Made by a program: the position numbers and the translations under genes
DNA from: a bacterium
Lineage (GTDB): Bacteria; JAGOBX01; DAONJL01
DNA: 64,000 nucleotides
Reading direction: 5' to 3'
NCBI GenBank assembly: GCA_035405645.1
Contig: DAONJL010000002.1
Coordinates: 68,701-132,700 of the forward strand
Shown here: positions 1 to 64,000 of the stretch, in pieces
How positions within the stretch are numbered: position 1 is the stretch's first letter
Layout: every line of letters begins with the position of its first letter
The notes under the pieces: model-generated
The model's input: only the letters and a program-made list of their open reading frames with translations
Databases searched by the model: none
What the model was told of the DNA's origin: nothing

Positions 1-522
1 GAAATATATATTGAGATAGAAAATCAAATTAAAGCACTACAAAATTATAATATAAAAATTTCAAAATTAGATGGTCATCAACATATACATATTTTACCCG
101 GTATCTGGCGTATTATTTCTATTCTTGCTAATAAATATAATATAAAATATATTCGAAGACCTTATTTTAATATTTTCAAATGTAGAAATAATAATTCAAA
201 ATTTTTTCATAGATTAGCTATAAATATTTTAAGTTGGTATTCTAAAAAAGATAAATCATTATTATCACCTGATAATATCTTTGGTTTGAGTGATAGTGGT
301 TTTCTTGATTTTATTTTATTAAAAAATATTTTAGAGAACTTACCTTATGGAATAAATGAAATAATATGCCATCCTGGTTATGATATTGATGAAAAAAATT
401 TTATTTTTAAAAAAGAAAAATTTAATTGGACGATTGAAAAAAATGCTTTGTTGAATAGTGAAATATTTAATATTATAAAAAATAATAATATTGAATTAAA
501 AAATTTTGAGGATTTTATTTAA
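1..522 (+). CDS. YdjC/ChbG-family carbohydrate deacetylase-like protein. This is the C-terminal part only, because the ORF is open at the left edge of the window.
   Basis: Frame 1 is open from base 1 to the TAA at 520-522. The translation contains LDGHQHIHILPGIW and ICHPGY, which resemble the His-rich metal-binding motifs of the YdjC family. Confidence 0.5.
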   Translation, partial: EIYIEIENQIKALQNYNIKISKLDGHQHIHILPGIWRIISILANKYNIKYIRRPYFNIFKCRNNNSKFFHRLAINILSWYSKKDKSLLSPDNIFGLSDSGFLDFILLKNILENLPYGINEIICHPGYDIDEKNFIFKKEKFNWTIEKNALLNSEIFNIIKNNNIELKNFEDFI

Positions 523-1054
523 CTTTTGTCTTGTAAAATTTTTTTGAAATCAAAAAACAATAATTATCTAAATATTCCTGAGTTCATCAGTTAATTCTTA
601 ACTTACCAACAAAAGTGCAAAAATCCCTGAAAAAATGATAGTTTTAAAAAATAGAATATTTAAATGTATTGGCAACTTTATTAAAAATAATTTAAATATT
701 ACTTATCAAAACTATTATATAGATATTTTTTTTAAAATTATAAAAGTTAAAAATGCTGAATATATTCAGATTCTCGAATCATATCAGTAAAATGGATAAC
801 CTAAACATAAAGTTCTTTTAAGTTTAGGTAAAGCAGATATTATTGCTAATAATTTATATTTATTAGGCTGCTCTGTTCTAAATAACGACTTTAATATTTT
901 CTGGAAAAATAGAGATAGGAAATTAAATTATTGGAATAATATTTATGATATGAAAAAAGTTAGTTATTTTTTCTTTATTCGTGTACTTCACCTTGTAAAT
1001 ATTTTCTATTATATTTATTTTATTTTTTTGCAATTTAAAAAAATTTTTTTAAAT

Positions 1055-1081
1055 TTGACTTTTTTATGTTTGTATTATAAT
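1055..1081 (+). promoter_or_regulatory. Candidate sigma70-like promoter with TTGACT at 1055-1060 and TATAAT at 1076-1081, upstream of the AphA-like gene.
   Basis: Hexamers read directly. The spacer is only 15 nt and the -10 sits 8 nt before the annotated ATG, so either this promoter or the annotated start codon is wrong. Confidence 0.25.
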
Positions 1082-1088
1082 TTTAATA

Positions 1089-1694
1089 ATGAAAAAAATA
1101 ATTATAAGGGGTGAAATGATGAGATTAAACTATTTTATGAACTCTAATTTACGCTATTTATTTATTATTTTAATTGTTGCTATTTTAGCCTGTCAATCAA
1201 CTAAAAAATTAAAAGTTGGATTTGATGTTGATGATACTATTTTATTTTCTTCACCTAATTTTGATGTTGCTAATAATACTGATATAGAAAAATTTTCAAA
1301 AGAATATTGGGAAATGGTTAATAGTTCAGATGAAAAATATAGTAAAATAAAAAAGAAGACAGTTGAAATAATAAAAAAACATTTAGAGAATGGTGATGAA
1401 GTTTTTGTAATTACTGCAAGACCATCTTATGGAAAAGAAGGACTTGTTAATTTTTTAAATAAAGCATTAAATATTCCAAAAGAAAATATTTTCTTTGAAC
1501 CAGAAAGTAAAGTGCAGAGAATTAAAGAACTGAAATTAGATTATTTTTATGGTGATTCTGATAATGATATTCAGGACGCTATTGAAGCAGGCTCTGTTGG
1601 AATTCGAATTAAACGAAGTCCATTATCAGGTTATAAAAAGAAATATAACCCAGGAAAATTTAATGAAAAAATTATTGAAGATTCAGAAGAATAA
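1089..1694 (+). CDS. aphA: Class B acid phosphatase (AphA-like, HAD superfamily), predicted lipoprotein.
   Basis: [14 protein letters not shown] is the DxDxT HAD motif I and closely matches Aph[38 protein letters not shown] is HAD motif III and also AphA-like. N-terminal signal [19 protein letters not shown] ends in a cysteine lipobox. Internal Met codons at 1116 and 1137 have better RBS context (AAGGGGTG), so the true start may lie 27-48 nt downstream of 1089. Confidence 0.75.
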
Positions 1695-1699
1695 AAATT

Positions 1700-2509
1700 A
1701 TGTTAGCAAAAAGAATTATTCCATGTCTTGATGTAAAAGAAGGAAGAGTTGTTAAAGGCGTAAATTTTGTTAATTTAAAAGATGCAGGCGACCCTATTGA
1801 ATGTGCTATTGCTTATGATAAACAAAATGCAGATGAACTTGTTTTTTTAGATATTACTGCTTCTTATGAAAAAAGAAATATTATGATTGATATTGTAAAA
1901 AATGTTGCTGAATCAATTTATATTCCTTTTACAGTTGGTGGTGGTATACGCAATATTTATGATATTGATAATTTATTAAATGCTGGTTGTGATAAAGTTT
2001 CAATAAATACTGCTGCTGTTGAAAATCCAGAATTAATTAATGAAGCAGCCAAAAAATTTGGTTCACAATGTATTGTTGTTGCGATTGATGCAAAATTACA
2101 AAATAGAAAATATATTCAAAATGCTGATGATGATATAGAATTTATAAAACAAAATTATGAATGGGAAGTAATGATAAATGGTGGAAGAACAGAAACTGGA
2201 AAAAATGCAATAAATTGGGCAAAAGAATGTGAAGACCGTGGTGCAGGAGAAATTTTATTAACATCTATGGATGCTGATGGCACAACTGATGGTTATGATA
2301 TTTCTTTAAATAAAATTATTTCTGCAATTGTTAAAATACCAGTTATTGCTTCTGGTGGCGCAGGTAAATTAGAAGATTTTTTAGAAGTATTTAAAAAAAC
2401 AAATGTTTCAGCAGCACTTGCTGCTTCTGTTTTTCATTACAATATTCTTTCTATTCAACAAGTTAAAGAATATCTAATAAATAATAATATTCCTATTAGA
2501 CAAAAATGA
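1700..2509 (+). CDS. hisF: HisF-type imidazole glycerol phosphate synthase cyclase subunit homolog.
   Basis: [46 protein letters not shown] and PVIASGGAG follow the HisF (beta/alpha)8 signature end to end. No hisH, hisA, hisB, hisD or hisI is adjacent. The stop overlaps the next gene's ATG (ATGA at 2506-2509). Confidence 0.8.
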
Positions 2510-3954
2510 TTGTCCCGGACCCAATAACAAAAAAGAGTGATATTAATTTAGGTTATGTCTGTGATATAAATTGTCAATTCTGTTATTATAAATTTGGCAC
2601 TAAACCATTTATGCAACTTCAGGAAGTTAAAGAATTAATCGATAAAATGAAAAATACTTTTGATTTAAAAAGTATTGATTGGCAGGGTGGCGAACCAACA
2701 ATTTATAAACATTTGCTTGAAGCATTAGAATATGCAAAAAATAAAGGTTTTCATAATACTATTATTACTCATGGTTTAAATTTAACAAAAGATAAATTAA
2801 AAGATTTAAAATCTGCTGGTCTTGATGAAATTTTAATTTCTGTTCACGGCTTTGATTTTATTCATAATATTCAAACTGGTGTTAGTAATGGCTGGCAAAG
2901 AATAAATAATGCTCTCTGTAATATAAATGAAATTGGAATACCATTGCGAACGAATACAGTAATAAATAAATATAATTATGGCACATTACCTCATTTAGCA
3001 AAATTTTTTCTTAATTTTAATATTAATACACATAACTTCATAAACTTTAATTATTTTGCAACCTGGGCAAAAGATAAAGATGAATTTGCTGACCCACATT
3101 TTCAAATTCAATATAAATTTGTTAGACCTTTTTTAGAAGAAGCAATTGAAATATTAAAATCTGGGAATAGAAAAATAAATTTAAGATATATACCATTTTG
3201 TGTTGTTGATAAAAAATATGCTGAACATATTGTTGGATTTAAACAGGTTTTTTTTGACCCTGATGAATGGCTACCAAAACATATTTATAATGAAAATTAT
3301 TTTTCTATGGATGAAATAAATAAAATTACTTATACTGCACGATTAGGCGTCAAATTTGCCTGCGCTTTTAGTTCAAATGAATTTAAAGAATGTAAAAAGT
3401 GTTCTTATCAATTTATCTGTGATGGTTTAAGTAAAAGATATTATTTAAGATTTGGCGATGAAGATTTAAAAGCAATTAATGATGATAATTATATTAATGA
3501 TTTTATTTATTTCAGAAAAAAAGATTTTCCAAAATATTTCATTGCTGATTATAATAAAAATTCTGATGTTAAAAATATAAATTATCTTGATAATCTAAAT
3601 CAAATTATTTTATTTTCTCTTGTTGATAATATTTATTTATATCTTACAAATAATATTGAAAGATTCAATATGTATATAAATGAATTATCTGATTATTATG
3701 TTAATTCTCATTATTCTATTTTTGCAAAAGCATTTCAATATTTAATAAATGGAAAAATACAGGACGCAAGATATAATTTTAGATATTTTGATATTGTTGA
3801 TAATCATAAATCAAAATTAGGTGATTTAGGAATAATTTTAACTTTAATGAAAGAAGATAAATCAGATTTATTACAAAATAAAATTGCTAAATTTAAAAAT
3901 ATAAATTTTAATAATGAGTATAGAATTCTTGAAAAAATCAAAGAATGGCTTTAA
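2506..3954 (+). CDS. Radical SAM enzyme of unknown function with a C-terminal Cys-rich (SPASM/twitch-like) segment.
   Basis: CDINCQFC is CX3CX2C at residues 19-26. WQGGEPT is a GGE-type SAM-binding motif. A later [20 protein letters not shown] run (CX9CX2CX5C) is consistent with an auxiliary Fe-S cluster. The start is translationally coupled to the hisF-like gene. Confidence 0.7.
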
Positions 3955-4655
3955 TTATGGCTGATAATAAATTAATTTATAAAGAACCTGTTTCAATAAT
4001 AATTACAACAAAGAATAGATTTGATTCTTTTTCTAAATATCTTGAAAAAATAATTTCAACAACAGGTTCAAATCCTATTCTTATTGCATGTGATGATGAT
4101 AAAACTTCTTTTGAAAAATTAAAAGAAAAATTCGGTCATTTTGAATTTGTTAAAATTTATAATTCCCCTTATCAAATGGAAAATGTTTCATTAAGAAACT
4201 GGTTATATAAAAAAGTTGAAACTGAAAAATTTGTATATATGGATGATGATATGGAACCAGGAAATAATGAATGGTTAATAATTGCATTAGATTATTTTAA
4301 TAAATTATTTCCTGATAATATTGGTTTAGTTTCTTTTTGTGATGGCATACAAAATGGGAAATTAGCACCTGCTGGTTTAACAACAAAAACATTTATAAAT
4401 CGTGCTTGTAATGGTTATTTATATAATCCACAATATGTTCATTATTTTTGTGATACTGAAATAACTGTGCGAGCACAAATAATAAATCGTTATGCTTATT
4501 GTGCTGATGCTATTTTATTACATCGCCATGCAACTGTTACTGGAAATTATGATTTTATTTATAATCAATCAAAAGTATTCTGGAAACAGGATGAAATGGT
4601 TTTTAATGATTTTATGGAAAAAGTAATGGTATTAAAAAAGAAACTGGGAGGATAA
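3945..4655 (+). CDS. Hypothetical protein, possibly a GT-A-like glycosyltransferase (VSIIITTKNR, DDDM).
   Basis: A 236-aa ORF overlaps the radical SAM gene's stop by 10 nt. VSIIITTKNR resembles the GT2 N-terminal motif and YMDDDMEPG could be a DxD. This is only a weak match. Confidence 0.3.
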   Translation: MALIMADNKLIYKEPVSIIITTKNRFDSFSKYLEKIISTTGSNPILIACDDDKTSFEKLKEKFGHFEFVKIYNSPYQMENVSLRNWLYKKVETEKFVYMDDDMEPGNNEWLIIALDYFNKLFPDNIGLVSFCDGIQNGKLAPAGLTTKTFINRACNGYLYNPQYVHYFCDTEITVRAQIINRYAYCADAILLHRHATVTGNYDFIYNQSKVFWKQDEMVFNDFMEKVMVLKKKLGG

Positions 4656-4659
4656 TTTT

Positions 4660-5418
4660 ATGAAAAAAATTTTAACATCAAGTAAAATACTTGGTATTGA
4701 TATTGGAGGTTCTGGAATAAAAGGTGCAATTGTTAATATTGAAAATGGTGAATTAGAAACTGATGTATTTAGATTAGTTACACCTGAAATTTCTACACCA
4801 GAAAATATTGCAAATACAGTAAATGAAATCATTAAACATTTTAATTGGTCAAGTAAAATTGGTATTGGTTTTCCTGCTGTTGTTCGGAATGGTATTGTTT
4901 TTACTGCTGCAAATATTGATAAAAAATGGATTGGTGTTAATGCAGAAAATTTATTTTCAGAAAAAAGTGGATGTAAAGTAAAAGTAATAAATGATGCTGA
5001 TGCTGCTGGTATTGCAGAAATGCATTTTGGTGCTGGCAGAGAGCAAAATGGTGTTGTTATTCTTTTAACAATCGGCACTGGTATTGGTAGTGCTATTTTT
5101 ACAAATAACATATTACTACCAAATACAGAATTTGGTCATTTAAGAATGAAAGGAAAAATAGCTGAAAAATATGCTTCTGACTTTATTCGAAAAAAAGAAG
5201 ATTTGAGCTGGAAAAAATGGGCAAAAAGATTTAATAAATATTTAAAAAGACTTGAATTTTTATTCTGGCCTGATTTATTTATATTAGGTGGTGGAATTAG
5301 TAAAAAAGCAGATAAATATTTAAATTATTTTACAATAAATACAGAAATAAAAATAGCACAATTACAAAATAAAGCAGGTATTATTGGTGCTGCATTAGCA
5401 GCAAATAATTATTTATGA
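4660..5418 (+). CDS. ppgK: ROK-family sugar kinase, short polyphosphate-glucokinase-like type.
   Basis: LGIDIGGSGIKGAIV is the N-terminal ROK/actin-fold phosphate-1 motif. The ~250 aa size and the adjacency to CHAD and HD genes fit PPGK-like ROK proteins. GGAGGA RBS at 4646-4651. Confidence 0.55.
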   Translation: MKKILTSSKILGIDIGGSGIKGAIVNIENGELETDVFRLVTPEISTPENIANTVNEIIKHFNWSSKIGIGFPAVVRNGIVFTAANIDKKWIGVNAENLFSEKSGCKVKVINDADAAGIAEMHFGAGREQNGVVILLTIGTGIGSAIFTNNILLPNTEFGHLRMKGKIAEKYASDFIRKKEDLSWKKWAKRFNKYLKRLEFLFWPDLFILGGGISKKADKYLNYFTINTEIKIAQLQNKAGIIGAALAANNYL

Positions 5419-6383
5419 GAAATTTAATTAATCCAATTATTCAAAATTCAGAATTTTTCTTATTTGGTAAAAACAAAATAGTATTTTTTTTAAAAGAAAT
5501 TTTTTTTCTTTTATCTGGTGCAATAAAAAATAAGGATATTGAATACATTCATAAATTGCGTGTTACAAGCAGACGATTAAGAGAAACAATAAAAATTTTC
5601 CAAAATTGCATTGATAAATCACAAATAAAAAATATAAGAAAAAGTGTTAAAAGATTAGCAAAAACAGCAGGTTTTGCAAGAGATTTAGATGTTCAAATTT
5701 TATTCTTAAATGATTTTATTAAAAATTTAGATAAACAGAGTGAATATTTAAAAGGAGTAAAAAGAATTTTATTTAGAATTGAACAACACAGAAAAGAAGC
5801 ACAAAAGGAAATTATAAATGAAATTCGTGATTTTAAAAATAATAAATTTATAAAAAATTTTTTAAAAACAAATGAATCTTCTGATTATATAATTTCTGAT
5901 AATTTTCTTGAAAATTATTCAAATGATATTTTTGATGTAATTGAAGATGAGATTAAAGAAGTTTTGAAATATGAAAAATATGTAAATAAAGAAGAGAAAA
6001 TTAATGAACACCATAATATGCGAATTGCAATAAAACATTTAAGATATTCATTAGAAATATTCAATGAAGTCTATAATAATAAACTAAACATATATATAAA
6101 AAAATTAAAAAATATGCAGGATATTTTGGGTGGGATGCACGATTGTGATGTATGGCAAGATTTTATTTATAATTTTTTAAAAAATGAAAAAAAACTAATA
6201 AAAGAATATTTCGGTAATTTGAATAATTTTTATAAAATTCAAAAAGGTGCTGAATTTTTATTTAATAATCGTGTAAATAAAAGAAAAGAATTATATAATG
6301 AATTTAAAAAAGAATGGCAAAAGTTAAAGAAAGAAAATTTTTTTGAAAATATTAAAAACACAATTATTTCAAAAGATACTTAA
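5415..6383 (+). CDS. CHAD-domain protein (conserved histidine alpha-helical domain, associated with polyphosphate).
   Basis: HKLRVTSRRLRETIKIF matches the CHAD signature, and a second HNMRIAIKHLRYSLEIF repeat occurs later. The 4-nt overlap with the upstream kinase gene indicates coupling. Confidence 0.55.
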   Translation: MRNLINPIIQNSEFFLFGKNKIVFFLKEIFFLLSGAIKNKDIEYIHKLRVTSRRLRETIKIFQNCIDKSQIKNIRKSVKRLAKTAGFARDLDVQILFLNDFIKNLDKQSEYLKGVKRILFRIEQHRKEAQKEIINEIRDFKNNKFIKNFLKTNESSDYIISDNFLENYSNDIFDVIEDEIKEVLKYEKYVNKEEKINEHHNMRIAIKHLRYSLEIFNEVYNNKLNIYIKKLKNMQDILGGMHDCDVWQDFIYNFLKNEKKLIKEYFGNLNNFYKIQKGAEFLFNNRVNKRKELYNEFKKEWQKLKKENFFENIKNTIISKDT

Positions 6384-6412
6384 TAATAATTAATTTATGT
6401 AATATTTCAAAA

Positions 6413-6994
6413 ATGAATGAAATAGAAATTTTAAAATTTATACAAAAAATAATACCAGAAGATATAGAGCATTTAAAACAGGTAGCAAAATTATCAGTGA
6501 TTATATTTGAACAAACAAAAGATTTACATAATTTGAATGTAGATGAAAAAGAAAAATTATATTATGCTGCTTTATTACATGATGTTGGATATTCTATTAG
6601 TTTTTCCAAACATCATAAAAATTCATTAAAAATAATTCTAACTAATAATCAATTAACATTTACAAAAAAAGAGAGAATAATAATTGGTTTAATTGCACGC
6701 TATCATAGAAAAGCACTACCATCAAATAAACATAAATATTATTGTGATTTAGAAAAAAAAGAAAAAGATATAATAAATAAACTTGCAGCAATAATACGAA
6801 TAGCAGATGGACTTGATTTCACGCATAGAAATGTTATAGAAGATATAAAAATAAAAATAAAAAAAAATGAAGTTGAATTTTTTTGTAAAACAAAATATCC
6901 ACCTGAAATAGAATTTCAAAAAGCACAAAAAAAAGCAGATTTATTTGAAAATATATATAAGAAAAAAATAGTTTTATTTTCTGATATTAAATAA
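6413..6994 (+). CDS. HD-domain phosphohydrolase, similar to the C-terminal HD domain of Ppx/GppA.
   Basis: AALLHDVGYSISFSKHH contains the HD motif and a downstream RIADGLD. It is the last gene of the polyphosphate-associated trio. Confidence 0.45.
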   Translation: MNEIEILKFIQKIIPEDIEHLKQVAKLSVIIFEQTKDLHNLNVDEKEKLYYAALLHDVGYSISFSKHHKNSLKIILTNNQLTFTKKERIIIGLIARYHRKALPSNKHKYYCDLEKKEKDIINKLAAIIRIADGLDFTHRNVIEDIKIKIKKNEVEFFCKTKYPPEIEFQKAQKKADLFENIYKKKIVLFSDIK

Positions 6995-7007
6995 TTTTTT
7001 TCTATTT

Positions 7008-7838
7008 CTATTTTTTATCATTTAAAATTTTAAGAAAAGGTAATAATAAATCTTTTACATTTTTATTTCTTTTTAAACATCCCTTTTTTAAAATTTCATA
7101 TTTTTTCCTTATTTCATTTACTATTAATATTTTTTTTTCTTTTGTAATTTCCTGATTTTTTAATAATTTTAATAATGCATAAATTCTAAATATATCCATA
7201 CCCCAATATTTTTTAGATAATTGGTCAGCGTGGCCACCGCGTTTTATTATTAAAAATTTATCTATAAAATTTACTGGATATTTTAAACAAATTCTTAACC
7301 ATAAATCATAATCTTCACAAACCTCTAAATTTTCATCGAATTTGCCAATATCATAAAAAACAGATTTTCTTATTAATGCAGATGATGGGCTAATAATACA
7401 AAGTGGCAATGTTTTATCAAATATATAACCACCATATTTTTTATGTTTTAATTTTTGATTTATTCGTTTACCATTTAATATCCAGATTTCATTTGTATAA
7501 TTTAAAGCAATATCTTTATTCTGAATTATATCATTATATTGAATTTTTAATTTATCTTTACACCATAAATCATCAGCATCTAAAAAGGCAATAAATTCAG
7601 TATTAGCAGCTTCAATGCCTCTATTTCTTGCTTTACTAATACCTTGATTTTTTTGATATATATAATTCACTTTATTTCCATATAATTCTCTTACTTTTTC
7701 TTTTGTATTATCAGTCGAACCATCATCAACTACAAATAGTTCAAAATCAGTGAATGATTGATTTAATACTGAATTTATTGCTTCAATTACAAAATTACTA
7801 CGATTATATGTTGTTATTATTACTGAAACTTTTTTCAT
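7008..7838 (-). CDS. Family 2 glycosyltransferase.
   Basis: VSVIITTYNRSNFVIEAINSVLNQSFTDFELFVVDDGSTDNT is the canonical GT2 N-terminus, and FLDADD is the DxD motif. Confidence 0.8.
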   Translation of the reverse strand: MKKVSVIITTYNRSNFVIEAINSVLNQSFTDFELFVVDDGSTDNTKEKVRELYGNKVNYIYQKNQGISKARNRGIEAANTEFIAFLDADDLWCKDKLKIQYNDIIQNKDIALNYTNEIWILNGKRINQKLKHKKYGGYIFDKTLPLCIISPSSALIRKSVFYDIGKFDENLEVCEDYDLWLRICLKYPVNFIDKFLIIKRGGHADQLSKKYWGMDIFRIYALLKLLKNQEITKEKKILIVNEIRKKYEILKKGCLKRNKNVKDLLLPFLKILNDKK

Positions 7839-7849
7839 TTGAAAAGTTT

Positions 7850-9550
7850 TTATTTTATATGAATTGTAAATTTTGTGAATCTATTTTCAATGCTTTCAAC
7901 ATCTATTTTCCAGTTATACCAATCAATTATATTTTTTACAATTGATAAACCTAAACCTGTGCCTTTTCCTGTTTCTTTTGTTGTAAAAAAAGGTTCAAAT
8001 ATTTTATCTAAATATTCTGGTTTTATTCCTTCACCATTATCCATTACTTCAAAAATTATTTCATCATTATGATTATATGTTTTAATTTCAATAAATGAAT
8101 TATTCTTCTTATTTTTCAATGCATCAATACTATTAAATATTAAATTTAATATAATTTGTTTTATCTGTTCTGGATCGGATTCTATTAATTTTATTTTTTC
8201 TGATAATCTTAAAATTATTTTTATATTTGTATTTTTTATTCTGTGTTTTATCAACAAAAGTGTATCAATAATTATTTTATTTATATTTATTTTTATTTTA
8301 ACTGATGATTTCTGCCTTGAAAAATTTAATAAATTTGAAATGATATTTTTACTTCTTTTTGCATCACTTTCAATTATTTGTAAATAGTTAACTAACTTTT
8401 CTTTATCTAATTTATTTTGTTTTATTTGTTCAAGTATTAATTGTGTATAACCTAAAATAGTTACTAATGGATTATTTATTTCATGTGAAATACCAGCAGC
8501 AATTTGACCAATAGATGCAAGCCTTGCAGTATTAACTAAACTCTGCTGATAATTCTGAATACTATTAAGCATAAAATTAAAACTCCTGTATAATTCTCCG
8601 ATTTCATCTTTTCTATCTTCATTAAATCGTATATTCATATTTCCTTCTGAAATTTTTTGAGTCATTTTTAATAAAGTATTTAATGGCGCAGTAAATTTCT
8701 TCCCAAGAAAATATGCTAAAAAATAAAGGATTGTCATTAATATAAAAAGAATAATAAAATATTTAATAATTAAATTATTTAATGCATTTCTTAATTCAAG
8801 ATTATTCATTCCATAATACATATATAATTCTTCTTCTGAATTTAATAAATGTTCTGATAATGAATAGATTTTAAAATAATAATTATATAATCCAAAATTT
8901 TCTTTTGTTAATTCTATGTTTTGAATTATTGTTTTTTGTTTTGCAATAATATCTTTTTTATTACTTAAAAAAACAATATCTCTTTTGTAAATATCAAAAT
9001 TTTTTAAAAATAAATCATCAATTTTATATGAAATAATTAATGTTCCTAATATTAGTTCTGATTTAATATCTTTTATTGGAACTGCAACAGAGTAAAAATA
9101 ATCATTATCAATTTTTTCAATTTTAATAATTATCTTATTTTTTAATAGATTATCAAAAGAAAAATTTGAAAAAGTGAAATTCTTTTTTGAAAAAAAAGTA
9201 ATTAAATTTTTTTTATCATCAAAAATACGAATTATATCAAAATTATTTTCTGTAAAAAAATATTTAATACGATTATTTATTTGATATTTTAGTCTTAAAA
9301 AAATTTTTATTTTTAACTCATCATCAGAAGCAAGTAATTTTGCTAATGTTATAAAATTAGGATTATTAACAAAAAAATTTTTAAAATAAAGAGATTGATA
9401 ATTAAGACTTGTCTCAAAATTAGAAAATAAAATTTCTTTTGATTGAATAAAAATATAAGTTAAACTAATAAAGACAGGAATAAAAGATGTAAAAAAAAGT
9501 AAAATAATTAATTTACCTGTCAAAGTTCCAATTAAATTTTTTCGTTTCAT
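7850..9550 (-). CDS. Two-TM sensor histidine kinase with periplasmic sensor, HAMP, HisKA and HATPase domains.
   Basis: Hydrophobic segments at roughly residues 13-35 and 265-285. HAMP-like LNTLLKMTQKISEGNMNIRF. H-box AAGISHEINNPL. N and G boxes are present (DNGEGI, GTGLGLSIV). Confidence 0.85.
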   Translation of the reverse strand: MKRKNLIGTLTGKLIILLFFTSFIPVFISLTYIFIQSKEILFSNFETSLNYQSLYFKNFFVNNPNFITLAKLLASDDELKIKIFLRLKYQINNRIKYFFTENNFDIIRIFDDKKNLITFFSKKNFTFSNFSFDNLLKNKIIIKIEKIDNDYFYSVAVPIKDIKSELILGTLIISYKIDDLFLKNFDIYKRDIVFLSNKKDIIAKQKTIIQNIELTKENFGLYNYYFKIYSLSEHLLNSEEELYMYYGMNNLELRNALNNLIIKYFIILFILMTILYFLAYFLGKKFTAPLNTLLKMTQKISEGNMNIRFNEDRKDEIGELYRSFNFMLNSIQNYQQSLVNTARLASIGQIAAGISHEINNPLVTILGYTQLILEQIKQNKLDKEKLVNYLQIIESDAKRSKNIISNLLNFSRQKSSVKIKININKIIIDTLLLIKHRIKNTNIKIILRLSEKIKLIESDPEQIKQIILNLIFNSIDALKNKKNNSFIEIKTYNHNDEIIFEVMDNGEGIKPEYLDKIFEPFFTTKETGKGTGLGLSIVKNIIDWYNWKIDVESIENRFTKFTIHIK

Positions 9551-10196
9551 AAGCCTCTTTTAATGCTGTATATAATTTCTCTAATAAATTTATTTTTTCA
9601 TTAAGTGTTTTCTTATCTTTATCTAATGCTGCGGCTTTTACATCTGCTAATAATCGTAAGAAATAATTATATAAAAATTTTACCTCTGGAAAAAAAATAT
9701 TTTTTTCAATAAATTTATTTTGCACTAAATGAATAAAATAAATAATCTGGTCTGATTCAAGAATAATATCTTTATAATTACTATTTTCTATATAATTATA
9801 AAGATGTTTTAAATCCAGTAATAAAAAATTTAATTCAGGAGCTGTCCCTTTTATATCAAAATTATTATATAATAAATATAGACTTTTTTTAAATTCAAGA
9901 TATGTTTTTTCTATTTTCTCAATATTTTTTGTTTTAAAACTTTCAATATATTTTTGGAAATAATATTCTATCTTTTCTGAATCTTTTTTATTAATGTTTT
10001 TTATTAAATTATTTACTTCTTTTTTAAGATATGTATTTACTAAAAAATTTGCTTCTATAAAATTATTTTTTCTGTAAACTTCTTCAATTGAATTTTCATA
10101 AAGCAATATTAAACCAATTTCTGGTGGTATTTCTTTGCTATATAAAATTATTTCTATTATTAATAAAAAAAAAATAATTAATTTATTTTTTTTCAT
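9513..10196 (-). CDS. Exported hypothetical protein (signal peptide, predicted helical). Its stop overlaps the histidine kinase start by 38 nt.
   Basis: N-terminal MKKNKLIIFFLLIIEIILYS signal-like segment. No recognisable catalytic motif. Gene position suggests a periplasmic partner of the kinase. Confidence 0.4.
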   Translation of the reverse strand: MKKNKLIIFFLLIIEIILYSKEIPPEIGLILLYENSIEEVYRKNNFIEANFLVNTYLKKEVNNLIKNINKKDSEKIEYYFQKYIESFKTKNIEKIEKTYLEFKKSLYLLYNNFDIKGTAPELNFLLLDLKHLYNYIENSNYKDIILESDQIIYFIHLVQNKFIEKNIFFPEVKFLYNYFLRLLADVKAAALDKDKKTLNEKINLLEKLYTALKEAYETKKFNWNFDR

Positions 10197-10303
10197 TTCT
10201 ATTTTTTTATATAATACAAGAAAAAAATTTTCAAGAATTTAATAAAATGAAACAAATCTATTAAAGATATATATTTTTAATTAAATTATTGAAAATTAAA
10301 TTA

Positions 10304-10344
10304 TCAAGAATATTTACATATTTTTATTAAAAATTTATTCTTGA
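10304..10344. promoter_or_regulatory. Perfect 9-bp inverted repeat, TCAAGAATA-N23-TATTCTTGA. Its right arm overlaps the -35 of the Hsp70 gene promoter.
   Basis: Arms at 10304-10312 and 10336-10344 are exact reverse complements. The repeat does not match the CIRCE or HAIR consensus sequences. Confidence 0.4.
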
Positions 10345-10370
10345 CTTATTCAAAAAATAAATATTAAAAT
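10341..10370 (+). promoter_or_regulatory. Candidate sigma70 promoter for the Hsp70 gene: TTGACT at 10341-10346, 18-nt spacer, TAAAAT at 10365-10370.
   Basis: Hexamers read directly. The -10 lies about 35 nt upstream of the ATG at 10405, and there is a GGTGG RBS at 10393-10397. Confidence 0.4.
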
Positions 10371-10404
10371 AATATGAATTTTTTTATAATCAGGTGGTAA
10401 AATT

Positions 10405-12135
10405 ATGCCAAATGAAAAAATTATTGGTATTGATTTTGGGACAACAAATTCTGTAGTTGCTATTAAAGAAAGTGGAGAAATTATCGTTATACCTAATAAA
10501 CGCGGAAATAGATTAACTCCATCTGCATTTGCTATTTCTAAAAATAATGAATTATTAATAGGTGAAGTAGCAAAAAATCAAGCGGTTTTAAATCCTGAAA
10601 ATACTGTTCTTTCAATTAAAAGATATATGGGTAAAGATTATAAAGTAAAAATACAGGAAAAAGAATTTACTCCTCAAGAAATTGCAGCAATGATTATCCG
10701 TGAACTTAAAGCCAGTGCAGAAAAATTTTTAGAAACAGAAATAACAAAAGCAGTTATTACTGTTCCTGCTTATTTTAATGATAATCAAAGACAGGCAACA
10801 AAAGATGCTGGTAAAATTGCTGGTCTTGATGTATTACGAATTATTAATGAACCAACTGCTGCTGCTCTTGCTTATGGTATTACAAATAAAGATGCACAAA
10901 CTGTTTTAGTTTATGATTTAGGTGGTGGCACTTTTGATGTTTCTATACTTGAAATTGGCAGTGGCGTTTATGAAGTCATTGCAACTAATGGTAATAATTT
11001 TTTAGGCGGCGATGATTTTGATAATAAAATTATGGAATTTTTAGTTAATAAATTTTATGATGAAACAAAAATTGATTTAACAAAAGATAGAATGGCATTA
11101 CAAAAATTAAAAGAAGAAGCTGAAAATGCAAAAAAGATTCTATCTGATGCTGAAATTGCGTCAATAAATATTCCTTTTATAACTGCTGATGAATCAGGAC
11201 CTAAACATTTACAAACAACAATCTCTCGTGATATGTTTAATGAAATAACAAAAGATTTAGTTGAGGCAACTTTAGAACCAATATTTAAAGCACTTGAAGA
11301 TGCACATAAACATCCTGATGATATTGATAAAATATTGCTCGTCGGCGGGTCAACACGCATGCCAATTATTCAGGAAACATTAGAAAAAGTATTAAATAAA
11401 AAACCATCAAAAGTATTAAATCCTGATGAATGTGTTGCGGTTGGTGCTGCTATTCAGGCTTCAATTTTATCTGGAACTGATAAAGGTATTGTTTTAGTTG
11501 ATGTTATTCCTCTTACTCTTGGTGTAAAAAATGAACCTGATATTTTTGTCCCTATTATTAAAAGAAATACACCTATTCCTGTTTGTGAAACAAACCTTTT
11601 TACAACTGTGTCTGATAATCAATCAGTTGTTGAAATACATATTTTACAGGGCGAACGAAAAATTGCAAGTGAAAATGTTAGTTTAGGTAAATTTCAATTA
11701 GAAGGAATTAGACCAGGACGAGCAGGTGAACCCAGAATAGAAGTAAAATTTGAAGTTGATGTTAATGGAATATTAAATGTTTCTGCAAGAGATATTGATA
11801 CTAATGTAAAACAAGAAATTAAAATACAAACAAAGAACAGATTAACTGATGAACAAATAAAAGAAATGATTAAAAAAGCAGAAGAATTATTAGAGCAAGA
11901 TACAAGAGCAGTAAATTTACAAAAATTAAGATTAAAAGTAGAACAGGAAATACGAATAGCAAAAACATTTTTAAAAGAATTAGAATTAGATGAAACATTA
12001 GAAAAGGAATTAAAGAATTTAATTCAAGAATTAGAACAAATTAAAAATTCAGATAAATTAGAAGAAATACAATTAAAATATGAAGCATTAGAATATTTGA
12101 ATAATGAAATAAAATTAGCACAAAATAAAAGATAA
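10405..12135 (+). CDS. dnaK: Hsp70-family chaperone (DnaK-like, short at 576 aa).
   Basis: IGIDFGTTNSVVAI, DLGGGTFDVSILEI and VITVPAYFNDNQRQATKDAGKIAGLDVLRIINEPTAAALAYG are Hsp70 signatures. The C-terminal lid is short, coiled-coil-like and lacks the Gly/Pro-rich tail. No grpE, dnaJ or hrcA is adjacent. Confidence 0.8.
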   Translation: MPNEKIIGIDFGTTNSVVAIKESGEIIVIPNKRGNRLTPSAFAISKNNELLIGEVAKNQAVLNPENTVLSIKRYMGKDYKVKIQEKEFTPQEIAAMIIRELKASAEKFLETEITKAVITVPAYFNDNQRQATKDAGKIAGLDVLRIINEPTAAALAYGITNKDAQTVLVYDLGGGTFDVSILEIGSGVYEVIATNGNNFLGGDDFDNKIMEFLVNKFYDETKIDLTKDRMALQKLKEEAENAKKILSDAEIASINIPFITADESGPKHLQTTISRDMFNEITKDLVEATLEPIFKALEDAHKHPDDIDKILLVGGSTRMPIIQETLEKVLNKKPSKVLNPDECVAVGAAIQASILSGTDKGIVLVDVIPLTLGVKNEPDIFVPIIKRNTPIPVCETNLFTTVSDNQSVVEIHILQGERKIASENVSLGKFQLEGIRPGRAGEPRIEVKFEVDVNGILNVSARDIDTNVKQEIKIQTKNRLTDEQIKEMIKKAEELLEQDTRAVNLQKLRLKVEQEIRIAKTFLKELELDETLEKELKNLIQELEQIKNSDKLEEIQLKYEALEYLNNEIKLAQNKR

Positions 12136-12149
12136 TAGGCGGTGTGTAA

Positions 12150-13508
12150 ATGTCTAAAGTTAAATTTATTTTAAGTGAAAGTGAAATGCCTTTAAAATGG
12201 TATAATGTTTTACCTGATTTACCAGAACCTTTAAAACCACCATTAAATCCTAAAACACTTCAACCTATCTCTCCAAATGATTTAGCAGTTATTTTTCCTG
12301 ATGAATTATTAAAACAAGAAATGTCAACTGATAGTGAAATTCCAATACCTGATGATGTCCTTGATATTTATTCTTTATATCGACCTACACCACTTGTTCG
12401 TGCTTTAAAATTAGAAAAAGCAATAAATACAAAATGTAAAATATTTTATAAGAATGAAAGCGTTTCAGCACCAGGTAGTCATAAATTAAATACCGCAATT
12501 GCACAAGCATACTACAACAAAAAACAGGGGATTGAAAAAATTGTAACTGAAACTGGTGCTGGTCAATGGGGTTCTGCTTTATCTCTTGCCTGTAAATTCT
12601 TAAATCTTAAATGTGAAGTTTATATGGTAAGAGTAAGTTATGAACAAAAACCATTTAGAAAATCACTTATGCATGTTTGGGGTGCTGATATTTTTCCAAG
12701 TCCATCAAATAGAACAAATGCAGGCCGTAAAATTTTACAAGAAAATCCACATTCTCCCGGATCACTTGGTATTGCGATTAGTGAAGCAATTGAAATTGCT
12801 GTCTCTGATAAAAAAACAAATTATTCATTAGGAAGTGTTTTAAATCATGTTTTATTACATCAAACTATAATTGGTTTAGAAACAAAAAAACAATTTGAAA
12901 AATTTGGTTTTTTACCTGATGTTGTAATTGGTTGCTGTGGTGGTGGCTCAAATTTTGGTGGTATCGCTCTTCCTTTTGTAAGAAATAAATTAGATGGTAA
13001 AGATATTCGTTTGATTGCTGTTGAACCTTTTTCCTGTCCTTCATTAACAAAAGGTGAATATAGATATGATTTTGGTGATACTGTTGGGCTTACTCCATTA
13101 TTATTAATGTTCACATTAGGACATAATTTTATTCCACCTGAAATTCATGCAGGTGGACTTCGTTATCATGGTGTTGCACCTATTATTAGCAATCTACATA
13201 AAAATAATATTGTTGAATCTATTGCTTATCATCAAAATGAAATCTTTAAATCTGCTGTATTATTTTCACAAACAGAAGGTATTTTACCTGCTCCAGAAAC
13301 TTCTCATGCTATCCATTGTGCTATTGAAACTGCAAAAGAATATGATAAAAAAGGTATTGTGAAAAATATTGTATTTTGTTTTAGTGGTCATGGTCATTTT
13401 GATTTAACCTCTTATGATAAATATTTAGAAAATAAATTAGAAGATTATGAATATCCTAAAGAAGAAATTTTAAAAGCATTAAAAGAATTACCTGAAATAA
13501 ATATTTAA
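12150..13508 (+). CDS. TrpB2-type tryptophan synthase beta-like PLP enzyme.
   Basis: The ~450 aa length with the N-terminal extension ([13 protein letters not shown]) is typical of TrpB2. The PLP lysine lies in the HKLNTAI context, and [10 protein letters not shown] is the glycine-rich PLP phosphate loop. No trpA or other trp genes are nearby. Confidence 0.7.
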
Positions 13509-13510
13509 TT

Positions 13511-14548
13511 ATGGAACAAAGAAAAATTGATATTATTAAACCTATAAAATGGGAAGATAATAAAATTACTATTATTGACCAAACAAAACTACCAAATACT
13601 TTAATTTTCGAATCATATACTGATTATAAAGAATTTATTGAAGCAATAAAACAATTAAAAGTGCGTGGTGCACCTGCATTAGGTATTGCTGGTGCTTATG
13701 CTTTTTTACTCGGTGTTAATAATATTAAAACTAATGATATAAATGAATTTATTTCAGAAGCAAATAAAATTGCAAATGAAATTATTAAAGCACGACCAAC
13801 AGCAATAAATTTAAAATGGGCTGTTAGTAGAATGCTAAAAATAATTACCAAAAATAAATCAATAGAAAAATTAAAAGAATTATTATCAAAAGAAGCTCTT
13901 GAAATTCATAATGAAGATTTAATGCTCTGTCAAAAAATTGGTGAAAATGGTAATGCTTTAATTAAAAATGGTATGAAAATTCTTACTCATTGTAATGCTG
14001 GTGCTTTAGCAACTGGTGGTTATGGAACTGCACTTGCTATTATTTATAAAGCTTTTGAAAGTGGAAAAAATATTACTGTTTATATTGATGAAACTCGTCC
14101 TTTATTACAGGGTGCTCGTTTAACTGCTTGGGAATTAACAAAAGCAGGAATTAATACTTATTTAATATCTGATAATATGGCTGGCTGGATTATGAAAAAA
14201 AGACAAATTGATTGTGTTATTGTTGGTGCTGATAGAATTGCTGCTAATGGTGATACTGCAAATAAAATTGGCACTTACTCTTTAAGTATCCTTGCTAAAT
14301 ATCATAGTATTCCATTTTATATTGCTGCTCCATATTCAACTTTTGATTTATCTTTAGCTAATGGCGAACAAATACCAATTGAAGAACGAAGTAAAGATGA
14401 AGTAATTAATTTTAATGGCAATAAAATCGCTCCTGCTGATGTTAATGTTGAAAATCCTGCTTTTGATATTACTCCTGCTGAAAATATTAATGCTATTATT
14501 ACAGAAAAAAAAGTTTTCTTTAATCCTTTTAAATTTAGTGATTTTTAA
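13511..14548 (+). CDS. mtnA: S-methyl-5-thioribose-1-phosphate isomerase (MtnA, eIF2B-related family).
   Basis: KVRGAPALGIAGAYAF, HCNAGALATGGYGTALA and GADRIAANGDTANKIGTY match MtnA/eIF2B-fold signatures. Length is 345 aa. Confidence 0.7.
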   Translation: MEQRKIDIIKPIKWEDNKITIIDQTKLPNTLIFESYTDYKEFIEAIKQLKVRGAPALGIAGAYAFLLGVNNIKTNDINEFISEANKIANEIIKARPTAINLKWAVSRMLKIITKNKSIEKLKELLSKEALEIHNEDLMLCQKIGENGNALIKNGMKILTHCNAGALATGGYGTALAIIYKAFESGKNITVYIDETRPLLQGARLTAWELTKAGINTYLISDNMAGWIMKKRQIDCVIVGADRIAANGDTANKIGTYSLSILAKYHSIPFYIAAPYSTFDLSLANGEQIPIEERSKDEVINFNGNKIAPADVNVENPAFDITPAENINAIITEKKVFFNPFKFSDF

Positions 14549-14565
14549 ACAATAAGGAGTTTATA

Positions 14566-14820
14566 ATGAATACTTTGATAAATGATAATGTTATTACAAT
14601 TATTCTTTTAGTCTTTATTGTTCTTGCTATTGTTGCTCTTTTTATTATTAAAAAAAGTATAAATAAATTACGAGTAAGTATAATAAATTTAGAAAAAGAA
14701 TTAAAGAAACCAAAAGCCAAAAAAGAAACCAAAAAACAACAAAGCGATGAGACAGATGAAATGCTTTCTAATTTTGCAAAAAATATGGAAAAAGTAAAAA
14801 ATAAATCAGAGAAAAAATAG
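14566..14820 (+). CDS. Small single-pass membrane protein with a Lys/Glu-rich C-terminus.
   Basis: One hydrophobic helix (IILLVFIVLAIVALFII) followed by a charged tail. AGGAG RBS at 14555. No recognised family. Confidence 0.35.
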   Translation: MNTLINDNVITIILLVFIVLAIVALFIIKKSINKLRVSIINLEKELKKPKAKKETKKQQSDETDEMLSNFAKNMEKVKNKSEKK

Positions 14821-14850
14821 TTTTAATTATGTAATAAGTAGCTTTTAAAA

Positions 14851-15858
14851 ATGAAAAAAAAGAATTTTCTTTATTATTTATTTTATCCTATCTTAATTAT
14901 TTTAGAATGGTTACTCGTTCCAAAAAATTCCAGAGCAAAAGTAAGAGATGGTTTTGAAACTCTGTTTGTTGCTTTTTTTATGGCTATGGTTCTACGCGCT
15001 TATGTTTTACAGGCTTTTTATATTCCTTCTTCTTCAATGGAATCTACTCTTTTAATTGGTGACCATTTAATTGCTAATAAAGTTATTTTTAAATTATTTA
15101 AACCAGAAAGATATGATATTGTTATTTTTCAATATCCAGAAGATAAGGAATTTCCAGAACCAGAATATAATTATATAAAACTTGCTGGTGCTATTTTCTG
15201 GAATAAAACTGAAAAAAATTTTTTTAAAAAATTTCATTATTATATGCCAAAAGATTTTATTAAACGCTGTATTGGTTTACCTGGTGATGTAGTTGAAGTG
15301 ACTGTTAAAAATAATCAAAAAATAGTTTTAATAAATTCAGAAAAAGAAAAATTTGATGGGTTTCAACATATATCAAATCAATTTGAACCAATTAGAGATT
15401 ATTTTGGTCCGGTTCGTGTCCCTGCTAAAAATTCTGTTTTTAAATTATCTGATTGTAATATTTATGAATTATTTTTTATTTCACAATATTTCTCCTTTTA
15501 CAATAAAAATTTTAAGTTTGATTACAATGTTTATTTAAATAATGAATTAGTCGATTATATTACTCTGCCAAATGGTTATAATTTATCTTTTAAAGAACAA
15601 AAATTATTTAATCTAATGTATTATTATCAAGCCTGTAAATTATTTAATATTGATATACATATAAAATTTTTTAATTTTTTTCTTGATGATAAAAAAATTG
15701 AAGAAGTAAAATTTTCTGAAGATTGTTATTTTGTTCTTGGTGATAATCGCGATAATAGTAAAGATAGCAGATTCTGGGGAGTATTACCTGAAAATTTTTT
15801 AAAAGGAACTGCTTTATTTAATTACTGGCCAGTAAATAGAATAAAACTGATAAAATGA
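14851..15858 (+). CDS. lepB: Signal peptidase I.
   Basis: SSSMESTL is box B with the catalytic Ser. [17 protein letters not shown] is box E. N-terminal TM anchor. There is a long insertion between the conserved boxes. Confidence 0.8.
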
Positions 15859-17831
15859 GATTAAAAAAAGACATCGACATAAATAAAAGATTTTTTTTTG
15901 CAATTTCTATTTGTGCTTTATTTGTAATAATTATTATTATTCGATTATTTACTATTTCTCTTGCTAATTTCTGGGCTGATAAATTTGATGCTGAAAATAT
16001 AAAAAAAATTGTTAAATATTCTTCTAATTTTAAAATACAGGAACCAATTGAAATTGAACGAGGTCTTATTCTTGATAAAAATTTATCTCCATTAGCTAAT
16101 AGTATTAAAACTATATCTCTTTCATTAAGACCTGATTTTATGCCTTTAGAACATAGAGAAATTATTGCTGATTCTATTGCTACTATTCTAAATTATTCTC
16201 AACAAGAAAAAAAAGCATTAATTGAAAAAATTTTTTCAGGTAAAAAATTTATCTGGTTAAAAAGAAGAATTTCTCAGGATGAGTTTAAAAATATTGAAAA
16301 TTCAATCACAAAATTTTTTAATAAAGGTGTATCTAAAATTGAAGAATATAAAAGAATTTATCCATCAGGTGAATATTTTTCAAATATTATTGGTTTTACT
16401 GGAATTGATAATAATGGTTTAGAAGGTATTGAACTCGCTTTTAATAAATATCTCTATAATACTGATGAATATAAAATTTTTAAAACTCCTATTGGTGTTC
16501 TTACTGATAAAGAAAAAATTATTGATTCTTTTAATTTACCAAAAATAATTTTAACTATTGATAAAAATATACAAACTTTTGTTTATGATGAATTATCTGC
16601 TGTTTGTAAAAAATTTGATGCTAAACGGGCTATGGGATTAGTTTTAAATCCTAAAAATGGTGATATTCTTGCTATGGTTCGTTTTCCTTCTTTTGATAAT
16701 AATAATTTTCAATTTTATGAGGATAAAAAAAATTGGCTTATTACTGATATGTATGAACCTGGTTCAACTCTTAAAATTATTACTGTTGCTTCTTTAATTG
16801 AATCAAAAAATATTGATTTATCAAAAAAAATATATGATAAATCTTATATTACTATTTTTAATCATACTTATCATAATAGTGAAGAAATCGAACACGGTTG
16901 GATTGATATAAAAGAAGCATTTGTAAAATCAAGTAATGTTGGAATCATTGAATTTTCAAAAAATTTGTCTTCTAAAACTTTTTATAACTTTTTAAGAGAT
17001 TTTGGTCTTGGTATTCAAACTGGTATTGAATTACCAGGCGAAGAAAAAGGGAAACTTTTAAAACCTAATAAATGGTCGGGTCTTTCTAAATATTCAATTG
17101 CTATTGGTCAGGAAATTGCCGTTACTCCAATTCAATTAATTATGGCTTTATCTGTAATTCCAAATAATGGCATTTTACTTCAACCTCATATTATCAAGGA
17201 AATCCGTGATAATAATGACAATATTATTTTAAAGAAAAATATTACTTCTATAAGACAGGTAATTTCAAAAGCTACTGCTGATATTTTAAAAGATTTTATG
17301 ATTGAAGTTGTTAAATCCGGGACAGGGAAAAAAGCATACATAGAAAATGTTAAAGTAGCAGGAAAAACAGGAACAGCACAAAAAGCAGTTGCTGGTCGCT
17401 ACGAAAAAGGAAAATATTATGCCTCTTTTTTTGGCTTTTTTCCTGCTGATAATCCTGAATATTCTATGCTTATTATCGTTGATGAACCTTCACCAAAATA
17501 TGGAATTTATGGTGGTGATATCGCTGCACCTGCTTTTAAAAATATCGCATTAAAAATTCTTGAATATCAACAAAATATTGAAAATAAATATATTGTTGAA
17601 AAAATAAAATTTAATAAAATAAATAAAAAGAAATTAATAAAATCAGATGAAATAAATTATTCAACACTAATTGATTTAACTGGTTATTCTTTTCGTGAAG
17701 CAGTAAAATACCTTACTTTAATTAATAAAAAATTTACTGTAAATGGTCATGGTTATGTAAAAAAACAAATTCCAGCGCCAGGAATAAATTTGAATAAAGT
17801 TAATAATGTTATTCTTTTTTTAGGTGAATAA
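15855..17831 (+). CDS. Class B penicillin-binding protein (transpeptidase) with a C-terminal PASTA domain, FtsI/PBP2x/SpoVD-like.
   Basis: SxxK at EPGSTLK, SxN at KSSN, and KTG at KTGTAQ. The C-terminal [20 protein letters not shown]...[16 protein letters not shown] resembles a PASTA repeat. N-terminal TM anchor. Confidence 0.8.
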
Positions 17832-17836
17832 AAATT

Positions 17837-18496
17837 ATGAAAACAATTAAAAAAAATAGTTCTAATTTTAAAAAAAAATTTCAATCTTATTTTTTAACTG
17901 GTTTTATTTCCATTTTTCCTTTTCTTGCTACTATTTATATAATTAAAATTATTTTTCTTTTTATTAAAAATAATTTTCCAATTGAAGTATTATCAAAAAT
18001 TCATCCAATTATTAATTATCCAATTATTTTCCCTATTTTCACTCTAATATTAGCAACTGTTTTTTCTATTTTATTTTTAACTTTATTTGGTTTCTTTATT
18101 TCAAATTTTATTGGAAAAAAAATTTTTTTGTTTTTAGAAAAATTTTTATTTAAAGTTCCTATAATAAATAAAATCTATAACTGGCTTAAACAACTTATTC
18201 TTTCATTTTCTTTAACTAATAAAGATTTATTAAAAAAAGTTGTGCTTGTGGAATTCCCTAAAAAAGGAACATTTACGATTGGGTTTATTACTTCTATTGT
18301 TGATAAAAAAATTTTTAAGAATCTTCAAAATGATAATCTGAATTATTATTTTATCTATGTACCTACTACGCCTAATCCAACTTCAGGTTATTTATTAATT
18401 TTTAATGAAAATGAAATTACTGAATTAAATATATCAACAGAAGAAGCAATTAAATTAGTTATTTCATTAGGTTTTTATCATTTTAAAAATGAATGA
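17837..18496 (+). CDS. DUF502-family membrane protein.
   Basis: FLTGFISIFPFLATIYII and a following hydrophobic helix resemble the DUF502/COG2928 family. This is a weak match. Confidence 0.35.
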   Translation: MKTIKKNSSNFKKKFQSYFLTGFISIFPFLATIYIIKIIFLFIKNNFPIEVLSKIHPIINYPIIFPIFTLILATVFSILFLTLFGFFISNFIGKKIFLFLEKFLFKVPIINKIYNWLKQLILSFSLTNKDLLKKVVLVEFPKKGTFTIGFITSIVDKKIFKNLQNDNLNYYFIYVPTTPNPTSGYLLIFNENEITELNISTEEAIKLVISLGFYHFKNE

Positions 18497-19859
18497 TATT
18501 TTAAATAAAAATCTTATTCTTTTTAAGAAATATCATTGTGATATTTCTCTTCCTCTTAATTTTACTTCTTTAAATTTGGAAACTTTTAATAATTTACCTT
18601 TTAAAATTTTTTTTAATAATCAACAAATAATATTAAATAGTAAATATAATCCAATAAAAGAAATTGAACGCCAATTTGAAAAAGATTATATTTTTAAAAA
18701 TAAACCAATTATTTTTTTCGGTTTTGGTTTTGGCTTTATATTAAAATTTATTAATTCTTCTCTTAATCTTCTTTCAAATAAAATAATTATTATTGAACCT
18801 TTTCCTGAAATATTTTTTACTGCTTTAAATATTACTGATTTTTCTAATGAAGAACAAATTATAAAAAATATAACTTTTATTATTTCAGATTCAGAAGAAA
18901 AAATTTTAAAAAAATTATTTTCTATTATTTCTTTAAATGAATTAAATACAGTTAATTTTATTATTCATAAACCAACTTTCTCTTTATTATCAAATAAATT
19001 TAATAAAATCAAATCAATAATTGAACAAATAATTGAAAATAAAAATTTTGAAAATAAATTTGGTTCTTTAATGGAAAATAATTATCTATCAAATAAAAAA
19101 TTTATTTCTTCTTCTTTTCCTATTTCAGATTTTATAAAACAAAATAAAAATAAATTTGAATTTGGATTTTTAATTTCTGCTGGACCTTCTCTTGATTTTT
19201 GTTATGCTGCAATAAAAAAATTAAAATCTAAAAATTCAATTATTGCTTCTGTTGATGCTGCTTTAATTCCTTTACTTGAAAATAGTATTATTCCAGATTT
19301 TGTTTTATCAATCGACCCACAACATTATATATTTGATTTTTATAATTATCAAAAAGAATATAATTTTAATTTGATTTTCTCTTTATTATCTTCCCCTGAT
19401 ATTCACTCTTTTTCTTTTCAAAAAAAATATTATTTTGTTCCTTCACAACATTTTGTTATTTCTAAATTTAATGATTATTATGAATCTGATAATTTTTTAG
19501 ATGGTGGTGGTGCTGTTTCTACTTACCTTTTAGAACTTTTAATTAAATTGAATTGCAAATCTATTTATTTTTTTGGACAAGATTTTTCTTTCCCTTTTTT
19601 TTATTTATATTCTAAATATTCTGCTTTTTATCTTAATGCTATTATTTCTTTAAATAAATTTAATTCAATTGAAACTATTAATTTTACTTCTTTTCTTAAT
19701 TTTGAATATTTATCTGTTAATAATCTATATACTTCAAAAACATTATTGACTTATAAAAAAGAATTTGAAAATTTGATAAGAAAAAATAATCACATATCTT
19801 TTTTTAATGTAAATTCTTATGGGTTAAATATAAATAGTTCACAAAATATTTTTATTTGA
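18489..19859 (+). CDS. Hypothetical protein, possibly Maf/DUF115-like (motility-associated factor putative glycosyltransferase family).
   Basis: The central FLISAGPSLDF...IIASVDAAL...DGGGAVSTYLLELL region resembles the DUF115 GPSL and nucleotide-binding-like motifs. This is a family guess from pattern only. Confidence 0.3.
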   Translation: MNDILNKNLILFKKYHCDISLPLNFTSLNLETFNNLPFKIFFNNQQIILNSKYNPIKEIERQFEKDYIFKNKPIIFFGFGFGFILKFINSSLNLLSNKIIIIEPFPEIFFTALNITDFSNEEQIIKNITFIISDSEEKILKKLFSIISLNELNTVNFIIHKPTFSLLSNKFNKIKSIIEQIIENKNFENKFGSLMENNYLSNKKFISSSFPISDFIKQNKNKFEFGFLISAGPSLDFCYAAIKKLKSKNSIIASVDAALIPLLENSIIPDFVLSIDPQHYIFDFYNYQKEYNFNLIFSLLSSPDIHSFSFQKKYYFVPSQHFVISKFNDYYESDNFLDGGGAVSTYLLELLIKLNCKSIYFFGQDFSFPFFYLYSKYSAFYLNAIISLNKFNSIETINFTSFLNFEYLSVNNLYTSKTLLTYKKEFENLIRKNNHISFFNVNSYGLNINSSQNIFI

Positions 19860-19891
19860 TTTATTTTTTATAATATTTTATTTTTTATTTT

Positions 19892-20338
19892 ATGAAACTG
19901 AATTTTTTGAAAAATACTAATTCTTTCTCTTTAATTGAATTAGTTATTTCTATTGGAATACTTATACCTGCCCTTATTGTTTCCTATCAAATATCATTTA
20001 ATTATTTTGATACTTTTGAACGATTTGAAGATTATAAAAATATAAATTATTTAGTTCACCATTATCTTGAAAAATTTAATTATGACGAATTAGCATTAAA
20101 TAAAGAAGTAACTGATAATTATAGAATAAATGATAAAAATTATTTTATCACTTTTTTAGTTAAAGATTTTGAATTAGTTCAATTATTCAAAATAAATTTT
20201 TTAGATTCATCTTATATTGAACAATATAAAAAATTTATATCTGATTTAAATGATTTAAAAATTATTTCTGTTACAATAAAAAATGATAAAAAACAACAAT
20301 TCAATTTTTCTAAAATCATTTTATTAAAAAATACTTGA
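19892..20338 (+). CDS. Prepilin-type N-terminal domain protein (type IV pilin or pseudopilin-like).
   Basis: A positively charged leader MKLNFLKNTNS is followed by FSLIELVISIGILIPALIV. An Ile-Glu-Leu with Glu at +5 and a hydrophobic helix is the class III signal pattern. Position -1 is Ser rather than Gly. Confidence 0.45.
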   Translation: MKLNFLKNTNSFSLIELVISIGILIPALIVSYQISFNYFDTFERFEDYKNINYLVHHYLEKFNYDELALNKEVTDNYRINDKNYFITFLVKDFELVQLFKINFLDSSYIEQYKKFISDLNDLKIISVTIKNDKKQQFNFSKIILLKNT

Positions 20339-20392
20339 TTTTCTCTAAATAAAAAAATATTATTTAAAAAAAAATATATTTGAGGTTTTTAT

Positions 20393-21004
20393 ATGTCAAA
20401 AATTTTGTCTATCGAAAATAAAAAATTTTATTTAAAAGATTTATCAAATAATTCTTTAAAAACTTTTTCAAATGAAAATGAAGCATTTGATTTTTTAAAA
20501 GATAACTATAATCTACAAAAAGAAAATATAATTATAGATAACAAACTCTCTGGTGGGCAAAAAATTATTTTAAAAAATATTTATGGAAAAGCAAAAAAAT
20601 ATCAAGAAACAAATCAAATGGATGATTTTTATTTTGAAGTTAAAAAAAATATAAATGATTCATTATCACAAAATATTTCACCAGATGGTGAAATTAGTTC
20701 TGAAAAAAAATTGAAAGTTATAAATGATGTTTCAAATCAATTTGCACAGAAAATAGATACAGTATCAAATCAAAATGTAATTTGTAAATTACTTGCTGAT
20801 ATTACTTTAGAAGAGACTGAAAAAATTTTTCAAAAATTTGAATCAAAAATTACTAATGAAGAATTGTTTCATCTAAAAGCTGTATTTAATACTTTAATAA
20901 ACAGAAATTATCTTTCACATCGTAAAAATAATATTGTTTATGATTTAGTTGAATTAAGAAATAAAGTAAGTTCATTATTATTAAAAAGGGGGATTATCGG
21001 ATAA
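20393..21004 (+). CDS. Hypothetical cytoplasmic protein.
   Basis: A 203-aa ORF with an AGGTTTT...ATG RBS context and no recognisable motif. Confidence 0.3.
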   Translation: MSKILSIENKKFYLKDLSNNSLKTFSNENEAFDFLKDNYNLQKENIIIDNKLSGGQKIILKNIYGKAKKYQETNQMDDFYFEVKKNINDSLSQNISPDGEISSEKKLKVINDVSNQFAQKIDTVSNQNVICKLLADITLEETEKIFQKFESKITNEELFHLKAVFNTLINRNYLSHRKNNIVYDLVELRNKVSSLLLKRGIIG

Positions 21005-21657
21005 TGATAAATTATTTAGATGAAATGAAAAAATTAGGAAAAATAAAATCAGATGAATTAAAAAAAAATTTAGAGAAAAAAAATATAAAATTATTATTTT
21101 TTGAAAATTTACAATCAGCATTAGAAAGTGCTATTTCTAAAATTGATAAAAATGCTGTTATTGGGTTTGGTGGTTCAAAAACAATTGAAGCACTTGGCTT
21201 AATTGATTATCTTAAAAAAAATAATTATAAAAATCTTCTTGATAGGTCTGATAAATCATTAACTCCAGAACAAAAAAGAGAAATAGAACGAAAAATGTTC
21301 TTATCTGATATTTATCTAACAGGAACAAATGCAATTACAATTGATGGACAATTTGTTAATACAGATAAATGGGGTAATCGTGTTGCTGCAATGATATTTG
21401 GTCCTAAAAAAATTTTTATTTTTGCTGGTATAAATAAAATTGTAAAAGATTTAAATGAAGCATTTGAAAGAATTAAAAAATTATCTGCTCCGTTAAATTC
21501 AATTAGATTTAATCTATCTACACCTTGTACTGTTACTGGTTATTGTATGAATTGTTCTTCTGAACAAAAAATTTGTTATGTTACAACAATAATAAATGGT
21601 TCGCCTGAAAAAGATAGAATTACACTTTTTTTAATAAATGAATATTTAGGTTTTTAA
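21004..21657 (+). CDS. LUD-domain protein (LutC/YkgG-like, DUF162).
   Basis: VIGFGGSKTIEALGL and TGTNAITIDGQFVNTDKWGNRVAAMIFGPKKIFIFAGINKIV match the LUD-domain core. The ATG overlaps the upstream stop. Confidence 0.5.
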   Translation: MINYLDEMKKLGKIKSDELKKNLEKKNIKLLFFENLQSALESAISKIDKNAVIGFGGSKTIEALGLIDYLKKNNYKNLLDRSDKSLTPEQKREIERKMFLSDIYLTGTNAITIDGQFVNTDKWGNRVAAMIFGPKKIFIFAGINKIVKDLNEAFERIKKLSAPLNSIRFNLSTPCTVTGYCMNCSSEQKICYVTTIINGSPEKDRITLFLINEYLGF

Positions 21658-21669
21658 GAGGTTTTTTAT

Positions 21670-22773
21670 ATGTCTGATGTATTTTTCGCTGATAAGCGTG
21701 AACATTTTCATTTCAATGTATTTAATAAATTAGATATTCTTTTAGAAAAAATAAATTATAAAAATATAATCAAAAAAAATGAATTAGTAGCAATTAAAAT
21801 TCATTTTGGTGAAAAAGGCAATACTGGTTATTTAAATCCTTTATATGCTGCACACATTGTTCGAAAAGTAAAAGAAATTGGTGCAAAACCTTTTTTAACT
21901 GATGGTTCAACTATATATAAAGGTACAAGAACTGATGCTGTTTCACATATTGAAACAGCAATTAAAAATGGTTTTAATTATGCCACCTGTGAAGCACCTA
22001 TTATTATTGCTGATGGTTTAAAAGGAACAAATTGTGTCAAAATAAATGTAAATGGAGAAATAGTTGAAGTTGGTGCAGAAGTATATAATGCTGATGCATT
22101 AATTTGCTTAACTCATTTTAAAGCACACGAACTTGCTGGAATTGGTGGTGCATTAAAAAATATCGGAATGGGTTTAGCCTCAAAAAAAGGAAAATTAAAG
22201 ATGCATACAACTGTTTCACCTTTTGTAAAAGAAAAATATTGTATTTTTTGTAAGGTATGTTTTTCTGCCTGTCCAGCAAATGCTATATCAGAAAAAAATA
22301 AAAAAGCATTTATCAATTCAAATAAATGTGTTGGTTGTGGTCAATGTATTTTATCCTGTGCTCAAAAAGCAATTACTATTAATTGGAATATTGAACCAAT
22401 TAAAATGATGGATTTAATGATAACTTATGTCAAAGGAATTTTATCAAATAAAATAAATAAAATGTTTTTTATAAATTTTATCGAAAAAGTTTCACCTGAA
22501 TGTGATTGTTATGGTCATTCTGATATTCCTATCGTTCCTGATGTTGGTGTGCTCGCTTCTATTGACCCTGTGGCAATTGATAAAGCTTCTGCTGACCTTG
22601 TAAATTTACAGGAAGGCAATAAAAATACTTCATTAAAAAGTAATTTTAAATCAGGTGAAGATAAATTTCTTGCTTTACATCCAAATTGTAATTGGATGTT
22701 TCAAATAAAAAAAGCTGAAGAATTAGGTATTGGTTCATCTAAATATAATTTAATAAAAATTTCTGAAAAATAA
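21670..22773 (+). CDS. DUF362-domain iron-sulfur protein with two 4Fe-4S ferredoxin motifs.
   Basis: CIFCKVCFSACP and CVGCGQCILSCA are two CX2CX2CX3CP-type ferredoxin motifs, embedded in a ~360 aa DUF362-like scaffold. Confidence 0.55.
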   Translation: MSDVFFADKREHFHFNVFNKLDILLEKINYKNIIKKNELVAIKIHFGEKGNTGYLNPLYAAHIVRKVKEIGAKPFLTDGSTIYKGTRTDAVSHIETAIKNGFNYATCEAPIIIADGLKGTNCVKINVNGEIVEVGAEVYNADALICLTHFKAHELAGIGGALKNIGMGLASKKGKLKMHTTVSPFVKEKYCIFCKVCFSACPANAISEKNKKAFINSNKCVGCGQCILSCAQKAITINWNIEPIKMMDLMITYVKGILSNKINKMFFINFIEKVSPECDCYGHSDIPIVPDVGVLASIDPVAIDKASADLVNLQEGNKNTSLKSNFKSGEDKFLALHPNCNWMFQIKKAEELGIGSSKYNLIKISEK

Positions 22774-22789
22774 TTTTTATAAAAGGAGG

Positions 22790-23062
22790 GTGGCTTTTAT
22801 GTCTGATATTTATAGTAAAACAAATGAAATGGAAAGCACTATTCAGGTTGTTGTTGATAGAATTGAAGATAATAATATTGCAGTTATTGAATTACCCGAC
22901 CTTGACCAATTTGAAATTAACAAAAAATATTTACCTAAAAAAGTAAAAGAAGGTAATGTAATTGATATTACTTTTAAATTGAATCCAGATGCTGAAAAAA
23001 AGAAAAGAGAAGAGATAATTAAATTACAAGAAGAATTACTTAATCGCTCAAAAAATTTGTAA
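22790..23062 (+). CDS. DUF3006-family small protein.
   Basis: VVVDRIEDNNIAVIELPD matches the DUF3006 N-terminal signature. GGAGGG RBS at 22783. Confidence 0.45.
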   Translation: MAFMSDIYSKTNEMESTIQVVVDRIEDNNIAVIELPDLDQFEINKKYLPKKVKEGNVIDITFKLNPDAEKKKREEIIKLQEELLNRSKNL

Positions 23063-23068
23063 TTTTCT

Positions 23069-24466
23069 ATGACATTAAAAATATATAATACCTTAACTAA
23101 AGAAAAAGAAATTTTCATACCTATAAATAATGATGAAGTAAAAATGTATGTTTGTGGTGTGACAGTATATGATTATTGTCATTTAGGACATGCACGCTCT
23201 TATATTGTTTTTGATGTAATCAAAAGATATTTAAAATATTTAGGTTATAATGTGAAACATATTCAAAATTTCACTGATGTTGATGATAAAATTATTAATC
23301 GTGCTAATGAACGAAATATTCCAATAAATAAATTAACTGAAGAAATGATAAATGAATACTTTAATGATATGCAATATTTTAATATTCTCAAAGCAGATTA
23401 TTATCCAAAAGTTACTGAACATATAAATGATATAATAGAATTTATTCAGGTTTTAATAAATAAAGGTTTTGCTTATAAAAATAAAAATAATGAAATAATT
23501 TTTTCTGTTAATAAATTTCCTGAATATGGTAAATTATCAGGCAGAAAATTAGAAGAACAAAAAGCTGGTGCAAGAATTGAAATTTCAGAAGCAAAAGAAA
23601 ATCCACTTGATTTTGTATTATGGAAACCATCAAAAGAAAAAGAACCTGGTTGGGAATCACCGTGGGGCAAAGGAAGACCAGGATGGCATATAGAATGCTC
23701 TGTTATGGCAATGAAACATTTAGGTGAAGAAATTGATATTCATTGTGGTGGGATGGATTTAATTTTTCCTCATCACGAAAATGAAATTGCACAATCAGAA
23801 GCATATTCAGGAAAACAATTTGTTAAATATTGGCTACATAATGGTTTTGTAACAATTAATAAAGAAAAAATGTCAAAATCTCTTGGAAATTTTTTTATTA
23901 TCAAAGATATAATAAAAAAATATTCAGGTCCAATTTTAAGATATTTTTTTCTCACTTCTCATTATCGCTCGCCAATTGATTATTCACTTGAAAATATAGA
24001 ATACGCAAAAAAAGGTTATGAAAAAATTGTTAATGCTTTCTTTAATATAAAAAATTATTCTTCTCTTTCTTCAAAAAATGATAAAGTATTTTTAGAAGAA
24101 ATACAAAATGAAGAAAATAATTTTTTTAATTATATGAATGATGATTTTAATACAGCAGGTGCAATTGGAACTATTCATAATTTAATTTCTATTTTTTATA
24201 ATTATTCAGAAAAATCTGAAATTTCAAATAATGTTGTTAATAAATTTCTTGATATTCTTAAAAAATTATGTAATATTTTAGGTATTGAAATTATTGAATC
24301 ATCAAATAAAATAGAAGAAGAATTAATTAATTTATTTATAGAAATAAGAAATGATTTAAGAAAAGAAAAACAATTTACACTTGCTGATAAAATACGAAAT
24401 AAATTATTAGAATTAGGAATAGAAATGCGCGATAGACGCGATAAAACTATATGGATAAAAAAATAA
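23069..24466 (+). CDS. cysS: Cysteinyl-tRNA synthetase.
   Basis: YVCGVTVYDYCHLGHARSY is the HIGH motif, KMSKSLGNF is the KMSKS motif, and Zn-binding Cys/His are present (CGGMDLIFPHHENE). Confidence 0.9.
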   Translation: MTLKIYNTLTKEKEIFIPINNDEVKMYVCGVTVYDYCHLGHARSYIVFDVIKRYLKYLGYNVKHIQNFTDVDDKIINRANERNIPINKLTEEMINEYFNDMQYFNILKADYYPKVTEHINDIIEFIQVLINKGFAYKNKNNEIIFSVNKFPEYGKLSGRKLEEQKAGARIEISEAKENPLDFVLWKPSKEKEPGWESPWGKGRPGWHIECSVMAMKHLGEEIDIHCGGMDLIFPHHENEIAQSEAYSGKQFVKYWLHNGFVTINKEKMSKSLGNFFIIKDIIKKYSGPILRYFFLTSHYRSPIDYSLENIEYAKKGYEKIVNAFFNIKNYSSLSSKNDKVFLEEIQNEENNFFNYMNDDFNTAGAIGTIHNLISIFYNYSEKSEISNNVVNKFLDILKKLCNILGIEIIESSNKIEEELINLFIEIRNDLRKEKQFTLADKIRNKLLELGIEMRDRRDKTIWIKK

Positions 24467-24467
24467 T

Positions 24468-25475
24468 ATGGAAAAAAAAATAGCAAAAATTTTAGTTATT
24501 GATGATGATATTGAAACACTTGATTTAATTGAAACAATTTTAGTAAATGCAAATTATGATGTTTTAAAAGTTAAATCTGGTATTGAAGCATTAAAAATTG
24601 CTGATAAAATTCTACCTGATGTAATATTACTCGATATTCATATGCCTGAAATGGATGGTTATAAAACTTTTCAAAAATTTCATGAAAATAAAAAACTAAA
24701 AAATACTCCAATTATTTTTATTACAGCAAAATATCTAAAACTAAATGAAATAGTAAAAGGCTTAAATATTGGTGCTTATGATTATATTACAAAACCATTT
24801 CATAATGATGAACTCGTTGCTCGTGTTGGTGTGGCTGTAAAAATAAAAAAATATGAAGATAGAATTTTAGAACAATTAAATGAATTAAAAAAAATAAATA
24901 AAAAATTAAGACTAACAAGAATAGGTATTATCAATGCACTTTTATCAGCACTTGAATTAAAAGATGCAAATACAACTGAACATTGTATGCGCGTTACTAA
25001 ATATGCAATAGAAATTGCAAAAAATTTAAACTTATCAAAAGAAGAATTTGATTTATTAAAACAAGCAACATTGCTTCACGATATTGGAAAACTTGGTATT
25101 GATGATAATATTTTAAAAAAACCGGGAAAATTAAATAAAGTTGAATTTAAAAAAATGAAAAATCATCCACGATATGGAAAAATCATTCTAAACTCAATTT
25201 TAAATTTTAAAAAAATTATTGAAGTTATTTTTTATCATCACGAAAGAATTGATGGTGATGGTTATTATCATACTACATCTGAAAATATACCATTATTATC
25301 TAAAATTATTACTGTTGCTGATTCATTTGATGCTATGACTTCTTATCGTTCTTATAGAAATAAAGTTGATTATAAAACTGCTTTTTTAGAATTAGAAAAA
25401 AATATTGGAAAACAATTTGATAAAGAATGCGTCCAGGCTCTTAAAACTTATTTGTTAAATAAAAAATTAATTTAA
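24468..25475 (+). CDS. Response regulator with an HD-GYP phosphodiesterase output domain (RpfG-like).
   Basis: The receiver is IDDD...LLDIHMPEMDGY...ITAK. HD is in HCMRVTKYA and LLHDIGK. The HHERIDGDGYY stretch is a GYP-like motif. The stop codon overlaps the stop of the convergent PBP2 gene. Confidence 0.75.
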   Translation: MEKKIAKILVIDDDIETLDLIETILVNANYDVLKVKSGIEALKIADKILPDVILLDIHMPEMDGYKTFQKFHENKKLKNTPIIFITAKYLKLNEIVKGLNIGAYDYITKPFHNDELVARVGVAVKIKKYEDRILEQLNELKKINKKLRLTRIGIINALLSALELKDANTTEHCMRVTKYAIEIAKNLNLSKEEFDLLKQATLLHDIGKLGIDDNILKKPGKLNKVEFKKMKNHPRYGKIILNSILNFKKIIEVIFYHHERIDGDGYYHTTSENIPLLSKIITVADSFDAMTSYRSYRNKVDYKTAFLELEKNIGKQFDKECVQALKTYLLNKKLI

Positions 25476-27211
25476 TTCATATAATTTTTTGAAATAAATT
25501 CAATTATCTTTTGTGTTAGTGGAACTGCTACTTCACTACTTGAACCAGCATTTTCAACTAATGTAACTATTAAATATTCTGGTTGTTCAAGAGGAAAAAA
25601 ACAAACAAACCAGGAATGTGGTTTAATTTCTTCTTTTTTATCTGCTCGGCCAATAATCTGTGCTGTCCCTGTTTTTCCTCCTATTTTAAAATTTACTATT
25701 CTATTTCCATCTTTATGTTTGGCACTATATCCTGTGCCATATTCTATTACTCCCTCTAATGCTAATTTTATTTTTCTTATATTTTCTTTGTTAAATATTA
25801 TTTCTTCTTTTACATAATTATATTTCTTATTTATTCTTTGTTCGTTCTTCCATCTTATTTCTTTTAATATTCTTGGTTTTATTAAAAACCCATTATTTGC
25901 TATTGCTGAATACATTATTGCAAGTTTTATTGGTGTAATAGAAACTGAACCTTGACCAATACTCATATTTATTATTTCACCTTTTGTAATTTTTTTATTA
26001 GTTTTTTCTAAATAATTTTTTGAGTAATAAAAAGAATTAATTTCATAAGGTAAATCTATATCTGTTATTCGTGTTAAATAAAATCTTTCAAAAATTTCTG
26101 AGATGTTTTCATATCCTAAAAATAAGCCTAAATTATAAAAATATATATTGCAGGAATTAATAATTGCATTTATCAAATTTAGTGAATTATGTCCTTCTCT
26201 TTTCCAACATTTAAATTCTTTGTTTCCATAATAAAATGAACCAGAACAATAATAAACTCTATTTATATCACCACCATTTTCTAAATATTTTAGTGCAATA
26301 AATGGTTTTATTGTTGAACCAGGTGGATAAATACCTTGAATACATCTATTTAATAATATATTTCTTGTGCTTGTTAATATATTTTTTTTTGTTTCTTCGT
26401 TAAATAAAAATTCATTTATATCAAAATCAGGAAAACTGCTCATTGCGTAAATTTCACCATTTTGTGGATTTAATATTATTATTGCTCCATTTTTATCTTT
26501 CGGAAATATTTCATGTATAAATTTTTGTAAGTCAAATTTGATAGTCAAAATTATATCATTTCCTGATATTGGTTTTTTTGTCCATTCTGTGATTGTTTTC
26601 TCATGCTGCCTACCTAATGCATCTACTATAAAACAATCTAAACCATTTTCTCCTATTAATAATTCATCATACTCTTTTTCTATACCTGTTATTCCAACTT
26701 CATTAAATTCATATTGTTTTATGTTTTTATCCAATCTTGCAATAAATTGAGTATAACCAATTACATTTGATAAAATATTTTTTTCATTGTAATATCTATG
26801 ATAAACTGGCTTTATTTCTATTTCCTGTAATTCATTTATATATTTACTTAATCGTTCTATATCTTCTATTTTTAAAATTTTATTTATAATTTGACTCTTT
26901 ATTTCATAATAATTTTTTCTGTTAAAATCAATTTTTAAAATATTTTCAAATATCATTTTAATTTTTGTATTTATTTCAAATTCTGGTTTTAAATATATTT
27001 TATAATCTGAAACATTACTTGCTAATAAAACATTTTCTGATGAATAAATTCTGCCTCGTAAATATGGAATAATCTCAAATTTAATAAAATTTCGAAATGA
27101 TAATTTTTTAAAATAATCTCTTGAATAAATTTGAATATTCAATAAACTATAAGCTAATAATAAATAAATAAAAATTAAAAAAAATTTTATTACTTTTATT
27201 TTTTCAAACAT
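25472..27211 (-). CDS. mrdA: Penicillin-binding protein 2-type transpeptidase (class B PBP).
   Basis: SxxK at PGSTIKP, SxN at NSCN, and KTG at GKTGTAQ. N-terminal membrane anchor. No PASTA domain. Confidence 0.7.
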   Translation of the reverse strand: MFEKIKVIKFFLIFIYLLLAYSLLNIQIYSRDYFKKLSFRNFIKFEIIPYLRGRIYSSENVLLASNVSDYKIYLKPEFEINTKIKMIFENILKIDFNRKNYYEIKSQIINKILKIEDIERLSKYINELQEIEIKPVYHRYYNEKNILSNVIGYTQFIARLDKNIKQYEFNEVGITGIEKEYDELLIGENGLDCFIVDALGRQHEKTITEWTKKPISGNDIILTIKFDLQKFIHEIFPKDKNGAIIILNPQNGEIYAMSSFPDFDINEFLFNEETKKNILTSTRNILLNRCIQGIYPPGSTIKPFIALKYLENGGDINRVYYCSGSFYYGNKEFKCWKREGHNSLNLINAIINSCNIYFYNLGLFLGYENISEIFERFYLTRITDIDLPYEINSFYYSKNYLEKTNKKITKGEIINMSIGQGSVSITPIKLAIMYSAIANNGFLIKPRILKEIRWKNEQRINKKYNYVKEEIIFNKENIRKIKLALEGVIEYGTGYSAKHKDGNRIVNFKIGGKTGTAQIIGRADKKEEIKPHSWFVCFFPLEQPEYLIVTLVENAGSSSEVAVPLTQKIIEFISKNYMN

Positions 27212-27212
27212 A

Positions 27213-28547
27213 TTAAAATAATGTTAATGTTGTAATATTTATTATATCTTTTAATTTTGAAAAAATATTTCTTTTCTTCCATTCTGAATATTTTATCTCT
27301 TTTGATTTTTTTAAATCTTCTAAAAATATTTCTTTCATTTGTAATGCTATGTCTTTATCTATTATATCAACATTGCATTCATAATTCATAAAAAATGCTC
27401 TATCTAAAAAATTTGTTGAACCAATTGATACATATATATCATCTGCAATAATATATTTAGCATGTAATACCTGTCCTTTTAATTCATATAACTCAATTCC
27501 ATTTTTTAATAAATTACTAAAAAAAATCCTTGAAGCACGGCGAATTACTGGTAAATCTGTTTCACCAGGTAATATTATTTTTACATTAACTCCTCTTTCA
27601 ACTGCACTTTTTAATGCATTTCGTATATAAATATTTGGAACAAAATAAGCATTCGTTATATAAATATATTCTTTTGCATTATTTATTATTTCTATATAAT
27701 TATCTAATAGTTCATAATGTCCAAAAAATGGATATGTTGAAACAATTCGAACTTTTGTCCTGTTTTTTACTTTTATCTCATTTTTTCTTTCTATTGGTTT
27801 TTTATATGGTTTGATAAAATTTTCTACTTTTTCCTTTATTTCATTTAATAGAGGTATATGAATATTTTTATATACTATTCCCCAACCTGCATCTTTCCAA
27901 CTTAACCAGAATGAATCTTCTAAATCTTTTATTGAATCTCCTACTATATAAACACCCAAATCGCGCCAATATTTATATTCTTTACCTAAACCTATGCCAC
28001 TTACTACTCCATAATTTCCATCAACCACTAATACTTTCCTATGATTTCTATAATCAATTCGTAGTATTGTCCAATTAAATACAGGATTATAAACTCTTAC
28101 ATTTATTCCTTCTGCTAATAAACTGCAATATACTTTACTATCAGTATTTCTAGTGCCTATTGCATCAATTACTACATATATTTTTATCCCATCTTTTGAT
28201 TTTGTTTTTAATAATTCAATAAATTTTTTACCAACTTCATCATTTCTAAATATATATTCTTCTAATAAAATGTATTCTCTGGCATTTTTTATTAATTCTT
28301 CCATTTTTTTTAATACTTGCTCTCCATTATCTAATATTTCAACATAATTATTTTTTTTTAGTTTTACATTTGTTATTTTATTAATATAATCTTGAAAAAA
28401 TTCACTTTTTATTTCATCATCTTCTGGATTAAATTTTTCTTCTACTTTTAAACCTTCTCTAATTAAATATGCAAATCTTGATGTGAATTTTGTGCAATTA
28501 ATAGATGATAATGAAATTATTAAACATATAATATAAAAAAAATTCAT
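27213..28547 (-). CDS. cls: Cardiolipin synthase / phospholipase D-family phosphatidyltransferase.
   Basis: Two HKD motifs: HRKVLVVDGNYGVVSGIGLG and HAKYIIADDIYVSIGSTNFLDRA. Confidence 0.8.
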   Translation of the reverse strand: MNFFYIICLIISLSSINCTKFTSRFAYLIREGLKVEEKFNPEDDEIKSEFFQDYINKITNVKLKKNNYVEILDNGEQVLKKMEELIKNAREYILLEEYIFRNDEVGKKFIELLKTKSKDGIKIYVVIDAIGTRNTDSKVYCSLLAEGINVRVYNPVFNWTILRIDYRNHRKVLVVDGNYGVVSGIGLGKEYKYWRDLGVYIVGDSIKDLEDSFWLSWKDAGWGIVYKNIHIPLLNEIKEKVENFIKPYKKPIERKNEIKVKNRTKVRIVSTYPFFGHYELLDNYIEIINNAKEYIYITNAYFVPNIYIRNALKSAVERGVNVKIILPGETDLPVIRRASRIFFSNLLKNGIELYELKGQVLHAKYIIADDIYVSIGSTNFLDRAFFMNYECNVDIIDKDIALQMKEIFLEDLKKSKEIKYSEWKKRNIFSKLKDIINITTLTLF

Positions 28548-28570
28548 TATTTATTTTTAAAATTAATTTA

Positions 28571-29227
28571 TTATATATTTTTAATTTTTTGTTCTATTAA
28601 TTCAACTATTTTTTTGTGTATTTCTTCTATGCTTTTATTTACTTTTATTAAACAAATTCTTTCTGGTTCCTTTTTCATTATTTTTCTATAGCCATTTCTT
28701 ACTTTTTGATGAAATTTTAAACTTTCAGCTTCTATCCTATCCATCTCTCCTTTTTTTGAATGTTTTTTATCAATATTTTTTGTCTTATTTAATCCTTCTT
28801 CTATTTCTATATCCATTAAAAATGTTATATCTGGTTTTCTATTATTTGTTGCAATATTATTTAATTCAATAATAAAATTTAAATCAATTCCTCTTCCATA
28901 TCCTTGATAGGCTAATGAAGCATCTGTAAATCTATCACATATAATTACTTTTCCTGATTTTAATTCTTTTTCTATTTTTTCTGCTACTAATTGTCTTCTA
29001 CTTGCTATGTATAATAATAATTCTGTGTATTTGTCCATTTCTTTATTTTTTTTATCCAATAAAATATTTCTGATTTGTTCTGAAATCTTTGTTCCACCAG
29101 GCTCTCTTGTATATATTACTTCTCTACCCTTTTTCTTAAAATATTTTATTAATAAATTTGCTTGTGTAGTTTTACCACTCCCTTCTGGACCTTCAAATGT
29201 TATAAATATACCTTTTTTTGCTTTCAT
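28571..29227 (-). CDS. tmk: Thymidylate kinase.
   Basis: P-loop FITFEGPEGSGKTTQ, a DRF motif and an LID region. Confidence 0.85.
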   Translation of the reverse strand: MKAKKGIFITFEGPEGSGKTTQANLLIKYFKKKGREVIYTREPGGTKISEQIRNILLDKKNKEMDKYTELLLYIASRRQLVAEKIEKELKSGKVIICDRFTDASLAYQGYGRGIDLNFIIELNNIATNNRKPDITFLMDIEIEEGLNKTKNIDKKHSKKGEMDRIEAESLKFHQKVRNGYRKIMKKEPERICLIKVNKSIEEIHKKIVELIEQKIKNI

Positions 29228-29237
29228 ATTATTCTCC

Positions 29238-30116
29238 TTAATTTTTTATATTTATTAATGTATCAAATAATTTTTGAAAATCATCAATTGAATAATATTC
29301 AATCATTATTAACCCTTTATTATTTTTATCCTTTATTTTTACTTTCGTTTTTAATTTTTCACTTAATTGTTCTTCTAATAATTTTATATCAGGATTTATA
29401 TCATTTATTTTTTGGCTTTTTTCCAGGGCATCTATTTCTTCCAATGTTTTGTTTTGCCATTTCTTAACTAATTTTTCAGTATCATGAACACTTAAATTTT
29501 TTTCAATTATTAAATTATATGCTTTTCTTTGAATATTTGGATTATCTAAACCTAATAGAGCCCTTGCATGACCAGATGTTATTTTTTTTGTCTCAATTCC
29601 TTCTTTTACTAAATGAGGCAAATTTAATAATCGTAATGTGTTTGTAATCGCTACTCGACTTTTTCCAACTTTTTCTGCTATTTCTTGATGTGTTAATTTA
29701 AATTCAGTAATCAAACGCTGATAACCTTTTGCTTCTTCTATTGGATTTAAATTTTCTCTTTGTAAATTTTCTACTAATGCCATTAACAACATTTTTATAT
29801 CATCAATATTTCGAATAATTGCTGGTATTGTTTTTCTACCTATTTTTTTAAATGCTCTAAATCTCCGTTCACCTTCTATTATTTCATATCTGTCACCTAT
29901 TTTTCTAACACTAATTGGATGTATTATTCCACATTCTGCAATTGAATTACTTAATTCTTCTACATGTTCTTCTTTTATTGTATCTCTGGGTTGATATGGA
30001 TTTGGATTAATTAATTCAAGTGGTATTTCTTCAATTTTTTCTATTTCTGTTTGATTATTTTGACTTTTAGAAACAAATAATGCCTCTAAACCTTTTCCTA
30101 ATGCTTTTTTATTCAT
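29238..30116 (-). CDS. parB: ParB/Spo0J chromosome partitioning protein.
   Basis: GIIHPISVRK...GERRFRAFK is the ParB box, and there is an HTH region (HQEIAEKVGKSRVAITN). Confidence 0.85.
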   Translation of the reverse strand: MNKKALGKGLEALFVSKSQNNQTEIEKIEEIPLELINPNPYQPRDTIKEEHVEELSNSIAECGIIHPISVRKIGDRYEIIEGERRFRAFKKIGRKTIPAIIRNIDDIKMLLMALVENLQRENLNPIEEAKGYQRLITEFKLTHQEIAEKVGKSRVAITNTLRLLNLPHLVKEGIETKKITSGHARALLGLDNPNIQRKAYNLIIEKNLSVHDTEKLVKKWQNKTLEEIDALEKSQKINDINPDIKLLEEQLSEKLKTKVKIKDKNNKGLIMIEYYSIDDFQKLFDTLINIKN

Positions 30117-30871
30117 TCTTTAATCACCTCTTTTGCTAATGATATATACGCTAATGCACCTTTTGATGTTATATCATATTCTATTATTGATTTTCCATAC
30201 GAAGGCGCTTCACTTAATTTAACATTTCTAGGTATAACTGTTTTAAAAACTAAATCTTTATAAAAATTTCTAACTTCTTCTTCTACTTCATAAGATATAT
30301 TTGTTCTAACATCGAACATTGTTAAAAGTATTCCTTCTATATTTATCTCTTTATTTAAATTTTTTTTTACTAATTCTATTGTTTTCATTAATTCAGTTAA
30401 ACCTTCAAGAGCATAATATTCTGTTTGTAAAGCAATAATAACACTATTTGATGCTGTTAATGCATTTAATGTTAATATTCCTAATGATGGTGGACAATCA
30501 ATAATTATAAAATCATATTTTTCTATAATTGCTGAAATATTGTCTTTTAAAATATAATTCTTATCTTCAAATTCTAATAATTCTATTTGAGCTCCATTTA
30601 ATTCATTATTTGAGGGTATTATATCTAAATTTTCTAAAGATGTCTTTAAAATTACTTCCTCTATTTTTATTTTTCCTAATAATAATTCATAAATTGATTT
30701 AGATATAGAATTTTTATCTATTCCTAATCCACTTGTAGCATTTCCTTGTGGATCAATATCAATTAATAATATTTTTCGGTTTAAAATAGATAAAGCTGCT
30801 GATAAATTTACTGCTGTTGTAGTTTTTCCTACTCCACCTTTTTGATTTGCTATTGTAATAATTTTTTTCAT
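30113..30871 (-). CDS. parA: ParA/Soj partitioning ATPase.
   Basis: IANQKGGVGKTTTAVNL is the deviant Walker A, and IIDCPPSLG is also present. Confidence 0.9.
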   Translation of the reverse strand: MKKIITIANQKGGVGKTTTAVNLSAALSILNRKILLIDIDPQGNATSGLGIDKNSISKSIYELLLGKIKIEEVILKTSLENLDIIPSNNELNGAQIELLEFEDKNYILKDNISAIIEKYDFIIIDCPPSLGILTLNALTASNSVIIALQTEYYALEGLTELMKTIELVKKNLNKEINIEGILLTMFDVRTNISYEVEEEVRNFYKDLVFKTVIPRNVKLSEAPSYGKSIIEYDITSKGALAYISLAKEVIKE

Positions 30872-30949
30872 AATAATAAAAATAATTGTTTCATGTGAAA
30901 CATTTTTTATCTATATTTTTTAATTATTTTATTACATTTTTTTATTTTG

Positions 30950-31650
30950 TCAAGAAAAATTTTTTATTAATTTTTTTATGTTAAAATTTTTATTTTCAAT
31001 TTTTTTAAATTTAATAATATATCTTTTAAAATTATCAAAATTAAATTCTTTAATTTGCTCTAATTTTAAACCAGTATTAAATAATAATTCATTGAATTTA
31101 TGATTATTTATATATTCAACAATCATTTTTTCAGTTAAAGAGGTTATTATTAAACTATTTTTTTTTATTAAGTATGTTGAGTATATAATTGAAATAGGAA
31201 ACTTTTTAAAAGCTCTAAATATAACAATATCAAAATCAATAGTATTGATTTTTAAATATTTATTTATATCAATATTAATAATTTCAACATTTGATAATTC
31301 TAATTTTTTTATTAAACTTTCCAAAAAGTTACATATATTTTTTTTAGAATCTAATAAATAAAGAAATATATTTGGTTTAATTATTTTAATTGGTATTCCT
31401 GGAAAACCAGCACCAGTTCCTATATCTAATACTTTAATCTTTTCATCTGAAATAAAAAAAGAATATAATAATGAATCAATGAAATCTTTTAAATATATAT
31501 CTTCAATTTTTTTATGACCACAAATATTTTTTTATGATTTATTATTATTTCATAATATTTTTCGAATATATATATTATATTTTTCTCATTATATAATTTA
31601 AATAATTTGAATTTATCATTTATTTCTTTAATTATTTCATTATAATTCAT
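30950..31650 (-). pseudogene. rsmG: 16S rRNA m7G527 methyltransferase RsmG (GidB), interrupted by a 1-nt frameshift in a T7/A7 homopolymer at 31527-31533.
   Basis: The ATG at 31650-31648 opens MNYNEIIKEI...YYEIIINHKK. The frame then breaks at the A7 run. The +1 frame continues NICGHKKIEDIYLKDFIDS...LDIGTGAGFPGIPIKI to the stop at 30950. Adding one A would give ...NHKKNICGHKK..., which aligns with the RsmG consensus WNEKINLT...YLKHFYDS. Confidence 0.6.
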
Positions 31651-33511
31651 TTTGTTTTTTTATGTAAAAAATTAAATTATTTATATCTGAAGGAGTGATT
31701 CCTGGAATTTTCAATGCTTCACTAATTGTTTTAGGTTGAATTTTATCTAATTTTTCTTTTGCTTCTTTTTTTAATGAATTTATTTTAAAATAATCAATAT
31801 TTTTTGGAATTATATAATTTTCATATTTTTTAATTTTTTCTATTTCTTTAAGTTGTTTATTTATATATCCTTGATATTTTATGGATATTTCTGCTTCATC
31901 TATTACTTCATATTTATATTTATCTTTAAAATTATTATCTAACTCAAAAATAAATTCTTTTGTTATATTTGGTCTTTTTAAAATTTCATAAAGTGATGTA
32001 CCTGTTTCTAATTTATTTTCATTAAATGAGATTAATAAATTATTTACTTTTTCATTATTTAGTGATAATTTGTAATTTTTTATTTCAATAATAAATCTTT
32101 CAATATCTTTTTCAAATTTCTCTATCTCTTTTATTTCAATTTCATTTAATAAATTTAATTTTTTCGAATATTTTAATAATCTTATATGAGTATTTGTATG
32201 TCGCAATAATAACCTAAATTCAGCTCTTGAAGTAAACATTCTATAGGGTTCATTTGTTCCTTTTAAAACTAAATCATCTATCATAACACCTGTATAAGCT
32301 TCATTTCTTTTTAATATTAAAGGTTCATTATTTAATATTTTTTGAACAGCATTTATTCCAACTATTATTCCCTGTGCACCAGCTTCCTCATAACCACTTG
32401 TTCCATTTACCTGTCCTGCAAAAAATAAATTTTCAATAATTTTTGATTCTAAAGAATGAAATAATTGAGTAGGAGGAAAAAAATCATATTCAATAGCATA
32501 CCCTGGCCTTAATATTTCAATATTTTCTAAACCTTTAATAGTTTTTAAATACTTATATTGTATTTCAAGTGGTAAACTTGTTGACAAACCATTTGGATAA
32601 TATTCAGTTGTATTTCTACCAAGAGGTTCTAAAAAAACTTGATGATAGTGACCAGGAAATTTTACGATTTTATCTTCAATTGAAGGACAATATCGTGGTC
32701 CAATTGATTTTATTTTTCCGCCATATAATGCAGATTTTAATAAATTATCTCTTATTATTTTATGAGTTTCTTCATTTGTATATGTTAAATAGCATGAAAC
32801 TTGTTCAATTTTTTTTTGTTTTGACCAAAATGAAAATAATGGCGGAGGTTCATCTCCTTCTTGTTTCTCTAATATTTCAAAATTTATTGTTTTTCCATCT
32901 ATTCTTGGTGGAGTTCCAGTTTTTAATCTTGAAACCATAATTCCATATTTTTTTAATGAATTAGATAAATATTCACAACTTATTTCTGAAATTCTTCCTC
33001 CTTTAATTGTTTTATCACCAATATGAATAATTCCATTTAAAAAAGTTCCAGCTGTAATAATAACAACTTTACAATATATCTTATGACCGTATTCAGTTAT
33101 TACACCTTTAATTTTATTATTTTCAACTATTAAATCAATTACATTATCTTGCTTTAATGTTAAATTTATATTTTTTTCTAATAATTCTTTCATAAGAGAA
33201 GAATATAACATTCTATCAGCTTGTGCTCTAATTGATTGAACAGCCGGACCTTTTTTCTTATTTAATAATCTAAATTGAATACCAGTTTCATCAATTACTT
33301 TTGCCATTAATCCTCCAAGTGCATCAATCTCTTTAACAAGATTACCTTTTGAAATACCCCCTATACAAGGATTACAAGACATTTGTGCAATAGTATCTAA
33401 ATGATGAGTAATAAGTAATACTTTGCAGCCTAATTTTGCAGAAATATTAGCCGCTTCACAACCTGCATGACCAGCACCAATAACTATTATATCATAATCT
33501 AAATTACTCAT
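31640..33511 (-). CDS. mnmG: tRNA uridine 5-carboxymethylaminomethyl modification enzyme MnmG (GidA).
   Basis: YDIIVIGAGHAGCEAA is the FAD-binding motif. Length is 623 aa and GidA-family motifs run throughout. Confidence 0.9.
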   Translation of the reverse strand: MSNLDYDIIVIGAGHAGCEAANISAKLGCKVLLITHHLDTIAQMSCNPCIGGISKGNLVKEIDALGGLMAKVIDETGIQFRLLNKKKGPAVQSIRAQADRMLYSSLMKELLEKNINLTLKQDNVIDLIVENNKIKGVITEYGHKIYCKVVIITAGTFLNGIIHIGDKTIKGGRISEISCEYLSNSLKKYGIMVSRLKTGTPPRIDGKTINFEILEKQEGDEPPPLFSFWSKQKKIEQVSCYLTYTNEETHKIIRDNLLKSALYGGKIKSIGPRYCPSIEDKIVKFPGHYHQVFLEPLGRNTTEYYPNGLSTSLPLEIQYKYLKTIKGLENIEILRPGYAIEYDFFPPTQLFHSLESKIIENLFFAGQVNGTSGYEEAGAQGIIVGINAVQKILNNEPLILKRNEAYTGVMIDDLVLKGTNEPYRMFTSRAEFRLLLRHTNTHIRLLKYSKKLNLLNEIEIKEIEKFEKDIERFIIEIKNYKLSLNNEKVNNLLISFNENKLETGTSLYEILKRPNITKEFIFELDNNFKDKYKYEVIDEAEISIKYQGYINKQLKEIEKIKKYENYIIPKNIDYFKINSLKKEAKEKLDKIQPKTISEALKIPGITPSDINNLIFYIKKQNEL

Positions 33512-33534
33512 AAAAAAAGTTTCATGTGAAACAA

Positions 33535-34749
33535 TTAATAAAAATTACTAATAAATGATTTCATTTTTTCAATAATTTTATCAAAGAAAGAAATATCATC
33601 ATTTTCTTTTAAAATTAATTCATAACCATATAAAATTAAACCAATAGCAGAAGAAAACTTAGGAGTTACTGAAAAAGAAGAATTATTTTTAATTTTAGGA
33701 ACTCCTAATCTTGCTGGTAAACCAAATACACTTTCACAAACAGGAATCATACCTTTCATTTGAGAAGCACCACCAGTTAAAACAATACCACCATATATTA
33801 AATTTATTAATTTAGTGTCATCAACAATTTTTTTTAATAATTCAAAAATTTCTATAACTCTTGCATTTATAATATTACAAAAATCCTTATAATAAAATAA
33901 TCTTGTTTCATTTTCATTCAAAAGTGGAACTTCAATTGTATCTTTATCTGAAATTTCATCAACAAAAGCATTTCCATATTTAAGTTTCAAATGTTCAGCC
34001 TGTGTAAAATGGATTTTTAAAACATTTGAAATATCTTTGGTAATATGATAACCACCTAATGCTAGAAGTTGAATATGTTTAAGCCCACCATGAGTATAAA
34101 TAACAATATTTGAAGTTTTATCACCAATATCAATAATAATAACACCTCGATTTTTTTCATCTTCCGTTAATAAAGAAATTGATGCAGCAAAAGGATTAAT
34201 AATAAAATTTATAACATTTAATCCAGCTTTTTTAAAACAATTTAAAATATTTTGAACAGAATTAATTAAGCCAGTTATAATATGAACTTCAACGCTTAAT
34301 TTTTCAGCAGATAAACCAATAGGATTTTTAATTCCATCATTATTATTTACTTTATAAGATAATGGGATAATTTGTAAAATTTCTAAATCAGGTGGAATAT
34401 TTATAGTTGTAGCATGTCTTAAAACTAAATCAACATCATCTTGATTGATTGGTCTATCATTTGGTATAGCAATTGTTCCTGAACTATTTATATTTCTAAT
34501 ATGGCCACCAGATATACCAACAAAAACATCTGGAATATGTTTTCCAATCATTTTTTCAGCTTTTTCATTTATTTTTATTATAGATTCAACAGCTTTCTCA
34601 ACATTAACAACAGTTCCAACAGAAAAGCCTTCTGAATTTTCTTCTAATAAACCAACTAATTCAATTTGATTATCATCTTTAATTTCGCCAATTGCCATTT
34701 TTAATGTATTACTACCAACATCAATTCCACAAATAATATTATCATACAT
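33535..34749 (-). CDS. ftsA: Cell division protein FtsA.
   Basis: It has the actin-fold phosphate loops (GIDVGSNTLKMAI, IIDIGDKTSNIVIY, LTGGASQM) and sits immediately downstream of ftsQ. Confidence 0.85.
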   Translation of the reverse strand: MYDNIICGIDVGSNTLKMAIGEIKDDNQIELVGLLEENSEGFSVGTVVNVEKAVESIIKINEKAEKMIGKHIPDVFVGISGGHIRNINSSGTIAIPNDRPINQDDVDLVLRHATTINIPPDLEILQIIPLSYKVNNNDGIKNPIGLSAEKLSVEVHIITGLINSVQNILNCFKKAGLNVINFIINPFAASISLLTEDEKNRGVIIIDIGDKTSNIVIYTHGGLKHIQLLALGGYHITKDISNVLKIHFTQAEHLKLKYGNAFVDEISDKDTIEVPLLNENETRLFYYKDFCNIINARVIEIFELLKKIVDDTKLINLIYGGIVLTGGASQMKGMIPVCESVFGLPARLGVPKIKNNSSFSVTPKFSSAIGLILYGYELILKENDDISFFDKIIEKMKSFISNFY

Positions 34750-34766
34750 AAATATTCCTCCAACTT

Positions 34767-35567
34767 TTATTTAAATGAAATAACTGGTTCATTAAAACGC
34801 AAATCAATATAATTTATTTTAGTATAATCAACTTTATCTATTATATCTTTAAATAAATTAAACTTAATAATTAAATTAAATTTATTCAATTTTACAAATA
34901 ATTGATAATAATTTACATAAATAATAATTTCATTATCAGAAATATAATAAATTTCTGAAACAGAAAAATCATTTTTATTAGAAAGAAAATCTAAAAATAA
35001 CAAAATATAAGATAATTTTTCATCTAAAACATTATTATATATTAATTTTTCAATATTTGAAATAATTGGTAAATCAATAAATTCATTATTTACTTTATCA
35101 AAAATTATACCGCTACAATCAATAAGTTTAATATCATTATATATTTTTATGCACCCAATAGGTTTTCTTTCTATAACTTTAAAATGCAAAATTGAAGGAT
35201 AAACTTTTGAAATATCAATTTGTAAAAATCTATCAGATTTTGAAAAAATATATTTTTTTAAATCATTCAAATCTAATAATAATAAATTTGGTTTATTGGA
35301 AATATATTTATTTTTAAAATAATCAGAAATAAGCAAATAAAAATAATCTTTTGGAATATAATACAAATTATCAATACGAATATCCTTAACAGAAAAATAA
35401 TCTGATTTAATAGCATAATAATATAATTTTTTACCAGAAAAAAATAATAAAAAAATAATAAAAATTAAAAATAATAAATCTAATAAATTAGCAGAAAATA
35501 AAAATGAAAAATTAAATAATGATTTTTTATTTTTATTTAAATAATTTAAATCATTAAAATTATTCAT
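34767..35567 (-). CDS. ftsQ: FtsQ/DivIB-like cell division protein (single TM plus a POTRA-like region).
   Basis: N-terminal TM (LLDLLFLIFIIFLLFF) followed by FSVKDIRIDNLYYIPKDYF, which is POTRA-like. It lies between ddl and ftsA. Confidence 0.55.
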   Translation of the reverse strand: MNNFNDLNYLNKNKKSLFNFSFLFSANLLDLLFLIFIIFLLFFSGKKLYYYAIKSDYFSVKDIRIDNLYYIPKDYFYLLISDYFKNKYISNKPNLLLLDLNDLKKYIFSKSDRFLQIDISKVYPSILHFKVIERKPIGCIKIYNDIKLIDCSGIIFDKVNNEFIDLPIISNIEKLIYNNVLDEKLSYILLFLDFLSNKNDFSVSEIYYISDNEIIIYVNYYQLFVKLNKFNLIIKFNLFKDIIDKVDYTKINYIDLRFNEPVISFK

Positions 35568-35569
35568 AA

Positions 35570-36505
35570 TTATATAGCGTAATATAAAATATTTAAAACT
35601 AAATTTTCATAAGATATATCAATTGCTTTTGCAGCTTTTGGTAACAAACTTGTTTCAGTAAATCCTGGTATTGTATTTATTTCTAAATAAAATAAATTTT
35701 GATTTTTTTCATCATAAATTATATCAATTCTACTCATTCCGGAACAATCGAATATTTTAAATATTTTAGAACAATCAATAAAAATCTTCTCTTTTATAAA
35801 TTCTGGAATTTCTGCTGGAACAATAAAATCAGTCAAACCTTTTGTATATTTTGCCTCATAATCAAAATATTTATTTTTTGGTTTTATTTCAATTATTGGT
35901 AGATTTATTATTTTATTTTTTGTTCCAATTATACCAGCAGTTAATTCACGACCTGAAATATATTTCTCAATCACCAATTCATCACAATACTGAAAGCCTT
36001 TTTCTATACCGTCATAATACTCTTTTTCATTGAATGCAATTGTTAATCCTATACTTGAACCTTCAGTATCTGGTTTAATTACCAGTGGCAAATCAAATGG
36101 TAAATAAATATTTTCATTTTTATTTATGACGACAAAATCAGGTGTTGTAATATTATTTGCTTTAAAAACATATTTAGTAAATTTTTTACTCATTGTAATA
36201 GCACTACATAATGGTCCGCAACCAGTATATTTAATTTTATGAAATTCAAGCATTGATTGAATTGTCCCATCTTCACCATATTTCCCATGCAAAGCAATAA
36301 AAGCAAGAGTAACTTTATCATTTAATAATTCATTGATCGTATTAAAATTAAAATCATATAATTTATGTTTTATTTTTAAATTGTTTAATGCATTACTAAT
36401 TCCTTTACCTGTTTTTAATGATATTTCTCGCTCAGATGATAAACCACCATAAATAACAGCAATATTTTCTTTTGAAACTAATTTTAATTTTTCTTCAAAA
36501 TTCAT
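35570..36505 (-). CDS. ddl: D-alanine--D-alanine ligase.
   Basis: IAVIYGGLSSEREISLKTG, plus ATP-grasp motifs (ALHGKYGEDGTIQ; EINTIPGFT). Confidence 0.9.
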   Translation of the reverse strand: MNFEEKLKLVSKENIAVIYGGLSSEREISLKTGKGISNALNNLKIKHKLYDFNFNTINELLNDKVTLAFIALHGKYGEDGTIQSMLEFHKIKYTGCGPLCSAITMSKKFTKYVFKANNITTPDFVVINKNENIYLPFDLPLVIKPDTEGSSIGLTIAFNEKEYYDGIEKGFQYCDELVIEKYISGRELTAGIIGTKNKIINLPIIEIKPKNKYFDYEAKYTKGLTDFIVPAEIPEFIKEKIFIDCSKIFKIFDCSGMSRIDIIYDEKNQNLFYLEINTIPGFTETSLLPKAAKAIDISYENLVLNILYYAI

Positions 36506-36519
36506 AAATATTCACTCCT

Positions 36520-37371
36520 TTATATAATTTCAATTTCTAATTCTAATTCTCTATTAAACATATCTTTAACTTTTTTTTTAGCAATAGAAACTAATTCAAT
36601 AAAATCATCAAATTTACCAGCACCATAATTTACAATAAAATTAGAATGTATTTCAGAAAAACCAACATCATTAATTCTAAATCCTTTTAAACCAGTTTTT
36701 TCTAATAAAAGAGCAGCAGGGCAATCAGAAAAATTTTTAAAAACAGAACCAGCATTTTTAAATTTTATTGGTTGTGTTTTTAATCTATGTTTCATATTTT
36801 TTTTTAATTCAGAAACAATATTTTCTTTAGCATATTTTTTATAATTAAGCATACCACTTAAAATAATATACTTTTTATTATGTTTAAAATAAGAATCTCT
36901 ATAATTAAAAAACAAATCATTTTTAGAAAATTCAATTATTTTATCATCACTTAAATCCAGACATTCAACAGAAAAAATAAAATCAGAAATAGAAAAACCA
37001 AAAGCACCTGCATTATTACAAATAAGTCCAGCAAAAGTAGCAGGAATACCAATTAACCATTCAAAATTTGAAATATTATTTTTAATAAAAAAATTTATCA
37101 TTTTATTCACTTGACATCCAGCAAAAATTTTAATATAATGGTTAAAAATATATATTTTTTCAAATTCACCTGTTAATTTTATAATTTCTAAATCATAGTA
37201 TTTATCTTTAAAAATTAAATTTGAACCATTACCAATAATAAAAAAATTTTTACTTATTTTTAAATACTCATATAATTCATCTATTGAAAAAATTTCAATA
37301 TATTTTTTTACAATTCCGCCAATTGAAATTGTTGTTAATTTTTTTAAAGAATAATCATAATAAATTTTCAT
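36520..37371 (-). CDS. murB: UDP-N-acetylenolpyruvoylglucosamine reductase.
   Basis: The N-terminal FAD-binding region TTISIGGIVKKYIEI...IIGNGSNLIF and a 283 aa length typical of MurB. Confidence 0.8.
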   Translation of the reverse strand: MKIYYDYSLKKLTTISIGGIVKKYIEIFSIDELYEYLKISKNFFIIGNGSNLIFKDKYYDLEIIKLTGEFEKIYIFNHYIKIFAGCQVNKMINFFIKNNISNFEWLIGIPATFAGLICNNAGAFGFSISDFIFSVECLDLSDDKIIEFSKNDLFFNYRDSYFKHNKKYIILSGMLNYKKYAKENIVSELKKNMKHRLKTQPIKFKNAGSVFKNFSDCPAALLLEKTGLKGFRINDVGFSEIHSNFIVNYGAGKFDDFIELVSIAKKKVKDMFNRELELEIEII

Positions 37372-37376
37372 AAAAA

Positions 37377-38765
37377 TTATTTGTATTTTTTCATTAATTC
37401 AGTTGCAATTATTTCACCAACTTTCCAGATATTACCTGCACCAATAGTTAAAATCACAGAATTAGGTTTAATATTATTTAATACATAATTTACAATTTCA
37501 GAATGTTCAGAAATATATTCAATATTTTTAAAGCCAGATTTTTTTATATATTTTATAATCAAATTTGAATCAACATTTTCTATTGGTTTTTCAGAAGCAG
37601 CATAAATATCAGTAATGATAATCTCATCAGCATATTTAAAAGCTCTACCAAAATCTTTTGCTAATAATAATGTTCGAGTATATCTATGCGGCTGAAAAAT
37701 ACATATAATTTTTTTATCTGGATATGATAATCTTGCTGCTTCAACAGTATTATAAATTTCTGTTGGATGATGTCCATAATCATCAATAATTAAAATATTA
37801 TTTACATTACACTTAATTTGAAATCTTCTTTGAACGCCTTTATAAGTTAATAATGTTTCTTTAATCAAATCAAAATTAACAGAAAAAATTTGAGAAACAG
37901 TAATAGCACCGAGCACATTAAGAATATTATATTTCCCTGGTAAATTAAGTTTTATTCTTCCTAATAATTTACCAAAATAATAAACATCAAAAGAAGAAGA
38001 AGATTCATTAAATACAATATTTTTTGCATATATATTTGCATTTTCAGAAAAACCATAAGTAAAAACTTTTTTATTAATATCTTTTATAATACTTGTAGCA
38101 TTTTTATCTTCAATACAAATTACAACACAACCATAAAAAGGAACTTTATTAGCAAATTCAATAAAACTATTTTTAATATTATCAAAAGTTTTATAATAAT
38201 CAAGATGATCATTATCAATATTAGTAATAACAGAAACAATAGGAAATAATTTTAAAAAAGAGCCATCACTTTCATCTGCTTCAGTAACAAGAATATCGCT
38301 TTTTCCTAATTTTGCATTAGAACCAATACTATTTATTTTTCCACCAACAACAAAAGTAGGATCAAAACCAGCAGCTGATAAAATTAAAGAAATAAGAGAA
38401 GTTGTTGTTGTTTTTCCATGACAACCTGCAATTGCAATACTATATTTTAATCTCATAAGTTCAGCTAACATTTCAGCTCGAGAAATAACAGGTATTCGAT
38501 TTTTTTTTGCATATATTAATTCTGGATTATCTTCTTTAATAGCAGAAGATAAAACAACAACATCCACATTTTTTAAATTTTGAGCTGAATGTCCAATATA
38601 TATTTCAATACCAATTTTTTTTAAATGAGTTACATAATCATTTTCATATAAATCAGAGCCTGAAATTTTCCAGCCAAGATTATGTAAAACTTCTGCAATT
38701 CCACTCATTCCAACGCCACCAATACCAACGAAATGAACTTTATTTATATTTATTCTATTAAACAT
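37377..38765 (-). CDS. murC: UDP-N-acetylmuramate--L-alanine ligase.
   Basis: VHFVGIGGVGMSGIAEVLHNLGWKISGSD and the Mur ligase P-loop IAIAGCHGKTTTTS. Confidence 0.9.
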   Translation of the reverse strand: MFNRININKVHFVGIGGVGMSGIAEVLHNLGWKISGSDLYENDYVTHLKKIGIEIYIGHSAQNLKNVDVVVLSSAIKEDNPELIYAKKNRIPVISRAEMLAELMRLKYSIAIAGCHGKTTTTSLISLILSAAGFDPTFVVGGKINSIGSNAKLGKSDILVTEADESDGSFLKLFPIVSVITNIDNDHLDYYKTFDNIKNSFIEFANKVPFYGCVVICIEDKNATSIIKDINKKVFTYGFSENANIYAKNIVFNESSSSFDVYYFGKLLGRIKLNLPGKYNILNVLGAITVSQIFSVNFDLIKETLLTYKGVQRRFQIKCNVNNILIIDDYGHHPTEIYNTVEAARLSYPDKKIICIFQPHRYTRTLLLAKDFGRAFKYADEIIITDIYAASEKPIENVDSNLIIKYIKKSGFKNIEYISEHSEIVNYVLNNIKPNSVILTIGAGNIWKVGEIIATELMKKYK

Positions 38766-38768
38766 AAT

Positions 38769-39893
38769 TTACATCTCTCTTGAAATATTTATTAAAATTC
38801 CTGCACTAAATAAAAAAACAATAAGTGAAGAACCCCCATAACTAATAAAAGGCAGAGTAATACCAGTAGTTGGAAATACACCAGTAACAACAGCAATATT
38901 AATAATAAAATGAAAAGTAAGAATAAAAGTAAAACCAATAGCGAATATAAAATTAAATGGATTATTTATATTATTATATGCAATTTTAAAACCTCTATAA
39001 ATAATAAACAAATAAATAAAAATAATAAACAAAGCACCAATTAAACCTACTTCTTCACAAATAATTGAAAAAATAAAATCAGTATGTGCTTCAGGCAAAT
39101 AACCACTTTTTAAAATACTATTACCAATTCCCTGACCAAGAATGCCTCCACGACTGATTGCAAAATAAGATTGAATAATATGATAACCTTTATCAAGAGG
39201 GTCAGCCCAAGGATTTAAAAAAGCAATAATTCTTCGCATACGATAAGGTGATAAATATAAAAAAATTCCGCCTAAAATAAACATTAGTATTAAAGAAAAA
39301 ATAATATAAGATAATCTAAAACCCATTATATATAGTAATGAAATTGATAAAGTAAAAAAAAGAATAGTTGTACTAAAATCAGGTTCTTTCACGATTAATA
39401 AAGAAACAAATAATGTTATAATAAAAAAAATCAAAAAATATTTTTTTTGAAAATCATTATTATAAAACATATAATGTTTTTTTTCAAAAAAATAAGCATA
39501 AAAAAATATTAATGTAATTTTTACAATTTCAGAAGGTTGTAATTTAAAAAATTTAAGATTTATCCAGCGAAAAGCACCACCACTTTTAACTCCTATTTTA
39601 GGTATAAACACTAAAAAAAGTAAAATAATAGAAACAAAAAATAATAGACCAGAATATTTTTTAAATTTATACAAATTCAAAAAAGATGAAGAATAAATAA
39701 AAAGAATTAAACCAATTAAAATATTAACTAATTGTCTTTTTAAAAAATAATTTTCATCATGAACTTTTTTATAAGCTTCAATTGAACTTGCACTATATAT
39801 AAAAATTAAACCAATAAAGATAATCAGAATGATAGCAAGCATAAGGAAAAAATCATATTCTGAATTTATAAACATTTTTAATAATTTTCTCAT
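38769..39893 (-). CDS. ftsW: SEDS-family peptidoglycan glycosyltransferase (FtsW/RodA).
   Basis: A 10-TM topology with the conserved PEAHTDFIFS and GQG motifs. The position between murD and murC supports FtsW. Confidence 0.75.
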   Translation of the reverse strand: MRKLLKMFINSEYDFFLMLAIILIIFIGLIFIYSASSIEAYKKVHDENYFLKRQLVNILIGLILFIYSSSFLNLYKFKKYSGLLFFVSIILLFLVFIPKIGVKSGGAFRWINLKFFKLQPSEIVKITLIFFYAYFFEKKHYMFYNNDFQKKYFLIFFIITLFVSLLIVKEPDFSTTILFFTLSISLLYIMGFRLSYIIFSLILMFILGGIFLYLSPYRMRRIIAFLNPWADPLDKGYHIIQSYFAISRGGILGQGIGNSILKSGYLPEAHTDFIFSIICEEVGLIGALFIIFIYLFIIYRGFKIAYNNINNPFNFIFAIGFTFILTFHFIINIAVVTGVFPTTGITLPFISYGGSSLIVFLFSAGILINISREM

Positions 39894-41254
39894 AATGCAA
39901 TAACTAATTCTTTAAATTTTTTTCCTCTATCTTCGAAATTTTCAAACATATCAAAACTTGCGCATGCTGGTGAAAATAATACAATATCATTTTCTTTTGC
40001 TAAATTATATGCTTTATTTACTACTTCAAACAAGGTATCACAAATAAAATAATTTTCTTTTAAGTTTAATTCTTTTAAAATTATCTCTTTTGCTTCTCCA
40101 AATAAAATTACATATTTTACTTTTTCTTTTATAATATTTGCTAAAATACTAAAATCAAGACCTTTATTTCTTCCACCTAAAATAAGAATAATATTATTAT
40201 TAAAAGCATTTAATGCAGTTAAAGTTGCCATTGGCGTAGTTGATTTTGAATCATTATAAAAAGAAACATTTTTTATTTTTCTTACAAACTCCAATCTATG
40301 TTCTAATCCTTTAAAATTTTCTACTGTTTTCTTTATAACATTTTCATTTATATTAAAAATAAGAGCAGCAGCAACAGCAGCACAGATATTTTCATAATTA
40401 TGTTTTCCTAATAAATTTAAATTATTAAAATTTATTTTTCCTGTTCGTTGATTTATTGAATATTCTAAATAATCTTTTATATTCATATTTACAAAATTAT
40501 TTTCAGAATAATTTATAAAAATTTTATTTATTGGTTTTTGAATGAAATTTTTTAAGTTTGAATTTATTACAAGATAATCATTTATACTTTGATTTTTTAT
40601 AAGTCCTAATTTAGAATTTCTATAATCTTCAAATGAACTATATCTATCTAAATGATTTGGATAAACATTAAGAATTATACTAATGTAAGGATGAAAAGAA
40701 AAAAGAGTATCAATTTGAAAACTACTTAATTCTAATACAACAATAGAATTTGATTTTATTTCATTAACAAAATTAATAAAAGGAAAACCAATATTTCCAG
40801 CAACAATTGTATGAAAACCAGCATTTTTAAATATTTCACCAGTTAATGTTGTTGTTGTTGATTTACCATTTGAACCAGTAATAGCAATAATCTTTGCTTC
40901 TTTATTACAAAACTGATAAGCCAACTCTATTTCACCAATATATTTTTTCTTTGCTTTTTGAATTTCAATTACAATATTTGAATTTAAAGGCACACCAGGA
41001 CTTAAAACAATTAAATCAGAATTTAAAATTTTATTTAAAGTATGTTTACCAGTTTCATATTCAATTTGATTTTTTTTTAACAATTGAATAAATTCAGAAT
41101 CTTCACTAATAAAAGAATAATCACTAATAAAAACATTAAAATTTTTTTGTTTTAAAAAAATAGCAGATGAAACGCCTGAGCGTGCAATACCAATAATAGA
41201 AATATTTTTAACATTCTCAAACATAAAAAAATTATTGAAATTTAACAGTTGCAA
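39890..41254 (-). CDS. murD: UDP-N-acetylmuramoylalanine--D-glutamate ligase.
   Basis: IGIARSGVSSAIFL at the N-terminus and the Mur ligase P-loop ITGSNGKSTTTT. Confidence 0.85.
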   Translation of the reverse strand: MQLLNFNNFFMFENVKNISIIGIARSGVSSAIFLKQKNFNVFISDYSFISEDSEFIQLLKKNQIEYETGKHTLNKILNSDLIVLSPGVPLNSNIVIEIQKAKKKYIGEIELAYQFCNKEAKIIAITGSNGKSTTTTLTGEIFKNAGFHTIVAGNIGFPFINFVNEIKSNSIVVLELSSFQIDTLFSFHPYISIILNVYPNHLDRYSSFEDYRNSKLGLIKNQSINDYLVINSNLKNFIQKPINKIFINYSENNFVNMNIKDYLEYSINQRTGKINFNNLNLLGKHNYENICAAVAAALIFNINENVIKKTVENFKGLEHRLEFVRKIKNVSFYNDSKSTTPMATLTALNAFNNNIILILGGRNKGLDFSILANIIKEKVKYVILFGEAKEIILKELNLKENYFICDTLFEVVNKAYNLAKENDIVLFSPACASFDMFENFEDRGKKFKELVIAL

Positions 41255-42395
41255 GAGTTATTAAAGTTAGAATAATACTAACAATCCAGAATCTCAAAAT
41301 TATTTTTGGTTCTTTTAATCCCATTTTTTCATAATGATGGTGAATTGGTGCCATAAGAAAAATTCGCTTTTTATAAAGTTTAAAAGAAAACACCTGTAAC
41401 ATCACAGACAAAGCTTCAATAACAAAAATACCACCTGCAAAAATAAGTAATAATTCTTTTTTTATAACAATAGCAGTATAACCAATAGCAGCACCAATAG
41501 CAAGCGAACCAGTATCACCCATAAAAACAGAGGCAGGATAAGAATTAAACCAGAGAAAACCTAGCATTGCACCAATAATAGCAGCGCAATAAACAGTCAT
41601 TTCAGCAGCACCCTGTATAAATAAAATATTTAGATAAGAAGCTATTTTCCAGTTACCAGCGAGATAAGAAAGAACAGCAAATGAAACAGCAGTAAGTGCA
41701 ACAGTTCCAGCTGCAAGACCATCTAAACCATCAGTTAAATTTACAGCATTTGAAGAACCAGTAATAACAAACACAACAAAGACAATATAAAAATAATTAA
41801 GATTTATTAAAAGGTTCTTAAAAAAAGGAATAGAAATATAAGTTGTATAAATAGTTGAAACAAAATTTTTATAATCAAGTTCAGAAGGATTAAAACCTAT
41901 ATCCCATAATTTTGCAACATAAACTTTATAAACATAAATAATAATTCCAATTAATAAAGAAACATAAATTTGTAATAATAATTTATATCTTGCTTTTAAA
42001 CCTTCAGGATTCTTTTTTGTTAATTTTAAATAATCATCAATAAAACCAATAATACCAAAACCAACTAAAACAATAAGACCCCATAAAATAAATAGATTTT
42101 TAAGATTTGCACATAATAATATTGAAATAATAGTAGAAATTAAAATAATTAAACCACCCATTGTTGGTGTGCCAAGTTTTAATTGATGTGATTCTGGATA
42201 ACCATAATCTTTTCTAATCATTTGTGATATTTTATATTTTCTTAAATAATCTATTATATATGGACCAATGATTAGTGAAATAATAAAAGCAATAAATAAA
42301 GAAATAAAAGCACGAACAGTAATAAATCTAAAAATTCGTAAAACAGAAAAAATAGTTCCTTCTTTAAAAAATGTTAAATATAAAAAATAAAACAT
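41232..42395 (-). CDS. mraY: Phospho-N-acetylmuramoyl-pentapeptide transferase.
   Basis: Polytopic membrane protein with MraY motifs (NAVNLTDGLDGLA, MGDTGSL). Confidence 0.9.
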   Translation of the reverse strand: MFYFLYLTFFKEGTIFSVLRIFRFITVRAFISLFIAFIISLIIGPYIIDYLRKYKISQMIRKDYGYPESHQLKLGTPTMGGLIILISTIISILLCANLKNLFILWGLIVLVGFGIIGFIDDYLKLTKKNPEGLKARYKLLLQIYVSLLIGIIIYVYKVYVAKLWDIGFNPSELDYKNFVSTIYTTYISIPFFKNLLINLNYFYIVFVVFVITGSSNAVNLTDGLDGLAAGTVALTAVSFAVLSYLAGNWKIASYLNILFIQGAAEMTVYCAAIIGAMLGFLWFNSYPASVFMGDTGSLAIGAAIGYTAIVIKKELLLIFAGGIFVIEALSVMLQVFSFKLYKKRIFLMAPIHHHYEKMGLKEPKIILRFWIVSIILTLITLATVKFQ

Positions 42396-42410
42396 TTTAT
42401 ATTCCTCTTT

Positions 42411-43793
42411 TTAAAATTTTAAATAATCAAAAATTCTTTCTAACTTAATTCCACGCGAACCTTTTATAAATAATAAATCATTTTCTTTTAATTCATTATT
42501 TAGTTTTTCGCAAATTTTTTTAATTGAATCATCTGATTTATCGTATAAAAATAGATTTACATTTGTTGATTTAAAATTATCATAAATCACTTTAATTTCA
42601 TTTCCAACTAAAAATAAAAATTTTAGTTTTTTTACTTGTTCTAAATAGGTAGTCATATTTAAATGTAATTGTGTTGAAAACTCACCTAATTCAAGCATAT
42701 CACCAAACACAATAAAAATATTTCCTTTTACATCAAAACTATTTAAAGTTTTCAAAGCAAATTGAGCAGAACCAGGATTAGAATTATAACAATCAACATA
42801 AAAAATAATTCCATTTCTTTCAAAAATTTCAGACCTTTTATCAGCACTTTTATAATTTTCGAGTGCAGTTTTAATTACATCATCAGAAATACCATAATAT
42901 TTAGCAATAGTAGCAGCACCAATTGAATTTAATAAATTATGTTCACCAATTATATTTAATTTTATAATAGTATCACAAAATTTAAATTCATAATACCCAT
43001 TTTTATTTGTTAATATTTCTACTGGATAATATGAATCTGTTATTCCATATTTTATTATCTTTAAATCAGATGGTGCATAATTTAAAGTCTTTAATACATT
43101 TTCATTATCACCATTTAAAAATGCTATCTTTTCTTTTAAATTTTGCAATATTTCTGATTTTGCTTTAATTACATTTTCAAGTGAACCAAGCCCTTCTAAA
43201 TGTGATGGAAAAACTGATGTAATAATAGCAGAATCAAGTTCTATTATATCAGCAAGATAAAAAATTTCTCCTAAATGATTCATTCCTAATTCAAATATAC
43301 CAACTTCTGTTTCAGAATTTATATTAAAAATAGAAAGAGGAAGACCAATAGCATTATTAAAATTTTTTATTGAAGTAATTGTTTTTTTAACTAAAGAAAA
43401 AATTGAGAATAATAGATTTCTTGTTGTTGTTTTTCCATTTGAACCAGTTATACCAATTGTTAAAATATTAAATTTCTTTTTATAATAATTTGCTAATTTA
43501 CCAAGTGCTTTAATTGTATCATCAACAAACAAAAAATATTTAAAAGAAGAGAGAGACGAATTTTGATTAATAATATTTTTAAAAGAATGATTAACTACAC
43601 AAATTTTAGCACCTTGATTTATTGCATTTATAACAAAATTATGTCCATCAAAATTTTCACCGATTAACGCAAAAAAAAGAGAATTTGAACAATCCTTTCG
43701 AGTATCAGTTGAAATATTACTAATAAAAAAATCATTTTCGATTGTTTGATTATTAAATAATTTTGCTATTTCATTATAGTAAATTTTTTCCAT
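42411..43793 (-). CDS. murF: UDP-MurNAc-tripeptide--D-alanyl-D-alanine ligase.
   Basis: Mur ligase P-loop GITGSNGKTTT. MurF is assigned from its position upstream of mraY. Confidence 0.75.
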   Translation of the reverse strand: MEKIYYNEIAKLFNNQTIENDFFISNISTDTRKDCSNSLFFALIGENFDGHNFVINAINQGAKICVVNHSFKNIINQNSSLSSFKYFLFVDDTIKALGKLANYYKKKFNILTIGITGSNGKTTTRNLLFSIFSLVKKTITSIKNFNNAIGLPLSIFNINSETEVGIFELGMNHLGEIFYLADIIELDSAIITSVFPSHLEGLGSLENVIKAKSEILQNLKEKIAFLNGDNENVLKTLNYAPSDLKIIKYGITDSYYPVEILTNKNGYYEFKFCDTIIKLNIIGEHNLLNSIGAATIAKYYGISDDVIKTALENYKSADKRSEIFERNGIIFYVDCYNSNPGSAQFALKTLNSFDVKGNIFIVFGDMLELGEFSTQLHLNMTTYLEQVKKLKFLFLVGNEIKVIYDNFKSTNVNLFLYDKSDDSIKKICEKLNNELKENDLLFIKGSRGIKLERIFDYLKF

Positions 43794-43796
43794 CGT

Positions 43797-46283
43797 TTAA
43801 TTATCTTCCTTATTTTTATTATTATTATTTTCATTTACATTATTACCATTACCGTTTTCTTCATCAGGAATAACACGACAGACATCCATAACTTTATCAT
43901 TTTCATTTAATCTAATAACACGAACACCTTGTGTATTTCTACCAATATTAGAAATATCTTTAACATACAAACGAATAATAATGCCATTTTGAGTTATGAG
44001 CATAAGTTCATCAGTATTATTAACACCTAATATTGCGATAGTATTACCATTTTTTTCTGTGCGTTTAATATTTATAATTCCTTTACCACCTCGCGATTGT
44101 TTTCTATATTCACTTTCATCTGTTCGTTTGCCAAATCCAACATCAGTAACAGCGAGAATAGACATACCAGAAACAAGAGGAATCATACCAACGACTTTAT
44201 CACCTTTTGATAATTTAATACCACGAACACCATAAGCTGTACGACCCATAGGTCTAACTTCAGTTTCAGAAAAGCGAATTGCTTTACCTGATTTAGTTCC
44301 AAGTAAAATATCAGTTTTTCCATCAGTCACTTTAACTTCAATAAGATTATCATCAGGTGGAATAGTCATAGCAATTATACCAGATGAGCGCGGATTACTA
44401 AAAAGCATAAGATTACATTTTTTTACAATACCTTTTTCTGTTGTAAAAAATAAATATTCAGAATCAGAAAATTTTTTAATATTTACAAATGCTTTTATTT
44501 TTTCATCTTGTTCAAGTGGCAATAAATTTACTATTGCTTTGCCGCGTGATAATCTACCACCTTCTGGAATATCATATACTTTTAACCAATAACATTTACC
44601 TTTATTAGTAAAGAAAAGAATATAATTATGAGTTGAAGCAACAAACATATATTCAACAAAATCATCTTCTTTAGTTTCCATTCCGTATTTACCTTTACCA
44701 CCGCGCGCTTGACTTTTATAAATATTTATATTCATTCTTTTAATATAACCAGAATGAGAAATAGTAATAACAACATTTTCATCAGCAATTAAATCTTCAA
44801 CTGATAATTCTTTTGAATCAGCAATAATTTCAGTCTTTCTTTTATCTCCATATTCTTTCTTTAAATTTTCCATTTCTTCTTTAATTAAATTAATAACCAT
44901 ATAAGGATTTTCAAGAATACTTTTCAAATATTCAATAGTTTGAATTAATTCAAGATATTCAGTTTCAAGTTTAGTAACTTCAAGACCAGTTAATCTTTGC
45001 AATCGCATTTCAAGAATTGCCTGTGCTTGTGTTTCAGTTAATTCAAATCTATTCATTAATTTATTTTTAGCATCATTAAAATCAGCTGCTTTTTTAATTA
45101 ATTCAATAACTTCATCAATATTAGCAATTGCAATTTTTAAACCTTCTAAAATATGAGCACGAAGTTCTGCTTTTTTTAAATCATATTTTGTTCTTTTAAT
45201 TATTACTTCTTTTCTAAATTCAACAAAATAAGTAAGAATTTCTTTTAAATTAAGAACACGAGGTTTACCATTAACAATCGCAAGTAAAATAATACCAAAT
45301 GAAGATTGTAATTGAGTATGTTTATATAATTGATTTAAAACAACTTTAGCAATAGCACCTTTTTTGATTTCAATAACAATTCTAATTCCTTCTCTATCAG
45401 ATTCATCACGAATATCACTAATACCATCAATTTTATCTTCTCTAACTAATTCAGCAATTTTTTCAATTAAATTTGCTTTATTAACCTGATAAGGAATTTC
45501 AGAAATAATAATATTTTCTTTTCCACCTTGTTTTCCAACTTCAATAAAAGCCCGAGATTGAATATTTATTGTTCCTTTTCCAGTTTCATAAGCATTGATA
45601 ATACCTTCTCTACCAGTAATAATTGCACCAGTTGGAAAATCTGGTCCTTTAATAAAATTCATTAAATCTTTAACAGAACAATCAGGATTATCAAGTAAAA
45701 AAATAATAGCATCACAAACTTCATTTAAATTATGAGGTGGAATATTTGTAGCCATACCAACAGCAATACCACTTGAACCATTTAAAATTAAATTAGGTAA
45801 AACTGATGGTAAAACTTCTGGTTCCTGTAAAGTCTCATCAAAATTAGGTCTGAAATCAACAGTTTCTTTTTCTATATCTTTTAATAATTCAGAAGCAATT
45901 TTAGCCATTCGTGCTTCAGTATAACGCATAGCAGCAGGACTATCGCCATCAATAGAACCAAAATTTCCCTGGCCATCAATCAAAGGATAACGAAGTGAGA
46001 AATCCTGTGTCATTCGAACAAGTGCATCATAAACAGCAATATCACCATGTGGATGATATTTACCTAATACTTCACCTACAATTCTTGCTGATTTTTTATA
46101 TGGTTTATTGTAAGTTAAACTTAATTCATTCATTGCATAAAGAATTCTACGATGAACAGGCTTTAAACCATCACGGACATCAGGTAAAGCACGACCAATA
46201 ATAACACTCATTGAATAATCAATATAAGAATTTTTCATTTCATCTTCGATGTAAGCATTTATAATATTACCATTTTCAATCAA
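43797..46283 (-). CDS. gyrA: DNA gyrase subunit A.
   Basis: AAMRYTE carries the active-site Tyr. The QRDR region is [12 protein letters not shown]. There is a GyrA-box-bearing beta-pinwheel C-terminal domain and an Asn-rich tail. Confidence 0.95.
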
Positions 46284-46306
46284 TTTTTTTTACTCCTTTC
46301 AAATAA

Positions 46307-49758
<3,452 letters not shown>

Positions 49759-49763
49759 TGTAA

Positions 49764-50909
49764 TTACAACATCATTGGCATTATAATAATTATATGATTA
49801 TCATTATCAATTGGCTTAATTTTTATAGGTTTCTTTTTATCTATAAAAGTAAGAATTAAATTTTCATCATCTATTTCTTTAATACATTCTCTAAAATGTC
49901 TTCCATTAAAAGAAATTTTAAATTCATTTTCATATATTTGATTAGTTTTATATTTTTTAGAAATATAACCTTCATTTTCAGATTTTGCTTCGAAAATTGC
50001 TTCATTATCTTTTAAAGTTAAATAAATTTGTGGATTAGATTTTTCTTCTGAAAAAATTGAAACAAGAGAAATAATATTAAGCAATTTTGTTTTTTCAATT
50101 TCTAATGAATAATTATAACTTGAAGGAATGACACGCATATAATCAGGATAATTAGCATCAATTAAACGAGTATAAATTTCAATATTAGAACCAATTCTTA
50201 ATAATGCTTTTTTCTCCTCTAAATTCCAATATATTCTTACTCTCTTATTATTTTCAGAAGCATTGCATTTTAATATTTCAACTGGAATCCTTTTTGGAAA
50301 TAACAAAGAAATTTTATTTTCACTTTTAATATTTTCAAGATGGTCAGTAATTAAAATTAAACGATTAGAATCAGTAGCAACAAAACGAATTTCATCGCCA
50401 AAAAATTCACATAAAACACCTTCAACAAATTTTCTGCTTGGATCAATACCAGTTGCAAAATAACATTTTTTAAAATAATCCTGTAATTGAGAAAGTTCTA
50501 ATTCAATATAATTTTCTTCTGAAATATCGAATTTTTTCGGGAAACTTTCACCATCAATATAATTTAAATAACTATTTAAACCTATATCAGTGATATTTAA
50601 TGATAATTTGTTATTTTCAAAAGATATATTTACTTCCTCAATTTCATTTGTTATTTCTTTTATTAAATCAAATAATATTTTTCCATTGAATGCAATCGGA
50701 GGACTGCTTATTTTTTCATCTATTTTTATTATTTTTCTAATAAATACTTCAAGGTCAGTTGCACTAAATATTATGTTATCATCTTCTATTTCAAGTAAAA
50801 TATTTTTTAAAATTTCTTTTATTGCTTTCTCACTCGCTATACTATTTACAAGTTGTAAAGTTTCAACTAATTCTTTTGACTTAATTTTTAAATTCATATT
50901 ATCCTCCAA
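49764..50909 (-). CDS. dnaN: DNA polymerase III beta sliding clamp.
   Basis: A 381 aa protein in a three-domain clamp layout, located between dnaA and recF. Confidence 0.8.
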   Translation of the reverse strand: MEDNMNLKIKSKELVETLQLVNSIASEKAIKEILKNILLEIEDDNIIFSATDLEVFIRKIIKIDEKISSPPIAFNGKILFDLIKEITNEIEEVNISFENNKLSLNITDIGLNSYLNYIDGESFPKKFDISEENYIELELSQLQDYFKKCYFATGIDPSRKFVEGVLCEFFGDEIRFVATDSNRLILITDHLENIKSENKISLLFPKRIPVEILKCNASENNKRVRIYWNLEEKKALLRIGSNIEIYTRLIDANYPDYMRVIPSSYNYSLEIEKTKLLNIISLVSIFSEEKSNPQIYLTLKDNEAIFEAKSENEGYISKKYKTNQIYENEFKISFNGRHFRECIKEIDDENLILTFIDKKKPIKIKPIDNDNHIIIIMPMML

Positions 50910-51124
50910 AAAAAGTAATAATATATTTAATAAATATTAATTTATTATATATATTATGTCAACAAAAAAATGTTAAAAAATTATTTAACTTATATATTTT
51001 GTATAAAAAAAATTGTTATAAATTTTTTTATTTTTTGTAATTTAATTATTTAAGAAAAAAATAAAATGTTTATAAAAAAAATAATTAACAAATTATAAAA
51101 AAAATTTATCAACAATTGTTTAAA
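50910..51124. promoter_or_regulatory. dnaA-dnaN intergenic region with DnaA-box-like 9-mers. This is a candidate oriC half or DnaA autoregulatory site.
   Basis: TTATCAACA at 51106-51114 has one mismatch to TTATCCACA. AATTAACAAATTAT at 51084-51097 is shared with the dnaA-upstream region. The rest of the gap is extremely AT-rich. Confidence 0.4.
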
Positions 51125-52483
51125 TTAACAACCTAATTGTTCTTTAATCTTTTTTATTATTTCTAAAATTTTTGTATTACTTGCAATTTTCTTTTCTATT
51201 TTCGCATAAGCATTTATAACAGTTGAGTGGTCTCTACCACCAAATTCTTCTCCTATTTGTTGTAATGAATTATCAGTTAAAGTTCTTGCTAAATACATTG
51301 CTAAATGTCTCGCAAATGAAATATTTTTTGTCCGTTTTGATGATTTTAAATCACTTATTGAAATATTAAAAAATTTACTTACAACTTTTTGGATTTCATT
51401 TATATCAATTTTTGTGTAATTTGAATTATTACCATTTTCTTCAATTATATCTTTTAATACTTTTTGTGCAAGTTCATAAGTAATATCAACTTTCATAACA
51501 GAAGAAAAAGCAATAAGTTTTGTAAGAGCACCTTCTAAATCACGAATATTTGATTTTATATTTGTTGCAATATAATTTATAACATCATCAGGAATAGGAA
51601 TTTTATTATTATCAACTAATTTTTTTAAAATTGCAATTCTTGTTTCAATTTTTGGCGGCTGAATATCAGCAAGTAAACCTGAAACAAATCTTGTTTTTAA
51701 TCGTTCTTCCATTTTTAATTCTTTTGGTGGTTTATCACAGGTTATTACAATTTGTTTTTGTGCAGTAAATAATGTATTAAATGTATGAAAAAATTCTTCC
51801 TGTAACTGTTCTTTACCAGCAAGAAATTGAATATCGTCAATTAATAAAACATCAAAATTTCTATATTTTTCTCTAAATGATAATGTATTTTTTTTTGTTA
51901 ATGATTCAATATATTCATTTGTAAAATTTTCGCAGGTAATATAAAATAAAGATAATTCTTTAAGATATTTCATTACATAATGACCAATTGCTTGCATTAA
52001 ATGAGTTTTTCCTAAACCAACACCACCATAAATAAATAATGGATTATATTTTTTTGCTGGTTCTTTAGCGACTGCAAGAGCAGCTGCATGCGCAAATTGA
52101 TTACTATCTCCTACAATAAAAGTTTCAAATGTAAATTTTGGATTTAGTTCTTGATAATTACCAAATATTTTTAATTGTTTTGTTTGTTTTGTTTCTTTTT
52201 TTATTTGTTTTTCTTCTTCTGGTTGATTGAATAAATCTAATGGTTCAATTTCAAATTCTAAATTTAATTCTTTATTAAAAACATTTTTTATACACGAATA
52301 AACTTCTTTTTCAAATCTATTTAATATTTGTTTTTTATAAAAAAGAGTTGGAATTTTAATAATGAAATTATTATTATTCACAGCAAATTTTAATTGAGAA
52401 AACCATAGTGAAAATGATTCTTCACCAATCTTTTTTTTAAGTGTTTCTATAAATTTATTTAATAGATTATCATCTTTTTTCAT
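51125..52483 (-). CDS. dnaA: Chromosomal replication initiator DnaA.
   Basis: AAA+ Walker A GGVGLGKTHL, Walker B LLIDDIQF, sensor motifs, and the C-terminal DNA-binding domain signature (ISFARHLAMYLARTLTDNSLQQIGEEFGGRDHSTV). Confidence 0.95.
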   Translation of the reverse strand: MKKDDNLLNKFIETLKKKIGEESFSLWFSQLKFAVNNNNFIIKIPTLFYKKQILNRFEKEVYSCIKNVFNKELNLEFEIEPLDLFNQPEEEKQIKKETKQTKQLKIFGNYQELNPKFTFETFIVGDSNQFAHAAALAVAKEPAKKYNPLFIYGGVGLGKTHLMQAIGHYVMKYLKELSLFYITCENFTNEYIESLTKKNTLSFREKYRNFDVLLIDDIQFLAGKEQLQEEFFHTFNTLFTAQKQIVITCDKPPKELKMEERLKTRFVSGLLADIQPPKIETRIAILKKLVDNNKIPIPDDVINYIATNIKSNIRDLEGALTKLIAFSSVMKVDITYELAQKVLKDIIEENGNNSNYTKIDINEIQKVVSKFFNISISDLKSSKRTKNISFARHLAMYLARTLTDNSLQQIGEEFGGRDHSTVINAYAKIEKKIASNTKILEIIKKIKEQLGC

Positions 52484-52687
52484 AAGCGAAAATAGTATAA
52501 AAAAATAAAAAAAAAATCAAATAAAAAATGAAAAAAATTTTTTAAAAATTAACAAATTATTAACATTTTATTTTAAAAGACTAATAATTAAATTTACTCA
52601 CAAAAAATATAAGATACGAAATTTTTAAAAATAAATTATTAACATTTCAACAAATTATTAACAATAAAAACCTGTTAATAATTTCTC
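52484..52687. promoter_or_regulatory. Candidate oriC / dnaA promoter region with four copies of TTATTAACA (three direct, one inverted).
   Basis: TTATTAACA at 52557-52565, 52636-52644 and 52655-52663. The inverted TGTTAATAA is at 52673-52681. The motif has two mismatches to the E. coli DnaA box and is embedded in a longer AAATTATTAACA repeat. Confidence 0.45.
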
Positions 52688-54064
52688 CTATTTTCTTTTA
52701 TAATCATCTTCATAGCGTATTATATCATATTCATCTAATTTTTCGCCAAATTGTATTTCTATTATTTCAATATTTTTTTTTGTATTATTTATTAATCTAT
52801 GCTTAATTTTTTTTGGAATAAATATATATTCATTCTCTTTCAATGTGTATTTATTATTATCTTTAATTACAATAGGATTACCTTTAATTACGACCCAATG
52901 TTCATCACGAAAATTATGTGATTGCAGACTTAATTTATGATTTGGATGAACACAAATTCTTTTTATTAGATAATTTACGCCTTTTTCAATAACATAATAA
53001 TAACCCCATGGTTTTTGAACTAAAGCATGAAGTTTATATTCTTCTCTATCCTGTTCTTTTAATTTTTCAAATATATTTTTTACATATTGTGTTTGTTCAA
53101 TATTACAAACAAGCAAAGCATCTTTTGTATCAACAATTGCTAAATTATTTATTCCAACAATTGCTGTTAACTTTTCTTTTGAAAAAACAAAATTATTTGA
53201 TGAATTAAAATTAATTATATCACCTTCAAAATAATTATTATTATTATCTTTTTGTTGAATATCAAAATATGCTTTCCAGTTTCCTATATCAGACCAGCCT
53301 ATATTTTCTGCTTTTGAAATTAATATATTTTTTGTTTTTTCCATTACTGCATAATCAATTGATATATTTAATAATTTTGAATATTCATCTTCTTTAAAAT
53401 TAGAATTTATATAATTATTTATTCCATTTAAAACATCAGGACAAAATTTATTTAATTCATTAATCATAGTATTTTTATTAAACAAAAAAATACCACAATT
53501 CCAGAAGAAATTTGAATCATTAAAATATTTTTTTGCAGTTTCAAAATCTGGTTTTTCAAAAAAGCCCTCAACAAAATAGATATTTTTTTCATAAGCAGCA
53601 GAAGAAGATTTAATATAACCAAAATTTGTATCAGGATAAGTTGGTTTTATACCAAATGTAATGATGTAATTATTTTTAGCAGCATTTATTGCTGATTTTA
53701 TAATTTCAGTAAATTCATTATTATTTAAAATAATGTGGTCAGACGGTGAAACCAGAAATAAATCATCATTATCAGAAGTAAGCATAGCGAGCGCAATAGC
53801 AGGTGCAGTATTTCTTGCTAATGGTTCTTGAATAATTTTGTAATTTATATTTTTAAAAACAGAAAGTTGATTTATAAAAATATCTTCATTTATATTTTTA
53901 TTTGTCACAATAATAAAATCATTTGAAACTGGTAAAAATCGTTTTATTGTTGATTGAAATAGTGTTTCATTATTAAATAGTGAGAGCAGATATTTTGGAT
54001 AATATTCTCTACTTAAAGGCCAGAGTCTTGTGCCACTGCCACCAGCTAAAATAATAATTTTCAT
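52688..54064 (-). CDS. manC: Mannose-1-phosphate guanylyltransferase / mannose-6-phosphate isomerase (bifunctional ManC-type, with a cupin C-terminus).
   Basis: N-terminal nucleotidyltransferase motif MKIIILAGGSGTRLWPLSRE. The C-terminal cupin region carries the His ligands (SLQSHNFRDEHWVVIKG). Confidence 0.75.
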   Translation of the reverse strand: MKIIILAGGSGTRLWPLSREYYPKYLLSLFNNETLFQSTIKRFLPVSNDFIIVTNKNINEDIFINQLSVFKNINYKIIQEPLARNTAPAIALAMLTSDNDDLFLVSPSDHIILNNNEFTEIIKSAINAAKNNYIITFGIKPTYPDTNFGYIKSSSAAYEKNIYFVEGFFEKPDFETAKKYFNDSNFFWNCGIFLFNKNTMINELNKFCPDVLNGINNYINSNFKEDEYSKLLNISIDYAVMEKTKNILISKAENIGWSDIGNWKAYFDIQQKDNNNNYFEGDIINFNSSNNFVFSKEKLTAIVGINNLAIVDTKDALLVCNIEQTQYVKNIFEKLKEQDREEYKLHALVQKPWGYYYVIEKGVNYLIKRICVHPNHKLSLQSHNFRDEHWVVIKGNPIVIKDNNKYTLKENEYIFIPKKIKHRLINNTKKNIEIIEIQFGEKLDEYDIIRYEDDYKRK

Positions 54065-54154
54065 TCTTTTATTATCCTTTATTTAAAAAAATTTTAAAGT
54101 TAAAAAAATACAACAAAAAAATTTTTTGTCAATAAAATTTTTATAATAAAATTA

Positions 54155-56332
54155 TTATTTTTTTGTTTGAATAAATTTTTTAGAAATATTAAATATTTTT
54201 ATATATATAATTTTTATTCCACCATTTTTTTTAGTGAATAACAAATTATTTTCATTATAATTTTTATATAGTTCCTTTGCAGGTAAATCATATTTATTAT
54301 TTATAGATGATTGTGCAATTAAATATTTAGGTTTTAGTAATGAAATGATTTCTAAAGAATTAAATAAAAGTGAACCATTATTTATGAGTTTATAAAAATA
54401 AATTCCATTAAATTTTTTTGCTTGTATATACTCTTGTTGTAAATTAATTTGAATATCAGGAAAAGATAAAAAATCAAATAAATCGGTTTTTAAATAATTT
54501 AAAAATTTATTATTTATTTTTTTAAATTCTATTTTTGTTTCTACATTTGTTAATGATAATTCATTGGTAATAAAAATTGGTTCTTTTAAAAATTTTTTTA
54601 AAATTTCATTTGACTTTTCATCATTTGAAATAATTAAAATTTTTTTTATATTATTTTTCATAAAATGTTCATTTATAAAAATAGCGAAATTTTCAATATC
54701 AGAAATATTATTTATTATAAGAAAATCAGTTGTATAAAATTTAATAAAAAAAAATTCATTATCATTATTATCAGGAAAATTAATTGTAATTGTTGAAGAT
54801 TTAATAAAAATGCTAATAAAAAAGATAATGCAAAAAATAAGAAAAATTGCAGCATAAATTTTTATATATTTTTTTTGAAATTTAAAAATAAGTAAAATTA
54901 AGAAGTAATAAAATAAATAAAAAAGGAGATTAAAGGAAGGAATAGAGAATGTAAATATTTTAAAGCCTGCAAGAAAATAAGAAAATTTATAAATTAAATT
55001 TATTAAGAATTCAAGTAATATTCTGAAAAAAATAGTAAAAAAATCAGGTAAAGTAAATGATAATACATAAATAAGAGATAAAGGAATAATTAAACCCATT
55101 AAAGGAACAATAATTATATTAGCCCAGAGTGAATGTAATGATAAGAAGTTAAAATGATGAATAGTGATAGGAGCAGTAATAATTAAAATAAAAAAACTTA
55201 ATATGAAAGGAGAAATTAGATATTTGATAAAAAAATTTTTATTTAGAAATAAATTATAAATAGGCAAAAATAGATAAAAGATAGAGAAAACAGCAGCAAA
55301 ACTTAATTGAAAACCTGGATTAAAAATTTCATCTGATTTGAAAAAAATAATAATAATAAAAGCAACAGAGAGAATATTTAATGGAATAATTCTTCGTTGA
55401 ATAATAATAGCAAAAAGAATAAGAAGAGACATAAGAACAGCACGAAAAGCAGAAGCAGTCCAGTCAAGAATAAATAAATAAGAAAGTAAAATAATTGATA
55501 ATAAAATGAAAGATGTAATTTTATTTAATTTTAACTTTTTAAAAATGAAATAAAGAAATGTAGTAATAAAACCAATATGTAAGCCACTAATTGCAAGAAT
55601 ATGAGAAATACCAATTATTTTAAAATTTTCTATTATTGATTTATCAATAAATGATTTATCACCAAACAAAATTCCCAGAATAAAATTATCAATAATATTA
55701 TTTGAAAAATTTTTAAAAATATTTTTTTTTATTTTAAGCAGAAAAGGTAAATTATAATTTTTAACAATTTTAAAATTTGAGATATTATCAACAGAAAAAT
55801 AAATTTTATTTTGAATTAAATAATCAGAAAAATTAAAAAAATTAAAATTATTTGAAAATTTATGTTTATGAATTTCTCCATTTAAATTTATTCTATCAAA
55901 TAAATTTACATCAAATTGATTTGAAAAATTTTTGAACACAATTAATTTAAATTTATATGGTTGATTATTTATGATAATACTATCAATAATAAAATATTTT
56001 TTTTGAATTTTTGATATTGTTCCTTCAATAAAATTATCTTTTTTAAATGATAAATTTAAATATTCAAACTCATTTAATTTTTGCTTAAAAAAATTTATTG
56101 ATAATATTAAAAAAACAGAAATTAAAAAGAATATTTTTTTTAATTCAATTTTATTTACAACATGTAAAATTAAAACAGAAAAAATAAATAAAAGAATAGA
56201 GATAAATAAAGATGATTTTATCAGGAAAAATTTATCAGGAAAAAAAGGGGCAATATTATGAAAAGTTAGTATTAATATAATAAGAAAAATTGAAATTTTA
56301 AATGCTGGTAGTAAAAAAATTGACTTATTCAT
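54155..56332 (-). CDS. comEC: ComEC/Rec2-family DNA internalisation channel protein. No recognisable C-terminal metallo-beta-lactamase motifs.
   Basis: A DUF4131-like N-terminus, then the competence domain with the signature ISHILAISGLHIGFI, and multiple TM segments. The C-terminal ~230 aa lack the HxHxDH motif. Confidence 0.7.
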   Translation of the reverse strand: MNKSIFLLPAFKISIFLIILILTFHNIAPFFPDKFFLIKSSLFISILLFIFSVLILHVVNKIELKKIFFLISVFLILSINFFKQKLNEFEYLNLSFKKDNFIEGTISKIQKKYFIIDSIIINNQPYKFKLIVFKNFSNQFDVNLFDRINLNGEIHKHKFSNNFNFFNFSDYLIQNKIYFSVDNISNFKIVKNYNLPFLLKIKKNIFKNFSNNIIDNFILGILFGDKSFIDKSIIENFKIIGISHILAISGLHIGFITTFLYFIFKKLKLNKITSFILLSIILLSYLFILDWTASAFRAVLMSLLILFAIIIQRRIIPLNILSVAFIIIIFFKSDEIFNPGFQLSFAAVFSIFYLFLPIYNLFLNKNFFIKYLISPFILSFFILIITAPITIHHFNFLSLHSLWANIIIVPLMGLIIPLSLIYVLSFTLPDFFTIFFRILLEFLINLIYKFSYFLAGFKIFTFSIPSFNLLFYLFYYFLILLIFKFQKKYIKIYAAIFLIFCIIFFISIFIKSSTITINFPDNNDNEFFFIKFYTTDFLIINNISDIENFAIFINEHFMKNNIKKILIISNDEKSNEILKKFLKEPIFITNELSLTNVETKIEFKKINNKFLNYLKTDLFDFLSFPDIQINLQQEYIQAKKFNGIYFYKLINNGSLLFNSLEIISLLKPKYLIAQSSINNKYDLPAKELYKNYNENNLLFTKKNGGIKIIYIKIFNISKKFIQTKK

Positions 56333-56619
56333 TTTTTAAAAAAATCAGAACAATTATAAAATTTAATAATTTCTTTTTCTGGCGTTTTAAAAAAAATATT
56401 CTTTTTTGGTGAAAAATTTTTTTTTGCTTTATATTTCTTTTTTTCAAAAACGCCAAATTTTGGTATTATTATTTTTTTATTATTTTTTATTAGTTCGATT
56501 AAAGAATCAATGAAAATATCTGTCATTTCTTTTATTTCTTTTAATTTAAATTCAGGAAAAAAATTTCTTAATTCATTATAAAAATCAACTTTTTTTTTGG
56601 TCATAGCATTAATATTCAA
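56329..56619 (-). CDS. HU/IHF-family nucleoid-associated DNA-binding protein (divergent, Lys-rich).
   Basis: KKIIIPKFGVFEKKKYKAKKNFSPKKNIFFKTPEKEIIKFY fits the HU pattern V.L.GFG.F.V..R.AR.GRNP.TGE.I.I.A..V..FK. It is 96 aa, and the stop overlaps the comEC start. Confidence 0.5.
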   Translation of the reverse strand: MNINAMTKKKVDFYNELRNFFPEFKLKEIKEMTDIFIDSLIELIKNNKKIIIPKFGVFEKKKYKAKKNFSPKKNIFFKTPEKEIIKFYNCSDFFKK

Positions 56620-58909
56620 AAGTATAAATTTTTACAGCTGATTGATTACCTGCTTTATCAACTACAAAAAATTCTACAATATGTTCACCTTTTTTCCAGT
56701 GTGCTTCTGGAATGAAATAAAATTTATTAAATTCTTTTTCATATTTTACTAATTTCTTTTTATTATCTATTTTAAAATAAACATCTTCAATATTTATTCC
56801 GCTTCCTGAATCATTTACAATAATATAAACAGGTTCTAATGGATTATTTATTTTACCAAAAGGATGAAAAGAAATTATTTCTGGTTTAATATCATCTTTA
56901 ATTAAAGCAAAAATACCATTATATTTAATATAAGCACAAATCCAACGATTATCAATTTTATTATCAAGCCATTCCCATTTTTTTTTCAAGTTATTAAATT
57001 GATAAAGACCGACTTTTGTTAAATCTTCACCATCAAATAAATTTGTTCGAATTTGTAAATATTGTGGATTATTATAAAACATATTTGTAGGTTTAATTTG
57101 ATAAATTTCACTGGCAAACTTCAAACCATCCTGTAAGAAGAAATTATTTTTATTTAAGATTGTTATATTATAAAAAATAGTATCTTCAAAAATTTCATTT
57201 GGTTCAATAGTAAGAAATAATTTGTTATCAGAAGAAGATACAGTTCCACCAGATTTTTTTTGAATTTTTTTTATATCAAAATCATAAATAAATTTTTTAT
57301 TATTACCAATAAAATCTTCTAACAAAATTTCAGAAATATATTTACCATTATTAAAACTATCATAATTTATAAAATATGAAAAATATTTTGGTTTTGTCTG
57401 TATAAAATTATTTTTATTAATTAAATTATCTTTTTGAAATATTGAAATTTCAGGCGGATTTTTTAATAAGTTATTTGTTGATATTTCAAGTTTTACAAAA
57501 TTTGTATTTTCATATTTTGTTAAATCATATCTTAAATCTCTTAATTCATAATCTATAGCTTGATTTTTTAAAACATAGATAAGTTGAGAAGAAGGAGAAT
57601 TTGATTTACGACCATAAATATCTTCACAATTAACCATAAATAATATTTTATTAAAAGGATAATGAGTTAAATCATATTCATAAAAAAAAGAATTATTTTT
57701 AACAAAAGAAGAAGTAACTTTTTCAAAATTACCAATAACAAAATCTGAAGAAACATATATTGATACATTTTGTAAATTTACATTATTTTTAGAAAAAACA
57801 GAAATAGGAATTTTTGCAGTATATAATTTATCACTGATTGAAATACCAATTTCATTTTCAGGTAAATAATAAAAAGGTAAATTTACATAAGAAATATTTT
57901 TATTAAAATCAGAAACTTCAATTTTTAAATTATGATTACCATAAGAAAGATTAAATAAATTAAGGTAATTTTCAATATTGTAAGTAAAATTATTAAAATT
58001 TATTTTTGAATGAGAATTTGCAAAAAGATTATATACAAAATTATTATCTTCTGAATTAGATTTATCTAAATCATAGATAATACCTTGTTGATTACCAAAT
58101 TGATTAAAATTCAGTTTATCAAATAATATTGAAAAAATAATATCATTATTTAAATACAATTTTATTGAATAAATATTTAATTTTGTTGCAGAATTAACAA
58201 TATCATAGGCTTGAAGTTTTATTTTTATTTTTCCAAACATAAAAATATCTTTTGGATTAGTAAATACAAATTCGCCTTTTTTATAAGAATATGCAGATTG
58301 AATGCAGGAAATTTTTAATGGTTCTGATTTAGAATTAACAAAAGAGAAACAATCAGCAGGTTCAAGAAAAATATTTTCAATAACAGGAAAATCATTATCA
58401 GTAAAATTAATTAAAAGAAAAGGATTTATATTTTCATTGAATTGGTTTGAAATATCAAAATAAATTAAATATTGGTTATTTGATGATATTTTAGCAAAAC
58501 CAATAACTTCACTTTTATCAACAGTTAAAGAATTATCAGAAATAGTAAAATCAAAATAATCACGCAAAATATTACAGCCTTTTAATTTAAGAACAGAATT
58601 TATTTTTTCAGAAAAAGAAGCAAGATTATGATAAGCACTTATATGACCATCAAAATGTTTAATATAAACAGAGCCAGCATTTTTTTCTTTATCCATAATA
58701 ATTCTGGTAATATAACCAGAATTTATTGCACGAACAAGTTTATCCTGTTTATTATTTATAACAATACCTTTTTGAAAATAATCATTAGAAAATTGACCGA
58801 ACAAAGAAATAAAATCAGGCGAAAAATCAGTTGGTAATCTATAAGCAAATATAGAATTAAAAAATAAAAAAATAAAAATAACAAAAAAGTTTTTGATAAT
58901 TTTATTCAT
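56609..58909 (-). CDS. Large exported protein (766 aa) with an N-terminal degenerate LytM/M23-like domain.
   Basis: Signal peptide [22 protein letters not shown]. The GYITRIIMDKEKNAGSVYIKHFDGHISAYHNL segment matches the M23 core pattern G.V..I....G..V.I.H.dG..S.Y.HL. It lacks the HxH catalytic pair, as EnvC/NlpD-type activators do. The remaining ~600 aa are unassigned. Confidence 0.35.
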   Translation of the reverse strand: MNKIIKNFFVIFIFLFFNSIFAYRLPTDFSPDFISLFGQFSNDYFQKGIVINNKQDKLVRAINSGYITRIIMDKEKNAGSVYIKHFDGHISAYHNLASFSEKINSVLKLKGCNILRDYFDFTISDNSLTVDKSEVIGFAKISSNNQYLIYFDISNQFNENINPFLLINFTDNDFPVIENIFLEPADCFSFVNSKSEPLKISCIQSAYSYKKGEFVFTNPKDIFMFGKIKIKLQAYDIVNSATKLNIYSIKLYLNNDIIFSILFDKLNFNQFGNQQGIIYDLDKSNSEDNNFVYNLFANSHSKINFNNFTYNIENYLNLFNLSYGNHNLKIEVSDFNKNISYVNLPFYYLPENEIGISISDKLYTAKIPISVFSKNNVNLQNVSIYVSSDFVIGNFEKVTSSFVKNNSFFYEYDLTHYPFNKILFMVNCEDIYGRKSNSPSSQLIYVLKNQAIDYELRDLRYDLTKYENTNFVKLEISTNNLLKNPPEISIFQKDNLINKNNFIQTKPKYFSYFINYDSFNNGKYISEILLEDFIGNNKKFIYDFDIKKIQKKSGGTVSSSDNKLFLTIEPNEIFEDTIFYNITILNKNNFFLQDGLKFASEIYQIKPTNMFYNNPQYLQIRTNLFDGEDLTKVGLYQFNNLKKKWEWLDNKIDNRWICAYIKYNGIFALIKDDIKPEIISFHPFGKINNPLEPVYIIVNDSGSGINIEDVYFKIDNKKKLVKYEKEFNKFYFIPEAHWKKGEHIVEFFVVDKAGNQSAVKIYTFEY

Positions 58910-59276
58910 TATTAAGAGAATTTATAAAAGAAATAAGTTCAATTAAATTTAATGGTTTTTTAAAAAATTTTAATGGTTTAATTTTTTCGATAGAATTTTT
59001 TATTTTAATTTCTGGTTCGCCAGATATAATAATAATAGGCACATTATTAAGAAGATTATTTCGCATCAAAGCCTCATAAAAAGAAGCACCATTTAAAAAA
59101 GGTAAATTCAAATCAAGTAAAATAAGGTCTGGTTTAGATTTTATAAAATTAGATAAACCTTCAATACTATCAATTGCACCAATAACATTATAGTTATGAT
59201 TTTCCAGATTCCATTTGATTAATTCTGATTGGTCAATATCATCTTCAATAATTAAAATATTATTAATTCTTTTCAT
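58902..59276 (-). CDS. Single-domain response regulator receiver (CheY-like).
   Basis: [10 protein letters not shown] provides the acidic pocket. [13 protein letters not shown] carries the phospho-acceptor Asp, and a conserved Lys is near the C-terminus. There is no output domain. Confidence 0.8.
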
Positions 59277-60562
59277 AAATCAATTTCAAGTTTTGAAGAT
59301 ATAATATTTTCAATTTCATTTATATTGTATCTTACTTGTTCCATTGTATCACGGTCGCGCAAAGTAACACTATTATCCTGTAAAGTTTGTGAATCAATAG
59401 TAATACAGAAAGGAGTGCCAATTTCATCCTGTCTTCTATATCTTCTACCAATAGAACCTTTATCATCATAAAAACATTTGAATTTTTTCATTAATTTTTT
59501 ATAAAGATTAAAAGCAATTTCAGGCATATTATCACGATTAACAAGAGGAAAAACAGCAACCTTAATAGGAGCAATAAAAGGTTTAAATTTTAAGACAACT
59601 CGTTCTTTTTCTTCTGTATAAGCATCGATTAAAGTAACGAGTAATGTTCTATCACAACCAGCAGATGTTTCAATAATATAAGGAATAAATTTTTCTTTTG
59701 TTTCATCATCAAAATATTGTAAATCTTTTTTTGAAAATTGCGAATGATTTTTTAAATCAAAGTCAGTGCGATTATGAATACCTTCTAATTCCTGCCAGCC
59801 GAAAGGAAATTCATATTGAATATCAAAAGCTTTTTTTGCATAATGAGCAAGTTCATTTTTTTGATGTTCATAAAATCTTAATTTATCTGGATTTATACCT
59901 AATTTGATATACCAATTCCATCTTTCTTGTTTCCAAAACTCAAAGTATTTTTCATCATCTTTTGGATTAATGAAAAATTGCATTTCCATTTGTTCAAATT
60001 CGCGTGTGCGAAAAATAAAATTACCAGGAGTTATTTCATTTCTAAATGCTTTACCAATTTGAGCAATACCGCAAGGAATTTTAAGCCGTGAAGAATTAAG
60101 AACATTTAAAAAATTAACATAAATACCTTGAGCAGTTTCGGGTCTTAAATAAATGATGGACGCTTCATCTTCAACAGGACCCATAAAAGTTTTAAACATA
60201 AGATTAAAATTTCGGGGTTGAGTTAATTCACCACCACAATCAGGGCATTTATTATCATTAACAGCATCAGCACGAAATCTGTGTTTACAATTTTTACAGT
60301 CAACAAGTGGGTCAGTGAATGCATTAACATGGCCAGAAGCATGCCATACGAGCGGGTGCATAAGAATAGAAGCATCAATCCCAACAATATTTGAGTAAGA
60401 GTAAGTCATTGTGCGCCACCAGAAATTTTTTATATTCAATTTTAATTCAATACCAACAGGACCATAATCCCAGCAACTATTAATACCGCCATAAATTTCA
60501 CTGCTTTGAAAAATAAAACCTCGTTTTTTACATAAACTTACAATTTTGTTCATTAAATCCAT
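59273..60562 (-). CDS. glyQS: Glycyl-tRNA synthetase, dimeric alpha2 (GlyQS) type.
   Basis: Class II motifs plus the N-terminal [25 protein letters not shown], which is the alpha2-type GlyRS signature. There is an inserted Cys4 knuckle CKNCKH...CPDCGG. Confidence 0.85.
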
Positions 60563-60585
60563 AAATCTCTTCCTTTTCTAAAAAA

Positions 60586-60813
60586 TTATTTTAATAATTC
60601 TTTATATAATTCTAATTTTTCTTTACCTCTTAATTCACCATCATCTTCTAATAATTCTTTATACATTCTATTAGTAGGATTTTTTTGTATTTTATCAACT
60701 TTACTTTCAAGATGTTTTGTAAAATTTTTTAAGAAGAAAAAAAAGCCAAAAAAGAGCAAACCAAGTAGAACAAATCTTGTTGGAAAACCAGATGAAGATT
60801 GATATTTATTCAT
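60586..60813 (-). CDS. Small membrane protein (75 aa).
   Basis: One hydrophobic helix (FVLLGLLFFGFFFFL). The start overlaps the stop of the upstream voltage-sensor gene. Confidence 0.3.
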   Translation of the reverse strand: MNKYQSSSGFPTRFVLLGLLFFGFFFFLKNFTKHLESKVDKIQKNPTNRMYKELLEDDGELRGKEKLELYKELLK

Positions 60814-61841
60814 TCTTTATCCTTTTGTTTTTTTATAAATTTTTCTATAAATAGATTTAATTTATGAGTAAAATTATTTAATATTGGTTCATCAAATTCA
60901 ATATCAATATTTTCTGCTTGATTTGTATCATAGATTCGTAAAATATGATTTTCAATATATTTAATTGGTTCAAAAATATTTTTATTAATAATAGTATTCA
61001 AAAAAACTAAAATAATAATTAAAAAAGGAATTGAGATTGCCATAATAGAAAGTTCAACCATATTTTGATAAAATTTTTTTTGTTTGTTTAAAAATAAAAT
61101 TTCATAAAATTTTGTTTTAAATAAATATTTATCATCATCGAAAAAATTTTTATCAATTTCATCTTTAGAGTAAATATAACGAGAATAATTAGTTTGATAA
61201 ATCAAATAATAACCAATATCAATATTTATATTATTATGATAATTTATAGTTATTCTTTTTTTAATTTCATTTTTAAATTTTTCAGGATTAAAATTTCCAT
61301 TTTCATCAAGAGAATTATATAAAAGATATGAATTATAATTTTGATAATTTTCATAAATAATTTTAAACAATTTTTCTTCAATATATTTAGAAATAAAAAT
61401 ACTAATGAAAATAAAAAAAATAATAATAATAACAGAAATAGAAGTAATTAATTTTTTATCTTCATTTTTAAATTGAAATTTATCAAGAATTTTTAAAAAA
61501 CGGAAAATACGGAGAATTCTTAAAATTCTAACAATGCGAACTAATTTACTAATTTTTAAATATTTAATACCACGCAAACTTTTTAAAATAGGTGAGATAA
61601 TATCACTGCAAGCAAGCAAGTCAATAATAAAATTCAAACTAAAAAGATAAGGTTTTTTAAAATGATATAATCTAATAATTAAATCAATAAAAAAAATAAA
61701 AGATACGATATGATTAACAATTTCAAAATCCTCTTCCTGTTTTGGAGTGATATGAGAATAAGAATAAAAGAAAATAATAATAGAAACAAAAATAAGAATA
61801 ATGATAAAATAATCCCAGATTTTAAATAGTTTTGATTTCAT
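60810..61841 (-). CDS. Membrane protein with a voltage-sensor domain (S1-S4) and no recognisable pore or selectivity filter.
   Basis: The S4-like KLVRIVRILRILRIFRFLKIL has a basic residue at every third position (5 Arg plus 1 Lys). Acidic and basic counter-charges sit in the preceding helices (S2 FIDLIIRLY, S3 IIDLLACSDII). Two more TM helices flank a ~110-aa loop that has no TVGYG or T-x-x-S/T-W filter. Confidence 0.5.
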   Translation of the reverse strand: MKSKLFKIWDYFIIILIFVSIIIFFYSYSHITPKQEEDFEIVNHIVSFIFFIDLIIRLYHFKKPYLFSLNFIIDLLACSDIISPILKSLRGIKYLKISKLVRIVRILRILRIFRFLKILDKFQFKNEDKKLITSISVIIIIFFIFISIFISKYIEEKLFKIIYENYQNYNSYLLYNSLDENGNFNPEKFKNEIKKRITINYHNNINIDIGYYLIYQTNYSRYIYSKDEIDKNFFDDDKYLFKTKFYEILFLNKQKKFYQNMVELSIMAISIPFLIIILVFLNTIINKNIFEPIKYIENHILRIYDTNQAENIDIEFDEPILNNFTHKLNLFIEKFIKKQKDKE

Positions 61842-61848
61842 AGATAAT

Positions 61849-63126
61849 TTATAACTTTAATTTATTTGCATAATTCAATAAAATTTCTTCATTAAATTTT
61901 TTCTGCGATAAAACATTAATCTTAAAAGTAGTTAAATTTTTAAGAGTCTGTTCATCAAATTTATTACTATAAATAATTTTTATCGGCACATCATTAACCT
62001 TATGTAATTTCTGATAAATTGTTCTTAAAGAATTTATTATAACAAAAAATGTTTTGTCAAGCAATAATAAATTATCTAAATTTAAAAAGATGATAGGTTT
62101 AATAGAAGATTTTTGAGAAATATTTATAATTTCCTGTTCTAAACCAGTTTTAGCAGAAATAAGATTAGATTCAGCAATAATTCCATTTAACTTTATAATA
62201 TTTATATTTTGTTCTTGATTAACTAATTCTATATCATAAGAAAAAGAAAATAAAGGAACATCTTTAAAATAATTTTCAAATTCTGGATAATATTTTTCTT
62301 GAATTAAAATAATTGGTTTAAAATATAATTTTTGACACAAAGTAAGAATAGATTCAAAAAGCATTAAAAAATATTTTATTTCATTATCTCTTAAATTATA
62401 TTTCAGAAAATCAAGATAAATAGTATCATTAAATGATAATTTACCATCTTTTATATCAGTTATTAAAGCATTTAGAAATAAATTTAAATGGTTATATATT
62501 TTCGAGTAAATACGATAAGAAAAAAAATTAAAAATAAAAATATAATCAAGTTTATTAATTAAATATTTCTTGCTATTATTAGAATCTTTTAATTTGTAAA
62601 TTTTAGCAGAAGAATAAGTTTTAGTTGAAATAACATTAAATTTATATAATTGAGAGTTTTTATAAAGAAGAAAAATTAAATCGTCAATCTTTGGAATAAT
62701 AGAACAAATTTCAAAATTCAATAATTCTTTAATAAAATTTTCTTTTAAATTATGAAAATCATCAAGAGAATTAATAGAATAAATTTGATAATCAAAAGTG
62801 TAAGTAGAACTAATGAATTTAATAAAATCTTTAATTTGTTGAAAGTTAAAAGTAGATTGTTTTGGGTCACAAAAAAAAGTGAATGGCGGATTAAGTTCTT
62901 GTAGTTTTACTTCAAGGTAATTCCAGTTTAAATCTTGATGAATAAAAACAGGATAAGAAGTTTTTGTATCAAATAATTTATCACAGAATAAATGTAATTC
63001 ATATTTTTTATTTAAAATTTTTTTAGAGTTTATTTCATTAAAAAAGGTAATGATTAATTTAGTTAACAAAGGAACAATTTGATAAGAACCAATAATAAAA
63101 ATAGGTATATTTTTTTCCATAATCAA
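61849..63126 (-). CDS. Hypothetical protein (425 aa).
   Basis: Long ORF coupled to its flanking genes (4-nt overlap upstream, 7-nt gap downstream). No confident motif. Confidence 0.3.
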   Translation of the reverse strand: MIMEKNIPIFIIGSYQIVPLLTKLIITFFNEINSKKILNKKYELHLFCDKLFDTKTSYPVFIHQDLNWNYLEVKLQELNPPFTFFCDPKQSTFNFQQIKDFIKFISSTYTFDYQIYSINSLDDFHNLKENFIKELLNFEICSIIPKIDDLIFLLYKNSQLYKFNVISTKTYSSAKIYKLKDSNNSKKYLINKLDYIFIFNFFSYRIYSKIYNHLNLFLNALITDIKDGKLSFNDTIYLDFLKYNLRDNEIKYFLMLFESILTLCQKLYFKPIILIQEKYYPEFENYFKDVPLFSFSYDIELVNQEQNINIIKLNGIIAESNLISAKTGLEQEIINISQKSSIKPIIFLNLDNLLLLDKTFFVIINSLRTIYQKLHKVNDVPIKIIYSNKFDEQTLKNLTTFKINVLSQKKFNEEILLNYANKLKL

Positions 63127-63548
63127 AAAATAGTTAGGATTTTTTCCTTTTTAAAAGAATGTTTTAATCTATACAAAAAAAGATAACTTTGAAATTTTAC
63201 AGGATTAAAAATAAGGTCTAAAATAATATGGAATAAAAAACCTGATAAAAGAGCATAAATAAAATTATAATTCCATAAAAAATAATTCAATAAAAATAAA
63301 ATAAGAAATAATTCATAAGAATGAAAAATGATAGTTGCTTTTTTTTCTTTAAAATTAAGAAATAAATTTTCCATTTTTTTTAGAGTGATAAAATAATCAT
63401 TAGTTTCTCGGACATAATCAAGACAATGGTCAATATCAATAAAAGTTCCACCAATTAAAAAGGCGAGTGAGAAATGTAAATCTTTCTTAATAAAGAAAAT
63501 AACAATTGAAAAAACAGAAGATAAAAAAAAATGTTTTTTAAAAGTCAT
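63123..63548 (-). CDS. DUF457/YdjM-like membrane-bound metal-dependent hydrolase family protein.
   Basis: FLIGGTFIDIDH and FHIILDL flank TM helices. The pattern resembles YdjM. This is a weak match. Confidence 0.35.
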   Translation of the reverse strand: MTFKKHFFLSSVFSIVIFFIKKDLHFSLAFLIGGTFIDIDHCLDYVRETNDYFITLKKMENLFLNFKEKKATIIFHSYELFLILFLLNYFLWNYNFIYALLSGFLFHIILDLIFNPVKFQSYLFLYRLKHSFKKEKILTIF

Positions 63549-63550
63549 AA

Positions 63551-63913
63551 TTATTTAGTCTCAAAAATATTTTCATAAAAATAAAGATTATCATTAACAA
63601 TAAGGGCTAAATCAAATTGAAAAATATTTGTTTTAATATCATAATTATAAAAATCTATAAAATAATGAGCTGTTTTTTTTAATGAATTAATTTTATGTTT
63701 TGGTAAAATTAAATTCAAATCATCAGGAACATAATCTCTTTTTTTAACTTCAATAAAATGAATAACATTATTTTTTTGAGCAATAATATCAATTTCTCCA
63801 AATTTCCAGGAAAAATTTTTTTGTAAAATAATGAAATTATTATTTTGAAAAAAATCACCCACACATTTTTCAGCCAATAAACCAATTATTTGATTTTTAG
63901 ATTTCATCAACAA
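63551..63913 (-). CDS. yraN: YraN/UPF0102-family endonuclease-like protein.
   Basis: GEIDIIAQKNNVIHFIEVKKR matches the UPF0102 core GE(I/L)D(L/I)IA...(F/V)VEVK.R, which has a restriction-endonuclease-like fold. Confidence 0.65.
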   Translation of the reverse strand: MLMKSKNQIIGLLAEKCVGDFFQNNNFIILQKNFSWKFGEIDIIAQKNNVIHFIEVKKRDYVPDDLNLILPKHKINSLKKTAHYFIDFYNYDIKTNIFQFDLALIVNDNLYFYENIFETK

Positions 63914-64000
63914 CAGAAATTCCTAATTGTTTTGGATCAAATATTTTTTCAATTTTAATATTAGGTTCATTTTTTAAATCAATAATTTCAGGTATTTGCA
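63900..64000 (-). CDS. Partial CDS, C-terminal end only. The gene continues beyond the right edge of the window.
   Basis: The minus-strand frame reads ...QIPEIIDLKNEPNIKIEKIFDPKQLGISVVDEI and stops at 63897-63899. It overlaps the yraN start. Confidence 0.3.

Follow-up and report, generated by a model that had tools for sequence, protein, structure and literature searches.

Two unrelated functions probably adjoin within the tight co-directional gene array described here: an ordinary hisF gene, and a radical SAM-GT2 cassette for the tailoring of glycans. The array lies in the window, the whole stretch of 64,000 nucleotides that was analysed. We base this reading on family memberships, conserved residues, the pattern of gene fusion and adjacency, and the non-conservation of the hisF link, all of which were observed directly.

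The array comprises seven genes of the plus strand (1089-6994). It opens with a gene for an AphA-like class B (HAD-IIIB) acid phosphatase (1089..1694; PF03767; the true start is possibly the ATG at 1116), which is followed by hisF (1700..2509; 269 aa; TIGR00735), encoding the cyclase subunit of IGP synthase, a gene for a radical SAM enzyme of an unnamed family (2506..3954; 482 aa; PF04055), and a third gene encoding a short, divergent glycosyltransferase of the GT2/GT-A type (3945..4655; 236 aa; profile and fold matches). These four genes, with the motifs and overlaps ascribed to them by the first-pass annotation, were all confirmed. The remaining members are a polyphosphate glucokinase gene (4660-5418; NF045942, 342.7 bits against a cutoff of 250) and genes for a CHAD protein (5415-6383; PF05235) and an HD/Ppx-GppA domain III protein (6413-6994; PF21447 and PF01966). 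They share a polyphosphate theme and lie outside the radical SAM-GT module; they are not found beside the radical SAM-GT pair in L013, a related contig discussed below.

The hisF stop codon overlaps the ATG of the radical SAM gene by 4 nt (ATGA), and between the latter and the third gene the overlap is 10 nt. Such arrangements are widespread in the window, in which coding density is about 94% (the genome has 22% GC): 13 of the 49 same-strand gene pairs overlap, and 28 of the 49 (57%) either overlap or are separated by no more than 10 nt. For this reason, “translational coupling” says little about function here. Promoter-like sites were rarer than in shuffled sequences and terminator-like hairpins fell within coding sequence, and scanning the window for Rfam families and tRNAs gave no matches.

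The radical SAM protein matches PF04055 with 79.6 bits (cutoff 29.5) and consists of a radical SAM core (residues 1-340) and a lineage-specific helical, TPR-like C-terminal extension (residues 345-482; nt 3538-3951). The SAM-binding [4Fe-4S] cluster is ligated by the cysteines of the CX3CX2C motif (C19, C23 and C26; residues 19-26; 2560..2583), which are invariant in an alignment of 30 sequences (A1). Four further cysteines (C232, C296, C299 and C305; 3184..3429) are invariant both in A1 and in a second alignment (A3), which brings the number of invariant cysteines in the family to seven. C232 lies in the motif RYxPFC (nt 3199-3201), and the other three in CxxCx5C[D/S]G (nt 3391-3420). The auxiliary CX9CX2CX5C cluster recognised earlier is present in the protein of the window (C286-x9-C296-x2-C299-x5-C305), but its first cysteine, C286, is not conserved in the family alignment, and its place in the family set is taken by C232. 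We infer that the four residues may ligate one auxiliary [4Fe-4S] cluster in a twitch-like manner. No Pfam match to the SPASM domain (PF13186) was obtained, and the seven-cysteine, two-cluster SPASM signature is absent: four auxiliary cysteines are conserved, and there is no cysteine three residues past C305. In comparison with the SPASM/twitch enzymes SkfB, anSME, SuiB and BtrN, the auxiliary cysteines suffice for one cluster only, and the family occurs in glycan clusters rather than in peptide or sulfatase systems.

The nearest solved folds are those of BlsE, a cytosylglucuronate decarboxylase (PDB 7VOB), and viperin (PDB 5VSL), with 16-17% identity. Both belong to the radical SAM enzymes and have nucleoside- or nucleotide-linked substrates, but the family described here has its own invariant four-cysteine C-terminal motif and a glycosyltransferase partner. 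Assignment to a subfamily by HMM searches, as proposed in the first-pass annotation, did not succeed, since the scores for BlsE (TIGR04466, 45 against a cutoff of 400), prokaryotic viperin (NF038283, 71.9 against 180), MoaA (TIGR02666, 52.9 against 284) and HxsC (TIGR03977, 46.2 against 267.9; NF038332, 61.2 against 500) all remained below threshold. The same was true of every curated cutoff for the eight family members tested. Judged by these profile searches, the family is covered by no curated family. When metagenomes were scanned with the radical SAM protein as the only query, no close relatives were detected, and a scan with the alignment of the window and L013 proteins recovered only radical SAM proteins of 24-30% identity.

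The product of the third gene carries the motifs VSIIITTKNR (residues 16-25) and MDDDM (residues 99-103), in which the first-pass annotation had seen hints of a GT-A fold. The view of this protein as a divergent GT2 (GT-A) glycosyltransferase is supported by profile comparison, by its relatives and by a predicted structure, although its PF00535 score (21.9 bits) is just under the gathering threshold of 23.3; its ortholog P0117 (69% identity) scores 24.9, above that threshold. Comparison with the partner GT domains by direct BLAST gave no significant match (E 0.07-0.7). A profile comparison by hhalign with the GT domains fused or adjacent to members of the radical SAM family gave a probability of 96.5% (E 1e-9), and D100-D101-D102 is in register with the DDD found in the GT domains of the fusions. 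Exhaustive HMMER searching recovered 831 relatives at E<=1e-3 (a word-index search gave one), and the ten multi-domain relatives scanned all contain a clear PF00535 domain (27.6-152.9). The top Foldseek matches are all GT-A/GT2 proteins (E down to 3e-7), with an AlphaFold model that is poor (pLDDT 57), and the NCBI name of the protein is “glycosyltransferase family A protein”. With the GT2 enzymes TarP, PcManGT and GtrB it shares the Rossmann-like N-terminal start, the DXD motif (residues 100-102, within nt 4233-4256) and a conserved acidic residue, Asp170 (nt 4452-4454). It differs from them in being short (236 aa) and in belonging to a subfamily repeatedly found as the partner of a radical SAM enzyme.

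This partnership is seen most directly in gene fusions. Among 115 homologs of the radical SAM protein, 10 are fused to GT domains: a GT2 domain precedes the radical SAM domain in P0003, P0004, P0005, P0010 and P0030 and follows it in P0041, and GT4 fusions were found in P0089, P0091, P0100 and P0113. GT4 and aminotransferase domains are among the fusion partners. Where the protein is unfused, its gene overlaps or directly adjoins a GT2 gene, or belongs to a glycan cluster with GT2, GT4 or GT9 glycosyltransferases, Wzm/Wzt, a flippase, NDP-sugar epimerases or methyltransferases (loci L005, L008, L010, L012, L013, L096, L097 and L098). The evidence thus supports one module made up of the third gene and the gene for the radical SAM enzyme, and the contexts in which such pairs occur are compatible with a function in the synthesis or transfer of a modified sugar. 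The first-pass annotation had proposed a single module of three genes, with a modified sugar, nucleotide or cofactor as its possible product; the part of this proposal concerning the second and third genes and a sugar product has stood, and the inclusion of HisF has not, as its link to the other two is not conserved.

Fusion of two domains in both orders strongly predicts that the partners form a functional complex, and the two orders observed for GT2 therefore suggest that the radical SAM enzyme and the glycosyltransferase act as a physical complex. A bolder extension of this idea, to which we give limited credence, is that these proteins represent an undescribed “radical-SAM glycosyltransferase” system of Bacteria and Archaea, often contained in a single chain, in which radical C-H chemistry is physically coupled to glycosyl transfer. 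If so, an unusual sugar (keto, epimerised, deoxy or C-branched) would be made in situ on the donor or the nascent acceptor, in a reaction without a characterised counterpart.

The mode of action that we propose for the cassette concerns cluster binding, substrate class and reaction type, which we infer. The radical SAM enzyme and the overlapping GT2 would form a self-contained unit for glycan tailoring. The [4Fe-4S] cluster of the CX3CX2C motif would cleave SAM reductively to yield a 5'-deoxyadenosyl radical, which would remove a hydrogen atom from one of the carbons of a nucleotide- or carrier-linked sugar. The second cluster, fully ligated by C232, C296, C299 and C305, may accept or return an electron, and the sugar would emerge oxidised, epimerised, deoxygenated or decarboxylated. 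The GT-A partner, with its DXD motif, would then move the modified sugar, or a neighbouring one, onto a lipid-linked or protein acceptor.

Substrates other than sugars were also considered. The best full-length likeness of the radical SAM protein among sequence models is to HxsC-type putative peptide maturases, and the pair might modify a peptide or protein, either as a RiPP-type maturase with an S/O-glycosyltransferase or in flagellin or pilin glycosylation. We regard this as unlikely: the likeness is far under the cutoffs (family scores of 65-134 against 500), the overlapping array has no space for the ORF of a precursor peptide, and the genomic contexts are mostly classical polysaccharide clusters (Wzm/Wzt, flippase, NDP-sugar enzymes and multiple GTs). 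The use of nucleosides or nucleotides by the top two structural neighbours, and the fact that the two Maf-like proteins (of the window and of L013) are not orthologous, also speak against it. Less probable again is that the radical SAM enzyme, like Tes, has a lipid substrate, either a polyprenyl carrier or a membrane lipid, with the GT2 serving as a polyprenyl-phosphate glycosyltransferase on the same lipid. The likeness to Tes is no higher than that to a dozen other radical SAM enzymes, no membrane segment was predicted in either protein when their sequences were read by eye, and the GT4 and aminotransferase fusion partners are typical of sugar pathways.

The HisF protein contains the motifs IIPCLDV (residues 6-12), TVGGGIR (78-84) and IASGGAG (216-222), and residues 1-267 match positions 1-254 of the equivalog model TIGR00735 with 372.2 bits, 78 above the cutoff of 294.55. 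Its identity to the HisF proteins of Brocadia, Omnitrophota and Planctomycetota is 63-70% (the best match in the genome contig collection reaches 67%), and some of its close matches are encoded in hisD-B-H-A-F operons (L016, L021 and L023). Matches to HisF structures in the PDB have E values of 1e-78 to 1e-94. With the HisF of T. maritima (PDB 1THF/1GPW; about 55% identity) it has in common the full-length (beta/alpha)8 barrel and the functional residues. In the alignment with the T. maritima sequence, whose length and alignment are consistent with the PDB 1thf/1gpw matches, D11, D130, R5, E46, K99, E167(184), D98, Q123 and both phosphate sites are retained. In the T. maritima IGP synthase D11 and D130 are catalytic, R5, E46, K99 and E167 form the ammonia gate, D98 and Q123 contact HisH, and the two phosphate sites bind phosphate. 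The protein differs from this HisF by an insertion of about 17-21 residues in the loop after beta-5 (residues 133-153; nt 2096-2158). Judged by the curated model and residue conservation, it is of the housekeeping type. A neighbourhood-network study likewise treats bacterial HisF as monofunctional (PMC5445326).

The gene is a lone one, as first noticed: no other his gene was recognisable among the window ORFs (part of which were scanned against Pfam), and hisF is not beside hisH or hisA. This is not unusual, as hisF has no his neighbour within 6 kb in 39 of the 82 comparable loci. We therefore favour the view that the gene would encode an ordinary cyclase subunit, located apart from the rest of the his genes, an arrangement shared by many genomes, and that it would have been inherited together with the upstream gene for the secreted phosphatase.

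The conserved hisF-radical SAM neighbourhood for which the first-pass annotation suggested a search was not found. No homolog of the radical SAM protein or of the glycosyltransferase occurs within 10 kb of hisF in any of the 82 hisF loci, hisF is present at none of the nine loci of the radical SAM family, and the adjacency is missing in the nearest available relative. Two separate contigs of run ERR14964779 are informative in this respect. L014 carries the order AphA (67%)-HisF (70%)-thioesterase-MscS-EF-P, and L013 the order radical SAM (41%)-GT (69%)-Maf-like (the Maf-like proteins of the window and of L013 are not orthologs). Their similar GC content (29.8% against 28.7%) and tetranucleotide composition (r = 0.987) suggest one organism, an attribution based on composition and the shared sample and not on an assembly. 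L013 has only 118 nt ahead of the radical SAM gene, and in this short stretch no hisF-like frame abuts the gene. The radical SAM protein is far more diverged between the window and these contigs (41%) than are GT, HisF and AphA (66-73%).

These data bear on the three-gene pathway, in which a HisF-type barrel would act outside histidine biosynthesis together with the radical SAM enzyme and the third protein to produce a modified sugar, nucleotide or cofactor. The genes are indeed contiguous, co-directional and overlapping, the 64-kb window yielded no further his gene, and genes related to glycans (Wzy_C-like, GT2) follow hisF in three other relatives (L015, L018 and L019), a weak hint at some tendency of hisF to neighbour glycan genes. 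Against this stand the passing of the housekeeping equivalog and failure in the paralog models, the identity to operon-encoded HisF, the retention of all PRFAR and ammonia-gate residues, the missing adjacency and the generic nature of overlaps in this genome, and we judge such a pathway very improbable. In the open literature searched we found no description of HisF-radical SAM pairs or of radical SAM-GT2 fusions. Recruitment of a HisF barrel by a radical SAM enzyme would be a new type of pathway, and the evidence speaks against it; that HisF feeds the radical SAM-GT cassette is a more remote reading, to be given very little weight at best. Least credible of all is that the protein is a paralog of the WbuZ/AglZ type, the synthase subunit of a glycan acetamidino-forming amidotransferase serving the adjacent glycan genes: both are HisF paralogs of glycan clusters (NCBIfam descriptions) sharing its fold and superfamily and the nearby glycosyltransferase genes, and its WbuZ score (TIGR03572, 277.4 bits) is close to the cutoff of 299.7, but it lies under both this and the AglZ/HisF2 cutoff (NF038364, 221.6 bits against 310), the array has no HisH-like (WbuY/AglX) or WbuX-like gene and no GATase domain, and the protein is much nearer to bona fide HisF, the name under which its nearest relatives are annotated.

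The AphA-like protein scores 54.5 bits with PF03767 (cutoff 27) and 97.8 bits with the AphA model TIGR01672, below the cutoff of 195.8. It has a hydrophobic N-terminus extending to ...ILAC, with a lipobox-like Cys35, and the motif DVDDT is present beyond this residue. It is predicted from these features to be a lipoprotein with a signal peptide and an extracytoplasmic location, so that no cytoplasmic pathway shared with its neighbours would be possible. The gene had been described as coupled to those downstream. It is a neighbour of hisF, the adjacency being kept in L014 (about 67-73% identity), and lies outside the radical SAM-GT module. The protein was also considered as the missing histidinol-phosphatase and ruled out, as it scores 18 bits against a cutoff of 280 and carries a signal peptide.

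To conclude, the case of hisF and its neighbour illustrates that gene overlap in a genome with 22% GC and 94% coding density is no evidence of functional coupling. The analysis also defines an unnamed radical SAM subfamily with seven conserved cysteines, whose members are repeatedly fused to GT2 domains or overlap GT2 genes in the surface-glycan clusters of uncultured bacteria and archaea. This family is a reasonable target in the search for new anaerobic sugar-tailoring chemistry.

The observation made in the first-pass annotation was confirmed, and its reading of hisF, a radical SAM gene and a third gene as one module was partly supported: the radical SAM enzyme and a GT2 glycosyltransferase appear to form a module, with HisF and the AphA-like phosphatase outside it. 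The four open reading frames in question, all on the forward strand, i.e. the AphA-like gene (1089-1694), hisF (1700-2509), the radical SAM gene (2506-3954) and the third gene (3945-4655), were found where the annotation had placed them, together with every motif quoted for them. The radical SAM start codon overlaps the hisF stop codon (ATGA), and the radical SAM and third genes overlap by 10 nt. The first of these junctions had been described as translationally coupled. The overlap is real but uninformative as to coupling, because 13 of the 49 same-strand gene pairs in the window overlap, 28 of the 49 are spaced by 10 nt or less, and coding density is about 94%; it is the ordinary gene packing of this genome. 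The window represents a chromosomal origin region of 22% GC (dnaA, dnaN, recF, gyrB, gyrA and parAB are present), and its source MAG was found in several metagenome samples of varied origin (JGI, ENA, Logan).

The four genes belong to a seven-gene array preceded by a 566-nt AT-rich non-coding gap (523-1088) in this otherwise ~94%-coding window. Within the gap lies a TTGACT...TATAAT pair with a 15-nt spacer (about 1055-1081); neither an Rfam family nor a tRNA was matched. Three genes directly downstream of the third gene (4660-6994) encode a polyphosphate glucokinase (342.7 bits on NF045942, against a cutoff of 250), a protein with a CHAD domain and a stand-alone HD/Ppx-GppA domain III protein. 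Counting the secreted AphA-like acid phosphatase at its upstream end, the array has a phosphate/polyphosphate theme, interrupted by hisF and the radical SAM and third genes. Elsewhere in the window (12150-14548), the gene for a TrpB-like PALP enzyme (452 aa) immediately precedes one for a protein of the methylthioribose-1-phosphate-isomerase/eIF-2B family (PF01008, 313 bits).

The third gene, in which only GT-A-like hints had been noticed, can now be assigned by sequence comparison as a probable GT2. The protein scores 21.9 against Pfam GT2, narrowly short of the gathering score of 23.3, and its ortholog P0117 exceeds this threshold (24.9). A profile of these two sequences matched the GT domains that partner related radical SAM proteins (96.5% probability, E 1e-9); both the DXD motif and an acidic residue, D170, were aligned. 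An exhaustive HMMER search recovered 831 relatives, and all 10 of the multi-domain relatives scanned contained a clear PF00535 domain. A low-confidence structure model (pLDDT 57) matched GT-A enzymes only, and the NCBI name of the protein is "glycosyltransferase family A protein".

Of the proposed three-gene module, the part joining the radical SAM and GT2 genes stands, as these probably form the actual module. Among homologs of the radical SAM protein, which share 30-37% identity with it across its first ~340 residues, fusions to GT2 domains in a single chain occur both in the GT2-radical SAM order (P0003, P0004, P0005, P0010, P0030) and in the reverse order (P0041), which matches that of the two genes in the window; other homologs are fused to GT4 domains or to an aminotransferase. 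Unfused members have overlapping or abutting GT2 genes, or occur in glycan-type clusters, in bacteria and one archaeon (loci L005, L008, L010, L012, L096, L097 and L098). These clusters contain GT2/GT4/GT9 genes, Wzm/Wzt, a flippase, NDP-sugar epimerases/dehydratases, methyltransferases and further radical SAM genes. At the edge of the family is P0045, a more distant member found in a cluster of several radical SAM genes.

The fusion P0010 (GT2_5-radical SAM, 36% identical; L005 8001-9746, JGI 3300025589, contig Ga0209409_1000086) belongs to a methyltransferase/GT4/GT2 cluster; its contig, of 98 kb, and that of the window were recovered from one sample. The composition of L005 resembles that of the window (GC 24.6%, tetranucleotide r = 0.985), and the fusion may represent another copy of the module, carried by this genome or by a sister genome.

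Peptide or protein and lipid targets were weighed as rivals to a sugar substrate, and it is a glycan role that genomic context and fusion support. SAM would be reductively cleaved at the CX3CX2C cluster, and the resulting radical would remove a hydrogen from a carbon atom of a sugar linked to a nucleotide or carrier. With an auxiliary cluster handling the electron, the product would be an oxidised, epimerised, deoxygenated or decarboxylated sugar. The DXD GT-A partner would then catalyse glycosyl transfer, both proteins acting as a complex.

A pathway of three genes including HisF is very unlikely, since the adjacency of hisF to the radical SAM gene is not conserved. The third gene has a single close relative, P0117 (69% identical), encoded on contig L013 of sequencing run ERR14964779, directly after a full-length radical SAM ortholog (41% identical) and before a Maf-N-domain gene. 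The closest HisF, P0119 (70%), is on L014, a separate contig of this run, where an AphA-like gene (67-73% identical) and hisF are followed by thioesterase, MscS, EF-P and other genes, among which neither a radical SAM enzyme nor a GT is encoded. L013 and L014 plausibly come from one organism, because their GC contents match (28.7% and 29.8%) and their tetranucleotide correlation (0.987) was the highest among the pairs tested. The two genes on L013 are the only close relatives of the radical SAM-GT pair in the searched data, and that contig begins just upstream of them, the 118 nt before the radical SAM start containing no hisF-like frame abutting the gene. No homolog of the radical SAM or GT protein of the window was encoded within 10 kb of hisF in any of 82 hisF loci, and hisF was absent from all nine close radical-SAM-family loci. 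These gene orders and counts suggest that the AphA-hisF and radical SAM-GT adjacencies are inherited, and that the hisF/radical SAM junction is peculiar to this genome.

Divergence between the two organisms is very uneven: the radical SAM proteins share 41% identity and the GTs 66-69% (window 2506-4655, L013 119-2350), next to 70% for HisF and 67-73% for AphA; this strong asymmetry may reflect a fast-evolving radical SAM enzyme or a pair with a different history. The Maf-N-domain protein of L013 (2370-3755) directly follows the pair. At 18489-20338 the window has a gene for an MptE-like protein of the Maf (motility accessory factor) type and, after it, one for a small protein whose N-terminus (FSLIELVISIG) resembles that of type IV pilins; identity between the two Maf-like proteins is only 26% over 145 aa, which leaves orthology unsupported.

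HisF was indeed the only his gene product recognised across the 64 kb, but its isolation is uninformative here: 39 of the 82 loci with similar genes, including those of all the closest relatives, lack hisH, hisA, hisI, hisB and hisD within 6 kb (among them Campylobacter concisus and Propionicimonas isolates, Akkermansia MAGs and a Desulfurobacterium MAG). In three of the closest loci (L015 10001-12110, L018 3788-5786, L019 10001-12777), a gene for a Wzy_C/O-antigen-ligase-like membrane protein comes after hisF on the same strand, and L019 has a GT2 gene there as well; the gap in L019 is about 1 nt. This arrangement may represent synteny within the clade or a weak tendency of hisF to lie near glycan genes.

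HisF itself is already known, and this copy is probably the housekeeping enzyme. Its score against TIGR00735, the HisF equivalog, is 372.2 bits (cutoff 294.55), and it aligns end to end with solved HisF structures (E 1e-78 to 1e-94). Its relatives at 63-70% identity are the ordinary HisF of Brocadia, Omnitrophota, Planctomycetota and others, some within classical hisD-hisB-hisH-hisA-hisF operons (e.g. L016, gene labels confirmed with Pfam). Alignment to T. maritima HisF showed conservation of D11 and D130, catalytic in that enzyme, of its ammonia-gate residues R5/E46/K99/E167 and HisH-contact residues D98/Q123, and of both phosphate sites. The sole peculiarity is a 17-21-residue loop insertion (residues 133-153, nt 2096-2158), which follows the AIDAK strand relative to the T. 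maritima and reconstructed ancestral proteins; the closest relatives (260 aa) appear to have a shorter version. The weakest rival, a WbuZ-like HisF, is very unlikely, the protein falling below the cutoffs of the models for the glycan-pathway paralogs WbuZ (277.4 vs 299.7) and AglZ/HisF2 (221.6 vs 310). A neighbourhood-network study stated that bacterial HisF has no further described function (PMC5445326).

The AphA-like phosphatase, which had been regarded as coupled upstream, is indeed adjacent to hisF, and this order is kept (window 1089-2509, L014 226-1740; 67-73% and 70% identity), but it is probably not a member of the module. In both organisms its hydrophobic N-terminus ends in a lipobox-like Cys, so the protein is predicted to be extracytoplasmic and no pathway partner. 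Despite their conserved gene order, it and HisF are expected in different cell compartments.

Neither HisF-radical SAM pairs nor radical SAM-GT2 fusion proteins were described in the open-access literature searched. We class the radical SAM-GT cassette with the sugar-tailoring radical SAM enzymes, a known class of which it is an uncharacterised member; its recurrent fusion to a glycosyltransferase is possibly a new architectural variant.
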